Origin: Eledone cirrhosa
Lineage: Eukaryota
Length of the DNA: 64,000 nucleotides
Assembly: GCA_964016885.1 (NCBI GenBank)
Contig: OZ024761.1
Location: 12,090,001 to 12,154,000, forward strand
Direction of reading: 5' to 3'
Shown here: positions 1-64,000 of the stretch, one piece after another
How the letters are laid out: the number at the start of each line of letters is the position of its first letter
How positions within the stretch are numbered: the first letter of the stretch is position 1
Notes under the pieces: model-generated
Database searches by the model: none
The model's input: only the letters and a program-made list of their open reading frames with translations
Told to the model about the DNA's origin: nothing
Program-made: the position numbers and the translations under genes

Positions 1-615
1 CTCTCTCTCTCTTGATCTGTGTCTGTCTCTCTCTCTTTCTTGGTCTCTCTCTCTCTTGGTCTCTCTCTCTCTTTCTCTCTTGATCTGTGTCCGTCTCTTT
101 CTTTCTTGTTCTGCCTCTCTCTCTCTCTCTCCCCTTGGATTATTGTGCAGCTTGGTGTGTGTGTCTCTATGGTTTGATGTATGTGTGTGTCTGTTCCGCT
201 GGCTTGGTGTGTGTGTGTTTGTGCATGTCTCTCTCTCTGGATTTAGTGAGACTTGGTCTCTCTCTCTCTCTGGCATTATGTGTATGTGTGTATGTATATG
301 TATGTATGTGTTTGCATATGTATGTGTGTGTCCACTCCTCTAACTCTGTTGTCTCTCTCTCTCTCTCTCTCTCTCTCTGGCTTGAAGGAGACAAGATTCT
401 ATCAGAAATTCTTTTGTTTAGCCATCTGTCTAAAGAGAGGTAAAGTTACAGAGTGTACTGGTGTGAGTGTGTGTGTGTACTTATGTGTGAGTGTGTGTGT
501 GTATATATATATGTGTATATATGTATATATATATATGTGTATGTATATATGTATATATATATATATATATATACATATATATGATGATGATATGTGTGTA
601 TATATATATACACAC

Positions 616-653
<38 letters not shown>

Positions 654-696
654 GTATATGTATATATATATATATATATACACATATATATATGTA

Positions 697-1410
697 TATC
701 ATCATCATCATCATCCATCTTACAAGCTAGCGTAGGTTAGACGGGAGTTGTCCCACTTGAGGCAAGGTTGGTCGGGTGACCATGTCTCGCTCATATAGGA
801 CTATCTGGTAGGTTTTCTATGGCTGGATGCCCTTCCTAACACCAACCACGTTTACAGTGTGGACTGGGAGGTTTTTACCGTGTTACCTACACGGCCACAT
901 TACAGCGTGGACTGTGTTTTTTTCTCGTGACACCTACACAATCTCGATCTCATTATCTCATTTATCTCATTTATTTGGACTGGATGTTGTGTTACCAACT
1001 TTACAGAGAGAGGGTGGTGTTGGTGGGAGTGGGAGGATAGAGTAGGGGTAGTGGATTGTGGTGTATATTTGGTTAAGAGGTGCCTACTGACTGTAGCTTT
1101 CGCTTTGTACATAGGCAAGGCGGGTTTCTGTATTACCGCGTAGCGCCAAAGATCTCGGTCCAGTGACATTGTCTTAGAGAGGTGCAAGTGTTTAAGGTCG
1201 GAATTTATCAAGTCGTCCCAGGTTTTTCTGGGTCTACCTACTCCGTAACTACCATCAATTTTGATCGCCCTGCACTTTTTTATACAGCTGTCGTCTTTCA
1301 TGCGCATCACGTGACCATACCAATGTAGTCTTCTCTCAAGTAAACAGCATCTGATCCCTCTTATTCCTAATTTCTCACTTAGTTCATTTATGCTTTGCTG
1401 TTCACGTATA
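697..1410 (-). mobile_element. RTE-clade LINE 3' fragment
   Basis: RRLHWYGHVMRM...GRPRKTW C-terminus, 3' UTR motif ggctggatgcccttcctaac, (CAT)n tail. Confidence 0.85.
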
Positions 1411-1412
1411 TG

Positions 1413-1489
<77 letters not shown>

Positions 1490-1493
<4 letters not shown>

Positions 1494-1816
1494 ATATTAA
1501 CAAATGGAAACTATATTTATAAAACCATATTTATTTTATTATATATATTTCAAGGGCAACCTTAACGGTTGTCTTTTTTCAGGGTATGTCAATATTTATT
1601 TATAAAACAAATCTGTATTTTATCAGATGAAAGCGCACCATAATTTGCCTTGGTGGCCCTTGAAATATGTATAATAAAATAAATATGGTTTTATAAATAT
1701 AGTTTCCATTTGTTAATATATTGTATATTTACTCCACTTACCTGTTGAGTGCTTTATATCAGTTATAAAAATGTTTAAGCTTGTTGAATCCCAACAAATG
1801 AAATATAACCTCTGCA
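1490..1816 (+). mobile_element. Family A foldback element (inverted arms 1490-1560 / 1655-1723 plus tail), mutated hammerhead (CAGATGA)
   Basis: caatatattaacaaatggaaactatatttataaaacc and its reverse complement; (TA)n flanks. Confidence 0.8.
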
Positions 1817-1885
1817 TATATATATATATTTCGTTTCTGAATTTGTTTAGCAAGATTCTTTATCTGAAAACGTGTGTTGAAACCA

Positions 1886-2301
1886 ATATTGTTATGCTTT
1901 GGGAGGGTCATGTTGCCAATAAGAAACACACGCACCAGTTGCTTTCACTCCAATTTATTATAAATTAAATTTATAAATTCCGATAAAATTCCGGTTGGTT
2001 GGTTGGTTCCATAACCGGACGGTTGTTCATATATTGTCACACAAAAACAAGATGGCGTAGGACAGAACAAAGGAGAGGCACAAAAACAAAGAAATGAATC
2101 CCAGTCACTGAAGAGGTCACAGAATGTGTGACGAAAGAACTTTGACAATATATGAACAACCGTCCGGTTATGGAACCAACCAACCAACCGGAAATTTATA
2201 AATTCTTAAATTTATAAATTTAATTTATAATAAATTGGAGTGAAAGTAACTGGTGCGTGTGTTTCTTATTGGCAACATGACTCTCCCAAAGCATAACAAT
2301 A
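1886..2301. mobile_element. Family B foldback element with ~150-bp arms and a central hammerhead
   Basis: Arms atattgttatgctttgggag...tattgtca / tgacaata...cccaaagcataacaatat. Confidence 0.8.
2104..2146 (+). ncRNA. Type I hammerhead ribozyme motif
   Basis: GUCA-CUGAAGA-G-GUCACA(GAAUG)UGUGAC-GAAA-GAACUU-UGAC. Confidence 0.65.
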
Positions 2302-2422
2302 TATATATATGCACACACCCACCCACCCTGAATTCTTTCTTTCTGTGTTACTTATTTCTCAATTTAGCGTAGTATCACCATCATCATTATCCCTCTATTT
2401 TCTTGACTGGTAAATACAGATA

Positions 2423-2459
<37 letters not shown>

Positions 2460-2541
2460 CATATGTATAGAAGTGTGTATGTATGTTTGTATATGTGTGT
2501 ATGCGTATATATGTGTATGTATGTATATGCATACATGTATG

Positions 2542-2585
<44 letters not shown>

Positions 2586-2678
2586 TATGTATACACACAC
2601 ACACATATATATATATTTATACCCATATATATATATACACACACAAATATATACATATATATATATATACACACACAC

Positions 2679-2709
<31 letters not shown>

Positions 2710-2720
2710 TATATATATAT

Positions 2721-2761
<41 letters not shown>

Positions 2762-3244
2762 TATATATATATATATACACACACATATATACATATATAT
2801 ATATATATATTCACACACATATATACATATATATATATATTCACACACATATATACATATATATATATATACACACACATATATACACACATAGATACAC
2901 ACATATATATATATATACATATATATATATACACACACATATATATATATGTGTTAGGTGAAGTAGATGCGTTGTAAGCCTCAGTTCATTTTTCTGTCCT
3001 CTTCTGAATCTGTTCACTTGAGATAATACTGAAAACTTTCCTCCCTTCATACAAAGACTTTACTATTGACGGGGTGGGGGGTGGGGTATCTTGTCTGTAG
3101 ACTGTTTATGGCCCTTCACTGTACTGCCTCTTGCACACCTCCCTTCATCATACACTCATTTATGTGTGTGTGTGTGTGAGTATATATATATATGTATGTA
3201 TATATGTATGTATATATGTATATATATATATGTATATATATATA

Positions 3245-5710
3245 TCATCATCATCATCATCACCGTTTTACGTCCGTTCTTCCACGCTAGCATGGGTTAG
3301 ACGGGTTGTCCTGTTGTGGGCAGTGTCTGGTCGGCTGACCATGCCTTGCTCATACAGGAACTGATCTGGCTTGATTTCTACAGCTGGATGCCCTTCCTAA
3401 CACCAACCTCATTTACAGTGAGTGCTGGGTGCTTTTTCGTGGCGCCTACACGTCCACTTTACAGTGTGGGCTGGGTGCTTTTTTGCCGTGGCACCTCCAC
3501 GACCACCTTGCGGTGGGGGGGGGGGGCATATTGTTTATATGCTTCAGCATGTACCCATGGGAGGTCGGGTACCCTGTATTACTGCGTGACGCCAGAAGTC
3601 ACGGTCGTGTGTCATTGACTTTGAGAGGTGTAGTTGGGTAAGGTCGGCTTTTATCACCTCATCCCAAGTCATCTTGGGTCTCCCCACTCCGCGGTTTCCA
3701 TCAACTTCTAGTGCTCTGCACCTTTTTATGCAGCTGTCATCCTTCATACGCATCACATGTCCATACCAGCGTAACCGCCTCTCCTGCACGCAGCATTTGA
3801 TTCCTCTTATGCTCAGTCTCTCTCTCAATTCATTTATGCTTTGTCGTTCACGTATATTACTGTTACACATCCATCGGAGCATGCAGGCTTCGTTTCTCTC
3901 TAATCTACGTAAGTCTTCCACCTTCAGCGCCCAGGTCTCACTACCATGCAACATCGCTGTTCGGATACACGCATCATACAGTCTGCCTTTCATTCTGAGG
4001 GAGAAGCCTTTTGCAGCTAGCAGTGGTAGTAGTTCCCTAAACTTCTTCCATCCCGTTCTTACCCTAGTTATTGTACTTTCTGAGCACCCACCTCCGTTGC
4101 TAATTCGGTCACCTAGGTAGCAGAAGCTGTCTACTGTTTCTACAGGGCCCTCCCAGAGATTGGTGGTACTTGTTTCCTGTGGCTGTTTGCTTGCTGTTTC
4201 AGCACAGCTGCTGCATGTGAATCCTACATTCTTAATTAAGCTTCCTGAGATCCCGCTACATCTCTTGTGTACCCATTGTTTGCATTTGGGGCAAAGAATG
4301 GAGTTCCTACCTACACCTTTCCTACATACTGAGCAAGGCCATTTCCCTGAGGGGATCTGGGTTCTGTTTTCTCGTCTACTTATAAGGACCTTAGTCTTTG
4401 TCATGTTGACTTTGAGGCCCTTTCTCTCTAGTCCCTGCTTCCAGGTTTGGAATTTATTCTCTAGTTCTACCATAGATTCAGCTATGAGTGCGAGGTCATC
4501 AGCATACAGGAGTTCCCATGGGCATCCGGTCTTAAACTCCTCCGTTATTGCCTGCAGGACTATGATGAACAGGAGAGGGCTAAGAACAGAGCCCTGGTGG
4601 ACCCCAACCTGTACGCTAAATTCCTCGCTATACTCATTGCCAATCCTAACTTTGCTGACTGCTCCCCTATACATGGCTTGTACCGCTTTCACAAGCCATT
4701 CATCTACTCCTAGTTTTCTAAGAGCCCACCAGATTACTGCACGTGGAACTCTGTCAAAGGCTTTCTCAAGGTCGACAAATGCCAAGTAGAGTGGCTTACT
4801 TTTAGCTAGGTACTTTTCCTGTAATTGCCTCACAAGGAAGAGCGCATCAGTGGTGCCTTTCCCTGGAACAAACCCAAATTGCATCTCGTCTATATTCACC
4901 CGGTCCCTAATCAGCTGTGCTATAACTCTTTCTGTTACTTTCATGACCTGGTCCATCAACTTTATACCTCTATAGTTTCCTCTATCTAGTGCATCGCCTT
5001 TACCTTTGTAGCAGTTGACAATGATGCTACTGCACCAATCTTTTGGTATGGCCCCCTCTAGTATTACCTGGTTAACGATACGTGTGGTTATAGTGTGACC
5101 TACAGACCCAGATGCCTTCAGCATCTCGGCAGCTATACCCGATGGACCGGTTGCCTTCCCTATCTTCATATCTCTGATTGCCTTACTTACTACGCTGCCG
5201 CTGACTTGTACTGCTGGTCCCTCTATAGGGTCTACGTGGGGTAGGGTCTCTTCTTCCCATGCATTCTCCTCATTTAGTAATCTATCATAATGACTCTTCC
5301 ATGCATCTTTCTTCTCAGCACTTGTGAGGGCAAGCTCACCTTTATCATTCCGGATACACTTCTCTCCAATGACATCACAACTATCTCTGACACACTGCCT
5401 CGCAATCTTGAATACCTCCTGTTTCTGGTCCTCACGTTGTAAAACATGCTTGAATTTTCTATCCTCTGCTTCCCTCCTAGCTAAGTATACTTGTCGCCTA
5501 GCTTCCCTCTTGGTCTCTATGTAATGTACCCTGCTCCCCCCGTTCTTCCATTCTTTCCATGCCTGTCTCTTGGCCTTGACTGCTTCATCTACCTTATTGT
5601 TCCACCACCAAGTCACTCTCCTCCTGCTTGAGGTCTTACTCCAGCCACAAACCTCATCCGTCGCCTCTAGTAAGTTATTTTTTAGGAACTCCCAGTTCTC
5701 TTCTACGTTA
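3245..5710 (-). mobile_element. 5'-truncated RTE-clade LINE; open RT ORF 3544-5616
   Basis: NYRGIKL, QFGF, FVDLEKAFDRV, GVHQGSVLSPLLF, YADD, Cys-rich CSVC/CPKC insert, RRLRWYGHV; (CAT)n tail. Confidence 0.95.
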
Positions 5711-5864
5711 AATGTCTCTATCTGTTCTTCTTATATATATATATATGTATGTATATATGTATGTATATATATATGTATATATATATGTATATATATATAT
5801 ATGTATATACACATGAATATATGTATATATATATGTACATATATATATACATATATATATACGA

Positions 5865-6033
5865 GTAAACAGCACCTGATGTACCCCTTCCATACACATG
5901 CACACATGTGTATATCATGACTCATGCACTGTTCATTTTCCTGACATTTGTACATTACCCTATGAACTATACATACACTTTTGATGAGTTGTAGTGCACC
6001 TGAGCACTGTACACAATATTTTCATTATTATTT

Positions 6034-6035
<2 letters not shown>
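5865..6035 (+). mobile_element. CR1-like LINE 3' UTR fragment
   Basis: Matches 14490-14655 (gatgagttgtagtgcacctgagcactgtacacaa plus (ATT)n). Confidence 0.7.
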
Positions 6036-6085
<50 letters not shown>

Positions 6086-6350
6086 TTAAGATTAAAATAA
6101 CAGGAGACCAGACAGGTGAATTTCCCTTAAAGTTTTATTGTCTTTAAAGACACAAACAGGTGTTATTCTCTGACAACCTATACACCTGAGACCAGGATAT
6201 GTACTCCATTGAAGAAACAATGACCTTGACATAAAAGTGACTTTGACATAATCATTAACAATGACTTTCACACCTACTGTCTCTAAACAGTGACCCTGAG
6301 AACACTGCTCTTCCAATATTGTCAGTGATGTTTGAAACTGTTGTATGCTC

Positions 6351-6406
<56 letters not shown>

Positions 6407-6408
6407 AT

Positions 6409-6747
6409 CTAAGGCGGGTAAAATTCCCGAGATCCATGGACGAGTTCTCCCCAGCGGTCTCTGTCCCTCATTATCGCTGCCATGTCCTGCGTCTCCAACA
6501 GACCAGTGTCTGTCCTTAGGGCATCAACATATGTTAACCTTGGTCTTCCTCTTCTAGTGTGTCCACGTAGGGGCTCCCAAAGGAGCACTGAGTGCAATGT
6601 CAACTCTGGATGTCGGTGAGCATGTCCAGCCAACCTCAGTCTCCTCTGTGTCACTTTTGAGCTGACTTTTGGGATGCTCCCATACAGCTCTGAGTTTTTC
6701 ATCCTCAGTGTATACTGATTAATGTTCAGAGCCATCCTCAGCATTCT
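6409..6747 (-). mobile_element. RTE/RTEX-type LINE C-terminal fragment (distinct family)
   Basis: RRLRLAGHAHRHPE...LLWEP..G...RGRP. Confidence 0.75.
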
Positions 6748-6794
6748 CGTTTATTGGGAGCAAAGATATATATATCTCGTGGAATTGGAAGCAA

Positions 6795-7418
<624 letters not shown>

Positions 7419-7474
7419 TGTATATATAGATATATATATATATATATATGTATTGTATATATAGATATATATGT

Positions 7475-7513
<39 letters not shown>

Positions 7514-7628
7514 TGTATATATAGATATATATGTATTGTATATAGATATATATAGATATATATGTATTGTATATATATATATAATTCAAAATATTAACAA
7601 ATGAAGACATTCACATAATCAAAAGAGA

Positions 7629-7694
7629 TGTTTTATTATATATATTTCGAAGGTACTGTGCTGTTTTTTCAGTACGTCCTCGTCAGATAAAATA
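7629..7694 (-). ncRNA. Hammerhead ribozyme motif
   Basis: Reverse complement: UAUUUUAU-CUGACGA-GGACGUACUG..CAGUACCUUC-GAAA-UAUAUAUA-AUAAAACA. Confidence 0.75.
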
Positions 7695-7799
7695 CATGAA
7701 TTGATGTATGACATACCTCAACAGTCTTGATGGTTCAATTCCAGTCTTGGCAGTGATTTATTACATCAAATCTCAACATTTATATACCACAAATAATAA

Positions 7800-7990
7800 T
7801 TGTTTCTACTTTAGGCACAAGGCCAGCAATTACTCCAGTACATTACTGGTACTTTATTTTATCGACCCCGTAAGGATGAAAGGCAAAGTTAACCTCGGCA
7901 GGATTTGAACTCAGATCATAAAGGGAGGTAACTCTATGCTTCAAAGCATGGTGTCCGACCCTCTACTGATACTGCGAATCCACCGCCTTA
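7800..7990 (-). mobile_element. tRNA-derived SINE (family 1)
   Basis: B-box gagttcaaatcc plus conserved core gcctttcatccttacggggtcgataaaataaagtacc; about 10 copies in the window. Confidence 0.8.
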
Positions 7991-7991
7991 A

Positions 7992-8925
7992 TCTATATAT
8001 ATAAAACTGTGGTTGTCTGTCTGTCTATCGATTTTTGGCACACATCTCCTCTTAGAATCTCTCACGGAATTGCACCGAAATTGCTATACTTGTACATTGA
8101 GCCCTAGCGAAGACATCGGAAAAAAAAATTTCAAATTGACCCACCCTATGTGACGAAATCGAATATAATGTATCGATTTTTGAGCGTAAGTTATCAGTTA
8201 TTTCCCTTTGTTCTGTTTACATTGAGCGTCTTACATAAAAAATTACGCTGGCTTTAACAGTTGTCGAGCCAGCAAAATATTGACCTGCAAAATTCATCAG
8301 TTCGAACACTAAACTTCCGTTTTGCTTCATTTCCATTTAAAAGCATTTTAAAACAATATTTTTACTTGAAAACAAGTCTATTTAAAGACTACGTAAAACA
8401 AGCAAATATTTCGTCGTTAGGCGTGCAGACAGACAGTCGTGCAGAGAGGTGATATACGCGTGCAGACAGACAGTCGTGCAGAGAGGTGATATAGGCGTGC
8501 AGACAGACAGTCGTGCAGAGAGGTGATATAGGCGTGCAGACAGACAGTCGTGCAGAGAGGTGATATAGGCGTGCAGACAGACAGTCGTGCAGAGAGGTGA
8601 TATAGGCGTGCAGACAGACATAACTGATAATTTGGTTACGCTAATGTTTTTCTCTGCGTTGCAGTGTTTACATTTTCGATCTTTGTTAATAAATAACCAG
8701 TGCAGTTTTTATCCCCAGCATCCTCTTTTGTTATAACATTCGGGTTATCGTTATGTTTTCTTAACTTCATAAGGCATATTGTTGGTTGAGGGAATATTAA
8801 TCAAAAACACCACATGCAAGTCTGCACAGTAGACACTACAGTTTTTAAGCCAAAAAAGAAACTTAACATTGTAACTTTAACACAGCTACTGAGCGACCCC
8901 GAGCAACGCCGGGCTTTACTGCTAG
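7992..8925 (+). mobile_element. Non-autonomous Helitron with internal ~32-bp tandem array (8419-8620)
   Basis: A|TC 5' end; 3' hairpin cccgagcaacgccggg, then CTAG|T. Confidence 0.8.
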
Positions 8926-9129
8926 TATATAATAATATTTATACTTATATATGAGTTATATAGAATTGTAAATATGAAAGTGTAGTATTAAGCACTACCA
9001 GGAAGAGACAAAGCTCAATGTAAGTTATCCGATGTATTACAGAGCAGAGATACAAAATATAACATATATCTCTCTATATATATATGGAGAGTCTTCTTCT
9101 TTGACTACCCTGATGTAGCATCTACCAAT

Positions 9130-9355
9130 GATAAGTTCGGTTTCTAAATGAATAAAGCACCACCCACCAACAGCCTACATGAACCATTTGAGGAAGACCT
9201 CTTCAAAATGATCAGAGACATAAAATTTCGTAGAGCCAACCCACCATTCCAGGCCTATCTAATAGACGGAATGCGGAAAATGAAAAGTTCCCCCAATCTC
9301 CATGTCCTCTCCGATAAAACCAAAGGCATATATGAGGTGGACTTACCGACCTATA
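9130..9355 (+). mobile_element. Penelope-like element ORF fragment (region N-terminal to RT)
   Basis: PP...FEEDL..MI..IKFR....FQ..L......KSS....V.SDKT..IYE resembles the DKG/DKT motif region of PLE proteins. Confidence 0.65.
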
Positions 9356-9384
9356 TATGGAAAAAGTTTGCCATAAACTTTTTC

Positions 9385-9822
9385 CACATGGCTTAGTGGT
9401 TAGAGCATTGGTCTTGCAATCGAAAGGTTGTCAGTTCAATTCTCAGACCGGGTGATGTGTTGTTTCCTTGAGCAAGACACTTTATTTCACATTGCTCCAG
9501 TTTACTCAGCTGTAGAAATGAGATAATAGGGACTGGGGTCCCTATCATTCCACTGCAAAGTGGTCGTGGAGGCACCACGGCAAAAAAGCACCCAGCCCAC
9601 ACTGTAAAGTGGATGTGTAGGCGCCACAGAAAAAAACCCCAGCACTCACTGTAAATGAGGTTGGTGTTAGAAAGGGCATCCAGCTGTAGAAATGTGGCCA
9701 GAATCAGTTCCTGTATGAGCAAGACAAGGTCAGTGGACCTGGTATTGCCCACAACAGGACAACCCGTGTAACCCATGCTAGCATGGAAGAATGGCCATAA
9801 AACGACGATGACGATGATGATG
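9385..9822 (+). mobile_element. Composite SINE (family 2): tRNA head, central domain and RTE-derived 3' tail
   Basis: A-box tggcttagtgg, B-box agttcaattc, ccttgagcaagacact core, tail gttagaaagggcatccagc...(GAT)n; near-identical copy at 29760-30087. Confidence 0.8.
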
Positions 9823-10196
9823 ATATATATATATATATATAAGCCCTGTAGTTCTGATCTAGCTGTCTGACAATGTTGTCTTCTTCCCCCCCCCCCCCTC
9901 TCACTGTAATTACTCATTACTGTCAATGTTTTTTAAAGGTCAGCTAGCATGTAGTATTGCTGAATAGGTAGGTAGGGGTGGGATGGGTAGATATGCGGGT
10001 AGGTAAGTAAGAAGGTAGGTAGGTGGGTAGGTAAGTAAGAAGGTAGGTAGGTGGGTAGGTAAGTAAGAAGGTAGGTAGGTGGGTAGGTAAGTAAGAAGGT
10101 AGGTAGGTAAGGTGCTGGTGAGTTTTCTTTTCACTCTAGGCCAATTTTTTTTTATGTTATTATTTTAATAAACTAGGCAGCTATTTGTTATATCAA

Positions 10197-11428
10197 CCAC
10201 CACTACCACCACCACTACCACCACCACAGCCGCCACCACCACCACCACCACAGCCGCCACCACCACTACCACACCACCACCACCATCACCACCACCACCA
10301 CGACCACCACCACCACTACCACCACCACCACAGCCGCCACCACGACTACCACTACCACCACCACCACCACCACTACCACCACTACCACCACCACCACTAC
10401 CACCACCACCACTATCACCACCACCACCACTACTACCACCACCACAGCCGCCACCACGACCACCACCACCACCACTACCACCACCACAGCCGCCACCACG
10501 ACTACCACTACCACCACCACCACCACCACTACCACCACTACCACCACTACCACCACCACCACTACCACCACCACCACTATCACCACCACCACCACTACCA
10601 CCACCACCACAGCCGCCACCACGACCACCACCACCACCACTACCACCACCACAGCCGCCACCACGACCACCACTACCACCACTACCACCACCACAGCCGC
10701 CACCACGACCACCACTACCACCACTACCACCACCACAGCCGCCACCACGACCACCACGACCACCACTACCACCACCACCACCACTATCACCACCACCACC
10801 ACTACCACTATCACCACCACCATCACCACCACCACCACCACTATCATCACCACCACCACCACCACCACCACCACTATCACACCACCACCACTATCACCAC
10901 CACCACCACCACTATCACCACCACCACCACCACTATCACCACCACCACCACCACTACCACACCACCACCACCATCACCACCACCACCACTACCACCACCA
11001 CCACTACCACACCACCACCACCACCACCACTATCACTATCACCACCACCACCACCACCACCACCACTATCACCACCACCACCACCACCACCACTATCACC
11101 ACCACCACCACCACTATCACCACCACCACCATCACCACCACTATCACCACCACCACCACCACCACCACTATCACCACCATCACCACCACTATCACCACCA
11201 CCACCATCACCACCACTATCACCACCACCACCACCACCACCACTATCACCACTACCACCACCACCACCACCACCACCACTATCACCACCACCACTATCAC
11301 CACCACCACCACCATCACCACCATCACCACCACCACCACTATCACCACCACCACCACCACTATCACCACCACCACCACCACTATCACCACCACCACCACC
11401 ACTATCACCACCGTCACCACCACCACCG
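10197..11428. repeat. (CAC/TAC)n triplet microsatellite
   Basis: Direct observation. Confidence 0.95.
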
Positions 11429-11739
11429 CCCTAAAAACGCTGTTGTATGTCAATATGGAGCCCCTACGACTCTATCAAGTGTTATGGGACCCTACATATA
11501 TAATACCATGCTTGTACTGAGGTCAAGTAGAGGTTTAAAAAAAACGCCCTAGAAATATGGCAATATGGCACCTCTATGACTCTCTCAAGAGTTACAGGTC
11601 CACACATACGTGTGTGTGTGTGTGTGTGTGAGTGTGTGTGTGTGTGTGTGTGAGTGTGTGTGTGTGAGTGTCTATAGGTGAGTGGGTCACAATAGTGAGA
11701 GATGGGGAGTGCAGGAGGGATGGGGACGGTAACAGTGGG

Positions 11740-11932
11740 AGTTGGGGTACCTTTTGTGTTCACGACAAAAAGCACCCAGTCCACACTGTAATGTGGTTGG
11801 TGTTAGGAAGGGCCTCCAGCCGTAGAAATCAAACCAGAAACAGTTCCTGTATGAACAAGACATGTTCATCTGATCTGACTTAACACACAGTGGGACAACT
11901 TGTCTAACCCATGCTAGAGTGGAAAATGGATG
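11740..11932 (+). mobile_element. RTE 3'-tail fragment
   Basis: ggttggtgttaggaagggcctccagcc...aacccatgctag. Confidence 0.7.
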
Positions 11933-12231
11933 TTAACACTTTAGCATTTACATTACTCTGTGTTTACTATTGTATTTTTGTAGTAAACGCATTATCTTAC
12001 ATAATTATCTCGCATAATATCAAATCTACAAGATCTTTGTCATCTTTTTTTGAGAAAAATACCATAATGTTTGTATGAGTGGCCAGTTACGGCCAGTTAT
12101 GGCCAGTTATGGCTAGTTATGGCCAGTTACGGCCAGTTATGGCCAGTTACGGCCAGTTATGGCCAGTTTAAACAGAAAGAGGTGAGAGAATTCTGGTCTG
12201 AATACGGCCGGTTTAAATGCTAAAGGGTTAA
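11933..12231. mobile_element. TTAA-flanked (piggyBac-like) MITE
   Basis: TTAA-cactttagcattta ... taaatgctaaaggg-TTAA; internal 10-bp ggccagttay repeats. Confidence 0.7.
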
Positions 12232-12794
12232 ACGGTAATGATGATGATGAAGGCATTGGTCATCTGAAGGCTGTAGTAGACAATACCTGTCCAATTTGCC
12301 ACATAGTAGGAATGAAACCCAAACCTCATGGTTGCTAAGTGAGCTCCTTAGCAACACATCCATGCCAGTAGATATATTTCAGGAAAATCATTCACGAAAT
12401 ACTATTCTCATTATCCTTGTTTTACATCTAATTTCCAAGCTTACTTGAGTTGGACAGCTCATATGACTGTATCTACTACCTCATCGGTACTAGCCTGGCA
12501 TGGGTTCTACAGCTGGGTGTCCTTCCTAATGCCAGCCTCTTCACAGTGTGTACCAGGTGTGTTTTATAATGGTCCTGCAACCCCCATCTGACAGGGGTAA
12601 TAACACTGGAGTAAAATCCATTGCCACTACACATTACAGTAGATCCAGCAAGCTGTAGAACCCATGCCAGAACTGTTATTATTTTTGTAACTCATTTGAC
12701 TTACAAGAAATAGTAGCAAAATCTCCCTCAGATCACATCCGGCCATCTTAGTAGCTACCACCACCACAACAACAGCAACAATAACAGCAGGCAT

Positions 12795-13260
12795 CCGCAA
12801 CCTGGTGCTGTCTGCAACTAACCCAGGTTCTGCTGCACGTCGGGGGGCTGAAGAGGCCAAACTCTCCAAGTACCGGTCGCTCTCCAACAGGTTTGCGGTT
12901 GTACCCTTGGCAGTGGAGACTTCTGGTGTCCTCGGCCCTAGGGCTACCTCACTACTAACCACCATAGGCGCTGAGCTGGCCAGCCGCAGGTGTGAGCCTC
13001 ACGAGTTGGAATGGCTCTTCCAGCACGTCATCCTCACCATCCTCCGAGGAAACGCCTTCTCCATCCTGTCCGCCGGGGCTGTGGGGAGGCCAGCACGTGG
13101 AACCCCATCTGCTCACCATACGGAGAGATGGGGAGGGCGAGAGAGATGGGGGCGATGACAGTGGGAGTTCGACTGACTGATTCTTGTAGCATTGATTTGT
13201 CATTGCCACATTATATCCTACAAGTATACATAGATACATTTAACACTTTTCTACTATAAA
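12795..13260 (+). mobile_element. RLE-type non-LTR retrotransposon C-terminal fragment (CRE-like)
   Basis: GSAA...E..K..KY......F.VVPLAVETSGVLG...GNA motif. Confidence 0.7.
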
Positions 13261-13465
13261 TCAACTCGATAACATGTAAGAATTATAGTAAGGTTTCTCA
13301 CAGTGATTGCTCCCTATTACAGCTGAGAAATCTGTTTTTATCCTACATAGACTAATGAGTTTATCACAATTTATTTAATATATGAAACCTCACAATGTCA
13401 TGAAAGGCCATTGACATTATATAAAAATAATTTGAGCAGTATCTAATAAAAACAAAACTGCACTA

Positions 13466-14094
13466 TTAACCCTATATATTTACTATTGTATTTTAACAGT
13501 AAAGTCTTTATCTCATATACTATCTCACATAACATTTACATTACTCTATATATACTATTGTATTTTCACAGTAAAGGCTTTACCTCACATAATATCTTAC
13601 ATAACATTTACATTACTCTATATATACTATTGTATTTTAACAGTAAAGTCTTTACCTCACATAATATCTCACATAACATTTACATTACTCTATATATACT
13701 ATTGTATTTTAACAGTAAAGTCTTTACCTCACATAATATCTCACATAACATTTACATTACTCTATATATACTATTGTATTTTCACAGTAAAGGCTTTACC
13801 TCACATAATATCTCACATAACATTTACATTACTCTATATATACTATTGTATATTTTAACAGTAAAGTCTTTACCTCATATAATATCTCACATAACATTTA
13901 CATTACTCTATATATACTATTGTAATTTCATGGTAAAGGCTTTATCTCACATAAAATCGAATCTATGAGGATCTGATTTTTATTTTGAGAACAATACCAT
14001 AGGATCAGTATGAGCAGCTGGCTACAGCTGGTTTGAACAGAAAGAGGTGAGAGAATTCTGGCCGGATATGGCCGGTTTAAATGCTAAAGGGTTA
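13466..14094. mobile_element. Same TTAA MITE carrying a 63-bp tandem array (~7 units)
   Basis: TTAACCCT start, taaatgctaaagggTTAA end, repeat cacataacatttacattactctatatatactattg. Confidence 0.75.
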
Positions 14095-14219
14095 AAGGAA
14101 GAAGAAAAAAGAAAATGAAAAGGTGTAGCTAAAAGAGAATTCTGGTATATAGTTTTACACACCTGCTGTGTAATTTTACACACCTTACATGAGTTTTTGT
14201 TAAAAAAATCTTTAACCAT

Positions 14220-14835
14220 CTTGCCAACAACAACAACCCTGAGCACCTTTTTGATTTCCATGTGTCTAACACAAGTGGGCATGCCTACAAAGTCATAAAA
14301 CAGCACAGCTCCCATGACTTTCAGAAACATTTTTTCACGCTCAGAGTTGCTGAAGCATGGAACAAACTACCTGCATCAGTTGTTAGCTGTCGAGACACTG
14401 CATCCTTTAAAACTTCCATGGAACAAACTACCTGCATCAGTTGTTAGCTGTCGAGACACCTTTAAAACCTCGATGCTTCCTGAGATTCACCAACACTACA
14501 CCTGATATCCCCCTCCATACACACGCACATATGTATATCATGACTCGTACACTGTTCACTTTCCTGACATTTGTATATTATTCTATGTACTATACATGCA
14601 CATTTGATGAGTTGTAGTGCACCTGAGCACTGTACACAATAATTTTCATTATTATATATATATATATATACATACATATATATATATATGTGTGTGTGTG
14701 TCTGTCTGTGTGTATATCATGACTCATACACTGTTGACGTTCCTGACATTTGTACGTTATTCTATGTATTATACATGCACCTTTGATGAGTTGTAGTGCA
14801 CCTGAGCACTGTACACAATGATTTCATTATTATTA
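14220..14835 (+). mobile_element. CR1-clade LINE 3' end with internal duplication and duplicated 3' UTR
   Basis: TSGHAYK...FFTLRVAEAWNKLP..VV...FK motif. Confidence 0.8.
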
Positions 14836-14922
14836 CTATTAAAAACTGTTAAAATGTAAAAAAAAACTAAAAGCTGCCTTAATTTCTGAACAAATTAATA
14901 TTATTCCTTTCATCTTTTTCAG

Positions 14923-15346
14923 AGCAGCTTCTTGTATGCTTTTGAGAACAGTACTGAACCTGTTGCTCAGTTGATGTATACAAGTTCCAACCATGGATTG
15001 CCAGGATCTGTTTGTACATCCGAGGGTGGATATATTGTCTATACTACGACAGCAGCACCAGGAATGGTGGGCTCTGTTACAGGCTCGTCAGGGCTGTTGC
15101 CACAGCCTCACCTACAGGAAGTAAACACGGACCACATTGACAATCACTTGGTGCATTCAAGGGCAACTTTATTAAATGGACGTATGGCTCAAAACGAATT
15201 TGATAATCCAATGGACTTGTCGAATGGTAAAGTGGTCCAGGTTATCGATATGAAAAAGGAAGACACTCGGCAGTATGACCACAATCAACCAGCACCAAAT
15301 TATCGCCATAATGGTGTTACAGTTGGTATACCAGAATCTCAACATG
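14923..15346 (+). CDS. Su(H): Coding exon, N-terminal region of Su(H)/RBPJ (CSL); contains CtBP-binding motif PMDLS (15208-15222)
   Basis: Polypyrimidine acceptor ctttcatctttttcAG, open frame SSFLYAFENS...NPMDLSNGK...PESQH, donor G|GTAAGT (phase 1) matching the phase-1 acceptor at 40987. Gene identity is inferred from PxDLS plus GSLTPPDK motifs known in protostome Su(H). Confidence 0.8.
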
Positions 15347-15394
15347 GTAAGTCACCTCTTTACTGTCTTTCTTCATAGAATCTTGTTGGTAGGT

Positions 15395-16290
15395 GTAGAA
15401 GGTAGTGATGATGTATTGGTGGTGGTGGTGGTGGTGGGGCTGGTGTTGGTGGCGCTAGTGGTGGTGGTGGTGGTGGTGGTGGTGGTGGGGCTGGTGTTGG
15501 TGGCGCTAGTGGTGGTGGTGGTGGTGGGGCTGGTGTTGGTGGCGCTAATGGTGGTGGTGGTGGTGGGGCTGGTGTTGGTGGCGCTAGTGGTGTTGGTGGT
15601 GGTGGTGGTGGTGGTGGGGCTGGTGTTGGTGGCGCTAGTGGTGTTGGTGGTGGTGGGGCTGGTGTTGGTGGCGCTAGTGGTGGTGGTGGTGGTGGGGCTG
15701 GTGTTGGTGGCGCTAGTGGTGTTGGTGGTGGTGGGGCTGGTGTTGGTGGCGCTAGTGGTGTTGGTGGTGGTGGTAGTGGTAGTATAGAAGGTAGTGATGA
15801 TGTATTGGTGGTGGTGGTGGTGGTGGTGGTGGTGTTGGTGGTGGTGGTGGTGGTGGGGCTGGTGTTGGTGGCGCTAGTGGTGTTGGTGTTGGTGGTAGTG
15901 GTAGTATAGAAGGTAGTGATGATGTATTGGTGGTGGTGGTGGCGCTAGTGGTGTTGGTGGTGGTGGTGGTGGTAGTGGTGGTAGTGGTAGTATAGAAGGT
16001 AGTGATGATGTATTGGTGGTGGTGGTGGTGTTGGTGTTGGTGGTGGTGGTGGTGGTGGGGCTGGTGTTGGTGGCGCTAGTGGTGTTGGTGGTGGTAGTGG
16101 TGGTATAGAAGGTAGTGATGATGTATTGGTGGTGGTGGTGGTGGTGGTGGTGGGGCTGGTGTTGGTGTTGGTGGTGGTGGTGGTGGTGGGGCTGGTGTTG
16201 GTGGCGCTAGTGGTGTTGGTGGTGGTGGTAGTGGTAGTATAGAAGGTAGTGATGATGTATTGGTGGTGGTGGTGGTGGTGGTGTTGGTGA
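15395..16290. repeat. (GGT)n-based minisatellite
   Basis: Units ggtggtggggctggtgttggtggcgctagt. Confidence 0.9.
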
Positions 16291-16779
16291 AATAGTCGGG
16301 CTGGACACCTGATCACGCGGTTAAACCACTGTGAGTGAAGGACCCCTAGCCTTTGTCAGGGCATTCTTCTAGGAGAAGATAACTCAGGAAACTGGGATAA
16401 CTCCGACATAAAACCTGCAGCTCAGTAGCTCCCGATGATGTTGATCTTTTCTTCTTTTCGGGTTATAGCTACTGTCACTGAGAGAGTGGGATTGGCTCAG
16501 TGCACCCATGTATATACACATATACACATCTACATATGTACATGTGTACATGTGTATATGTGTATATACATATTTACACACTTTTGGATGGCCGTTGACT
16601 CTTATGAGTTCTTCCATCCTTTGTCAGGTTTTAATTGTTGTCCTGCAGGCTGTCCGAAATCACCCCACCCCCTCACCAAGTAAACTAAGTGGGGTTGTTG
16701 GTTTAGTCACCGTCGACCCGACCATACGTCAGGTTGTACTGGGTTACATGTTACCAGTAGCACTCAAGAGTGACCCGAC

Positions 16780-16836
<57 letters not shown>

Positions 16837-16917
16837 CACATATATATATATATACACACATATATATATATATACACACATATATATATATACACACACA
16901 TATATATATACACACAC

Positions 16918-16950
<33 letters not shown>

Positions 16951-17089
16951 CACATATATATATACATATGTATATGCATATATATATACATATGTATATG
17001 CATATATATATACATATGTATATGCATATATATATACATATGTATATACATATATATATATATACATATGTATATACATATATATATAT

Positions 17090-17172
<83 letters not shown>

Positions 17173-17175
17173 CAA

Positions 17176-17224
<49 letters not shown>

Positions 17225-17227
17225 CAA

Positions 17228-17276
<49 letters not shown>

Positions 17277-17279
17277 CAA

Positions 17280-17320
<41 letters not shown>

Positions 17321-17497
17321 AATGAAAGTATAGAAATTATTGTAGCAAGAAGCCAACAGTATTCCATAATATATAAGTGACTATAGCGTCAAAATGGAAA
17401 ATAATTAACGTAAGATGTGGGAAAATAATTCAAACTCAATTAAAAAAAAATCAAGACAGATTTATCCATACAATTTTGTGAAATCCAGGGAAAAATC

Positions 17498-17609
<112 letters not shown>

Positions 17610-17622
17610 GTGTGTGTGTATG

Positions 17623-17653
<31 letters not shown>

Positions 17654-17678
17654 CTATATATATATGTGTGTATGTATG

Positions 17679-17729
<51 letters not shown>

Positions 17730-18116
17730 ATGTATATATATATATATATATACACACATATATATATATATGTTGTATTAATATGAAGACTGCGATAGTA
17801 CATACATGAGTACAACACTGGTCAAACAAAACAACAATATATATTAACAAAAGAACAAAAGAAAACTGATCTGGTTCAAGGGACATAACTCTTAAATTAC
17901 TTTGACAAATATATATATATTTTTTTTTTTCTGAAGAAATTTTGATTTTTTTAAAAATCTCTTTTATTTCCTGTTGATGTTTTTTTTTACTCTCTGTTTA
18001 TCGATCATTGAATCTGGTCATTGTTGCTGTGACAGGTTAGCACTGTATATACACCCTTATACCCTTCCTTAACATGAGCTGGATACTTTTAAGTGCTGAG
18101 AATATCGAGCTATCTT

Positions 18117-18153
<37 letters not shown>

Positions 18154-18171
18154 TTCAAATACCACTGATTC

Positions 18172-18930
18172 TTTTTTTCAAATACCACTTTGGAAGAAGA
18201 ATCAGGATGGAGAGAGAGGTGCTGTACCCCAGCAAGTTTTATGAAAGGTGGGTGAAAGTGGCGAGAATGGCCCGAATGAATGGGCCTTCTCTCTATATCA
18301 GCCTGTAGGTTGAGGAAAAGGAGGAGGAGAGGAAAGGAGTACAAACTCTTCGTACTCCTGAAGATGAGGGTTGCACATTTTTTCAGCGGTATGTGTTACC
18401 CATATTAAATGTCTCCCCCTATTGGGGAATATCGACTAATTTTTTGTAAAATGCATTTGTGATAATATTTTACACGTTTTTATTGTATGTAAACTTCCCC
18501 CTTTGTGTTTGTCCCTCTCTTTTGTGCCCCTGTGGCTAATAAAGAAACATATATATCTATCTTTCTTTAAGTATCACTTTAGAAGGAGAATCAGAGTGGA
18601 GAGAGAGGCACTGCACCCCAGTAAGTTTACTGAAAGGTGGGTGAATGAAGCGAAAATGGCCCGAGTGATTGGGCCTTCTCTGTTTATAAGCCTGTAGGTT
18701 GAAGAAGAAAGCAAAGGGAAGAAAGGAGCACTTGCACAACACGCTCCTCGAGTTGAGGGTTGTTCTATCGACGGGGTATTAAACAACCCATTTGTGGTGC
18801 CTCCCCCTATTGGGGATTTTGATTGTTAAATTTGTTTGTTTCAATATTTTTACAAGACTGTATGTAAAATCCCTGGCATTTGTCTTTTTATTGTCCCCTT
18901 TTCTTGTGCGCCCTTGTGGCTAATAAAGAA
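18172..18930 (+). mobile_element. Two tandem 3' ends of a probable L1/Tx1-like LINE
   Basis: Two diverged copies (18172-18545, 18563-18930) encoding FFKYHF.RRIR.ERE.L.PSKF.ERWV...ISL*, each ending gctaataaagaa. Confidence 0.55.
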
Positions 18931-20198
18931 ATATATATCTCTCTCTCTATCTGTCTATCTATCTATCTCTCTCTCTGTTGTCTCTCCCTTTCACATACAC
19001 ACACACACACATACACATATAAATACAAATACATGCACACACATATATACACACACACACACACACATACAAACACAAACACACAAACACACAAACACAA
19101 ACATACACTCAAACACAGACAAACACACACATATAAAGAAAAACATGTGTGCACACACATATACACACACATACACACACATACACACACTGACACACAT
19201 ACACACTGACACACATACACAATCACACATACTCACACACTGACACACATACACACACTCACACACACTGACACAAACACACAACTTACACACTGACACA
19301 CACATACACACTGACACACATACACACACACACACACACACCCTGACATACATATCCGCGCACACACACACACATACACACTCACACATACACACATATG
19401 TCCACACACACTAACACACACTCACACATATATTCACACTCACACATCCACACACATATATCCACACATATATTCACACACGTCTGCACACATATATCCA
19501 CACACACTCACACATATATCCACACACATATATCCACACACATATATCCGCACACATATATCCGCACACATATATCCGCACACATATATCCACACACATA
19601 TATCCACACACATATATCCACACACATATCCACACACACATATAACCACACACACACACATATATCCACACACATATATATCCACACACATATATCCACA
19701 CACATATATCCACACACACATATCCACACACATATATCCACACACATATATCCACACACATATATATCCACACACATATATCCACACATATATCCACACA
19801 CACATATATCCACACACATATATCCACACACACATATATCCACACACACATATAACCACACACACACACATATATCCACACACATATATATCCACACACA
19901 TATATCCACACACACATATATCCACACACACACACATATAACCACACACATATATCCACACATATATATCAGTTATTCAGTATCTCAGCAAGTCTTTCAT
20001 CTCCGTGTGATCTCCATCATTTCTTCAGACTTGTATCAAATATCTGGAGGGGTTGTTGGCAATTCCTTGTTGACCCCTAAAACCCCTCCCAATACTCAAA
20101 ATTTTAACATCAATCACTGAGTTTGGGAAAAAACGTTTTGAATAGAAATCTTCTCTTTCTATTTTTTCTCTCTAATTATCTTCATTTATTTCTTTATT

Positions 20199-20236
<38 letters not shown>

Positions 20237-20244
20237 GGGAATCA

Positions 20245-21340
20245 CATGATTGGATGATCAAACTCGTTTTGAAACACGAAACCATCAAAAGATACTCCAT
20301 TACAAAAGATGCACAAAGATACAGTAATGGACTACAAATTTCAGAAGTCCCATTTACTGCTGAAATGGAAAACACAGAAAAAGCAAAGCAGGTAAAAGTA
20401 GCTACAAAGAAAGAACTGCTACAGAAACTGGCTAAGAAATGGCAAGAAAAGCCTCTGTTTGGAAAATCCCCAGAAAGGGCTAACAATCCTGATGATGACA
20501 AAACTTTAACCCATCAGTGGTGGCATCCTCTGGACTGAAATCAGAGACTGAAGGACTGATTATATCAGCACAAGATCAGTGTCTGCCAACAAAAATTTAC
20601 CAAGCCAACATAATAAAAAATGGATGCAACCCATTATGCCGTGTATGTAAAAAACAACCAGAGACCATTGATCATATAATTTCAATGTGCAGTCCTAGCG
20701 CTCCAACCGAATACCTAAACAGGCTCGACACTGCTGCACAATACATACATTGGATAATGTGTAAGCATTTTGACCTGCCCTATCAAAAGAATTGGTGGGA
20801 GCATCAACCACCTCCCATACTTGAAAAAGATCACATCTCAATCTTGTGGAACTTTAGCATCCAAACAGACCAAAAAATAGATGCAAATAGACCTGATATA
20901 ATACTGAAGGACTTTAAAAAGAGGGTATGCCTGCTAATTGATATGTCCGTTCCAAAAGACAAGAATGTATATATAAAAACATTTGAAAAATTGAGCAAGT
21001 ATAAAGACCTGGAGATAGAAATTGGAAAAATGTGGAAATTGAGAACTAAAACAATACCAGTGGTTGTAGGCGCTCTGGGAATGATACCTAAGGGGTCTAA
21101 TGATTACTTATCCCAAATCCCAGGAAACCCGCGTATAGGAGAAATACAAAAGATAGTACTAATGGGAACTGCCCATATACTAAGGAAGATTCTGTCAATA
21201 TAAGTACATCACAAGTCTAAACACCTAAAGATGCATGTGTGAGTATGTATGTTCTTTCTTGAACATGGCGGACCTTGTTGTCTCTTGAGGTCACTGGTTG
21301 TGACTTGGTGATAACTCGTATGAACATAAAGCAAGATAAA
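20245..21340 (+). mobile_element. R4/Dong-like RLE retrotransposon 3' fragment (frameshifted) next to (AAT)n
   Basis: ETEG.I..AQDQ, CRVC....ET..HI...C, RPDI, LIDMSVP, K..KY.DL. Confidence 0.85.
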
Positions 21341-21404
21341 TGCAATAAGTTGGAATTCCTTTTATTAAAATAATCTTCTATACACAATCATACACACCCG
21401 TGTA

Positions 21405-21465
<61 letters not shown>

Positions 21466-21754
21466 TCTTATCTATTGTCCACAATCTTATCTGCCGTCTT
21501 CTTCTCCCTCTTTCTATCTATTGTTGTCTGCTTGTTATAGTCACATATGGTGATACAATCCCTTAGTTTTCTTCTTCTTCTTCTCTAATCTACAATACCT
21601 GTCTTATTTGAAATATATATTTTAATGATAGGACCAGGTAAATAATTGAAGCAGGTGAGACATGGGACTTTGGATGTACAGCTACCTTTTACTTAACGAG
21701 TGCTCTTCAATTTCTTTGCATATTTAGCTGATATATACTTTTAGAATTTCTTCA

Positions 21755-22095
21755 CATTGGCAGTATCGGTAGAGGGTCGGACGCCATGCTTTGCAGCATA
21801 GAGTTACGGCCCTTTGTGGTCTGAGTTCAAATCCCGCGCCGAGGTTATAACTTTGCCTTTCATCCTTATGGGGTCGATAAAATAAAGTACCAGTAATACA
21901 CTAGGTTAATTGCTGGCCTTGTGCCAAAAGTAGAAACAGTTATGTTGTTATTGTATAAACGTGGTGGACAGGCCAGAATTGGGAGAGCGTCCGACGTCGT
22001 GCTTTGTAGTATTTAGTTGCGGCCCTTTATGTTCTGAGGTTAAATTTGTCTTCCATCTTTCCAAGGGTCGATAAAAGATAGTACCAATGAAGCAT
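21755..22095 (+). mobile_element. Two SINE family 1 copies
   Basis: Core ccttatggggtcgataaaataaagtacc. Confidence 0.75.
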
Positions 22096-22236
22096 GGTTT
22101 GGGTGGGGTGGTGGTGGGCATGGCAGATTTACCACTGTGCTTAGGTGTGCTTAAGCACAGGTACCCCATTGGCCAGGGGGTAGGGCATCTTCCTGCCAAA
22201 GAAATTTTTTATTCTTTCAGGGTCCAAATAAGAGGT

Positions 22237-22630
22237 CTCATAACTTAACTAGTACAGGACCTCATAACTTAACTAACACACGTCCTCATAACTTAACTAG
22301 TACAAGGCCTCATAACTTAACTAGTACAAGGCCTCATAACTTAACTAGTACAGGACCTCATAACATAACTAGTACAGGACCTCATAACTTAACTAGTACA
22401 GGGCCTCATAACTTAACTAGTACAGGGTCTCATAACTTAACTAACACACGTCCTCATAACTTAACTAGTACAAGGCCTCATCACTTAACTAGTACAGGAC
22501 TTCATAACTTAACTAGTTCAGGACCTCATAACTTAACTAGTATGGGGCCCTCATAACTTAACTAGTACAGGATCTCATAACTTAACTATTACAGGACCTC
22601 ATAACTTAACTAACACAGGGCCTCATAACC
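22237..22630. repeat. 24-bp minisatellite (~16 units)
   Basis: ctcataacttaactagtacaggac. Confidence 0.95.
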
Positions 22631-22956
22631 TCCAGATCTGGAGACCCATCCCACTCTTGCAAGCAGGGAAAAGCGGACGTAAAATGATGATGATAATATA
22701 ATATATAATATATAATATATGATATAATATAATATAATATAATATAATATAATTGTTTCTACTTTAGGCACAAGGCCAGCAATGACCCAGTGCATTACTG
22801 GTACTTTATTTTATCAACCCCATAATATAATATAATATAATATAATATGATATGGGTAAGATTATTAAATGACAAAAATTGTCAAATTGCCGAAAATCTA
22901 CTTGTTTGGGTCATGGCTCATTATTTCATCTTTCTGGTTGAGTGACCACAAATATA

Positions 22957-23785
22957 TGTTGTTGTTGGTGTTGTTGGTAGTGTTGGTGGTGTTAGTGGTG
23001 TTGGTGTTGGTGGTGTTGTTGTTGGTAGTGTTGGTGGTGTTGTTGTTGATGTTGTTGGTAGTGTTGGTGTTGTTGTTGCTGGTAGTGTTAGTGGTGTTGG
23101 TGTTGTTGGTAGTGTTGGTGGTGTTGTTGATGTTGTTGGTAGTGTTGGTGTTGTTGTTGTTGGTAGTGTTAGTGGTGTTGGTGTTGGTGGTGGTAGTGTT
23201 GGTGTTGTTGGTAGTGTTAGTGGTGTTGGTGTTGGTGGTGTTGGTGTTGGTGTTGTTGGTGTTGTTGGTAGTGTTAGTGGTGTTGTTGTTGGTGGTGGTG
23301 GTGGTGGTAGTGTTGGTGTTGTTGGTAGTGTTAGTGGTGTTGGTGTTGGTGGTGGTGGTGGTAGTGTTGGTGTTGGTGTTGGTGGTGGTAGTGTTGGTGT
23401 TGTTTGTAGTGTTAGTGGTGTTGGTGGTGGTGGTGGTGGTAGTGTTGGTGTTGGTGGTGTTGGTGTTGGTGGTGGTAGTGTTGGTGTTGTTGTTAGTGGT
23501 GTTGGTAGTGTTAGTGGTGTTGGTGTTGGTGGTGGTAGTGTTGTTGGTATCAGTGTTGTAGATGTTGGTGTTGTTGTTAGTGGTGGTGTTGGTGTTGGTG
23601 TTGGTGTTGGTGGTTGTGTTGTTGGTGGTGGTGTTGTTCATGCTGTTGTTGTTGTTATCAGGCCTGGCAGCACTCTATATGTACATTATCTTTGTCTTGC
23701 TCTTCTTATCAGCTGTGGGAAAATTGTGGAGTTGTCCAGATGTCTTAATTCACATATTGACAGCCAGCTAGTAAAATCTGAGGCA

Positions 23786-23816
<31 letters not shown>

Positions 23817-23893
23817 TTTGCTCTGCCTTCTCTTGTCTGTCTCTCTCTGTCTGTCTCTCTCTCTCTCTCTTTTGCTCTGCCTTCTCTTGTCTG

Positions 23894-23926
<33 letters not shown>

Positions 23927-23943
23927 TGCTCTGCCTTCTCTTG

Positions 23944-23982
<39 letters not shown>

Positions 23983-24041
23983 TGCTCTGCCTTCTCTTGT
24001 CTGTCTCTCTCTCTCTCTCTCTCTTTTGCTCTGCCTTCTCT

Positions 24042-24072
<31 letters not shown>

Positions 24073-24167
24073 TTTGCTCTGCCTTCTCTTGTCTGTCTGT
24101 CTCTCTCTCTCTCTCTTTTGCTCTGCCTTCTCTTGTCTGTCTCTCTCTCTTTTGCTCTGCCTTCTCT

Positions 24168-24236
<69 letters not shown>

Positions 24237-24745
24237 CCTTTTCTTAGAGAGAAGACAGAAAAATCGAAATCTTAGGAAATCTTTGAGAAAGAAAGGTTGT
24301 TGGAAAAAGAAAGAAAGAGCAGTAACAAACACTATCAGTAGTAGTAGTGGTGGTGGTAGTAGTAGCAGCAGCAGCAGCAGCAGGAGCAGCAGCAGTAGTA
24401 GTAGTGGTGGTAGTAGTAGCAGCAGCAGCAGCAGGAGCAGCAGTAGTAGTAGTGGTGGTAGTAGTAGTAATAGTAGTAGTAGTGGTAGTAGAGGTGGTGG
24501 TAGTAGTAGTGGTGTTAGTAGCAGCAGCAGTAGTACTAGTGGTAGTAGTAGTAGTAGCAACAGCAGCAATAGTAGTAGTAGTGGTAGTGGTAGTAGTAGT
24601 AGTGGTAGTAGTGGTAGTGGTAGTAGTGGTAGTAGTAGTAGTGGTAGTAGTAGTAGTAGTAGTATATTAACATTAACTACTCTGCAAAAAGCTAAAAAAG
24701 AGTCAACAACAACAACAACAGCAACAACAACAGCAGCAATGATGG
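22957..24745. repeat. Compound (GTT/GGT)n, CT-rich minisatellite and (AGT/AGC)n arrays
   Basis: Direct observation. Confidence 0.9.
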
Positions 24746-25105
24746 TGGAGCAGAGTTTAGGTTGTGTGTTTGAAGATTTTACACATTACATGATTGAAGG
24801 TAACCCACTCTTCCTTGTAGTAACTCCTTCCTCTTCATTGACATATGTGGCTATATATATATATACATACATACACACACATCTATCTATATATATATAC
24901 ACATCTATCTATCTATCTATATATATATATATATATATATATAAGTATATACACACAGACATCTATATATATATATATATACACACACAGACATCTATAT
25001 ATATATATATATACACATCTATCTATATATATATATATTTATATACACACACACACATCTATCTATATCTATATATATATATATACATACACACACATCT
25101 ATCTA

Positions 25106-25133
<28 letters not shown>

Positions 25134-25139
<6 letters not shown>

Positions 25140-25420
25140 ATATTAACAAATGGAAACTATATTTATAAAACCATATTTATTTCATTATACATATTACAAG
25201 GGCCACCAAGGCAAACTATGGTGCGCTTTCATCAGATAAAATATAATATAGGTTAGTTTTATAAATAAATATTGACATACCCTTAAAAAATGCAACCATT
25301 CTGGTTGGAGTCTCCTGGATAGTTGATATATTGTATCCAATTAGCTGTTGAGTGCTTTATATCAGTTATAAAAATATTTTGCTTGTTGTATCCCAACAAA
25401 TTAAATATAACCTCTGTCTA
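25134..25420. mobile_element. Family A element; minus-strand hammerhead with GAAA changed to GUAA
   Basis: Family A arm plus ctttcatcagataaaata. Confidence 0.75.
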
Positions 25421-25429
25421 TATATATAT

Positions 25430-26198
25430 ATACACACATCTATCTTATATATATATACACACACATCTATCTTATATATATATATACACACATCTATCTT
25501 ATATATATATATACACACATCTATCTTATATATATATATACACACATTGATGATGATGACATCTATCTTATATATATATATACACACATCTATCTTATAT
25601 ATATATATACACACATCTATCTTATATATATATATACACACATCTATCTTATATATATATATACACACATCTATCTTATATATATATACACACACATCTA
25701 TCTTATATATATATATATACACATCTATCTTATATATATATATATACACATCTATCTTATATATATATATATACACATCTATCTTATATATATATATATA
25801 CACATCTATCTTATATATATATACACACACATCTATCTTATATATATATATACACACATCTATCTTATATATATATATACACACATCTATCTTATATATA
25901 TATATACACACATCTATCTTATATATATATATACACACATCTATCTTATATATATATATACACACATCTATCTTATATATATATATACACATCTATCTTA
26001 TATATATATACACACACATCTACCTTATATATATATATACACACATCTATCTTATATATATATATACACACATCTATCTTATATATATATACACACACAT
26101 CTATCTTATATATATATATACACATCTATCTTATATATATATATACACACATCTATCTTATATATATATATACACACATCTATCTTATATATATACAC
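25430..26198. repeat. ~26-bp minisatellite
   Basis: acacatctatctta(ta)n units. Confidence 0.9.
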
Positions 26199-26450
26199 AT
26201 CCTTGCAAACAGGGAAAAGCGAACATAAAATGATGTTGATGATGATCTGTATATACATACATATATATATATACATATATATATATATACATATATATAT
26301 ACATACACACACACACATATACATATATATACATACACACATATATACATACACACACACACACACACACACACGCATATCTATATATATATATATGCAC
26401 CCACACACACATATATATATATACACACACACACACACATATATATATAT

Positions 26451-26498
<48 letters not shown>

Positions 26499-26499
26499 T

Positions 26500-26540
<41 letters not shown>

Positions 26541-26614
26541 TATATATACATACACATCTCTCTCTCTATTAAGTAACCAGTTGCAATTTATAAACAATGA
26601 CTGATATAAACTTA

Positions 26615-26723
<109 letters not shown>

Positions 26724-26753
26724 GGAGACTCGTATATATATATACACACACAA

Positions 26754-26787
<34 letters not shown>

Positions 26788-26870
26788 CTCTCTATCTCTC
26801 TCTCTCTCTATATATATATAGATATATCTATATAGACTTAAGAAGAGAAGAAATGTATGTATATGTGTGT

Positions 26871-26923
<53 letters not shown>

Positions 26924-27049
26924 TCTCACACTCTCTCTCACTCTCTCTCACACTCTCTCTCTCTCTCTCTCTCTAGAGAGACATACATATATTTCCCCTC
27001 TTCTTAAGTCTATATCGTATGGTTTCTCTCCACCTTTCTCTGCATCTAT

Positions 27050-27420
27050 CTGCTGCGCGAGATGACGCTCACACTGCGCCGAACTGGTGCGTACTCTATA
27101 CACCACACATACACGCATTCATATGCACATATACATGCAGACAGTTGGTGCATGCGCACACCGTTGGATAGACTGAAGACATATAAGTCTCTAATTAGAA
27201 AGAAAAAAACAAAAAAAACAAAAATACCCCTGAAAAGTTGGTCTCCCAGAAAACCCTTTTTTTCTGTGTGTAGAATATAGTTTAGGTGTTGGTGGGATGT
27301 TTGCAGCAATGGTGTGGTTCCACCAGTGAAATGTTGCTGTGAAAACAGACTGAAAAGGACTTGAGAATGGGCAGCGCTTGATAGAGGTGAACATCTGGCT
27401 GTGGTTCTAAGAGAATATTT
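27050..27420. promoter_or_regulatory. Unique-sequence island, possible promoter or enhancer
   Basis: CpG-containing non-repetitive block between (CT)n tracts with CRE-like ATGACG and NRF1-like GCATGCGCA motifs. Confidence 0.25.
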
Positions 27421-27474
27421 CCTCCTGGCATATTCTATTGCTCCTCGCATATATCTATCTATAGCACCTATCTA

Positions 27475-27578
<104 letters not shown>

Positions 27579-27692
27579 GCTATCTATCGCCACCTATCTC
27601 AATATATATATCTATGTACACCTATCTCTCTATCTCTCTCTTTCTATATATATATATATATATCTATTTATCTATCCATCTATCTGCACCCA

Positions 27693-27725
<33 letters not shown>

Positions 27726-27866
27726 GTGTATATATATATCTATATATATATAACATGTACACACATACATACACCTTTCTATCTCTCTCATTGCTGTCTC
27801 TCTATCTATCTATCTCATTGCCCTGCTTCCATCTACCTACCTCTCTCTCTCTCTCTCATTGCCATG

Positions 27867-27923
<57 letters not shown>

Positions 27924-28403
27924 CTCCCCGATTGCCATGTTCTCATCTATACATTGATCTTAAGTGCCGTCACCTTCTCTCAGCTGCAAATTTTCTCAGT
28001 TAAACCAGTCGACTAATGTGCAAATATCTACATAATCGACCTACGATGTCATCATATACATACATATATATATAAGGAGATGGCGCTTGTGGTCAGCTGG
28101 AAAAAGGTTCACTTTTATTTTCAATATTTCATCTTAACTCTGTATGTAACAGTTATCTCTCTGCTGTACACTCTCACAGCCATGTTGAATTTCTCTGGTT
28201 CTTACATATTGGCTGTCTTCTTGTTGTTTCTTGATCATTTCTTTCCTTCTAATCAATTCTATCTATCTATCTATATATCTCTCTCTCTCTTTCTTTCTCT
28301 CTCTTTCTTTCTCTCTCTCTCTATATATATATATATGCACCTATTTATCTATTTATCTATCTGCACCCATCTCGCTCTCTATCTCTCTCGCTCTCTACAT
28401 ATA

Positions 28404-28475
<72 letters not shown>

Positions 28476-28476
<1 letters not shown>

Positions 28477-28844
28477 GAAGTTCTATTTAAATTGTTGGGA
28501 TACAACAAGCAAAATATTTTTATAACTGATATAAAGCACTCAACAAATTATTGGAGTAAACATACAATATATTAACAAATGGAAACTATATTTATAAAAC
28601 CATATTTATTTCATTATACATATTTCAAGGACATAGACTAAATAAATTTAATAACCCCATTATCCGGGTGCTTCCAACAGAAAGTGTCGCATTCTTTAAG
28701 GGTATGTCAATATTTATTTATAAAACTGATCTATATTATATTTTATCTGATGAAAGCACACCATAATTTAACTTGGTGTCCTTGAAATATGTATAATTAA
28801 ATAAATATGGTTTTATAAATATAGTTTCCATTTGTTAATATATC

Positions 28845-28847
<3 letters not shown>
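28476..28847. mobile_element. Family A foldback element with + strand hammerhead (28739-28803)
   Basis: CUGAUGA-AAGCACACCA..UGGUGUCCUU-GAAA; inverted arms. Confidence 0.8.
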
Positions 28848-28904
<57 letters not shown>

Positions 28905-28997
28905 ATTAGTCTATCTACACACACCTTTCTAATTACAGTAATTAACTTGATTTAATTAATTTCCCTGATTTAATGATTAAAAAAATACTTTATATAC

Positions 28998-29028
<31 letters not shown>

Positions 29029-29064
29029 TATATATATATATATACATATATATAAATATTTAAT

Positions 29065-29452
29065 ATAGAAATGGGTTCTACAGGACTAGAACTGTTTCAT
29101 TCGGGAGAAGCCATTTCTATATTAAATATTTATACTCTGCTATGTATTGAGTACTTTACTTACTGTGGTTACCCCCTGATTGAACCTGGGATAAATACAT
29201 ATAAATATGTATATATATCTGTGTGTATATACGTGTGTGTGTGTGTGTTGTGGTTAAAAATGGTTTTCTGAAAAGAAACTGAAAGGTTCCCCACTCAGAT
29301 AAGGGACTCACAACATTAATAGAGAGGGTAGACATTTATTCCCTATAGAAATAACTTCTACATGACTAAAACTGTTTCATTTGTTTTGAAATCTCCAGGA
29401 CTTTCAAGATTATTTCAAATAAATGAAACAGTTCTTATCCTGTAGAAGTTAT
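29065..29452. mobile_element. Family H degenerate copies, including small palindrome 29351-29452
   Basis: Homologous to 39905-40040 (gaaacagttct..tcctgtagaa). Confidence 0.6.
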
Positions 29453-29472
29453 ATATATATGTATATGTATAT

Positions 29473-29506
<34 letters not shown>

Positions 29507-29759
29507 ATATTATAGTTAAAACAGAAAACAAACCGAAGAGTGTAGTATGTATATGTATATATAAATGAACAGATACATATTTGTCACAAATAATTTCTTG
29601 TATATTTGACATATACACAAACAGACCATATATATATATATATATATATATACACAATGTTGATACAGCCAGACACATTTAAACACTATCGCAAACAATA
29701 TATACACCATTCCACTATATGTATATATATATATATATATATATTTCATTTTTTTTTTT

Positions 29760-30087
29760 CATTTTTTACGTCCGCTTTTTCCCTGCTTGCAAGGCTGGGA
29801 CGGGAACTGATTCTAGCTTGATTTCTACAGCTGGATGCCCTTCCTAACACCAACCTCATTTACAGTGAGTGCTGGGTGCTTTTTTGCCGTGGCACCTCCA
29901 CGACGACTTTGCAGTGGAATGATAGGGACCCCAGTCCCTATCATCTCATTTCTACAGCTGAGTAAACTGGAGCAATGTGAAATAAAGTGTCTTGCTCAAG
30001 GAAACAACACATCACCCGGTCTGAGAATTGAACTCACAACCTTTCGATTGCAAGGCCAATGCTCTAACCACTAAGCCATGTGCCTCC
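29760..30087 (-). mobile_element. Composite SINE family 2
   Basis: Reverse copy of 9385-9822. Confidence 0.8.
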
Positions 30088-30181
30088 ATATATATATATA
30101 CACCATTCCACCAATATTTACACACTGACATACACACACCATTCCACCAATATATACACACTCATATGATATACACACATG

Positions 30182-30232
<51 letters not shown>

Positions 30233-30258
30233 CATTCCACCAATATATAGACACTGAT

Positions 30259-30296
<38 letters not shown>

Positions 30297-30537
30297 GTAT
30301 ATATGTATATATATATACACCATTCCAGATACAAACACAACACCTACACTCACATGTACCTCCTTTTTTATTTTCTAATCTCTCTCTGAACGTTTGTACT
30401 CTTGATGAAGGACCAACGTCCAATACATCAAACTTTTTTTCTCTTTCATCCAAAGCATGAAATTAATAAGACTGATTGTTTTTGTATCTCAGTGTTTGTC
30501 ATTTTTTAAATTATATATAATAATGTATAATATATAT

Positions 30538-30612
30538 ATATAGTTATATTTGGGGAGAGGCATATTGTTATAATATTGCCAGAAATAATAACAATATGCC
30601 TCTCCCCAAATA

Positions 30613-30622
<10 letters not shown>
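30538..30622. repeat. Short palindrome made from family B termini
   Basis: agttatatttggggagaggcatattgtta ... taacaatatgcctctccccaaatataact. Confidence 0.7.
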
Positions 30623-30662
<40 letters not shown>

Positions 30663-30674
30663 TATAGTTATATA

Positions 30675-31226
30675 TCATCATCATCGTTTAACGTCTATCT
30701 TCCACGCTGGCATGGGTTTGGACGGGAATTGTCCCACGTGAGGCAAGATTGGTTGTTGTCTTGCTCGTATAGGACTGTCTGGCAGGTTTTCTATGGCTGG
30801 ATGCCCTTCCTAACACCAACCAGTGTGGACTGGGAGGTTTTTACCATGTTACCTACACGGCCACACTACAGCGTGGACTGTGTGTTTTTTTGTTGTGACA
30901 CCTACACAACCTCATTTATTTAGGACTGGATGTTGTGGGACCAACTTTGCAGAGAAAGGGGTGGTATTGGCGGGAGTGGAATGGTGGAATAGGGGTAGTG
31001 GGTTGGGGTGTATATTTGGTTAGGAGGTGCCTACTGACTGTAGGTTTCACTTTGTGTATAGGCAAGGCGGGTCTTTTGTATTACTGCGTAGTGCCAAAGA
31101 TCTCAGTCCAGTGACATTGTCTTAGAGAGGTGTAAGTGTGTAAGGTTGGAATTTATCAAATCGTCCAGGTTTTTCTGGGTCTGCCTACTCCATAACTTCC
31201 ATCAATTTTGATTACCCTGCACTTTT
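30675..31226 (-). mobile_element. RTE LINE 3' fragment (sister of 697-1410)
   Basis: High similarity to 697-1280. Confidence 0.85.
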
Positions 31227-31698
31227 ATATATATATATAGGAAGGTGAAAACCCAACCACAATACCAAGGGGTTTCGGCCTGTATTCATCAAGCCTCACC
31301 GAGGGTTTTTACCTTCCTCTATACCGACTCTGCTTCTTCCCAAACATAGAGTACTCCCATGTTGGTATGTTGGTATATATTTCGAAAGAAATGTCCAGGT
31401 TACTGTGAATATGTTATCAGACAGTCAAATGTAATGTTTAGTTTGGTATCTACCTGTGTATTTTCTCTGTTTCCATTGATTGATTTTTATCTTCGCAGTC
31501 TTAATGTTCATATAGTAATTCTGTCTATGTGTGTGTGTATGTATGAATATATATATATATATATACACATGCACCCACACACACATACACACTTAGATAC
31601 ATATTCATATATATATATATATAATTGGTGTTGGATGCTTAAAGCGTCCGTATGCGGTAGGCCGAATGAGCGCTTGATGCCCTCGTAGAGCAGAGTAT

Positions 31699-31937
31699 GA
31701 TATCACAGAAAAAAGAGAATGAGTGTTGCGATGAAAGGAATTTATTGGACATATTACACTTGTTTCTCGGGCGACCAACTCGAGGCACGATCGATCTGGT
31801 GATCAAACCTGACTCTGAAATCATGTGGTCCTCGGATACGTCTCAATTCAACGAAGCAGATTTTCCTGGTCGCCCGAGAAACAATTGTAATATGTCCAAT
31901 AAATTCCTTTTGTCGCAACACTGATTCTCTTTTTTCT

Positions 31938-31944
<7 letters not shown>
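31699..31944. mobile_element. Family C foldback element with minus-strand extended-stem-II hammerhead (31748-31842)
   Basis: ~78-bp arms atatcacagaaaaaagagaat...gggcgacca; GACGUAU-CCGAGGA...GAAACAAGUGUA-AUAUGUC. Confidence 0.75.
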
Positions 31945-31984
<40 letters not shown>

Positions 31985-31988
<4 letters not shown>

Positions 31989-32272
31989 ATAATAATAAAA
32001 TTGAAGACTAAAATCCAAAGAGGGCTCGATAAGGAAAATATATATCAAATATATAAGAACCGTAGAGCAAATATTTATTAAAATAACAGATTAAAGTTTA
32101 AGCAAAGAATCGCTGCTTTCACCCTTAACGGGATCTTCTGAAACTAACAAAGTCAATCTGTAAACGCAGAAATTCCAGTTCTGCGTTTACAGATTGACTT
32201 TGTTAGTTTCAGAAGATCCCGTTAAGGGTGAAAGTAGCGATTCTTTGCTTAAACTTTAATCTGTTATTTTAA

Positions 32273-32273
<1 letters not shown>
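31985..32273. mobile_element. Family D ~195-bp palindrome (32078-32273) with variant hammerhead cores (CAGAAGA)
   Basis: Near-perfect inverted repeat; related pieces at 40091-40250 and 46700-47095. Confidence 0.75.
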
Positions 32274-32308
<35 letters not shown>

Positions 32309-32333
32309 TATGTATCTAAGTGTGTATGCATGT

Positions 32334-33995
32334 CATCATCATCATCACCGTTTTACGCCATTTTTCCACACTAGCATGGGTTAGACGGGTTGTCCTGTTG
32401 TGGGCAGTGCCAGGTAGGCTGACCTTGTCTTGCTCATACGGAAACTGATTTTGGCTTGATTTCTACAGCTGTATGCCCTTCCTAAGACCAACCTCATTTA
32501 CAGTGAGTGCTGGGTGCTTTTTTTCCATGGTGCCTACACGTCCACTCTACAGTGTGGGCTGGGTGCTTTTTTGTCATGACACTCCAAGGACCACTTTGCA
32601 GTGGGAGGGGGTGGGAGCATATTGTCTATATGCTTCAGCTTCGGCTTGTACCCGTGGGAGGTCGGGTCTTCTGTATTATTGCGTAACGCCAGAGGTCTCA
32701 GTCCTGTGTCATTGCCTTTGAGAGGTGTAATTGGGTAAGGTCGGCTTTTATCACCTCATCCCAGGTCTTCTTGGGTCTCCCCACTCCAAGGCTTCCATCG
32801 ACTTTTAGTACTCTGCACCTTTTTATGCAGCTGTCATCCTTCATACGCATCACATGTCCATACCAACGCAACTGCCTCTCCTGCACACACCATTTGATTC
32901 CTCTTATGCTCAGTCTCTCTCTCAATTCATTTATGCTTTGCCGTTCACGTATATTACTATTACACATCCATCGGAGCATGCAGGCTTTATTTATTTCTAA
33001 TCTATGCAAGTCTTCCACAGACAGCGCCCAGGTCTCACTACCATGTAACATTGCTGTTCGGATACACGCATCATACAGTCTGCCTTTCATTTTGAGGAAA
33101 AAGCCTTTTGCAGCTAGCAGTGGCAGTAGCTCCCTGAACTTCTTCCATCCTGTTCTTACCCTAGTTATTGTACTTTCCGAACACCCACCTCCGCTGCTAA
33201 TTCGGTCACCCAGGTAGCAGAAGCTGTCTACTGTTTCTACAGAGCCCTCCCAGAGTTTGGTGGTACTTGCTTCCTGTGGCTGTTTGCTGCTTACTGTCCC
33301 GGTGCAGCTTACATTCTTAGCTAAGCTTCCTTAGATCCCATTACACCTCTTGTGTACCCATTGTTTGCATTTGGGGCAGAGGATGGAATTCCTACCTACA
33401 CCTTTCCTACATACTGAGCAAAGCCATTTCCCTGAGGGGATATTGGTTCTGTTTTCTCATCTACTTATGAGGACCTTAGTCTTTGTCAGGTTGACTTTGA
33501 AACCCTGTCTTTCTAGTCCATGCTTCCATGTTGGGAATTTCTTCTCTAGTTCCGCCATAGATTCAGCTATAAGTGTAAGATAATCCGCATACAGAAGTTA
33601 CATGGGCATCTGGTCTTAAACTCCTGTTATAGCCTGCAATATGATAATAAACAGGAGAGGGCTAAGAACAGAGCCCTGGTGGACACTGACCTGTATGCTA
33701 AATTCCTCGCTGTAGTCATTGTTAACCCTAACTTTCCTGACTGCTCCCCACAGGGGACTCTGTCGAAGGCTTTTTCCAGATCGACAAATTCCAAGTAGAG
33801 TGGCTTACTTTTAGCTAGGTACTTTTCCTGCAACTGCCTCATAAGGAAGAGAGCATCAGTGGTGCTTTTTCCTGGCACAAACCCAAACTGCATCTTATCT
33901 AGTTTTACCCGGTCCCTAATCAGCTGTGCTATAACTCTCTGTTACTTTCATAACCTGGTCCATAAGCTTTATACCTCTATAGTTTCCTCTATCTA
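32334..33995 (-). mobile_element. Decayed RTE LINE (same family as 3245-5710)
   Basis: Frameshifted RT: QFGFVPGK, DLEKAFDRV, RWYGHV; (CAT)n tail. Confidence 0.9.
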
Positions 33996-34230
33996 CATAA
34001 TTCTGCAAATAGCATCTGATAAAATCACCTTGTCTTGTATCATAATCAGAAGATAGAACTGCGCCATCGAAATATGTGATTTTGTGACCTGCTGCTGTTG
34101 TTTTAATGTATGTACCATCATCATCATCGTTTAACGTCCATCTTCCACGCTAGCATGGGTTGGACGGTTGGGGCGGGGGATCCATTTTTTATTGGAGGGG
34201 GGGGGGGGGGGCGTTTTTATATAACCATAT

Positions 34231-34274
<44 letters not shown>

Positions 34275-34294
34275 AACTAATTTAGAGAAAGGGT

Positions 34295-35515
34295 CAATTA
34301 GATGAGAAACAGTTTGGTTTTGTGCCTGGGAAAAGTACAACAGCTGCCTTCTTCTTAGTGAGATAACTACAACAGAGGTTCTTAGAGAAGAATAAGCCAC
34401 TATACTTAGCTTTTGTTGACCTAGAGAAGGCCTTCGATAGAGTACCCTGATCTGTCATCTGGTGGTCCCTAAGGAAACTAGGTGTAGAGGAATGGCTTGT
34501 GAGGACAGTGCAAGCTATGTACAGGGGTGCTGTCAGTAAAGTGAGAGTAGGAATGGAGTTTAGTGAGGAATTCCAGATACAAGTAGGTGTACATCAGGGT
34601 TTGGTCCCCAGCCTGCTCTTGTTCATTATAGTCTGCCAAGCCATAACAGAGGAGTTTAAGACTGGCTGTCCATGGGAACTTCTCTAGGCTGACGATCTGG
34701 TACTTATAGCAGAATCAGTTGAGGAGCTAGAGAATAAATTCTGGCTATGGAAACAGCAGTTGGAATCAAGAGGACTGAGAGTGAACCTAGCTAAGACTAA
34801 GGTGTTGATAAGTGGGAAAGGGGATAAAACACTGATTCCATCATGGAAATGGCCATGTTTGATATGTAGGAAAGGAATTGGTATAAATTCTATAAATTGT
34901 ACACAATGCAGATCCTGGGTACACCATAGATGTAGTGGGATAACAGGCAAACTAACAGGTAGGGAAAACTACATATGCAGTAGATGTACAGGGAAAGTTG
35001 ACAGTAGAAGTCGCAGTGATAGACACATTTTTCAAATGCAGGTGGGTTCTATAGAAGTAGTTGATAGCTTCCGGTACCTAGGTGATCAGATTAAGGGAGG
35101 AGGGTGCTCTGAGGCCATAGTATCTAGAATAAGGACGGGTTAGAAGAAGTTTAGGGAGCTGTATCCTCTGTTGACAAAGAAGGGTTTCTCCCTACGAACG
35201 GAAGGCCGGTTATATGATGCCTGCGTGAGATGCGCGCTGCTGCATGGTAGTGAGACATGCGCAGCAACTGCAGAGGATATGCGATGGCTGGAGAGAAATG
35301 AAGCAAGCATGCTCCGATGAATGTGCAATGTCAATGTGCGTGAACGACCAAACATAGATGAGTTGAGAGAGAAGTGTATAAGAGGGATAAACTGTAGTGT
35401 GCAGGGGAGAAGACTGCGATGGTATGGACATGTGATGCGCATGGAGGATGACCACTGGGTAAAGAAGTGACAAGAAATCCCAGTAGAAGGAAGACCACAA
35501 AAAACCTGGGCGGAC
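34295..35515 (+). mobile_element. Decayed RTE LINE, related subfamily, opposite orientation
   Basis: LAFVDLEKAFDRV, KTGCPWELL*ADD, RWYGHVMRM. Confidence 0.9.
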
Positions 35516-35840
35516 AACTGTATATAGTCAGTAGGACAACAACTCTATATATATAGTCGGTAGGACAAGTCACTATATTGTCGATAGGACAAGTAAAATT
35601 CAGGATTTTCTTCCTTTCCCTAATCACTCCTCCCTTCTTGCAGAAAAGAACTCCTTTTCCTGCCCCTCCCTCACAATCCTGCCTACTTCCCCCTACATGC
35701 AATTCTTATCCCCCCCCCCCTCTCTATATATATAACATATATATATATATAACATATATATATATATAACATATATATATATAACATGGCAGAAGAATGA
35801 GCTAACCTATTTTTGTTTGTTTGTTTTCGGACTATTGTCT

Positions 35841-35895
<55 letters not shown>

Positions 35896-36327
35896 ATATA
35901 TATATATATATATATCTATATATATAACTATATATATATAATGTATATATAAATATATATATATATCATGTATGTATATAGTATATATATATTTATATAT
36001 ATATGTGCGTGTGTGTGTATATGTGTATATATATATGTGTGTGCGTGTGTGTGTATATGTGTATATTATATGTGCGTATGTGTGTATATGTGTATATATA
36101 TATATGTGTATAAACCAACACTTTCCTTTCTTCTAGATATCATTATCACCAACCCCCTCCTCCTGCTCTCCTCCTCCCTCACCTCTCAACCCCCTCTCCC
36201 ACCTCCTCTCACTCCTCCCCTTTCTCTCTCCCCCTTCCCTGCTCTCCTCCACTGAACTGTGTTAACTTGAGAAGCTGTGCAAGCGAGAGCAGCTGTTGGT
36301 ACTCAGGGGCTCTCTCACCTCTCTTGT

Positions 36328-37475
36328 GAGAGGTGGTGGTGGCGGTGGGGGCAGTGCTGTTGATGGGGATGGGGATGCTGGTGGTGGTGGTGGTGTGGGA
36401 CTGGTAGTAAAGGTGGTGGTGGTGGTGTGGGTTGCAGTAATGCTGGTGGTGGTGGTGGTGATGTTGCTGGTGGTGGTAGTAATGGTGGTGGCGGTGGTAG
36501 TGGTGTTGGTGTGGTTTGTAGTAATGGTGGTGGTGCTGTTGGTAGCAATGGGGATGGTGGTGGTGGTGGTGTGGGACTGGTAGTAAAGGTGGTGGTGGGG
36601 TGGTGGCCGTTGTATTAATGGTGGTAGTAGTGTGGGTTGTGGTGGTGGTGGTGGTGGTAGTGTGGGTTGTAATGGTGGTGGTGGTGGTGGTGGTGGTGGT
36701 AGTGTGGGTTGTGGTGGTGGTGGTGGTGGTAGTAGTGTGGGTTGTAATGGTGGTGGTGGTGTTGGTAGTAGTGGTGTGGGTTGTAATGGTGGTGGTGGTG
36801 GTGGTGGTAGTGTGGGTTGTAATGGTGGTGGTGGTGGTGGTGGTAGTGTGGGTTGTGGTGGTGGTGGTGGTGGTAGTAGTGTGGGTTGTAATGGTGGTGG
36901 TGGTGTTGGTAGTAGTGGTGTGGGTTGTAATGGTGGTGGTGGTGGTGGTGGTAGTGTGGGTTGTAATGGTGGTGGTGGTGGTGGTGGTAGTGTGGGTTGT
37001 AATGGTGGTGGTGGTGGTGTTGGTAGTAGTGGTAGTGTGGGTTGTAATGGTGGTGGTGGTGGTAGTGTGGGTTGTAATGGTGGTGGTGGTGGTGGTGGTG
37101 GTGGTGTTGTGGGTTGTAATGGTGGTGGTGGTGGTGGTGGTAGTAGTGTGGGTTATAATGGTGGTGGTGGTGGTAGTGTGGGTTGTGGTGGTGGTGGTGG
37201 TAGTGTGGGTTGTAAAGGTGGTGGTGGTGGTAGTAGTAGTGGTGTGGGTTGTAATGGTGGTGGTGGTGGTAGTGTGGGTTGTGGTGGTGGTGGTGGTGGT
37301 AGTGTGGGTTGTAATGGTGGTGGTGGTGGTAGTAGTAGTAGTGTGGGTTGTAATGGTGGTGGTGGTGGTAGTAGTAGTGGTGTGGGTTGTAATGGTGGTG
37401 GTGGTGGTAGTGTGGGTTGTGGTGGTGGTGGTGGTGGTAGTGTGGGTTGTAAAGGTGGTGGTGGTGTGGGACTGG
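36328..37475. repeat. (GGT)n-based minisatellite
   Basis: Unit gtgtgggttgtaat(ggt)n. Confidence 0.9.
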
Positions 37476-37486
37476 AAGACTTTGCT

Positions 37487-37522
<36 letters not shown>

Positions 37523-38492
37523 CAACCACTGTCTTTCAATCAATACAATTGCAACACACACACACACACACACATACATAAACACACACACACACATACA
37601 TAAACACACACACACATACATAAACACACACACACACATACATAAACACACACACACATACATAAACACACACACACACATACATAAACACACACACACA
37701 TACATAAACACACACACACACATGCATAAACACACACACACACACATACATAAACACACACATGTATGTGCATATAGATGCATGTGTGTATATATATATA
37801 TATATCTCCAAGTGTCTGTTTATATGACATGATTCTGTCACCATCATCTCTCTCCCCCCTCACTCTCTGTCATCACCCCCTCCCTCTCTCACCCTCACTC
37901 TCTGTCATCCCCCCTCCCTCTCTCTCCCCCTCACTCTCTGTCATCACCCCCTCCTCCTCTCCCCCTCACTCTCTGTCATCCACCCTCCCTCTCTCCATCC
38001 CTCTCTCCTCCCTCTCTTTCCAGTTATTAACACTCATACAAAACACTATTTTTACTGTAGGAGAGAGAACATCACAACCTCTCCACAACAACAACAACAA
38101 CCACAGCATCAACAACAACAACCACCACAGCATCAACAACAACAACAACGGCAGCAACAACAACAACAACAACATCAACGGCAGCAACAACAGTGATAGC
38201 AACAACCACAATAACAGCAACAACAATAATATTAACAAGACAAAAATAGTAACAACAACAAAAATAACAATAACAACAACAAAAATAACAATAACAACAC
38301 TAACAACAACAATAGCAACACTAACAACAACAACAATAGCAACAACAACAACAATAGCAACACTAACAACATAGTAATAACAGCAATAATAACCTACCAT
38401 TGTTTCCTCTACTTCCTTCTTACTATCAGATATTCTCCAGGTAGGAGATAAAAGGTGTTTTGTGTGTGTGTATATATATACATATATATATA

Positions 38493-38595
<103 letters not shown>

Positions 38596-38880
38596 TCAAT
38601 GATATTAAATAAATGGAAACTATATTTATAAAACCATATTTATTTTATATCTTTTTATATATTTATAAAACAAACTTTGTATTTTATCTGATGAAAGCAC
38701 ACCAATGTTGTCTTGGTTGCCCTTGAAATATATATAATAAAATAAATATGGTTTTATAAATATAGTTTCCATTTATTTAATATCATTGAATATTTACTCC
38801 AGTAAACTGTTGAGTGCTCTAAATCAGTTATAAACATTTATATTTGTTGGACTTCCAACAAATTAAATACCCCTTCTACT
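38596..38880. mobile_element. Family A foldback element with + hammerhead (38680-38744)
   Basis: UAUUUUAU-CUGAUGA...GAAA-UAUAUAUA-AUAAAAUA. Confidence 0.8.
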
Positions 38881-38891
38881 TATATATATAC

Positions 38892-38945
<54 letters not shown>

Positions 38946-39023
38946 AGAGAGAGAGGGCTGTGTGTGTGTCTTGTTACCTTTCATTGTGGTAATTGTGGTC
39001 CATGTTATATTGCCATTTACTAA

Positions 39024-39072
<49 letters not shown>

Positions 39073-39325
39073 TTTGATTCCCGGACCGGGAAATGTGTTA
39101 TGTCCTTGAGCAAGACACTTTATTTTGTGTTGCTCCTTCTGCCTGGATTTGCGACCGGTAAATAGTATTAGCAATTGGAAAGACCAATGGAAACATTGTT
39201 TCCTTGGTCCGATTTGATGTAGTCTGGGATCTTGTTGATCGACTGTCGAGATATACTAGCCAGGAACAACTTGAACTGTTAACATCTCCTTCCTGGATAT
39301 GTCAATATTTATAAAACAAACTTTG

Positions 39326-39386
39326 TATTTTATCTGATGAGAGCGTACCAAAGTTTTGGTACCCTTGAAATATATATAATAGAATA
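39326..39386 (+). ncRNA. Hammerhead ribozyme motif (family A, solo copy 39295-39525)
   Basis: CUGAUGA-GAGCGUACCA(AAGUUU)UGGUACCCUU-GAAA-UAUAUAUA-AUAGAAUA. Confidence 0.75.
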
Positions 39387-39589
39387 AATATGGTTTTATA
39401 AATATAGTTTCCATTTATTTAATATCATTGATATTATACTCCAGAAAAATCTGTTGAGTGCTTCAAATCAGTTATAAACATTTATATTTGTTGAATTACC
39501 AACAAAATAAATATCCCTTTTGCTTATATATATATATGTTATATTATAGAAAACGAAGAACCAGTGATGCATCAAAACACAATTTATTA

Positions 39590-39682
39590 ACGTATTACAA
39601 GTGTTTCTGCGGCGAACAGCTCGAGGTGCGATCTATTTGTGGATCAGACCTGACTCTGGATTTGCAAGTTCCTCAGATACGT
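39590..39682 (-). ncRNA. Hammerhead with long stem II insert (family C-like)
   Basis: ACGUAU-CUGAGGA-(~60 nt)-GAAA-CACUUGUA-AUACGU. Confidence 0.6.
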
Positions 39683-39908
39683 CTAGCAACTTCGAAGCAA
39701 ATCTTCCAGCTGTTCTGAAGAAGCAGAGAGTGCTCAACTGGCATACCGCCTATGGTTACATCTAAGCAACCTTACAATAAATATATATATATATATATTT
39801 TAATGAGTTCCCTTTTCTATCAACCAATGACCTACACCCATCCCACTCCCTACCCTCTCCTACCACCTGAAGAGACCTATAAATACCATATTTATTTTTT
39901 GATACCCA

Positions 39909-39957
39909 GATTCCTGATGATTTCTAAAGAATGAAACAGTTCTAGTCCTGTAGAATC
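39909..39957 (+). ncRNA. Hammerhead ribozyme with a true stem III (family H)
   Basis: GAUUC-CUGAUGA-UUUC(UAAA)GAAU-GAAA-CAG(UUCUAGUC)CUG-UA^GAAUC. Confidence 0.8.
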
Positions 39958-40040
39958 TCATCTATATTAAAACTGTTATATTCTGCAATGTATTGAGTAC
40001 CTTACTTACTGTGGTTACCTCCGATTCAACCCGGAATAAC

Positions 40041-40097
<57 letters not shown>

Positions 40098-40258
40098 TGA
40101 CAGATTAAAGTTTAAGCAGCGATTCTTTGCTTAAACTTTAATCTGTTATTTTAATAAATATTTGCTCTACGGTTCTTATATATTTGATATAAATATTTAT
40201 CCTTATCGAGCCCTCTTTGGATTTTAGTCTTCACATTTATTATTATTACTTTATATAC

Positions 40259-40412
<154 letters not shown>

Positions 40413-40414
40413 AT

Positions 40415-40720
40415 ACTTGGGGAGGGTCATATTTGTGTAATATTGCCAGAATTAATAACAGAACACACTCACTGTTTGGTTGGTTTTCGCTTCTCGCTGT
40501 CTTTTATATCTGAGATCTAACTTACTCGGTCCTCAATGTTGCCATTGACTGACCGACGGTCAAAAATAATACAGATACAATATAGACACAAACACATATA
40601 GTTTACACAAACACATACAGTTTACATAATTTACATAAATCTTTCGTTGCACATCTGCAACATCGTCAGTGGTGTTATATTCTTTGTTCCTCCTGTTGTG
40701 TTGTATGTCTACGCCATTTT
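40415..40720 (-). mobile_element. Family B-like element with hammerhead core (40633-40674)
   Basis: Terminus ttggggagggtcatat..ttgcca; reverse complement CUGACGA-U-GUUGCA(GAUG)UGCAAC-GAAA; stem I weak. Confidence 0.6.
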
Positions 40721-40759
40721 TTATTCAGTCTGTCTATATATGGGTTGAGCTCTGGACAA

Positions 40760-40940
40760 CCTGCTTTGTGGTATATAGTTATGTCCCTTTATGTTCTGAG
40801 TTCAAATACCGCCAAGTTTAACTTTGCCTTTCATCGTTACGGGGTCGATGAAATAAAGTACCAGTCACGCACTGGGGTTGATTTAATTGACTTTCCCCTC
40901 CCCCAGAATTGTTGACCTTGTGTCTATATAAGAAACCATT
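40760..40940 (+). mobile_element. SINE family 1
   Basis: gagttcaaatacc...ggggtcgatgaaataaagtacc. Confidence 0.75.
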
Positions 40941-40986
40941 ATTTTTATTATTATTGTTGTCTGATGATAAATTTTATTTATTACAG

Positions 40987-41209
40987 ATGCATCAGAACAT
41001 TTAATGTTAGCTGGGTCTTTAACACCACCCGACAAAATAAGTGGCGACTCAATTCCTATGGCAACCATCCGTCCACTTGGCACCAGTACATTGACCAATA
41101 CTATCAAAACCCCACCAAGTCCAATGCCTACTCCATCTCCACCAATAAACAGGATTACAGGTGATATTGATCATTCTGAGTCAAGGATTACACACCCATT
41201 TTCACGCAG
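40987..41209 (+). CDS. Su(H): Coding exon of Su(H)/RBPJ with Groucho-binding motif GSLTPPDKI (41013-41039)
   Basis: Acceptor ttttatttattacAG; phase-1 join gives ...SQH-D-ASEHLMLAGSLTPPDKISGD...PPSPMPTPSPP...HPFSR; donor CAG|GTAAGA (phase 2). Confidence 0.85.
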
Positions 41210-41289
41210 GTAAGAATTGTTTTCTCTTTCAGTATAGAGTGAAGTCCATCCATCCATATTCAGTTTTTGTCTTTAGGGTGCTGTGGTTG

Positions 41290-42250
41290 TCCCTGACTCC
41301 AAGGTAGACAACACCAGGCAATGTCTCACAGCTGCTCTCCATGAATTTCTGTCCATAGTATCGACATTGGCCAAGTTCCATTTATACAAATCACTCTTCA
41401 CGCACTCCAACCACGTCTTCCTTGGTCAGCCACGATCTCTAGTGACAGGGACTGCCAAGTGAGGGATGGAGTTGATCTATGGCGTGGTTCGCTGTACATG
41501 TCCTTACCAACGGAGACATTGTGTGTGAAGGACAGCAGTGATCTCATCTACACCCAGCTTCTGGTGGAACACAGTTCTTCCTTGGTCAGCCACGATCTCT
41601 AGTGACAGGGACTGCCAAGTGAGTGATGGAGTTGATGTATGGCGTGGTTCGCTGTACATGTCCTTACCAACAGAAACATTGTGTGTGAAGGACAGCAGTG
41701 ATCTCATCTACACCCAGCTTCTGGTGGAACACAGTTCTTCCTTGGTCAGCCACGATCTCTAGTGACAGGGACTGCCAAGTGAGTGATGGAGTTGATGTAT
41801 GGCGTGGTTCGCTGTACATGTCCTTACCAACGGAGACATTGTGTGTGAAGGAGAGCAGTGATCTCATCTACACCCAGCTTCTGGTGGAACACAGTTCTTC
41901 CTTGGTCAGCCACGATCACTAGTGTCAGGGACTGCCAAGTGAGTGATGGAGTTGATGTATGGCGTGGTTCGCTGTACATGTCCTTACCAACAGAAACATT
42001 GTGTGTGAAGGACAGCAGTGATCTCATCTACACCCAGCTTCTGGTGGAACACAGTTCTTCCTTGGTCAGCCACGATCACTAGTGTCAGGGACTGCCAAGT
42101 GAGTGATGGAGTTGATGTATGGCGTGGTTCGCTGTACATGTCCTTACCAACAGAAACATTGTGTGTGAAGGACAGCAGTGATCTCATCTACACCCAGCTT
42201 CTAGTGGAGCACGGTCGAAGGGGTCTCATCTTTCAATTTGGCGCCACAGA
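41290..42250 (-). repeat. 160-bp tandem array (~5 units) derived from an RTE LINE C-terminal fragment
   Basis: Period 160 (repeated ORFs at 41538/41698/41858/42018); minus frame RW*GHVQRT...RG*PRKTWLECVKSD. Confidence 0.85.
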
Positions 42251-42797
42251 TCCACCTAATCATGGCACGATCATTTCACCTGAGCCGTTGCAATACTAGA
42301 CATAGTGTTATATAATGTTGCTTTGAAAATAGAATGAAGTGGTTTAAAGAAATGTTATTTCAATACTCGACATATCATCATTGATTAGCGTCTATCTTCC
42401 ACACTAGCATGGGTTAGACGGGTTTGTTCCAATTATAGGCAAGTTGGGTCGAATGAAACCAGCAAAACAATGAAAGAAAAAAAAAATGTGTATATATACA
42501 TGTATGTATATATTTGTATGTATTTATATGTATGTATGTGTATGTTTTTGTTTTAATTAAATATTGAAATTCGATGTGAAAGCAGTGTGTTACAACCATC
42601 TATGACAGGTTCTCAAAGTGGATGCCACCCTCTACCACCCAGGGGACGTTGAGAAGATACAAGGGTTCCCTGGGGCCTAAGGGGGTGGCAGAGATGATAT
42701 AATAATATATTAAATATCAAATGATACATATATATAAATATAGTAAAATAAAAAATATATAATATTTATTTATACATAGTATATATTATATTATTTA

Positions 42798-43250
42798 CTA
42801 GCAGTGGTACCCGGCGTTGCACGGGATAATGTATTTTGGAACACGGGCCGCCAACAGACCTAATCGTGGAAAAACTGCATGCCTGGACAATATGTAAAGA
42901 AAATAAACCGAATACTCTGATGACTGGATAGTCTTTAAGATTTTCCTCGATGAAGCAGGAAAAATGCAGGTTTTCACCTAATGCGGGCCTTAGGGTATGA
43001 AGAAAATGAATTTTTTTAATGTGCATAATATGCCTTGAAATTTCGGGAAAATCGGCTAGACGTAACGCCTCCGAAAAGCTCTAAGAAGCTGAAAAAATGA
43101 AGTTTTTCACCTAATGCGGATCCTAGGCCATAAGAAAGTTGGATTTTCTTTGCTTACGGTATGATGAAGAGACTGACTAATACATAGTTACAATTTCAAG
43201 GAAATCGGTCTGACGTAACGCCTCAAAAAACCCCTAAATATATTATTTAC
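42798..43250 (-). mobile_element. Helitron 3' end or fragment
   Basis: Reverse complement cccgtgcaacgccgggtaccactgCTAG|T. Confidence 0.65.
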
Positions 43251-43486
43251 AATTTTCGTGTTGGCAGGTCTCTCTGTTGGGGGCTGCTGAGGGTTTTACG
43301 TGGCCGTGAGACCCAAAACGTTTGACAACCTCTGATTTATAAGGTTTATTTCGGAGTAATGTGAAGTTGGAGATAAAAGCTACAGAAATTTGAAAAAAGG
43401 AAAACGAAAAGAAAAAATCATTAATGGCCGCGAATAATTTTTATACATCTAGAGTTATTCCCCTTGGACCCACCTTAGTCAAAGGC

Positions 43487-43797
43487 AGCGTTTCTCAACC
43501 TCTTCGTTTTTGTGGAACTCTTTGAAATAGTTTTCATGTCTCCGGGAACTCTTGTATAAATTTATTATATACCATTAATAAGGGTGACGACCTAGTTTTA
43601 AATAATATAAGGGGCTGAAGCCTTTATTATAATAACTAAGTATTTTCTAACAATATGTCGTATGTTGGTAGCAAAATTATAAATATTAAATTAAACAAAA
43701 ATTATTCAAAAATACATTAGTTTATTTATTACTGTTTCTCGTGGAACCCTTAGCGACTTTTTGAAGAACCCTAGGGCTGCAGAGTGGGGACGCTGGT
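43487..43797. mobile_element. hAT-like MITE (degenerate)
   Basis: cagcgtttctcaac ... gtggggacgctg termini. Confidence 0.4.
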
Positions 43798-43809
43798 CTA
43801 TACCAATAA

Positions 43810-44935
43810 ATAATTGTTTCTACTTTTGACACAAGGCCATCAATTACCCTCAGTGCATTACTGGGACTTTATTTTATCAACCCCCGTAAGGATGAAAGGC
43901 AAAGTTTCAACCTCGGCGCGGGATTTGAACTCAGACCGTAAAGGGCCGTAACTCTATGTTACAAAGCATAGCGTCTGACTCTCTACCGAATACTGCCATC
44001 GTCTATATAGGACAGTTTAGTTGTTGTGGTGTTCGACTTACGATTGGAAGTTCGTTAGTTCGATGACGGGTGGTGGTGGTGACGGTGACGGGTTGTGGTG
44101 GTGACGGGTTGTGGCGGTGACGGGTGGTGGTGGTGGTGGTGACGGGTTGTGGCGGTGACGGGTGGTGGCGGTAACGGGTTGTGTTCTTGAGCAAGACTCT
44201 TTATTTCGCCACAGTCCAACACATCTAGTAAAAAAAAACAACAAAAAAAAAATTAAATTTGTTGTACCTGTAAATTCAAGGGTCCATACTTGTCATGTAT
44301 TGTGCTTCACTGAATCTCCCTGAGAACGGCGTTAACGCAGGTTACATGTGTTTGTAGAATGTTTAGCTGACTTCCCGTTAATTTCCATGAGTAACCAGTT
44401 CCATTGATTGAATAAACTGGAACGCTCGTCGTCACAACCGACGGAGATCCAACAACAACTACACTGAGCACGTGCTGTTATATTTGGGGGGGGGGGGTTA
44501 CTCCCCCCGTAAGGATGAAAGGCAAAGTTAACCTTGGTAGGATTTGAACCCAGAATGTAAAGGGCTGTAACTATATGACACAAAGCATGGTGTTCGTTGC
44601 TCTACCGATTCTGCCAATCCCCCAAATAATAACAACAACAACAGTTTCTTATTTTTTTTATTATTTTTGTTTTTCGATGAGCAAGACAAGGTCAGCCGAC
44701 TGGACACTGCCCACAACGGGACAACCCGTCTAACCCATGCTAACGTGGAAGGACGGACGTAAAATGGTGATGATGATGATGCATAGTAGTTATTAAAATG
44801 TGGGATAGAATGCTTTATGGTATTCGTTCCGGCTCTCTGCTCTTTGAGTTCAAATCCTGCCGAGGTTAACTTTGCCTTTAATCCTTTCAAGGTCGATAAA
44901 CAAAGTACCAGTGTAATACTGGGGTTGATTCTTCC
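43810..44935. mobile_element. Cluster of SINE family 1 and 2 copies plus an RTE tail
   Basis: Core motifs at 43810-44003(-), 44180-44420, 44505-44625(-), 44680-44780(+), 44810-44935(+). Confidence 0.7.
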
Positions 44936-45137
44936 TCTATATCTCTTTCTCATTTCCTCTCTCTCACTTTCTATCTTTCTCTGGAAGAAATCGGCTGTAC
45001 TCAGACCTGGAGAGGGGGGGGGGGGGCTCCGCCAGGCTTTAAATGGCCAAGTCATGCTGTATGTCCAGATCTAGCTGTCGAAATGGCTGCGACTCAGCCG
45101 TCAGGGTCCTGAATCTTTTCATATATATATATATATA

Positions 45138-45610
45138 TGATTAAGTAAAAAGTGTACATCCACATATGTATACTGAAATACTAGTATGCATATAAATACA
45201 CACACGTATTTGTTTTTATCGTTTCCGTTGAACCGGTACGTACTCACGCTCTATGCAAATTAGTCTGCCCACTACTAATTTTCATAGAAAAAGCATATAA
45301 CGATATGTGCTTTTACGATTCTCTAGAGGGGCCGGAGGATGGGTATATATTGCTGATGAGATGTAATAACATCGAAACTAGTCCAATATTCCTGTCTGGC
45401 TCTCTGGAGAATAGAGGAAAGGTGTTTCCTTGAAAACCAGTATGACTCTAAAAACCGGTTTGTCTGTTTGGTTACATACAGACTAGCTGGACACTCACAG
45501 TAAAGTGTCCAGTGAAAAACTCGGTACATGTACATATGTATACGTGTGTGTATTTATATGCATACTAGTATTTCAGTATACATATGTGGATGTACACTTT
45601 TAACTTAATT
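45138..45610. mobile_element. Family E element: ~70-bp inverted ends around a canonical hammerhead
   Basis: attaagtaaaaagtgtacatccacatatgtatactgaaatactagtatgc and its reverse complement. Confidence 0.8.
45347..45389 (+). ncRNA. Canonical minimal type I hammerhead ribozyme
   Basis: AUAUUG-CUGAUGA-GAUGU(AAUA)ACAUC-GAAACUAGUC^CAAUAU; perfect stems I and II, palindromic ACUAGU. Confidence 0.9.
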
Positions 45611-45693
45611 GTTTAAGCGTCAGTCATACAAAAGTGAGTTACAAACGAAACGAAATTTAATTTCGTTTCGTTATTTGTTTTTATATATATATG

Positions 45694-45724
<31 letters not shown>

Positions 45725-46134
45725 GTGTGTGTGTACATATTTACAAATGTATATATATATTTATATGTATACATATATATGTATAAATATATATTTATAC
45801 ATATAGTAAACAAGGACCCACACCCCACCCTCCCGCACCAAAATTAGACTTATCGTCCCCTACTTTTTCTCTTTACTCTCTTTACTCTTTGTTCTTGAAT
45901 GTTTGGTTGGTAGAGTCCATAACACCAATCAAACCCCATAGCTCTGACGAATCCTGCGGTTACGTAAGGAAGAAACATTGTAAACCAATAAAAATCTTTT
46001 GATGTTGTAGACGCTTTTGTGTTCTTTATCATATATATATATATATATTCATACATATATATGTATAAATATATATTTATATGTATGTCTGTGTATATAT
46101 ATATATGTATATACATATTTATTTGTATTTATAC

Positions 46135-46307
46135 ACAGTGAAATTCCATTATAATGAAATTGACAGGGTATAAAAAAAAAATTTGTTGTAATGAAAAATT
46201 CTTTATAAGATCAACCTAACACATCGAGTGTGTGGCCGGGGATTGAAAAAATGTTTGTTATACTGAAAAATTTCTTTATAATGGTATTTGTTATAACTGA
46301 ATTTTAC

Positions 46308-46311
<4 letters not shown>
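46135..46311. mobile_element. pogo/Tigger-like MITE (degenerate)
   Basis: cagtgaaattccattataatgaa ... ttgttataactgaattttacctg. Confidence 0.45.
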
Positions 46312-46329
<18 letters not shown>

Positions 46330-46345
<16 letters not shown>

Positions 46346-47122
46346 GAGGATGTCTGTGTGTCTGTTTCCCTAAAACTCGAGAAGTACCCAACCGGTTTTT
46401 TTCAAACTTTATACAGGTAACTCGTATGACCCCGGAAGTGTTTTGAGCAAAAAAAAATTTCAAATTTTCAATGCCCTAGGGACCGCATTAGGCGATTTAG
46501 CGATCTCTTTCTCTTTCTCTTAGTCTTTCTCTTTTTAGATAGATACATAGATATGACGTTGCGCCTTCATAATATCTGTCTGTATGCCTGACTGTCTGCA
46601 TTACGTCATTATGACGCGATCAGTGTGTGTGTGTGTGTATATATATTCTTATGCCAGGGAACGTCTTCACGAACCAAAGTATCGTCTTCCTGTTTTCCAG
46701 ATTGATTTTTTTAGTTTCAGAAGATCCCGTTAAGGTTGAAAGCAGCGATTCTTTGCTTAAACATTAATCTGTTATTTTAATATAGATATTCGTGTACAGA
46801 TATTTTTGCATACACAAAAACAAAATATAAACAAACAAGGCCAAAGATTACATCAATTAGTCTTAGTGTACTTCATACTGCTTTTAGGTAGAATATCCCG
46901 TTAAGGGTGAAAGCAGTGATTCTTTGCTTAAACTTTAATCTGTTATTTTAATAAATATATATATATATATATAATTATATATTTATGGACAGATATTTTT
47001 GCATACACAATAACAAAATATAAACAAACGTATTTATTTCACGAGGTTCGATAAGGATAAATATATATCAAATATATAAGAACCGTAGAGCAAATCCCGA
47101 GCAACGCCGGGCCATTCTGCTA

Positions 47123-47123
<1 letters not shown>
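46330..47123 (+). mobile_element. Non-autonomous Helitron containing family D fragments
   Basis: tatataaaa..gtctgtgtgtctgt start; cccgagcaacgccggg...CTAG|T end. Confidence 0.7.
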
Positions 47124-47165
<42 letters not shown>

Positions 47166-47227
47166 AAAATGGAACGGGAACAAAACAGAGAGGCAGTACG
47201 AACAAAGGTTTATTAGTTTCACGCTCT

Positions 47228-47285
<58 letters not shown>

Positions 47286-47541
47286 GGATAACAAGGACGA
47301 TTGGTTACTCCTTCATTACATTTATTGATAGGTGACGCGCGTTTCGCCACTGATCAGCTCAAGGTTCGATCTGTATAGATCCTACCTGACTCAATAATCG
47401 GCAGCTCAACGGACCCTTTAAAAATGCTATAAGAAAAAGAAATACATGCTATGTGGTAAAGTCAGAGTTTCAAGAGTGCTCTCCCGGGTGAACCTGCAGT
47501 AACTCCTAGTTACACCCCCTGGATATATATATATGTATATA

Positions 47542-47750
<209 letters not shown>

Positions 47751-47759
47751 ACACATATA

Positions 47760-47904
<145 letters not shown>

Positions 47905-47913
47905 ACACATATA

Positions 47914-47963
<50 letters not shown>

Positions 47964-47969
47964 TATATA

Positions 47970-50900
47970 ACTGGAAAAAAACATTCGAGCTATCACCCAG
48001 CACCACCCTCCACTATCACCCCACTGCACAAACTCCCATTGCTGCCATTAACAAACAAACAAATTAACAACACACCAAAACAATTAAAACCATCCACTCT
48101 CGCCTCTACATTTTTGCTTAACGCCCAAGGCATCAGCCCTTCCACCAATACTCAAAAATGGAAGATCAAATTCCTGGAGGACTGGATTGATGTCCATCCA
48201 AACCACATCCCTTTCTTCGTCCTCACTGAAACCCATCTCAGTAACCTCCACTTGGAAGCCGAGGTGAAAGTGAAAAATTTCAAAGCCATCCGTGCTGATC
48301 GCGCTGGCAGAAGAAAGGGCGGAACTGCCATTTATGTCCATAATTCTTTCTCAACAGAGGCTATGAACATATTCACTAATGGATACTGTGAGGCAGTCAC
48401 TGTATTCAGTCAAACCAACAACCTATTAGTAGTTGGGCTCTATAGGCCACCCCAAACGCCTGTACCATGCTTCAAGGAATGCCTCAACAGCATAAAGTGT
48501 TTCATCCAAGAGTGTCACCCTGACAACATCTTAATGATGGGGGACTTCAACCTCCCCGGAGTTGACTGGTCCACAAACACCCTGCCACCAGGTTCTTCTG
48601 CCTCAACCTCTGACAGGGAAGCTGTGGAATCGCTTCTTGACTTCATGGATGATTTCTTCCTATCCCAACTAGTGCTCGAACCAACGAGGTGCCACAAAAA
48701 CGTCCTAGACTTAATTTTCAGCAATCACACTGACAATATCCACAATATTGCAGTGGAGAAAACTCTACTCTCTGATCATGACATGGTTCTCTGTGATCTG
48801 AGATTCCACCGTCCAATATACAAACCCAATGTCATTTCTCCTGTCCATCCGTTTGACGCTATGGATTTCCACAATGCAAACTGGGAAGCGATCAGTCATG
48901 ATCTTGCACATGTCGACTGGTCCTTCACGCACACTCATACACCCACTAACATCAAAAAGTCCTGGCAGACATTTGTGGACACTGTTACAAACATATGTGC
49001 TAAACACACCCCATTAAGAACTATAAACAAATCTAAGAGCAGAATCCCTAGAAATAGAAAAACACTCATCAGAAAAATTAAGAGAACGAACAAAAAAATC
49101 AACAAGCTGAAATACTGTCAGCAGCAACACATCAACTTGACTGCCATTTCATCACTAGAGATTAAAAAACATAACCTCCAAAACAACATAATGTCCCTCA
49201 TCAACAATCAGAGAAGAGCTGAAGAGGCCTGGGCCATTGAGAAGATCAAACTCAATCCCAAAGTGTTCTTTTCATTTGCAAAAAAACACAAAATCACTGG
49301 CTCTACTGTTGGCCCTCTAATTGATGAAAATGGCACTCTTCAAGACAATGCTAAAACCATGGGTGAGATACTGCAGAAACAATACTGCTCTGTTTTCAGC
49401 AATCCTGATATGGCCGATCTGGGCTGTATCGGCGATGTTACTCCCCATTACACCTTATCGGACATAACGTTTGGCGCCCCTGATGTCTTGGCGGCAATAA
49501 AGGAAATCAAGCATAATTCAGCAGTAGGTCCCGATAGGTTCCCTGCTTGTGTCTTGAAGGCGTGTCAACACCAACTTGCTTCTCCTCTTGCCAATCTGTG
49601 GCGGAACTCACTGGATGCTGGATATGTGCCAGAAAACCTTCTATCCCAGTCTGTTGTCCCAGTTTTCAAAAAGGGAAACAAATCCCTTGCCGTGAATTAC
49701 CGTCCAATCTCACTCACCTCTCATATCATTAAGGTATTTGAGCGAGTGGTGAGATCGCGAATGACCCACTTCCTTGAGAGTAACAATATGCTGAACTCCA
49801 ACCAGCATGGATTCCGTAATGGAAGGGATTGCCTGACGCAACTACTGCATCACTTTGATGACATTTTGAGAGCCTTGGGAGAGGGTTCCAACACTGATGT
49901 TATCTACCTTGATTTCAGCAAGGCCTTTGACAGGGTTGATCATAACATTCTACTGAGAAAGCTGTCCAATATTGGTGTCACTGGAAAGCTGCTGCAGTGG
50001 ATCAAGAGCTTCCTGTCAAACAGAACCCAACATGTTGTAGTTGAGGGAGTCAAATCAAGCCCAGCCAAAGTCAGTAGTGGAGTCCCACAAGGCACTGTGT
50101 TGGGCCCACTTCTCTTCATCATCTATATTAATGACATCACTGACATCATCAAACACAGCAACATTAAAATTTTCGCTGATGATTCCAAGCTCCAAAAGGT
50201 CATCAATGGCGTGGATGACCGGATAAGCCTTCAGTCAGACCTACTGGCTGTTACCCAATGGGCAGAAAAGAACAACATGCTACTGAACGAAGACAAATTC
50301 GAACTGATCCACTTTGGAAAAGAGGATGCTCTGAAACTCCCGTACTCCCTTCCCTCCGGGGAAACTCTCGTGGCATCTAACAACATCAGAGACTTGGGAG
50401 TAACCGTGGACAGCAACATAAGCTGGACCACGCATATAAGCAGCAAAGTTGACATGGCCCGCAGAATGTGTTCCTGGATCCTCAGAACCTTCCAGTCGAG
50501 AGATTCCCGCACCATTATCCTTCTCTTCTCTACTTTCGCCCGACCACACCTTGAATACTGTTGTCCACTGTGGTCTCCCCACACGAAACAAAGTATCATG
50601 AAACTTGAAGCTCCTCAAAGGGCAATCACGAAAAAGATAGATGGCATGTCAGACCTTGACTACTGGGGTCGATTGGAAAACCTGAAACTTTACTCACTCC
50701 AACGTCGCCGTGAGCGTTATATTATCTGCATGATGTGGAAAATGTTCCATCATCACTGCCCAAATGATGTTGGCATCGCCTTCAAGATACACCCAAGGCT
50801 TGGGCCCCGTGCTATCCGTCCCATTCAAAAATCTAAATCGCAACTCATAACAACAATACGGCACAATTATTTCACCTCAATCGGCCCTGCTCTCTTCAAC

Positions 50901-51146
50901 ATCACACCAGGACACGTCAAAACAGAAACTGACCACACAAAATTCAAGAAGTCTTTGGACAAATTCCTCCAAGTAATCCCGGACAAACCACCCACACCCG
51001 GATATGTCTCCGCAAACAGTAATTCTCTTCTCGAATGGGCCATGGTGCCCAAATCCTGAATTGAAAGACTTCGCCAGGTGGTGCTATTAAGTTAGACATG
51101 GCCTGGGCCAATACTGGCCAAAACATTTCAAAGTTATTCAAAGTTA
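47970..51146 (+). mobile_element. CR1/Jockey-group LINE with uninterrupted APE+RT ORF (~47970-51059), 5'-truncated, in (TA)n
   Basis: LNAQG, LTETH, YRPP, GDFN, LDL, SDH; [40 protein letters not shown]; 3' (ttcaaagtta)2. Confidence 0.95.
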
Positions 51147-51174
51147 TATATATATATATATGTATACACATATA

Positions 51175-51321
<147 letters not shown>

Positions 51322-51375
51322 ACACATATATATATATATATATATATGTATACACATATATATATATATATGTGT

Positions 51376-51437
<62 letters not shown>

Positions 51438-51440
<3 letters not shown>

Positions 51441-51849
51441 AAAGTTCTATTTAAATTGTTGGGATACAACAAGCAAATATTATTATAACTGATATAAAGC
51501 ACTCGACAAATATTTGGAGTAGATATACAATATTAATAAATGGAAACTATATTTATAAAACCATATATATTTCAAGGATACCAAGTTAAATCATGGTATG
51601 CCTTCATCAGACAAAATACAATATATAACAGTTTTACAAATAGATATTGACGTACCCTTTCAAAAAGGTGACCGTTGTTTTTGGAGAAACAATGGTCACC
51701 TTTTTGAAAGGGTACGTCAATATCTATTTGTAAAACTGTTATATATTGTATTTTGTCTGATGAAGGCATACCATGATTTAACTTGGTATCCTTGAAATAT
51801 ATATAATGAAATAAATATGGTTTTATAAATATAGTTTCCATTTATTAAT

Positions 51850-51894
<45 letters not shown>

Positions 51895-52055
51895 ATGATA
51901 TTAATAAATGGAAACTATATTTATGAAACCATATTTATTCTATTATATATATTTCAAGGGTACCAAAACTTTGGTACGCTCTCACCTGTCGACTGCTTCG
52001 AATCTGTTATAAATATATTTGTGGAATTACCAACAAATTAAATATCTCTCTGCTT
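51438..52055. mobile_element. Family A near-perfect palindrome (51524-51856) with two opposed hammerheads, plus an adjacent truncated copy
   Basis: Nearly the same ORF reads on both strands; + hammerhead 51749-51813. Confidence 0.85.
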
Positions 52056-52275
52056 ATAAATATATATATGAAGTATTTCCGTCGGAAAGGTACAGGAAAA
52101 CAGAGTGCTCTATGTAGGCTACAGAGCTTAATAGTTATGTAATAAACAACATAAGATAATTATTTCATTTACCAGTGGTTTCTTTAAGGCAGATGTTGTA
52201 TCTGTCTTCAGTTGTCAGAATGAATAAATAACACAAGTGTTTTTATTTAAAAAAAAATATATATAGATAGGTAGA

Positions 52276-52362
<87 letters not shown>

Positions 52363-52635
52363 ATGCCTAAAGGAGAATACATAAGAGGGAAATATATTGA
52401 TCGTTATCAGGTATTTTGTTTTAAATTTTTTATGAAATTTAATAAAATACTCAACGAATTATGTAGTCTTACTTTCAGTACAGTTTGTCTCTAGTTCTAA
52501 GTTTTGATATATCTTAATACACACTTATGTGTGTATGTATATATTTCAATCACTTTCTTATAATTCAATCACTTTCTTATAATCACTTTCTTATAATGAT
52601 ATATATATATTTTAATAAATATATATATATATATA

Positions 52636-53067
52636 ATATAAGATCAAAAGATGGTTAAAGGAGTTCCATATATTTTATTATGCGCATTTCAAAAACAAAC
52701 ATCATCAAGCAATAATATTTGTGTTTTCATCAGATAAAACAGGAGAACATGATATGAAGGTTAAAAAACACTTGTGGATAGTGCAGTTTTAAATCAACAT
52801 ATGTTGATTTATATGTTGATTTAAAACTGCACTATCCACAAGTGTTTTTTAGCCTTCATATCATGTTCTCCTGTTTTATCTGATGAAAACACAAATATTA
52901 TTGCTTGATGATGTTTGTTTTTGAAATGCGCATAATAAAATATATGGAACTCCTTTAACCATCTTTTGATCTTATATTATGCATACTCCAGTCCCACAAA
53001 CTGTAGAGTTTTTCTTATCCGATATCTGCATTGCTTTATTGTACTACAATAAAACTCACCTCCTACA
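52636..53067. mobile_element. Family F ~340-bp palindrome with two opposed hammerheads, plus tail
   Basis: Arms meet near 52805. Confidence 0.85.
52872..52942 (+). ncRNA. Hammerhead ribozyme (family F)
   Basis: UGUUUUAU-CUGAUGA-15-bp stem II-GAA[AUGCGCAU]A^AUAAAAUA. Confidence 0.85.
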
Positions 53068-53262
53068 TATATATATATATATATATTTATATGCATATAT
53101 ATGTATAAATATATATTTATATGTGTATATATATATATATATACATACATATATATACACATACATATATAACATATATATACAATATATTAACAAATGG
53201 AAACTATATTTATAAAACCATATTTATTTTATTATACATATTTCAAGGGCCGCCAAGGCACG

Positions 53263-53345
<83 letters not shown>

Positions 53346-53357
53346 TATATATATATG

Positions 53358-53780
53358 TATTAATAAGAGGAATTCCAACTTTGTCTGATTTACTCGTTTT
53401 ATTTACGATCCTTTAAAATTTATAATGGTATTATAATGAAATAGTATGATAGAATATTAAATGTTAAGTGTTAATTGAACAAGTACTTTCATGCTTTCGC
53501 AATCTTCAGGTTCATAATGTGTGGTGACAGTCAAGTTTGCAATTTTCAGTTGAAAATTGCAAACTTGACTGTCACCACACATTATGAACCTGAAGATTGC
53601 GAAAGCATGAAAGTACTTGTTCAATTAACACTTAACATTTAATATTCTATCATACTATTTCATTATAATACCATTATAAATTTTAAAGGATCGTAAATAA
53701 AACGAGTAAATCAGACAAAGTTGGAATTCCTCTTATTAATATAATCTTCTATACACAATCATACACACCCGTGTATATTT
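53358..53780. mobile_element. Family G ~385-bp palindrome with two opposed hammerheads, plus tail
   Basis: Centre ttttcagttgaaaa near 53550; the tail also occurs at 21348-21410. Confidence 0.85.
53585..53623 (+). ncRNA. Minimal hammerhead ribozyme (family G)
   Basis: UGAAC-CUGAAGA-UUGC(GAAA)GCAU-GAA[AGUACU]U^GUUCA. Confidence 0.75.
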
Positions 53781-53834
53781 ATCTATCTCTATATATATAT
53801 GTATATATGTATGTATATATTCTGACAATGTGTG

Positions 53835-53866
<32 letters not shown>

Positions 53867-53873
53867 CTGACAA

Positions 53874-53926
<53 letters not shown>

Positions 53927-54389
53927 CTTGGGGAGGGTCATATTGTAATAATATTGCCAGAAATAATAACAGAACACACTCACGGTTTGTTTGGTTTTCA
54001 CTTCTGTATCTTTTATATCTCCTTAGTTAATTTATTTGGCAATTAATGTTTATCATTGATTGACCAACGGTTAAAACTACAGATATAAACATAGATATAT
54101 ATAGTCTATCAAAGTTGTCCCTCGGTATTTGCAAGGGTTGCATTCCTAGAGTACCTATGAAGAGGGAAAAACCACAAATATTGGACATGGTCCATAAAAA
54201 TGCCTATAAATGTCAAAACATAACATAAAATATAGGCTGGCAAATACGGTTTATTGTTATTAATTTAGCGTGAAAAAATATATATTGCCATGAAAAAAGC
54301 CATAAGAAAATTGTAAAAGATATTTACAATTCCACGAATTATGCGGTGGTTTCCACAAACAATTATTCGTTAGGGGTCTAAGGAAAATT

Positions 54390-54575
54390 CCTACTTTTGG
54401 CACAAGGCCAGCAATTACACCAGTGTATTACCGGTACTTTATTTTATTGACCCCCCGTAAGGATGAAAGGCAAAGTTGACCTCGGCGGGATTTGAACTCA
54501 GAATGGAAAGGACCGTAACTCTATGCTGCAAAGCATGGCGTCCGACGCTCTACCGATACTGCCAATCCACCACCA
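54390..54575 (-). mobile_element. SINE family 1
   Basis: Core motif. Confidence 0.75.
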
Positions 54576-54835
54576 TTTACATATATAATGATTGTTTGTT
54601 TTATATATCTAACCTTGGTTTAAGCTTCCATTCTTTCTTCCTGAAATTAATGACATTAAACTTCCAAGCTTGGAGTGGCTCCATCTTAACTCCAAACCTG
54701 GAGTGGCTTTGTCTGAACTCCAAACCCGGAGTGGCTCCATGTTAACTCCAAACCTGGAGTGGCTTTGTCTGAACTCCAAGACTGCTCTGTCTCCATCTTA
54801 ACTTCTCTACTTTGTCTTCAATATTGAAGAAGAAA

Positions 54836-55517
54836 CGGGTACAAGCCGAAGCTGAAGCATATAGACAATATGCCCCCACCCCCTCCCACTGCGAAGTGGA
54901 CGTGGAGGTGCCACGGCAAAAAAAAGCACCCAGCCCCCACTGTAAAGTGGACGTGGAGGTGCCACGGCAAAAAAAAGCACCCAGCCCCCACTGTAAAGTG
55001 GACGTGGAGGTGCCACGGCAAAAAAAAAGCACCCAGCCCCCACTGTAAAGTGGACGTGGAGGTGCCACGGCAAAAAAAAAGCACCCAGCCCCCACTGTAA
55101 AGTGGACGTGGAGGTGCCACGACAAAAAAAAAGCACCCAGCCCCCACTGTAAAGTGGACGTGGAGGTGCCACGGCAAAAATAAAGCACCCAGCCCCCACT
55201 GTAAAGTGGACGTGGAGGTGCCACGGCAAAAAAAAAGCACCCAGCCCCCACTGTAAAGTGGACGTGGAGGTGCCACGGCAAAAAAAAAGCACCCAGCCCC
55301 CACTGTAAAGTGGACGTGTAGACAAAAAAAAGCACCCAGTACTCACTGTAAATGAGGTTGGTGTTAGGAAGGGCATCCAGCTGTAGAAATGAAGCCAGAA
55401 TCAGTTCCCGTATGAGCAAGACAAGGTCAGCCGACCGGACACTGCCCACAACAGGACAACCCGTCTAACCCATGCTAGCGTGGAAGAATGGACGTAAAAC
55501 GATGCTGATGATGACGA
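54836..55517 (+). mobile_element. RTE 3' UTR with ~52-bp unit amplified about 8 times
   Basis: cccactgtaaagtggacgtggaggtgccacggc(a)ngcacccagcc repeats; (GAT)n tail. Confidence 0.85.
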
Positions 55518-55867
55518 TTGAAACCCAACCAACTCCAAAACTTGAAACTTCTCCAATATTTTCTCTTTCCCTTATATTCATGTTTGTTATTGTTATTGTT
55601 GTTGTTGTCTGTTAGTAATTACCTATGTGTAATAACGCCTCATGACTCTACATCTCTCTCTCCCCCTCTCTATGTTGTACCTATAACACATCTCTCCGTC
55701 ACAATCAAATAGAGATGTCTTTATGATTGTCAAACAAGCGTAAATCAAAGTGACCCCCCCCCCCCCCACACACACACACAAGAACAACAAACAAAAAACA
55801 AAACAAAAACCTTTTTTTTTTTCATGCTTCCTCAGTTCAGCTTATATTTGTGATTTTTGGTGTTGCC

Positions 55868-56330
55868 TGGTGGTGTTGTTGGTGGTGGTGGTAGTGATGG
55901 TGGTGGTGGTGGTGGTGGTGGTGGTGGTAGTGGTGGTGGTGGTGGTGGTGGTAGTGGTGGTGGTGGTGGTGGTGGTGGTGGTGGTAGTGATGGTGGTGGT
56001 GGTGGTGGTGGTGGTGGTGGTGGTGGTGGTGGTGGTGGTGGAGGTGGTGCTGCTGTTGATGGTGGTGGTGGTGGTGGCATGGTGATGGTGGAGGTAGTGG
56101 TGGTGGGCGTTGTCGTTGTGGCGATGGTGGTGGTAGTGGTCGTCGTCGTGGCGATGGTAGTGGTTGGTGGTGGTAATGGCGGCAGCGGTGGTGATGGTGA
56201 TGGCGATGATGATAGTAGTGGTGGTGGCAGTGGTCATGGTAGTGGTGGTGGTGGCAGTTATGGTAATGGTGATGATAGTGGTGGTGGTGGTAATGGTAAT
56301 GGTGATGATGGTGGTGGTAGTTCAGGTGGC
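55868..56330. repeat. (GGT)n microsatellite
   Basis: Direct observation. Confidence 0.9.
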
Positions 56331-56599
56331 AGTACGGCAGTGGTCTAGTCAGTTCTCGAAACAAGTACTGCCCTTGAATCCCCCCCCCCCCCCCCCGCAC
56401 CCACATCCCCTCAAAAGGATTCCATTCCACAGGCAAAGAAAGTAAGAAGGAAAATGAAAAAAAAAAATATTAAAAATAAAAGGTTACTACATACATATAT
56501 CATATATCATATCATATCATATCATATCATATCATATCATATAATAATCTATAATATCGTATAATACTGTATTACTGTACCAGAGAGCAGAGAGCGGGT

Positions 56600-56696
56600 C
56601 AATTGAACTGTCACAGATGTTAGCGAACTAAAGTATAAAAGGTGTTACGCCTTTTCGTGTGACTTGCGCACTACAAAGACCAATCAACTGGTAAAG
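56600..56696 (+). promoter_or_regulatory. Candidate TATA core promoter upstream of the alternative exon
   Basis: GTATAAAAGG at 56633-56642 in a non-repetitive island; possible donor CTG|GTAAAG at 56690/56691. Confidence 0.3.
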
Positions 56697-56976
56697 ATTT
56701 AGCTGGTTCACTGAGCTATTGAAACTTCAACACCTTTCATACTATTGTCAACCAAATAAGTTTGTTGGGGAGTGATACAATTATTATATATATATATACA
56801 TACATACATACATATATATACATATATATATATATATATTTACATTTTTTATTTGATTTTTATTCTGTTGCATACCCAATAGTAACTGTTGCATGATTAA
56901 ACCATTGTATATATATCGAGAGAAACTTCATTTTGAGAGAACTGTTCTACTGGTCAGACGTTTACATATATCTTAC

Positions 56977-57008
<32 letters not shown>

Positions 57009-57325
57009 ATGTATATATATCGTTCTTCAGACAAAATGTACATTGATACTTCCTGACCTTGTTCTTATAATTTACGTTTTGGCATTTTGACTTTAGTGAA
57101 TCTTTATCGTCGGAAATATTAATGTTTTGAAATATATATATATACTGACTTCGGCGGATAATATTTATATTTATATATATATATATGTGTGTATATATGT
57201 ATGTGTATATATATATGTGTGTATATATGCTAGCGTGGACGATGGACGTTAAACGATGATGATGCTATCTATGAAGGGGGGGAAGTAAGGTTGAAAAATA
57301 TATACGCAGAATATCGAGGGAAATA

Positions 57326-57360
<35 letters not shown>

Positions 57361-58026
57361 TATATATATATACACAAATACATATACATACATATATATA
57401 TATATATACACGCACATATTCACGCATATATATATACACACACACATATATATATATACACATATACACGTATAAATATATACATACATATATATATATA
57501 CACATACACACATACATATATATATATACACATATACACGTATAAATATATACATACATATATATATATACACATACACAAACACATATATATACATACA
57601 CATATACACGTATAAATATATATATACATACACATATACACATATATATACATATATATCAAGGGAGTAAGAAAGGTTAAAAAAAAAAACAAGCATAACA
57701 TTGAGAAAAAGAAAATCTACATACATACATATATGTATATATAATACATACACATATACACGTATAAATATATATATATACATACATATATGTATATATA
57801 ATACATACACATATACACGTATAAATATATATATATACATACATATATGTATATATAATACATACACATATACACGTATAAATATATATATATATACATA
57901 CATATATGTATATATAATACATACACATATACACGTATAAATATATATATATACATACATATATGTATATATAATACATACACATATACACACCTGTATT
58001 TATTGTATACTCCATCGGAAGGAAAG

Positions 58027-58412
58027 ATGACTTGTACTTACCCCTCAGATTTCTCGGGAAGGATTGGCTCTTCCTACCCGGAGTCGAACCTAACCACACT
58101 ACACCCACATCACCCTCAGCCCCACCACGCGCAAAGCCCTATCCCCACTGGTACTGTTTTATCCCAAGTACCACCGCCGCCACCACCACCACCACCACCG
58201 CTGCCACCAGCACAACTGCCACCACCACCACCACCAATGCAAGCCTGTGGGCCGCCTGCAATGTCAACACCACCTAGCTATACCACCATGGGGCCTTACC
58301 AATCCTACCTTGGAGATCTATACTGTTCACCTGACCTGGGGTACTATGACTCCTACTACCATAAAGATGCTGAGCTCAGCAGTTGTCGATATGGATTTTC
58401 TAATTTTCCAAG
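58027..58412 (+). CDS. Probable alternative exon of the same gene (Pro/Tyr-rich); alternative first exon (ATG 58027) or cassette exon (acceptor 58047-58048)
   Basis: Unique open frame MTCTYPSDFSGRIG...polyP...RYGFSNFP ending at donor CCAAG|GTATTT in phase 2, the same phase as exon 40987-41209. Confidence 0.55.
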
Positions 58413-58475
58413 GTATTTTTTTAATAGAAATTCTTTACTTTTGTTGGGTTTTTTTAAAATCAATTTCCACACAAG

Positions 58476-58772
58476 TTAACCCCTTCCATATGTTTCTTAA
58501 CCCCTTCCATATGTTTCTTAACCCTTTCGTTATGTTTCTTAACCCCTTCCATGTTTCTTAACCCTTTCCATATGTTTCTTAACCCCTTCCATATGTTTCT
58601 TAACCCTTTCCATGTTTCTTAACCCCTTCCATATGTTTCTTAACCCCTTCCATATGTTTCATAACCCTTTCCATGTTTCTTAACCCCTTCCATATGTTTC
58701 TTAACCCCTTCCATATGTTTCATAACCCTTTCCATGTTTCTTAACCCCTTCCATATGTTTCTTAACCCTTTC
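58476..58772. repeat. 19-21-bp minisatellite TTAACCCCTTCCATATGTTTC
   Basis: About 14 units. Confidence 0.9.
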
Positions 58773-59487
58773 ATTACGACCCTTCTGAGTTCAAGTCCTG
58801 CCAAGGTTAACTTTGCCTTTCATACTTACAGGGGTCGATAAACTAAAGTACCAGTAACACACTGGGGTTGATTTAATTGACTTTTCCGTCCCCCAAATTG
58901 TTGGTCTTGGACCAAAATCAGAAACAATTATCTTCTTCATAATTAAAAACACCATATTTCAGGTAATTGAACCCTTAATTACCACAGTCTTAATGACTTT
59001 CAGGTAATTGAACCCTCTCATTACCATAGTCTTAACGAATTTCAGGTATTCCTAATTAAAGTCACTGTATTCCAATTAATTAAACCCTTCTATGACTGTA
59101 TTTGTAATTAAAGACACTATTTCAATTAATTAAACCTTATTGCTAATTAAAGACACTATTTCAATTAATTAAACCTTGTCTGACTGTATTGCTAATTAAA
59201 GACACTGTATTCCAATTAATTTCATCCTTTTTGCGACTGTATTTCATTATTAAGATGGTATTTGAGGTCAGTTAATCAGTCAAATTGGTAGAGAATCAGA
59301 GAAAATGGTTTGCAATATTTTGTTAAGACTCTCTTATTCCTGAGAAGGTCCTGGTTAAGGTGAGAGTCCCCTCAACTAATCCCCCCATCTCTTATTCCTG
59401 AGAAGGTCCTGGTTAAGGTGTCCCCTCAACTAATCCCTCCAGTAGGTCCTGTTAGAAGCAACCTTCTCTAATTGATCTCCTCAGCAG

Positions 59488-60545
59488 CTGTTGTTGTCAT
59501 TATTGTTGGTGTTCTTGTTGTCACTGTTCTTGTTGTCACTGTTGTTGTTGTCACTGTTGTTGTTGTTGGTGTTGTTGTTGTTGTCATTGATGTTGTTGTC
59601 ACTGTTGTTGTCATTATTGTTGGTGTTGTTGTTGTCACTGTTGTTGTTGTTGGTGTTGTTGTTGTTGTCATTGATGTTGTTGTCACTGTTGTTGTCATTA
59701 TTGTTGGTGTTCTTGTTGTCACTGTTGTTGGTGTTCTTGTTGTCACTGTTGTTGTTGTTGGTGGTGTTGTTGTTGTCATTGATGTTGTTGTTGTTGTTGT
59801 TGTTGTTCTCCACCCCTCCCCCTCCCCCTGTTCCTATTCCATCCAAGTCTGATAACTGGAATTCCTCTATTCCTCTCTACCTTTCATTCTTTTAATCTTC
59901 TCCTGGTTCCAGCCATAAGGCCATGCTGGAGCACCACCTTCAAGAGATTTTTTTCTTACTCCATCGCATCAATCAATGACAATACCTCCCCAGCTTTATT
60001 GATCTCTGTTTATTGAACTGCTAAGTTACAGGACATATAAACAAACTGTAAACATAGATACACACGCATACAGAAGCACACACACACACGCTCACACAGA
60101 CACAGAACAAACACACATACAGGCACACACACACACAGACACACAAAAACACACACACATACTGACACACACAAACACAAAAACACACACACACTGACAC
60201 TGACACACACACACACTGACACTAACACAAACACACATACACACACACAAACAGAGACACACAGACAGACACATACAAACACACGCGCACACTGACACAG
60301 ACACTGACACAGACACTGACACAGACACACTCGCTGCATCTCTCAACTTGTTTCGTCTGTTTGTCATCAATTTAATGAGGTTCAGTTTCCTAAGACCAGT
60401 GTTCCCTCATCTTGGTCTTCCTTGGTCTTCCTTGGTCTTCTTTGGTCTTCTTTGGTCTTCCTTGGTTTTCTTTGGTCTTCTTTGGTCTTCCTTGGTCTTC
60501 TTTGGTCTTCTTTGGTCTTCCTTGGTCTTGTTTGGTCTTCCTCTT
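59488..60545. repeat. (GTT)n-based, (CA)n and 10-bp (yttggtcttc)n arrays
   Basis: Direct observation. Confidence 0.85.
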
Positions 60546-60726
60546 CCACCTTCCACTTACAAACCATAGCAGTTCCCCACCTAACAACAATCATCATCAT
60601 TATCATACACATGATGTTGGCCACATTTATAAAGGAAGGAAGGGGGAACTTTCTTACTCAATCCCTTCAGATTCTAGATTATTCTCACAGTTACTAGAAA
60701 GTCAGAAATATGATCACAAACAGTCA

Positions 60727-61610
60727 TTAACCCTTTAGCATTTACATTACTCTATATATACTATTGTATTTTCACAGTAAAGGTTTTACCTCACATAATA
60801 TCTCACATAACATTTACATTACTCTATATATACTATTGTATTTTCACAGTAAAGGCTTTACCTCACATAATATCTCACATAACATTTACATTACTCTATA
60901 TTTACTATTGTATTTTCACAGTAAAGGCTTTACCTCACATAATAGCTCACATAGCATTTACATTACTCTATATATACTATTGTATGTTCATGGTAAAGGC
61001 TTTACCTCACATAATATCTCACATAACATTTACATTACTCTATATATACTGTTGTATTTTCATGGTAAAGGCTTTATCTCACATAATATCTCACATAACA
61101 TTTACATTACTCTATATATACTATTGTATTGTCACAGTAAAGGCTTTACCTCACATAATAGCTCACATAGCATTTACATTACTCTATATATACTGTTGTA
61201 TGTTCATGGTAAAGGCTTTACCTCACATAATATCTCACATAATATTTACATTACTCTATATATACTGTTGTATTTTCATGGTAAAGGCTTTATCTCACAT
61301 AATATCTCACATAACATTTACATTACTCTATATATACTATTGTATGTTCATGGTAAAGGCTTTATCTCACATAATATCTCACATAATATTTACATTACTC
61401 TATATATACTGTTGTATTTTCATGGTAAAGGCTTTATCTCACATAATATTTACATTACTCTATATATACTATTGTATTTTTGTGGTAAAGACTTCATCAT
61501 ATTGAATATGTGAGATTTTGATGTTATTTATTTTGAGAACAATACCTTAACATCAGTATGAGTGGCCAGTTACAGCTTTTTTGAACAGGAAGAGATGAGA
61601 GAATTCTGGA
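60727..61610. mobile_element. TTAA MITE with ~12 x 63-bp array
   Basis: TTAA-ccctttagcatttac start; right part matches 12040-12200. Confidence 0.75.
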
Positions 61611-61932
61611 TGTGATAATTTTAAAATAATTTTAAATAGGGGAAACCAACATGAGGTAGAATAAGCATAAAAAAGATAAAGATTATCTGAATCTTGCACA
61701 AGATTTCATATATGCTTTCATATATATACCTATGATGAAACACGCCGTGTTAGTGCCACTACCTATGTAACATTACACATCAGACATCATATATACTTTC
61801 ATACACATACTTATGATGAAACACACCATGTTAGTGCCACTACCTATGTAATATTGTCTGATTTTAGCCAAAGAATCAAAACTACACCACCCACCCCCCT
61901 AAATTATTCCCCATATGATGGGTTACACACAA

Positions 61933-61979
<47 letters not shown>

Positions 61980-61982
<3 letters not shown>

Positions 61983-62870
61983 GGTGCGGACGATATTTGT
62001 TCGCAAGATTACTGTCTAGGAAAAGATACCACAGTAGTTTTACTTTTTAAGATATATTTATCAAACTTGGGTCAGTTTGTCTTCATGACTTGTTCTTTCG
62101 ATCTCACTCAATAAACCCGCCATTGGCTTTGATGACAGCCTCAAGGCGGCCTTGGAACCGGCTACAGGCCTTCGTCACTGTCCCCCGACTTAGGCCCCTA
62201 AAGGCACTTGTGGTCCTGGCCTTCAGATCGTCTTTCGTATTGCAGCTAGATCTGTTGGTGTCTCGTTCCACTGCGCCCCACACAAAGAAGTTGAGGGGGT
62301 TGCAGTCAGGCGAGCTGAGAGGCCAGATGTCAGGTGAAGTGTGGTCGACGAAGTTTTCTGACAGCCAGGCTTGGGTCTTTCGGCTGGTATGGCAGGGCGC
62401 TGAGTCTTGCTGCCACACGTACGGCCTACCTGCAGCTACCTGGTCGATCCAGGGCTTTACTACCTCGCTCAGAATGCGGATGTAGCCATCAGTGTTCAGC
62501 TTGAGGCCCTCAGGGAAGAAGTGAGGTGGCATGATGTCACCTTGACTGCTGACGACACCTAAGACCAATGTTGTCGCTGGAAACTGTGTCTGCATGACTC
62601 TGGGCACGTCTTTGGATGAGACAGCGAGCCACCTGTTATTCTGGGAGTTGATCTTCTGGTCTTTATTTGTCCTCCAGGTGCGGATTCCAAGAAGAACTCC
62701 GTGTCTCTTCCACAAATTTGGAGGTTCAAACTTATTCATAATCAATTATTCTGAAAATAAATAATGGAAATATAGTCACTGTTTTTATGAAGACAAGAGT
62801 GACAATGGAAGTAAAAAAAACTTTGCATAAAATTAGCAGTTGAAAATTGCGAACAAATATCGTCCACACC

Positions 62871-62873
<3 letters not shown>
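61980..62873 (-). mobile_element. Internally deleted Tc1/mariner (maT/DD37D-like) transposon
   Basis: 27-bp TIRs cagggtgyggacgatatttgttcgcaa in (TA)n; QQDSAPCH, WPLSSPDCNPLN, GGFIE. Confidence 0.9.
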
Positions 62874-62920
<47 letters not shown>

Positions 62921-63618
62921 AAGGTATATATTGAGTTAGAAACTCAAAATAGTCTCTTACAATTAAATAGCTCAAGGAAAGAGATTTTTCCAGGCTGTGT
63001 AATATAATTGAATATAAAAGAGAGATAAACACAGATATATACATATATGTTCAAATTGTAAGGGACCAGATTCGCTAGGGTGAAAAAAATACTAACTATG
63101 AACAATAGGGTTTGCCAGATAAAATAATAAATCAAGAAAAGAAATACAGTTGCCCGAATTTGGGGCAACTACCAGACAGCCAGACAGCTTTTGGCAATAC
63201 TGTTTCGCAATTCTAGTGAAGGGAATTATCAATTCTTTTACTCATCAGTGGTTGTAAAATTAGTAAACCCTTCACTTCTAAGTATCTCAGAAGACTGAAT
63301 AGTGTACGCATATAAAATGACGCACCTGGCATCAGAACCTAGCTTGTCTCATAAACGTACGCTACTAAAAGTAGCAGCCAAGTTTACTCGTCATTTAAAT
63401 TAGTTCTACAAATTCAAGAAGCCAAATATATCAAAGGTATATATTGAGTTATGATTTGAACACATATATGTGTTTATCTGCGCTTATCTCTCTTTTATAT
63501 TCAATTATATATATATATATATATATTTCAAACCCACTCACTGTTTCAAAAATATTCTTACTTGACATTACAGTCGCTAAGTTTATAGCTTCTAATTTGA
63601 ATGGAAAAAGACGGGTGA

Positions 63619-63686
63619 TGTGTTGGTGTAAATGGTAGCACAGTGGTCCGGATAACCAAAGATGTGGGTTCGACTCCCATGTACGT
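63619..63686 (+). other. tRNA-like Pol III head (SINE or pseudo-tRNA)
   Basis: A-box tggtgtaaatgg, B-box ggttcgactcc; cloverleaf imperfect. Confidence 0.5.
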
Positions 63687-63791
63687 CAATACACATCTTT
63701 TTCCATTTCTCCGAGGGTTCTTAACCCCACTATCAGGCTAAATAATTTCTTTAATTTCTTTAGTCAAAATACGGCGATAGCTAACATTTAT

Positions 63792-63849
<58 letters not shown>

Positions 63850-63927
63850 TGTTGTTACAGCTCACACTTATGCAGGTTTAGCTGGCCTCCTCCAAGGTAT
63901 ATCCCATCGGAGGTCTCTTGGGTGTTT

Positions 63928-64000
63928 TAATGATAGGGACCCCAGTCCCTATCATCTCATTTCAACAGCTGAGTAAACTGGAGCAATGTGAAATAAAGTG
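63928..64000 (-). mobile_element. SINE family 2 fragment (runs off the window)
   Basis: Nearly identical to 29918-29990. Confidence 0.8.

Follow-up and report, generated by a model that had tools for sequence, protein, structure and literature searches.

The 465-nt repeat in an intron of the Su(H) gene of the octopus Eledone cirrhosa is best explained, with a probability of about 0.8, as a non-autonomous non-LTR retrozyme spread by Penelope-type elements (PLEs), whose hammerhead ribozyme is predicted to cut tandem transcripts as a dimer. The monomer is short and non-coding and carries one type I hammerhead. Tandem copies with complete hammerheads occur genome-wide in high copy number, the copy at the Su(H) locus is a monomer, and autonomous PLEs with reverse transcriptase (RT) and GIY-YIG ORFs are encoded by the same genome. 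The window, a 64,000-nt stretch of contig OZ024761.1 (positions 12,090,001 to 12,154,000), was analyzed together with loci sampled elsewhere in the genome (Table 1).

Table 1. Features of the Su(H) locus, the inserted element and related elements. Positions are those of the window unless a sampled locus (L) is given.
Feature	Position	Strand	Basis or remark
Su(H)/RBPJ exon	14923..15346	+	86% identity to the Octopus bimaculoides protein named Su(H) by the source (P0002)
Su(H)/RBPJ exon upstream of the element's intron	40987..41209	+	93% identity
(TA)n target, left flank	45121..45139	.	sequence
Inverted 5'-truncated arm, ends at the short 3' end	45140..45209	-	copy of 45540-45609; self-BLAST, end classes
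Right arm: complete 465-nt monomer at 45220-45684 and 13-nt wrap-around	45207..45684	+	
Tail of about 70 nt	45610..45684	+	between short (45607-45616) and long (45680-45684) 3' ends
(TA)n target, right flank	45685..45710	.	sequence
Full type I hammerhead with extended stem I	45320..45412	+	fold; Rfam HH9 alignment
Distal-helix GG (pairs with 45391-45392) and loop 1 UAU bulge	45342..45346	+	variants, HH9 alignment
Span of the original prediction: stem I to palindrome, UAAUAA loop on stem II	45347..45389	+	
Stem I	45347-45352 / 45384-45389	+	6 bp
CTGATGA core	45353-45359	+	sequence, descriptor scan
Stem II	45360-45364 / 45369-45373	+	sequence, descriptor scan
GAAA core	45374-45377	+	sequence, descriptor scan
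Palindrome ACTAGT (ACUAGU in RNA)	45377-45382	+	sequence, descriptor scan
GTC triplet	predicted cleavage after C45383	+	sequence, descriptor scan
LINE, RT and PHD finger right after RT core	3544-5730	-	
LINE copies, PHD finger right after RT core	34451-35467 (+); 32687-33795		
LINE ORF, AP endonuclease and RT	47460-51059	+	same Su(H) intron, between long TA runs
Sibling retrozyme families	L102 6590-8001; L103 1890-2460; L112-L141		sampled loci
Long open PLE reading frames	L092 3809-6622 (-); L093 1488-4019 (+); L094 775-4062 (+)		sampled loci

Structure and classification of the hammerhead ribozyme

The occurrence of the hammerhead motif at 45347-45389 is not due to chance: a strict hammerhead descriptor matched the 64,000-nt window once on the forward strand and never on the reverse strand, and gave no match on either strand of 100 dinucleotide-shuffled windows. 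All elements of the hammerhead that the original prediction had placed there, made from the sequence alone, are present, including the intact CUGAUGA/GAAA core, the 6-bp stem I and the GUC site with cleavage after 45383. The motif thus stands, and its limits have to be widened, since stem I, interrupted by UAU on its 5' side and a bulged U on its 3' side, is prolonged by a helix that extends the predicted fold to about 45320/45412. Likewise, the second helix exists, and the proposed length of 5 bp gives way to 4 bp with a 6-nt loop, as preferred by the alignment to the Rfam HH9 model. A 43-nt construct as first delimited would lack the distal helix and therefore carries the risk of a false-negative cleavage result.

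The end-to-end alignment to HH9 covers positions 45335-45405 (E 1.6e-6) and assigns the bulge to loop 1 and UAAUAA to loop 2; the GG of the distal helix with the UAU bulge of loop 1 is the predicted tertiary partner of loop 2. Its score of 33.2 bits is below the gathering score of 52 for Hammerhead_HH9, and a search of the whole window at gathering threshold yielded no hammerhead family and a weak tRNA match only.

Judged from its sequence, the ribozyme belongs to the canonical metazoan type I hammerheads, with one pair in stem III and a palindromic loop. In the canonical layout, helix I has 6 bp and helix II 4 bp, the loops interact, helix III consists of 1-2 bp and carries a palindromic loop, and the ribozyme is active as a dimer (PMC4209133). 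In the octopus element, helix III of 1-2 bp carries the palindromic loop ACUAGU, the CUGANGA and GAAA core with its NUH site is invariant across families, and loops 1 and 2 contain motifs for a predicted tertiary contact. The min-HHR, by contrast, is described as having a helix II of 7-8 bp, a helix I of 4-5 bp, an ill-defined loop 1 and an extra unpaired base ahead of helix II (PMC4209133), and the hammerhead at 45320-45412 does not have this anatomy. By these definitions the label "minimal" in the original prediction does not hold, while its reading of the palindromic ACUAGU stem III as typical of dimer-acting forms and its connection of the hammerhead to PLEs are borne out.

Of the 37 distinct extended motifs, 25 were aligned to evaluate conservation; the twelve set aside comprised nine family-A/B variants that were near-duplicates or carried single mutations, two motifs whose 5' flanks were foreign, and one unrelated motif. 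In this sample, representing essentially two to three families with non-independent cells, 96.3% of the cells were paired, against at most 49.6% in slid controls. Both-sided changes between families affect 6 of the 16 pairs and are compensatory in helix I (3/6 pairs) and helix II (3/5 pairs); pair-count measures of covariation in the alignment were no better than shuffles (163/500 and 198/500). While the stems change, the core, ACUAGU, UAANAA and the distal GG/CC pairs are fixed or nearly fixed, the last of these in 25/25 variants. UAANAA, forming loop II, and GGUAW/UCC, with the stem I bulge UAW, are conserved across stem-divergent variants. Among 73 family copies, which are not independent, the core shows two changes in 876 cells; alongside this near-invariant core, the figure for the ribozyme is 1.5%, against 4.1% and 6.6% for neighboring parts.

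The predicted folding energies, which concern secondary structure without tertiary terms and without a known-active control, fit a dimer step. At 37 °C the active fold of the monomer exceeds the minimum by 7.4 to 8.1 kcal/mol, and at 15 °C by 10-11 kcal/mol; the dimer-ready fold with the palindrome open lies 1.5 to 2.2 kcal/mol above the minimum, and the palindrome duplex is assigned -4.8 kcal/mol. An axolotl hammerhead with the same one-pair helix III was cleaved to 6% in an hour as a monomer and much better as a dimer (PMC7229834). Two published results count against the dimer scheme or its importance: of nine predicted Xenopus retrozyme dimers, only one showed cleavage in vitro (bioRxiv 10.64898/2026.07.22.740005), and PLE insertion in vitro did not require hammerhead cleavage (PMC11167929).

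The 465-nt monomer and its genomic copies

At the Su(H) locus the inverted arm, 98.6% identical to 45540-45609 over 70 nt in self-BLAST, meets the right arm at a 3-nt overlap (45207-45209). The wrap-around is evident from the identity of 45207-45219 with 45672-45684, and the tail contains a 29-nt palindrome (45644-45672). The "inverted repeat" of the original prediction is this inverted arm of the element. It leaves the ribozyme uncovered, in agreement with the claim that no antisense arm masks it; the spacer, however, is not unpaired as proposed and folds into a series of hairpins.

The exact motif has 3,077 matches in the genome and none with the reversed-pattern control. Among the 50 matches listed for the 306 bases around the motif, 41 are full-length with 96-100% identity. 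Other copies are arranged as direct tandems of period 463-470, with one hammerhead motif per period and up to 15 ribozymes in one region, and as head-to-head pairs. No stop-to-stop frame of 100 aa was found across the element, and no ORF lies in or beside it, whereas an autonomous PLE would have an RT and GIY-YIG ORF between terminal repeats. A sibling retrozyme family (13,664 pattern matches, control 0) has periods of about 466-540 nt and the same ACUAGU palindrome; its site is GUA or GUU, stem II starts with a U-U or C-A mismatch at its base, and a TA-rich insert is present.

In addition, the window contains a second hammerhead superfamily, at 38688, 39334, 51757 and 52880 on the forward strand and 52733, 7686 and 7021 on the reverse strand. 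It has an 8-bp stem I, a long stem II with an extra base, an 8-nt palindromic stem III and an AUA site, is closer to PLE min-HHRs and often forms close head-to-head pairs; its pattern has 65,577 genomic matches (control 0).

Insertion ends

The ends of the element were compared in 60 loci merged into 34 regions, 24 of them with both outer ends and 10 with one end only; the loci comprise the closest BLAST matches and the first matches on one contig and form a biased, non-random sample. Each of the 24 two-ended insertions has one short (45607-45616) and one long (45680-45684) end, 14 one way round and 10 the other. All 31 short ends, which were unselected for flank, run into TA repeats; for the long ends, the TA flank was part of the definition. 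The same rule was observed in all five two-armed cases of the sibling family (14 regions). Such a strict rule suggests joint use of the two RT start sites in a single event.

An inverted 5'-truncated arm, a tail at one end and an AT-rich or microsatellite target are thus combined in these insertions. Inverted 5'-truncated copies with a tail at one end are hallmarks of PLEs (PMC8557442), and microsatellite targeting belongs to the same set of features (PMC8557442, PMC3846280). In vitro, a PLE protein cleaves AT-rich DNA on both strands, and reverse transcription starts at two internal sites whose spacing corresponds to the tail (PMC11167929). The tail of about 70 nt exceeds the published length of 30-40 nt (PMC8557442), which counts against the PLE reading.

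The host gene and possible effects on its pre-mRNA

The Su(H)/RBPJ exons of the window lie on the forward strand and the remaining ones follow in order on the same strand beyond it, which confirms the sense-strand position of the hammerhead in the host intron. This intron, of about 25.8 kb, begins at 41210 and extends beyond the window by about 3 kb, the next acceptor found being at position 3015 of sampled locus L061. The hammerhead site is 4.2 kb from the intron donor and about 21.6 kb from the next identified exon. The search between the two exons did not reveal 13 residues of the O. bimaculoides isoform, so that the intron could be shorter if a small exon escaped recognition. Within the window, the introns of Su(H) contain another five hammerhead-like motifs on the sense strand, at 38688, 39334, 51757, 52880 and 53590. 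Genome-wide, 82,318 hammerhead-pattern matches (3,077 + 13,664 + 65,577), or one per approximately 36 kb, were obtained as the sum of three patterns, individual matches being counted at pattern level rather than each folded.

It is improbable that the solo copy undergoes monomeric self-cleavage in nascent Su(H) RNA and, like the CPEB3 ribozyme, lowers or tunes the mRNA with the help of tertiary contacts or proteins. An intronic ribozyme can matter, as in CPEB3 (PMC10919898), and the sense strand, the intact core and the loop motifs for tertiary contact are in keeping with such a role, but helix III has one pair and the monomer fold is predicted to be unfavorable. Coral and mussel monomers do cleave (PMC7229834), a protein-assisted PLE hammerhead is known (PMC11167929), and by a published rate argument about 21.6 kb to the next exon would leave minutes for cleavage (PMC10919898). 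Even then, introns cut by a hammerhead were still spliced, while a fast HDV ribozyme blocked splicing (work cited in PMC2995048). With an identity of up to 98.7% to dispersed copies, the insertion in Su(H) is recent and bears no sign of locus-specific conservation, and its hammerhead is one of about 82,000 pattern matches in the genome. The idea that the hammerhead could cleave the pre-mRNA is accordingly graded as weak for a single dimer-type copy that has no partner in cis, has an active monomer fold predicted 7-8 kcal/mol above the minimum and shares the introns of the gene with five similar motifs. Given the single copy, this unfavorable fold and the genomic pattern load, a role in cutting Su(H) pre-mRNA is unlikely, and this isolated copy is probably a passenger and not a switch of the gene. 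A small effect on Su(H) may occur, the long distance to the next exon leaving time for it.

More speculative still is activation in trans. The two retrozyme families, with about 16,700 genomic copies, share the ACUAGU palindrome despite diverged stems, so abundant retrozyme RNA could pair with solo intronic copies such as that in Su(H) and switch on cleavage. Although this is a long shot, it would mean a transposon-driven, genome-wide cutter of octopus pre-mRNAs.

Several other features of the host gene were observed. The arms at 45140-45209 and 45540-45609 would form a near-perfect 70-bp duplex in Su(H) pre-mRNA. A-to-I editing is extensive in coleoids, and this duplex is a plausible substrate for it. 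A 160-bp tandem repeat (41416-42355) directly follows the Su(H) exon. A proline-rich exon-like open frame on the forward strand of a Su(H) intron (57859-58490), unmatched by O. bimaculoides Su(H), is possibly an alternative terminal exon or part of another gene. A weak tRNA-like match is located at 63617-63688.

Candidate mobilizing enzymes and proposed mode of spread

One PLE of the same genome has a 938-aa ORF with RT and GIY-YIG domains and a Cx4CxxC linker, a feature associated with Neptune, between terminal repeats that carry short degenerate hammerheads. Its ends in (TA)n are at two sites spaced by about 63 nt, a two-end geometry like that of the retrozyme. Such intact-looking Neptune-type ORFs are candidates for the mobilizing enzymes. 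The genome contains 10,595 first-look GIY-YIG candidates; in the small sample of 50 loci examined (seven peptide clusters), no autonomous partner with the monomer sequence was found outside nested retrozyme copies, and the canonical hammerhead was absent from the terminal repeats of all autonomous PLEs sampled. A DNA search with the tail alone, in a program that skips common words, gave no match.

There is a slight chance that the unit is the solo terminal repeat of an unsampled autonomous PLE, multiplied by 5' truncation and DNA-level tandem expansion with no RNA circle. Its ends are of PLE type, the sample comprised 50 of more than 10,000 GIY-YIG candidates, and unequal crossover has been discussed for Xenopus (bioRxiv 10.64898/2026.07.22.740005); however, within either arm of single insertions the monomers follow one another directly with no ORF in between, the hammerheads of the sampled autonomous PLEs are short and degenerate, unlike the canonical one here, and BLAST revealed no ORF-linked copy among the 60 family loci. 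A MITE-like DNA transposon with 70-bp terminal inverted repeats, a TA target and an incidental hammerhead, as might be read from the inverted repeats flanking a 330-nt spacer between TA repeats at the Su(H) locus, is highly improbable and was rejected because of the variable arms, which range from tens of bases to many monomers with some insertions one-armed and with ends that differ by about 70 nt in 24/24 cases, either way round.

The retrozyme reading would imply the following course of events. Tandem arrays would be transcribed, and two copies paired through the ACUAGU palindrome would cut the tandem transcripts into monomers; dimeric self-cleavage followed by host ligation would yield a circle of about 465 nt, by analogy with PMC7229834. 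The RT/GIY-YIG protein of a PLE would then nick both (TA)n strands, and two cDNAs, each with one primer, would start at two internal sites about 70 nt apart. Each cDNA could run round the circle, generating head-to-head arms of variable length. The Su(H) copy would represent such an insertion with a single ribozyme, in which pre-mRNA cleavage is probably slow or absent, with little effect on splicing.

The window contains further mobile elements. Its LINEs were set aside as mobilizers, as no GIY-YIG domain or shared ends were seen. A head-to-head pair of short hammerheads, at 53509 on the reverse and 53590 on the forward strand, is identical to the one located downstream of GIY-YIG ORFs at loci L095, L096, L099 and L107 and, from this sequence identity, appears to represent truncated ends of an autonomous PLE family. 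A short forward-strand frame at 9148-9393 presumably resembles the region upstream of PLE RT domains, and a frame at 62107-62745, without a Pfam match, presumably resembles a Tc1/mariner transposase. The L092 family carries a hammerhead-like motif with the altered core UUGAAAA, resembling the U3-A8 variant (PMC4209133).

Comparison with known systems

Non-LTR retrozymes are an established class that includes a mollusc. Those of coral, mussel and axolotl are likewise non-coding and AT-rich with one canonical type I hammerhead, and share with the octopus element thousands of copies, forms from monomers to multimers and the co-existence of PLEs with minimal hammerheads (PMC7229834). The octopus monomer of 465 nt is longer than the reported RNAs of about 170-400 nt and repeats of 150-450 bp (PMC7229834), and lies within the 51-972 bp of a vertebrate survey (bioRxiv 10.64898/2026.07.22.740005). 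Neither PMC7229834 nor the preprint refers, in the main text as searched, to head-to-head arms, a one-sided tail or (TA)n targeting; the octopus element, for its part, is known from DNA. The newt and axolotl satellite hammerhead HHR_Amex1 also has a single-pair helix III, a palindromic tetraloop and loop 1-loop 2 motifs, and is dimer-dependent by design, as is predicted for the octopus hammerhead, from which it differs in sequence and host (PMC7229834). The U-U mismatch at the base of helix II in the sibling octopus family recalls HHR_Amex2 (PMC7229834). The min-HHRs of PLE terminal repeats are likewise of type I, palindromic around helix III and explained by a dimer model (PMC4209133).

Rfam HH9 has the same bulged stem I and loop II layout as the octopus hammerhead, but its consensus contains a stable helix III instead of one pair. 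HH9 is single-copy and deeply conserved, whereas the octopus hammerhead is a recent high-copy insertion with a score below the family threshold. The amniote intronic HH9/HH10 (Rfam RF02275) and the CPEB3 ribozyme are sense-strand intronic self-cleaving motifs, as is predicted here.

In the literature searched, which included few subscription papers and no supplements, no description was found of hammerheads in octopus or other cephalopods, of non-autonomous hammerhead elements with head-to-head arms, or of a load of about 82,000 hammerhead patterns in a cephalopod genome. The main text of the O. vulgaris repeat annotation mentions neither ribozyme nor hammerhead (PMC13282606).

Neptune-type PLEs and their pseudo-LTRs share with the octopus element the tandem and inverted arrangement, the tail at one end, microsatellite targeting and a hammerhead upstream of the 3' ends (PMC8557442, PMC3846280, PMC11167929). 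In contrast to them, the octopus element has no ORF, no sequence match to the sampled terminal repeats, a tail of about 70 rather than 30-40 nt and a canonical rather than a minimal hammerhead. The mobilizing enzyme of animal retrozymes has been argued from co-occurrence and sequence likeness (bioRxiv 10.64898/2026.07.22.740005, PMC7229834). A single intronic ribozyme is ordinary, and the useful part is the family, whose insertions themselves carry the PLE signature of inverted arm, one-sided tail and TA target. This makes the question of the mobilizer testable, with the Neptune-type ORFs of the same genome as candidate enzymes for a direct priming test.

Follow-up and report, generated by a model that had tools for sequence, protein, structure and literature searches.

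Three head-to-head palindromes with hammerhead ribozyme motifs in an Eledone cirrhosa contig: very probably Penelope-like remnants, and probably products of twin priming at insertion

Three near-perfect palindromes with hammerhead ribozyme motifs (P1, P2 and P3) lie close together in contig OZ024761.1 of Eledone cirrhosa, in the 64-kb stretch that was analysed here as a whole (the window, to which all positions refer). The palindromes are very probably 5'-truncated pLTR remnants of Penelope-like elements (PLEs), and with a probability of roughly 0.6 they were made at insertion by twin priming. The observations on which this explanation is based are the inversion, a single tail in each insertion, outer ends that are fixed at two points, a fixed inner end, the near-identity of the arms and the filler at the junction. 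P1, P2 and P3 are separate insertions and not one unit.

P1 consists of two inverted arms at 51544-51680/51687-51823 that agree at 95%, and under gapped alignment it reaches about 51527-51853. The arms of P2 (52628-52802/52811-52985) agree at 98% and those of P3 at 100%, and the arm lengths of all three are 160-191 nt (Table 1). When centre letters and arm ends are left out, what separates the two arms of P1 is a single substitution plus a deletion of 14 nt; the arms of P2 show one substitution and those of P3 none. The three near-perfect palindromes that the sequence-only reading had described are therefore present where it had placed them, at 51524..53741, although the elements themselves reach further by their one-sided tails, P1 starting from 51438. 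Contrary to that description they are not consecutive, since two truncated family-A pieces sit among them, and the region is thus a pile of at least five insertions. Each palindrome is flanked by (TA)n tracts, and the ribozymes point away from the palindrome centre, which means that the arms are joined head to head. The inner end of the left arm of P2 is the fixed 5' point of family F, and the 8-nt filler next to it completes a 12-nt templated duplication.

Table 1. Positions of the arms, tails, junction filler and neighbouring insertions in the palindrome region of the window.
Feature	Position	Strand	Remarks
P1 tail (family A)	51438..51526	-	89 nt, into (TA)n; six further family-A insertions have alignable tails
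P1 left arm, pLTR-like	51527..51686	-	core 51610; hammerhead broken by 14-nt deletion including the cut site
P1 right arm	51688..51853	+	runs straight into (TA)n
Minimal type-I hammerhead of family A (P1 right arm)	51749..51813	+	palindromic loop 3; predicted cut after 51805
Separate family-A insertion	51893..52058		arm of ~80 nt on the minus strand joined to a tail-only piece on the plus strand
P2 left arm (family F)	52633..52802	-	intact hammerhead 52671-52741; outer end (TA)n
P2 junction filler	52803..52810		within 12-nt direct duplication 52799-52823
P2 right arm	52811..52980	+	intact hammerhead 52872-52942; predicted cut after 52934
P2 tail	52981..53066	+	86 nt; multi-copy part of the family in 4 of 4 read runs
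Separate truncated family-A arm	53183..53262	-	partner arm not found
P3 left arm (family G)	53358..53548	-	hammerhead 53476-53514; outer end in (TA)n
P3 right arm	53551..53741	+	hammerhead 53585-53623; predicted cut after 53618
P3 tail	53742..53780	+	about 39-48 nt

Families A and F have the same layout and reach a local score of 88, against a best score of 65 in 300 shuffles; the two are distant relatives. The clustering of P1-P3 is mild: three of the five symmetric palindromes of the window fall within 1.87 kb, for which a simulation gave P of about 0.02-0.04 with a span that was chosen afterwards. This is in line with a nested use of (TA)n targets. The flanks at 52362-52577 and 53925-54090 are repeat families too, with relatives in the reads that carry 10-14 differences and further copies at 40414-40580 and 30547-30593.

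A descriptor of the type-I hammerhead matched five of the six arms (51757+, 52880+, 52733-, 53590+ and 53509-) and gave 14 matches across the whole window, and 0 matches in each of 30 local shuffles. In the five matched hammerheads helix III has only 1-2 bp with a palindromic loop, which is the dimer-dependent form, and co-folding predicts that dimers via loop 3 are favoured by 5-12 kcal/mol over two monomers. The G10.1-C11.1 pair closing helix II is missing and is replaced by A-U in families A and F and by U.U in family G. The sixth hammerhead, on the minus strand of P1 (core 51610), keeps its core but no longer has a cut site or the 3' strand of stem I, so that P1 yields an intact ribozyme from one strand only. 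A sense and an antisense ribozyme, which had been proposed for each palindrome, were thus found in P2 and P3 and not in P1.

The helices of the hammerhead were also compared in eight related family-A copies, where 96% of 152 cells are paired and 3 of 19 pairs show changes on both sides, a number whose support is inflated by the relatedness of the copies. The conserved pairing can be taken as modest evidence, given this relatedness, and would point to selection on the mobile element and not on this locus. No hammerhead reached the Rfam gathering score in the whole window, and hammerheads were absent from the 81 Rfam matches at E<=10 in 51400-54000. These 81 matches, all below the gathering score and mostly generic miRNA hairpins, were discarded.

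The hallmarks of PLEs that are present here are the minimal type-I hammerhead, the head-to-head inversion, the tail at one end and the (TA)n target. As no ORF for RT/GIY-YIG was found, the membership rests on these non-coding features. GIY-YIG (Pfam) gave 0 matches in 130 of the 157 filtered ORFs of the window; the scan left out 27 ORFs that are antisense to LINE ORFs or are tandem-repeat or low-complexity frames. The RT matches of the window belong to separate ORFs of apparent LINE type away from the arms of P1-P3, and target-site duplications are unreadable inside (TA)n. In the sections available of Craig 2021 (PMC8557442), PLEs are described as carrying at their 5' end a copy that is inverted and 5'-truncated, with a tail of 30-40 bp at one end, hammerheads in the pLTR and (TA)n targets. 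Head-to-head repeats with palindromic junctions are described in the available text of Arkhipova 2013 (PMC3846280), and that of Schostak 2008 (PMC2377424) reports an internal promoter in Penelope. The palindromes themselves are a known structure and ordinary PLE debris, and the families are new. Two other assignments were considered and rejected: a non-LTR retrozyme, since the units here are inverted pairs and not tandem arrays, and a MITE or foldback DNA transposon, since the ends are asymmetric (one has a tail) and the junctions differ from copy to copy.

In each of the three palindromes one arm adjoins (TA)n directly, and the other arm reaches (TA)n via a tail. The tail of family A is conserved in seven copies, and that of family G has a second copy at 21371-21415, which is identical at 44 of 45 positions and likewise ends in (TA)n. 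Exactly one tail was found in 14 of 14 inverted insertions, which belong to seven families. If each end picked its site independently at 50:50 this outcome would have a probability of 6e-5. Judged by the ends at (TA)n, copies with both tails or with no tail were absent among the 14 insertions examined. Two family-A copies, A39k (left arm not found) and A53.2k (right arm not found), were dropped before this count, as were three inverted pairs taken to be of SINE type (21866/22737), LINE type (33535/34524) and mariner type (61935/62847); family I was outside the count and was read afterwards. By the measure of the script the tails are 48-101 nt long up to the first (TA)5. The shorter arm bears the tail in the family-A copies at 25k, 28k and 52k, the longer arm in the copies at 1.5k, 38k and 40k, and five insertions have equal arms. 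A fifteenth inverted insertion at 29052-29197 also has one tail, again on the shorter arm. The 64 kb of the window thus contain 15 or more inverted insertions (five of them symmetric), a density of about one per 4 kb. Long arms of family A end across about 37 alignment columns and not at a single base.

More PLE-like insertions of other families were seen at 1886-2300, 7590-7700, 29052-29197, 31700-31943, 32075-32275, 39830-39990, 40092-40157 and 45140-45609, most of which are inverted and have one tail. The hammerhead descriptor matched other families at 7686-, 32140-/32210+, 39914+ and 45353+, where the pair 32140-/32210+ is a core variant with A replacing U4. A further hammerhead was read by eye at 2108+, and none was seen in the 31.7k family.

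The two arms of an element are far closer to each other than copies are, as the sequence-only reading had claimed. Within family-A elements the arms differ at 1/152 (P1), 13/186, 1/67, 4/72 and 0/48 positions, against a median divergence between elements of 19% (range 7-24%, 34 pairs). The inversion was therefore made at or near insertion. In the 7k copy, 8 columns distinguish the two arms. All of them lie inside a single stretch of 55 columns, and for 6 of them other copies show both states, whereas outside the mixed patch the two arms share private variants. In the 1.5k copy the arms differ at 2 sites that are polymorphic in the family. Such differences suggest that two templates were used or that conversion took place later. 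The 7k copy (6926-7292) is a family-A palindrome and a mosaic of two variant types, with a short filler, itself duplicated, at a palindromic junction of 4 nt.

Near-identical arms would also result if older inverted pairs had been homogenised later by intrachromosomal gene conversion, and the mosaic in the 7k copy is an instance of patchwise exchange or of mixed templates. We consider this explanation very improbable, as short arms that are separated by a spacer are also near-identical (1/67, 0/48), P1 retains its 14-nt deletion in one arm, and it leaves the single tail and the fixed inner end unexplained.

Parts of the stretch are contained in 20 public sequencing runs, and at least half of its words in three runs, which are one sample and maybe the source of the assembly. 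Four runs were aligned to 52362-53066 at 85% likeness. Family F is high-copy in all four, one of which is under a different organism label, and in all four other F copies end at 52980 into (TA)n. Among the 27 joints listed (there were 52 further), 23 have one side at 52796-52802 or at its mirror 52811-52812, with 15 of 15 in one table and 8 of 12 in another, where a crude null of uniform truncation gives 0.078 per joint. The partner side of the listed joints scatters and lies inside the tail in 10 of the 27. This listing comes mainly from run X1 (24 of 27), perhaps the assembly's own sample, and is blind to arms that run far past the fixed point. P2 is the case in which both arms reach the fixed point of family F.

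Cleavage by the ribozyme as the step that sets the cDNA ends is not supported, as 0 of the 27 listed F joints lie at 52935 or its mirror 52678. One family-A arm (38597-38648) has its inner end at the predicted hammerhead cut, a single case. Many F records run past 52803 into a shared sequence that is absent from the stretch (185 reads of X21 and 8 contigs of X1), which means that F is in addition the terminal part of a longer element. In this longer form a frame seems, by hand reading, to be kept open to a stop at 52822-52824. In a pattern scan of metagenomes 2 loci matched F over only 24-32 nt and were judged unrelated.

The reads bear as well on a fold-back artefact of sequencing or assembly, which we regard as scarcely credible. 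Such an artefact would fit the perfect match of the P3 arms (100%) and the lack of a flank-to-arm bridge at the P2 locus among the reads and contigs listed, with depth 0 at 52578-52625, where repeats were skipped; the exact locus of P2 thus rests on the assembly. However, the outer flanks are not mirrored, the arms differ, and the tails are one-sided and conserved. In addition, symmetric F centres without 2, 4 or 7 of the filler letters occur in X1, X5 and X21. The palindromes had been expected to show up in raw reads, and variants of the F centre are indeed present in raw reads and also in contigs under two organism labels. By the logic of the sequence P1-P3 can be considered real and not an artefact.

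For the origin of the palindromes by twin priming the following course is proposed. The GIY-YIG nuclease of a PLE would break a (TA)n target, and one broken end would prime reverse transcription at an internal start (site 1, the arm end), the other at a downstream start (site 2, the tail end). Both cDNAs would then extend toward the fixed 5' end of the template, probably the transcription start of the pLTR, and their ends would be joined together by end-joining, with 0-4 nt of microhomology or a short templated filler. Joining of the polymerase-theta type would be of this kind. When both cDNAs reach the end of the template, a near-perfect palindrome of about one pLTR length would be formed, as in P1-P3, and when one stops early an asymmetric inversion. 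The arms would be near-identical because they are usually copied from the same or a sister RNA, and the ribozyme together with its antisense would be a by-product of the insertion. A wider claim is that twin priming is obligate for PLEs, with a dimeric enzyme that uses both ends of the (TA)n break, one for each fixed RNA start site, and with subsequent joining of the cDNAs; we see the chances for and against it as even. According to the available part of Frangieh 2024 (PMC11167929), a PLE protein was seen in vitro to cut the two strands of its target and to extend each of them. Its synthesis begins at two sites, one at either limit of the tail, a dimer is predicted, and cleavage by the ribozyme is not required. 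In a search of titles and abstract beginnings that covered few subscription papers (the PLE reviews of 2005-2006 not among them), no proposal of twin priming for PLEs was found.

The main alternative to be weighed is a snap-back or self-priming origin, in which cDNA or antisense RNA of a PLE folds at its end and serves as its own template, a cut of the copy at site 1 leaves one tail, and asymmetric copies are produced later by deletion from the unstable centre. A similar proposal is in print, as self-priming on an antisense template was put forward by Arkhipova 2013 (PMC3846280, from the sections available). The arms of P1-P3 are nearly identical, 5 of the 14 insertions of the window are symmetric to within about 12 nt, and small self-complementary sequences are present at several centres, all of which snap-back would explain. 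The obligate single tail is likewise expected if a nuclease resolves the copy at site 1. A fixed end next to a variable one could come from a perfect palindrome that loses sequence at its centre on one side only, and mixed arms could be a product of later gene conversion. However, a shorter arm that bears the tail, as in 4 cases of the window and 10 of the 27 listed F joints, is not primable from a cDNA without the tail. Each of these arms needs a secondary deletion that spares the other arm to within a few bases, and arms of different variant types (7k and 1.5k) demand a further conversion event. We therefore rate this origin as possible but unlikely. Simple snap-back as the general route, which the sequence-only reading had suggested, is not supported, since frequently it is the shorter arm that carries the tail, and two elements of family A combine arms of differing variant types.

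In the folding predictions 54 of 64 ribozyme bases of P1, 73 of 73 of P2 and 44 of 44 of P3 are paired to the other arm, so that the whole palindrome is predicted to sequester the hammerhead, in agreement with the earlier suggestion that foldback may mask it. A read-through RNA would, according to these models, fold back and mask the ribozyme, most simply as a by-product. Such silencing needs no selection, because minimal hammerheads are described in the accessible text of PMC4209133 as having no activity as monomers anyway. It is nevertheless conceivable that the palindromes are hairpin RNA genes selected by the host, as dsRNA substrates of ADAR or Dicer or as ribozyme switches. Their predicted folds are very stable (-242, -278 and -308 kcal/mol), and small RNAs of PLEs are known in rotifers (PMC3846280, available sections). 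This explanation has very little to recommend it, as the structure recurs in at least seven repeat families across the window and is fully explained by insertion, nothing specific to the locus was seen, and the conserved pairing of the family-A hammerheads would point to selection on the element. The arm substitutions (n=2) are too few for an editing signature. Among the changes in the DNA run X21, A>G (20) and T>C (18) are about equally frequent, which was assigned to family variation, and a signature of editing was rejected there.

Several other features were seen in the window. At 47970-51059 (+) an uninterrupted frame of 1029 aa with AP-endonuclease and RT domains marks a young LINE, which lies immediately to the left of P1 and has a short repeat and (TA)n at its end. 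An LINE RT followed by a PHD-finger match is found at 3544-5730 (-), with fragments at 32698-35143. An element at 61935-62918, which we take to be mariner-like, has terminal inverted repeats set in (TA)n. Its transposase-like frame (62104-62745 (-)) gave no Pfam match. The only Rfam match at gathering score is tRNA-like (63617-63688 (+), 42 bits) and possibly the head of a SINE. Young minisatellites lie at 54885-55318, 41416-42212 and 8418-8620, with periods of 52, 160 and 37 nt and 97-98% matches. Two frames at 14899-15378 (+) and 57859-58479 (+) resemble host exons, are non-repetitive and Pro/Ser/Tyr-rich and have no Pfam match; if they are exons, the palindromes may be intronic and transcribed.

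The mechanism of the inverted and tailed structure of PLEs is called undefined by Craig 2021, and its origin is stated as unresolved in the sections available of PMC8557442 and PMC3846280. A specific and testable model of PLE integration results from the one-tail rule together with the fixed inner end. If it is true, obligate twin priming would account at once for the tail, for the inversion and for pLTR palindromes that lack an ORF, and this genome would be a natural library for twin priming and for very many ready-made RNA hairpins. The density of hairpins makes the palindromes a plausible bulk source of dsRNA. Standard annotation will miss such palindromes or mislabel them as MITEs or miRNA hairpins.

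For LINE-1, twin priming was reportedly described by Ostertag and Kazazian in 2001 as priming of cDNA by both target ends, with joining at microhomology that leads to an inversion. In LINE-1 the second site is said to be variable and the arms barely to overlap, whereas here the sites are fixed and the full overlap gives a palindrome.

Like the EN+ PLEs (Penelope/Poseidon, Neptune and Nematis) in the available text of PMC8557442 and PMC3846280, the insertions have head-to-head arms of pLTR length with palindromic junctions, a tail at one end, (TA)n targets and a hammerhead inside the repeat. The pLTR length of 181-218 in A. vaga compares with arms of 160-191 nt here, and the published tails of 30-40 nt with 39-101 nt. 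In contrast to these elements, no ORF was found between or beside the arms. Non-LTR retrozymes (bioRxiv 10.64898/2026.07.22.740005, as far as available) are alike in being non-coding, in their type-I hammerhead and in their derivation from PLE pLTRs, but form head-to-tail tandem arrays and not head-to-head pairs.

The minimal hammerheads of PLEs as defined by Cervera and de la Pena 2014 (PMC4209133, sections available) share with the motifs found here the core CUGANGA...GAAA, a helix III of 1-2 bp with a palindromic loop and a helix I of 5-8 bp. They differ in the conserved G10.1-C11.1, which is absent here, where the ribozymes are predicted from sequence. The same text reports pairs of hammerheads on opposite strands 100-700 bp apart and interprets them as truncated PLEs. 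Such pairs were thus already published in 2014, and what is new here is the mechanistic lead. PAc, the Poseidon element of Anolis (PMC11167929), is alike in its two fixed 3' ends that bound the tail, in its AT-rich target and in that the F joints listed here give no hint of cDNA ends set by the ribozyme cut. In the available part of that paper the two sites are not tied to an inverted product, whereas here they are apparently an obligate pair, with one site used at each end.

What the first reader, a model, noticed from the sequence alone, without database searches (positions are those of the whole stretch)
58027..58412. Alternative exon that could yield a Su(H) isoform lacking co-repressor motifs
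It ends in phase 2 like the Groucho exon, and its visible acceptor (cccctcAG, 58048) is phase 1, so it cannot follow the Groucho exon in frame. It is either mutually exclusive with that exon (both lengths are 1 mod 3: 223 and 364) or an alternative first exon. Either way a Pro-rich segment would replace the Groucho motif, and possibly the CtBP motif, giving a potential repressor/activator isoform switch in Notch signalling.
Basis: inference. Interest (0 to 1): 0.7.

Follow-up and report, generated by a model that had tools for sequence, protein, structure and literature searches.

The report
Octopus Su(H) isoform lacking repressor motifs
This is a real exon of the octopus Notch-pathway gene Su(H), conserved in cuttlefish, that is likely used as an alternative first exon and gives a protein without the two motifs that recruit co-repressors, so cephalopods would likely be able to set how strongly Notch target genes are silenced by choosing a promoter.

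Summary
The exon is real. Five deposited full-length proteins from two octopuses, a cuttlefish and an unnamed assembly join it straight to the CSL core at the 58412 donor. Four of the five start at the Met of 58027; none has the CtBP or Groucho exon in front. So it is most likely an alternative first coding exon. It drops both motifs, and the 58048 AG is probably a chance site inside coding sequence. New here: a second likely first exon (24739-24799) joins the Groucho exon, as in O. bimaculoides X6. The gene thus encodes three N-termini: CtBP+Gro, Gro only, neither. The isoforms exist as automatic database models, but my literature searches found no description of them. 'Activator' overstates it: the motif-free form likely loses built-in repression but should still need Notch. 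No RNA junction from this species was seen, and the longer RefSeq isoforms were not seen. Interest 0.45.

The parts
58027..58412 (+). Exon C: likely alternative first coding exon of Su(H); ATG 58027, 128 codons, Pro/Tyr-rich, phase-2 donor AAG|GTATTT; no CtBP or Gro motif
58047..58048 (+).
58020..58021 (+). Second phase-1 AG just upstream of the ATG; weak (AAG, purine-rich). A splice from the CtBP exon to here would be in frame and keep the conserved N-terminal residues
58170..58236 (+). (ACC)n-type repeat encoding the polyproline tract; the window protein is 18 residues longer than the Octopus homolog here
58270..58281 (+). PPxY (PPSY) motif, present at the aligned place in all 6 aligned sequences; possible WW-domain ligand (motif meaning recalled), weak by shuffle test
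14923..15346 (+). Exon A (CtBP exon), phase 0 to phase 1; PMDLS starts at 15208
   Evidence: same motif context as the O. bimaculoides row of PMC6777938 Table 1
24739..24799 (+). Exon D: likely second alternative first coding exon (20 codons, phase-1 donor AAG|GTAACC) that joins the Groucho exon in frame; gives a Gro-only N-terminus
   Evidence: 13 of 20 residues identical to the start of O. bimaculoides X6; alignment score 67 against 27-36 for 20 shuffled queries over six frames of the window
40987..41209 (+). Exon B (Groucho exon), 223 nt, phase 1 to phase 2; GSLTPPDK starts at 41013
   Evidence: (68 of 73 residues identical to O. bimaculoides X6)

Best explanation
Window 58027-58412 is a conserved coding exon of a cephalopod Su(H)/RBPJ gene that is likely used as an alternative first exon from its own internal promoter, is joined directly to the CSL core in related species' records, and gives a protein with neither the CtBP nor the Groucho motif, which would likely bind the same DNA sites without built-in default repression. 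Shown: the exon, its phases, its conservation, the exon-to-core junction in homologous records and the absence of both motifs. Inferred: (1) transcription starts upstream of 58027 (no start site seen); (2) with exon D at 24739-24799 the gene has three entry points, giving CtBP+Gro, Gro-only and motif-free N-termini on one DNA-binding core; (3) promoter choice therefore sets which co-repressor Su(H) recruits in a cell. The motif-free form would be permissive (neutral when Notch is off, activating with NICD/Mastermind) and would compete with the repressing forms for sites, rather than being a constitutive activator.
For: Five full-length proteins carry exon C joined to the CSL core: P0001 O. sinensis X5; P0002 and P0003 O. 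bimaculoides X4 and X5; P0006 Acanthosepion pharaonis RBPSUH; P0009 Logan (core domains confirmed by Pfam in the 2 of these scanned, P0001 and P0009). Four of 5 start at the Met of 58027, P0006 at an internal Met; 0 of 5 carry PxDxS or GSLTPPDK. P0009 (561 aa, 1683 nt of codons) lies on one 2238-nt contig. It crosses exactly the 58412 donor, so that contig is inferred to be a spliced transcript, independent of genome-based gene models. The first 8 residues, 7 of them upstream of the supposed acceptor, are 6-7 of 8 identical in 8 of 8 homologs that cover them; intron sequence would not be expected to keep that between octopods and decapodiforms. Exon D matches the N-terminus of O. bimaculoides X6, which runs on into the Groucho exon. 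PMC6777938 (sections 6, 7) shows by pulldown with centipede Su(H) motifs that PxDxS binds CtBP and GSLTPPDKV binds Gro, and lists the O. bimaculoides motifs. Hairless is confined to Pancrustacea (same paper, abstract), and SHARP's CSL-binding domain was found only in vertebrates (PMC6337844 section 12). So of these three known routes to repression, only the N-terminal motifs are present in an octopus.
Against: No spliced read or start site from this species was seen. The RefSeq entries are predicted models (XP_ accessions), and 5' ends of such models can be incomplete (recalled). The longer RefSeq isoforms (O. bimaculoides X1-X3, O. sinensis X1-X4) were not seen; clusters merge isoforms (X6 sits in the exon-C cluster), so a CtBP-exon-to-exon-C form could be hidden in another cluster. 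A phase-1 AG at 58021 would allow such a form while keeping the conserved first residues. Only about 35 nt of non-repeat sequence lie between the (AT)n tract and the ATG. Motif binding was shown for centipede sequences with Drosophila co-repressors, not octopus. Other repressors may bind the core (Limpet/Prickle-type candidates, PMC6337844 passages), so motif-free need not mean repression-free. The CSL core is not in the window, so the gene's identity rests on N-terminal homology.
Confidence: 0.75

Rival explanations
1. Exon C is (also) an internal exon, mutually exclusive with the Groucho exon, spliced from the CtBP exon through the AG at 58048 or 58021; the isoform keeps CtBP binding and swaps only the Groucho motif.
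For: Both joins are in frame without stops; 58048 has 13 of 18 pyrimidines; the two exons have matching phases and cannot be joined in frame.
Against: 0 of 5 full-length exon-C proteins have exon A in front; residues upstream of 58048 are conserved as protein; acceptor-like sites this good occur 2.1 per kb in the intron; two AGs lie within 40 nt upstream.
Confidence: 0.15
2. The exon is a real alternative first exon, but its role is only to give expression from another promoter (tissue or stage). The N-terminal differences do not change repression much, because repression runs through proteins that bind the core or is not used in those cells.
For: Alternative first exons with short, dispensable N-termini are common, also in vertebrate RBPJ (recalled). 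PMC6777938 Table 1 lists several species with a CtBP motif and no Gro motif, so the motifs can be lost.
Against: The exon's last 58 residues are strongly conserved (79% to cuttlefish-type, 49% to a distant homolog P0013), which suggests a function of the peptide itself; both motifs are kept in the long form across protostomes.
Confidence: 0.25
3. The exon-C isoform is a true Notch-independent activator: its Pro/Tyr-rich N-terminus is an activation domain or recruits a WW-domain co-activator (Yorkie/YAP) through PPxY.
For: 25% Pro and 9% Tyr; PPxY at the aligned place in 6 of 6 aligned sequences including the distant P0013; C. elegans LAG-1 is reported to have a Notch-independent role (PMC8289040, search listing only).
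Against: A PPxY arises in 49% of shuffles of the whole exon and 11% of its conserved half; no Pfam family; no usable Atlas hit; no functional data.
Confidence: 0.12
4. Chance open frame in a proline-codon microsatellite, not an exon.
For: It contains an (ACC)n repeat and lies among many repeats.
Against: Homologs in octopods and cuttlefish, spliced at the same donor to the CSL core; conservation is highest outside the repeat and ends at the donor.
Confidence: 0.01

Closest known systems
Octopus Su(H) RefSeq isoforms XP_029650907.1 (O. sinensis X5), XP_014779922.1/923.1/924.1 (O. bimaculoides X4, X5, X6) and Acanthosepion pharaonis CAE1275260.1
   Same: Same exon C N-terminus joined to the CSL core (X4, X5, cuttlefish); same exon D + Groucho exon N-terminus (X6).
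   Different: The window species is neither (89% identity over the exon, longer polyproline tract). These are automatic models with no statement on co-repressor content.
Protostome Su(H) with direct CtBP (PxDxS) and Groucho (GSLTPPDKV) motifs (Miller et al. 2019, PMC6777938)
   Same: Exons A and B of the window carry these motifs in the same context as the paper's O. bimaculoides row.
   Different: The paper shows one long form per species in the entries I saw; 'isoform' occurs 0 times in its main text and exon C/D peptides were not found in its 7 supplements held as text (long letter runs are cut there). It argues that CtBP and Gro could not bind Su(H) at once (section 14); a Gro-only isoform bears directly on that.
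Transcription factors whose alternative promoters add or remove an N-terminal repression domain, e.g. Drosophila Ovo-A/Ovo-B (recalled), and the two Hairless isoforms made by internal ribosome entry (PMC5054391, search listing only)
   Same: One DNA-binding or adaptor core with N-termini that differ in regulatory content.
   Different: Here the switch is on the CSL factor itself and has three states; activity of the short form is untested.

Membership tests
CSL / Su(H) / RBPJ gene | LAG1-DNAbind + BTD + TIG_SUH core in the product | tested here: met
   Met in homologous full-length proteins P0001, P0004, P0009. The core exons themselves are outside the window, so for this locus it rests on exon homology (68 of 73 for exon B).
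Direct co-repressor-recruiting protostome Su(H) | CtBP motif P[ILMV]D[ILMV]S in the N-terminus | tested here: met
   PMDLS at 15208 in exon A. Absent from exon C and from all exon-C and exon-D isoforms seen.
Direct co-repressor-recruiting protostome Su(H) | Groucho motif GSLTPPDKV-like downstream of the CtBP motif | tested here: met
   GSLTPPDK at 41013 in exon B; present in X6, absent from exon-C isoforms.
Direct co-repressor-recruiting protostome Su(H) | Physical binding of octopus Su(H) to CtBP and Gro | not tested
   Published for centipede motifs only; no complex prediction was run.
Alternative first (promoter-proximal) coding exon | Own in-frame start codon, with conserved coding sequence from the ATG on | tested here: met
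   ATG 58027; 6-7 of the first 8 residues identical in 8 of 8 homologs; 4 of 5 full-length records start there.
Alternative first (promoter-proximal) coding exon | Donor joined to the common downstream exon | tested here: met
   Junction present in 5 of 5 full-length homologous proteins; not seen for the window's own species.
Alternative first (promoter-proximal) coding exon | Own transcription start site, no upstream coding exon | not testable with these tools
   Needs CAGE, 5' RACE or long reads; only contigs were on offer.
Mutually exclusive exon pair (with the Groucho exon) | Same entry and exit phase, cannot be joined in frame | tested here: met
Mutually exclusive exon pair (with the Groucho exon) | Both exons are spliced to the same upstream exon | tested here: inconclusive
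   0 of 5 exon-C records have exon A upstream, but the longer RefSeq isoforms were not seen.
Mutually exclusive exon pair (with the Groucho exon) | Tandem-duplicate homology or close spacing that blocks joint inclusion (typical features, recalled) | tested here: not met
   The exons are 16,817 nt apart. No likeness is evident on reading the two translations; no formal alignment of B with C was run.

The most novel reading that the evidence does not exclude
Coleoid cephalopods, and perhaps other molluscs, tune Notch default repression without a Hairless or SHARP adaptor by a three-promoter ladder on Su(H) itself: CtBP+Gro, Gro only, and none. The last form swaps the co-repressor motifs for a conserved Tyr-rich module with a PPxY WW-domain ligand that links it to Yorkie/YAP or a Nedd4-family ligase, making a permissive or Notch-independent activating CSL.
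Probability: 0.15. Interest if true: 0.75.

Novelty: new variant of a known kind. Interest (0 to 1): 0.45.

Why it matters
In animals without Hairless or SHARP, Su(H) is thought to repress Notch targets through motifs in its own N-terminus, which would make repression a fixed property of the protein. Conserved alternative first exons that remove CtBP binding, or both CtBP and Groucho binding, would make it a regulated, cell-type choice. They also offer a natural series for asking what default repression contributes in cephalopod development, and they bear on the published argument that Su(H) cannot hold CtBP and Gro at once. The isoform sequences are already in databases; the reading of them as a co-repressor ladder was not found in print.

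Tried and rejected
No whole genome is held for this window, so the core exons and the long form's first exon could not be located. The motif scan found none of the microexon or core peptides in the window and no convincing first exon upstream of exon A (best ungapped score 24). Sequencing runs: no RNA holder listed (5 runs, 2 studies). I laid 4 of the 5: 3 gave nothing, 1 gave one unspliced contig over 58245-58470, with no joints or loose ends. This says nothing on expression. Metagenome scan with the exon profile: 250 pattern matches, 0 confirmed. ESM Atlas: only sub-0.9 look-alikes of low-complexity proteins for the exon, nothing for P0013; rejected. Pfam: 0 families for exons A, B, C and P0013. 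Of 6 hits in the 1.84-billion library I kept 2 (P0010, P0013). P0011, P0012, P0014 and P0015 match only short stretches of query residues 24-71 (the His/Pro-rich part) and lack the core motif; I read only P0014 and P0015. The sigma-70 promoter scan does not apply to a eukaryote and was below shuffles (9 vs 14.4); ignored. Su(H) consensus sites: 4 in 64 kb, none within 2 kb of exon C; no evidence of autoregulation. PPxY as a firm claim: rejected (shuffle 11-57%). Earlier scan notes: nothing by place, sequence or words. No structure or complex prediction was run (likely disordered peptide, no partner claimed).

Full report
Locus. The window is repeat-rich animal DNA holding the 5' part of a Su(H)/RBPJ gene on the + strand. 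Exon A (14923-15346, phase 0 to 1) encodes PMDLS at 15208, and exon B (40987-41209, phase 1 to 2) encodes GSLTPPDK at 41013. These match the Octopus bimaculoides row of Table 1 in Miller et al. 2019 (PMC6777938; I read the outline, keyword passages, sections 6, 7 and 14, and supplement passages), where such motifs are shown by pulldown to bind CtBP and Groucho. Exon B is 68 of 73 identical to O. bimaculoides. The species is an octopod other than O. bimaculoides or O. sinensis (inferred from 89% identity over exon C). The CSL core exons lie beyond the window, and no genome is held.

Observation check. The acceptor on its own carries no weight: 35 sites as pyrimidine-rich occur in the 16.7 kb intron, and unlike the acceptors of A and B it has two AGs within 40 nt upstream.

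The exon is real. The translated exon found 1 protein among 137 candidates: O. sinensis Su(H) isoform X5, E 4.7e-41. Its cluster (5 of 5 read) adds O. bimaculoides X4, X5, X6 and a Logan fragment. A search with the N-terminal 125 residues found 2 of 78 candidates and added Acanthosepion pharaonis RBPSUH, whose cluster (4 of 4 read) holds three Logan proteins. A profile search gave 4 of 144 candidates, all already seen. The 1.84-billion library gave 6 hits, 2 of them true homologs. One of these, P0013 from an unnamed 2949-nt contig, is distant (49% over the last 58 residues) yet ends with the same SSCRY..SNFP followed by Arg-Tyr, i.e. the same donor read through. It suggests the exon is older than the octopod-decapodiform split, but its organism and its link to Su(H) are not shown. 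Identity is 98 of 110 to the Octopus homolog and 86 of 108 to the cuttlefish type and ends at the donor.

First exon or mutually exclusive exon. Five full-length proteins join exon C to the core at the 58412 donor (P0001, P0002, P0003, P0006, P0009). Four start at the Met of 58027, the cuttlefish gene model at an internal Met, and none has exon A or B in front. The seven codons upstream of the proposed acceptor are conserved as protein (6-7 of the first 8 residues in 8 of 8 homologs). P0009 fits 561 codons on a 2238-nt contig, so that contig is inferred to be a spliced transcript. I conclude that exon C is most likely a first coding exon and that both co-repressor motifs are lost. Against this: the RefSeq entries are predictions; the longer isoforms were not seen and could include an A-to-C form; and a weak phase-1 AG at 58021 would allow an in-frame A-to-C join that keeps the conserved residues. 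No junction from this species was seen.

A third N-terminus. O. bimaculoides X6 starts with 20 residues unlike exon A and runs into the Groucho exon. The window encodes their homolog at 24739-24799: 13 of 20 identical, score 67 against 27-36 for 20 shuffled queries, with a phase-1 donor AAG|GTAACC that joins exon B without stops. Its upstream sequence is A/C-rich with no polypyrimidine tract. So the gene has three entry points: upstream exon + A + B (CtBP and Gro), D + B (Gro only) and C (neither). Exon D rests on one deposited model plus this window. An optional 13-residue segment between the N-termini and the core varies independently (X4 versus X5).

Mechanism. Shown: exon structure, phases, conservation, motif content. 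Inferred: separate promoters upstream of 24739 and 58027, and cell-type choice among them. Hairless is confined to Pancrustacea (PMC6777938 abstract) and the CSL-binding domain of SHARP to vertebrates (PMC6337844; keyword passages and section 12), so the N-terminal motifs are the known route to default repression in a mollusc. The exon-C form would bind the same sites, fail to recruit CtBP or Gro directly, and still need NICD and Mastermind to activate (general pathway: PMC10970066 passages). That is permissive, not activating, and would lower the Notch threshold where it is expressed. The exon's own peptide is conserved beyond what a spacer needs. It is Pro/Tyr-rich with no Pfam family and has a PPxY at the aligned place in 6 of 6 sequences, but shuffles give PPxY in 11-57% of cases, so a WW-domain partner is only a lead.

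Literature. Eight answered searches bear on whether this is in print (one search was on lag-1). None listed a paper on cephalopod or mollusc Su(H) isoforms. 'Isoform' occurs 0 times in the main text of PMC6777938, PMC10970066 and PMC8166818 (keyword passages only for the last two). The library lacks most subscription journals, and long sequence runs in the Miller supplement are cut, so a description elsewhere is possible. The Ovo-A/Ovo-B and vertebrate RBPJ first-exon parallels are recalled, not looked up. Earlier scan notes had nothing.

Verdict. Observation confirmed; interpretation partly supported. A new variant of a known kind: the isoform sequences are deposited as automatic models, alternative promoters that remove repression domains are a familiar device, and the three-step co-repressor series on Su(H) was not found described. 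Interest 0.45; function untested.

Noticed in passing
window 24739-24799 (+): Likely further alternative first coding exon of Su(H) that joins the Groucho exon (Gro-only isoform), matching O. bimaculoides X6; preceded by an (AGT)n tract and an A-rich leader.
   Followed up: yes
P0013 (unnamed Logan contig, 2949 nt): Distant homolog of exon C (49% over 58 residues) with the same donor read-through; could push the exon's origin outside coleoids. Organism unknown.
   Followed up: partly
homologs P0001-P0004, P0006, P0009 (exon outside the window): Optional 13-residue segment just before the CSL core is present in O. sinensis X5 and O. bimaculoides X4, X6 and absent in O. bimaculoides X5 and the cuttlefish-type proteins.
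   Followed up: no
window 58476-58772: Tandem array of a 21-nt pyrimidine-rich unit (14.5 copies) starting about 64 nt downstream of the exon C donor.
   Followed up: no
window 3544-5730 (-): LINE reverse transcriptase frame of 728 codons with a PHD finger after the RT domain; related, broken pieces appear at 900-1496 and about 32700-35150 by reading the translations.
   Followed up: partly
window about 48060-51059 (+): Open LINE ORF2 of about 1000 codons with endonuclease and RT domains inside the intron between the Groucho exon and exon C; looks intact.
   Followed up: partly
window 62104-62745 (-): 213-codon frame that reads like a Tc1/mariner transposase fragment (recalled likeness; no Pfam hit at 1e-3).
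   Followed up: partly
window 63616-63689 (+): ARAGORN calls a tRNA-Ser(GGA); the anticodon is unusual for a eukaryote (recalled), so likely a tRNA-derived SINE or pseudogene.
   Followed up: no
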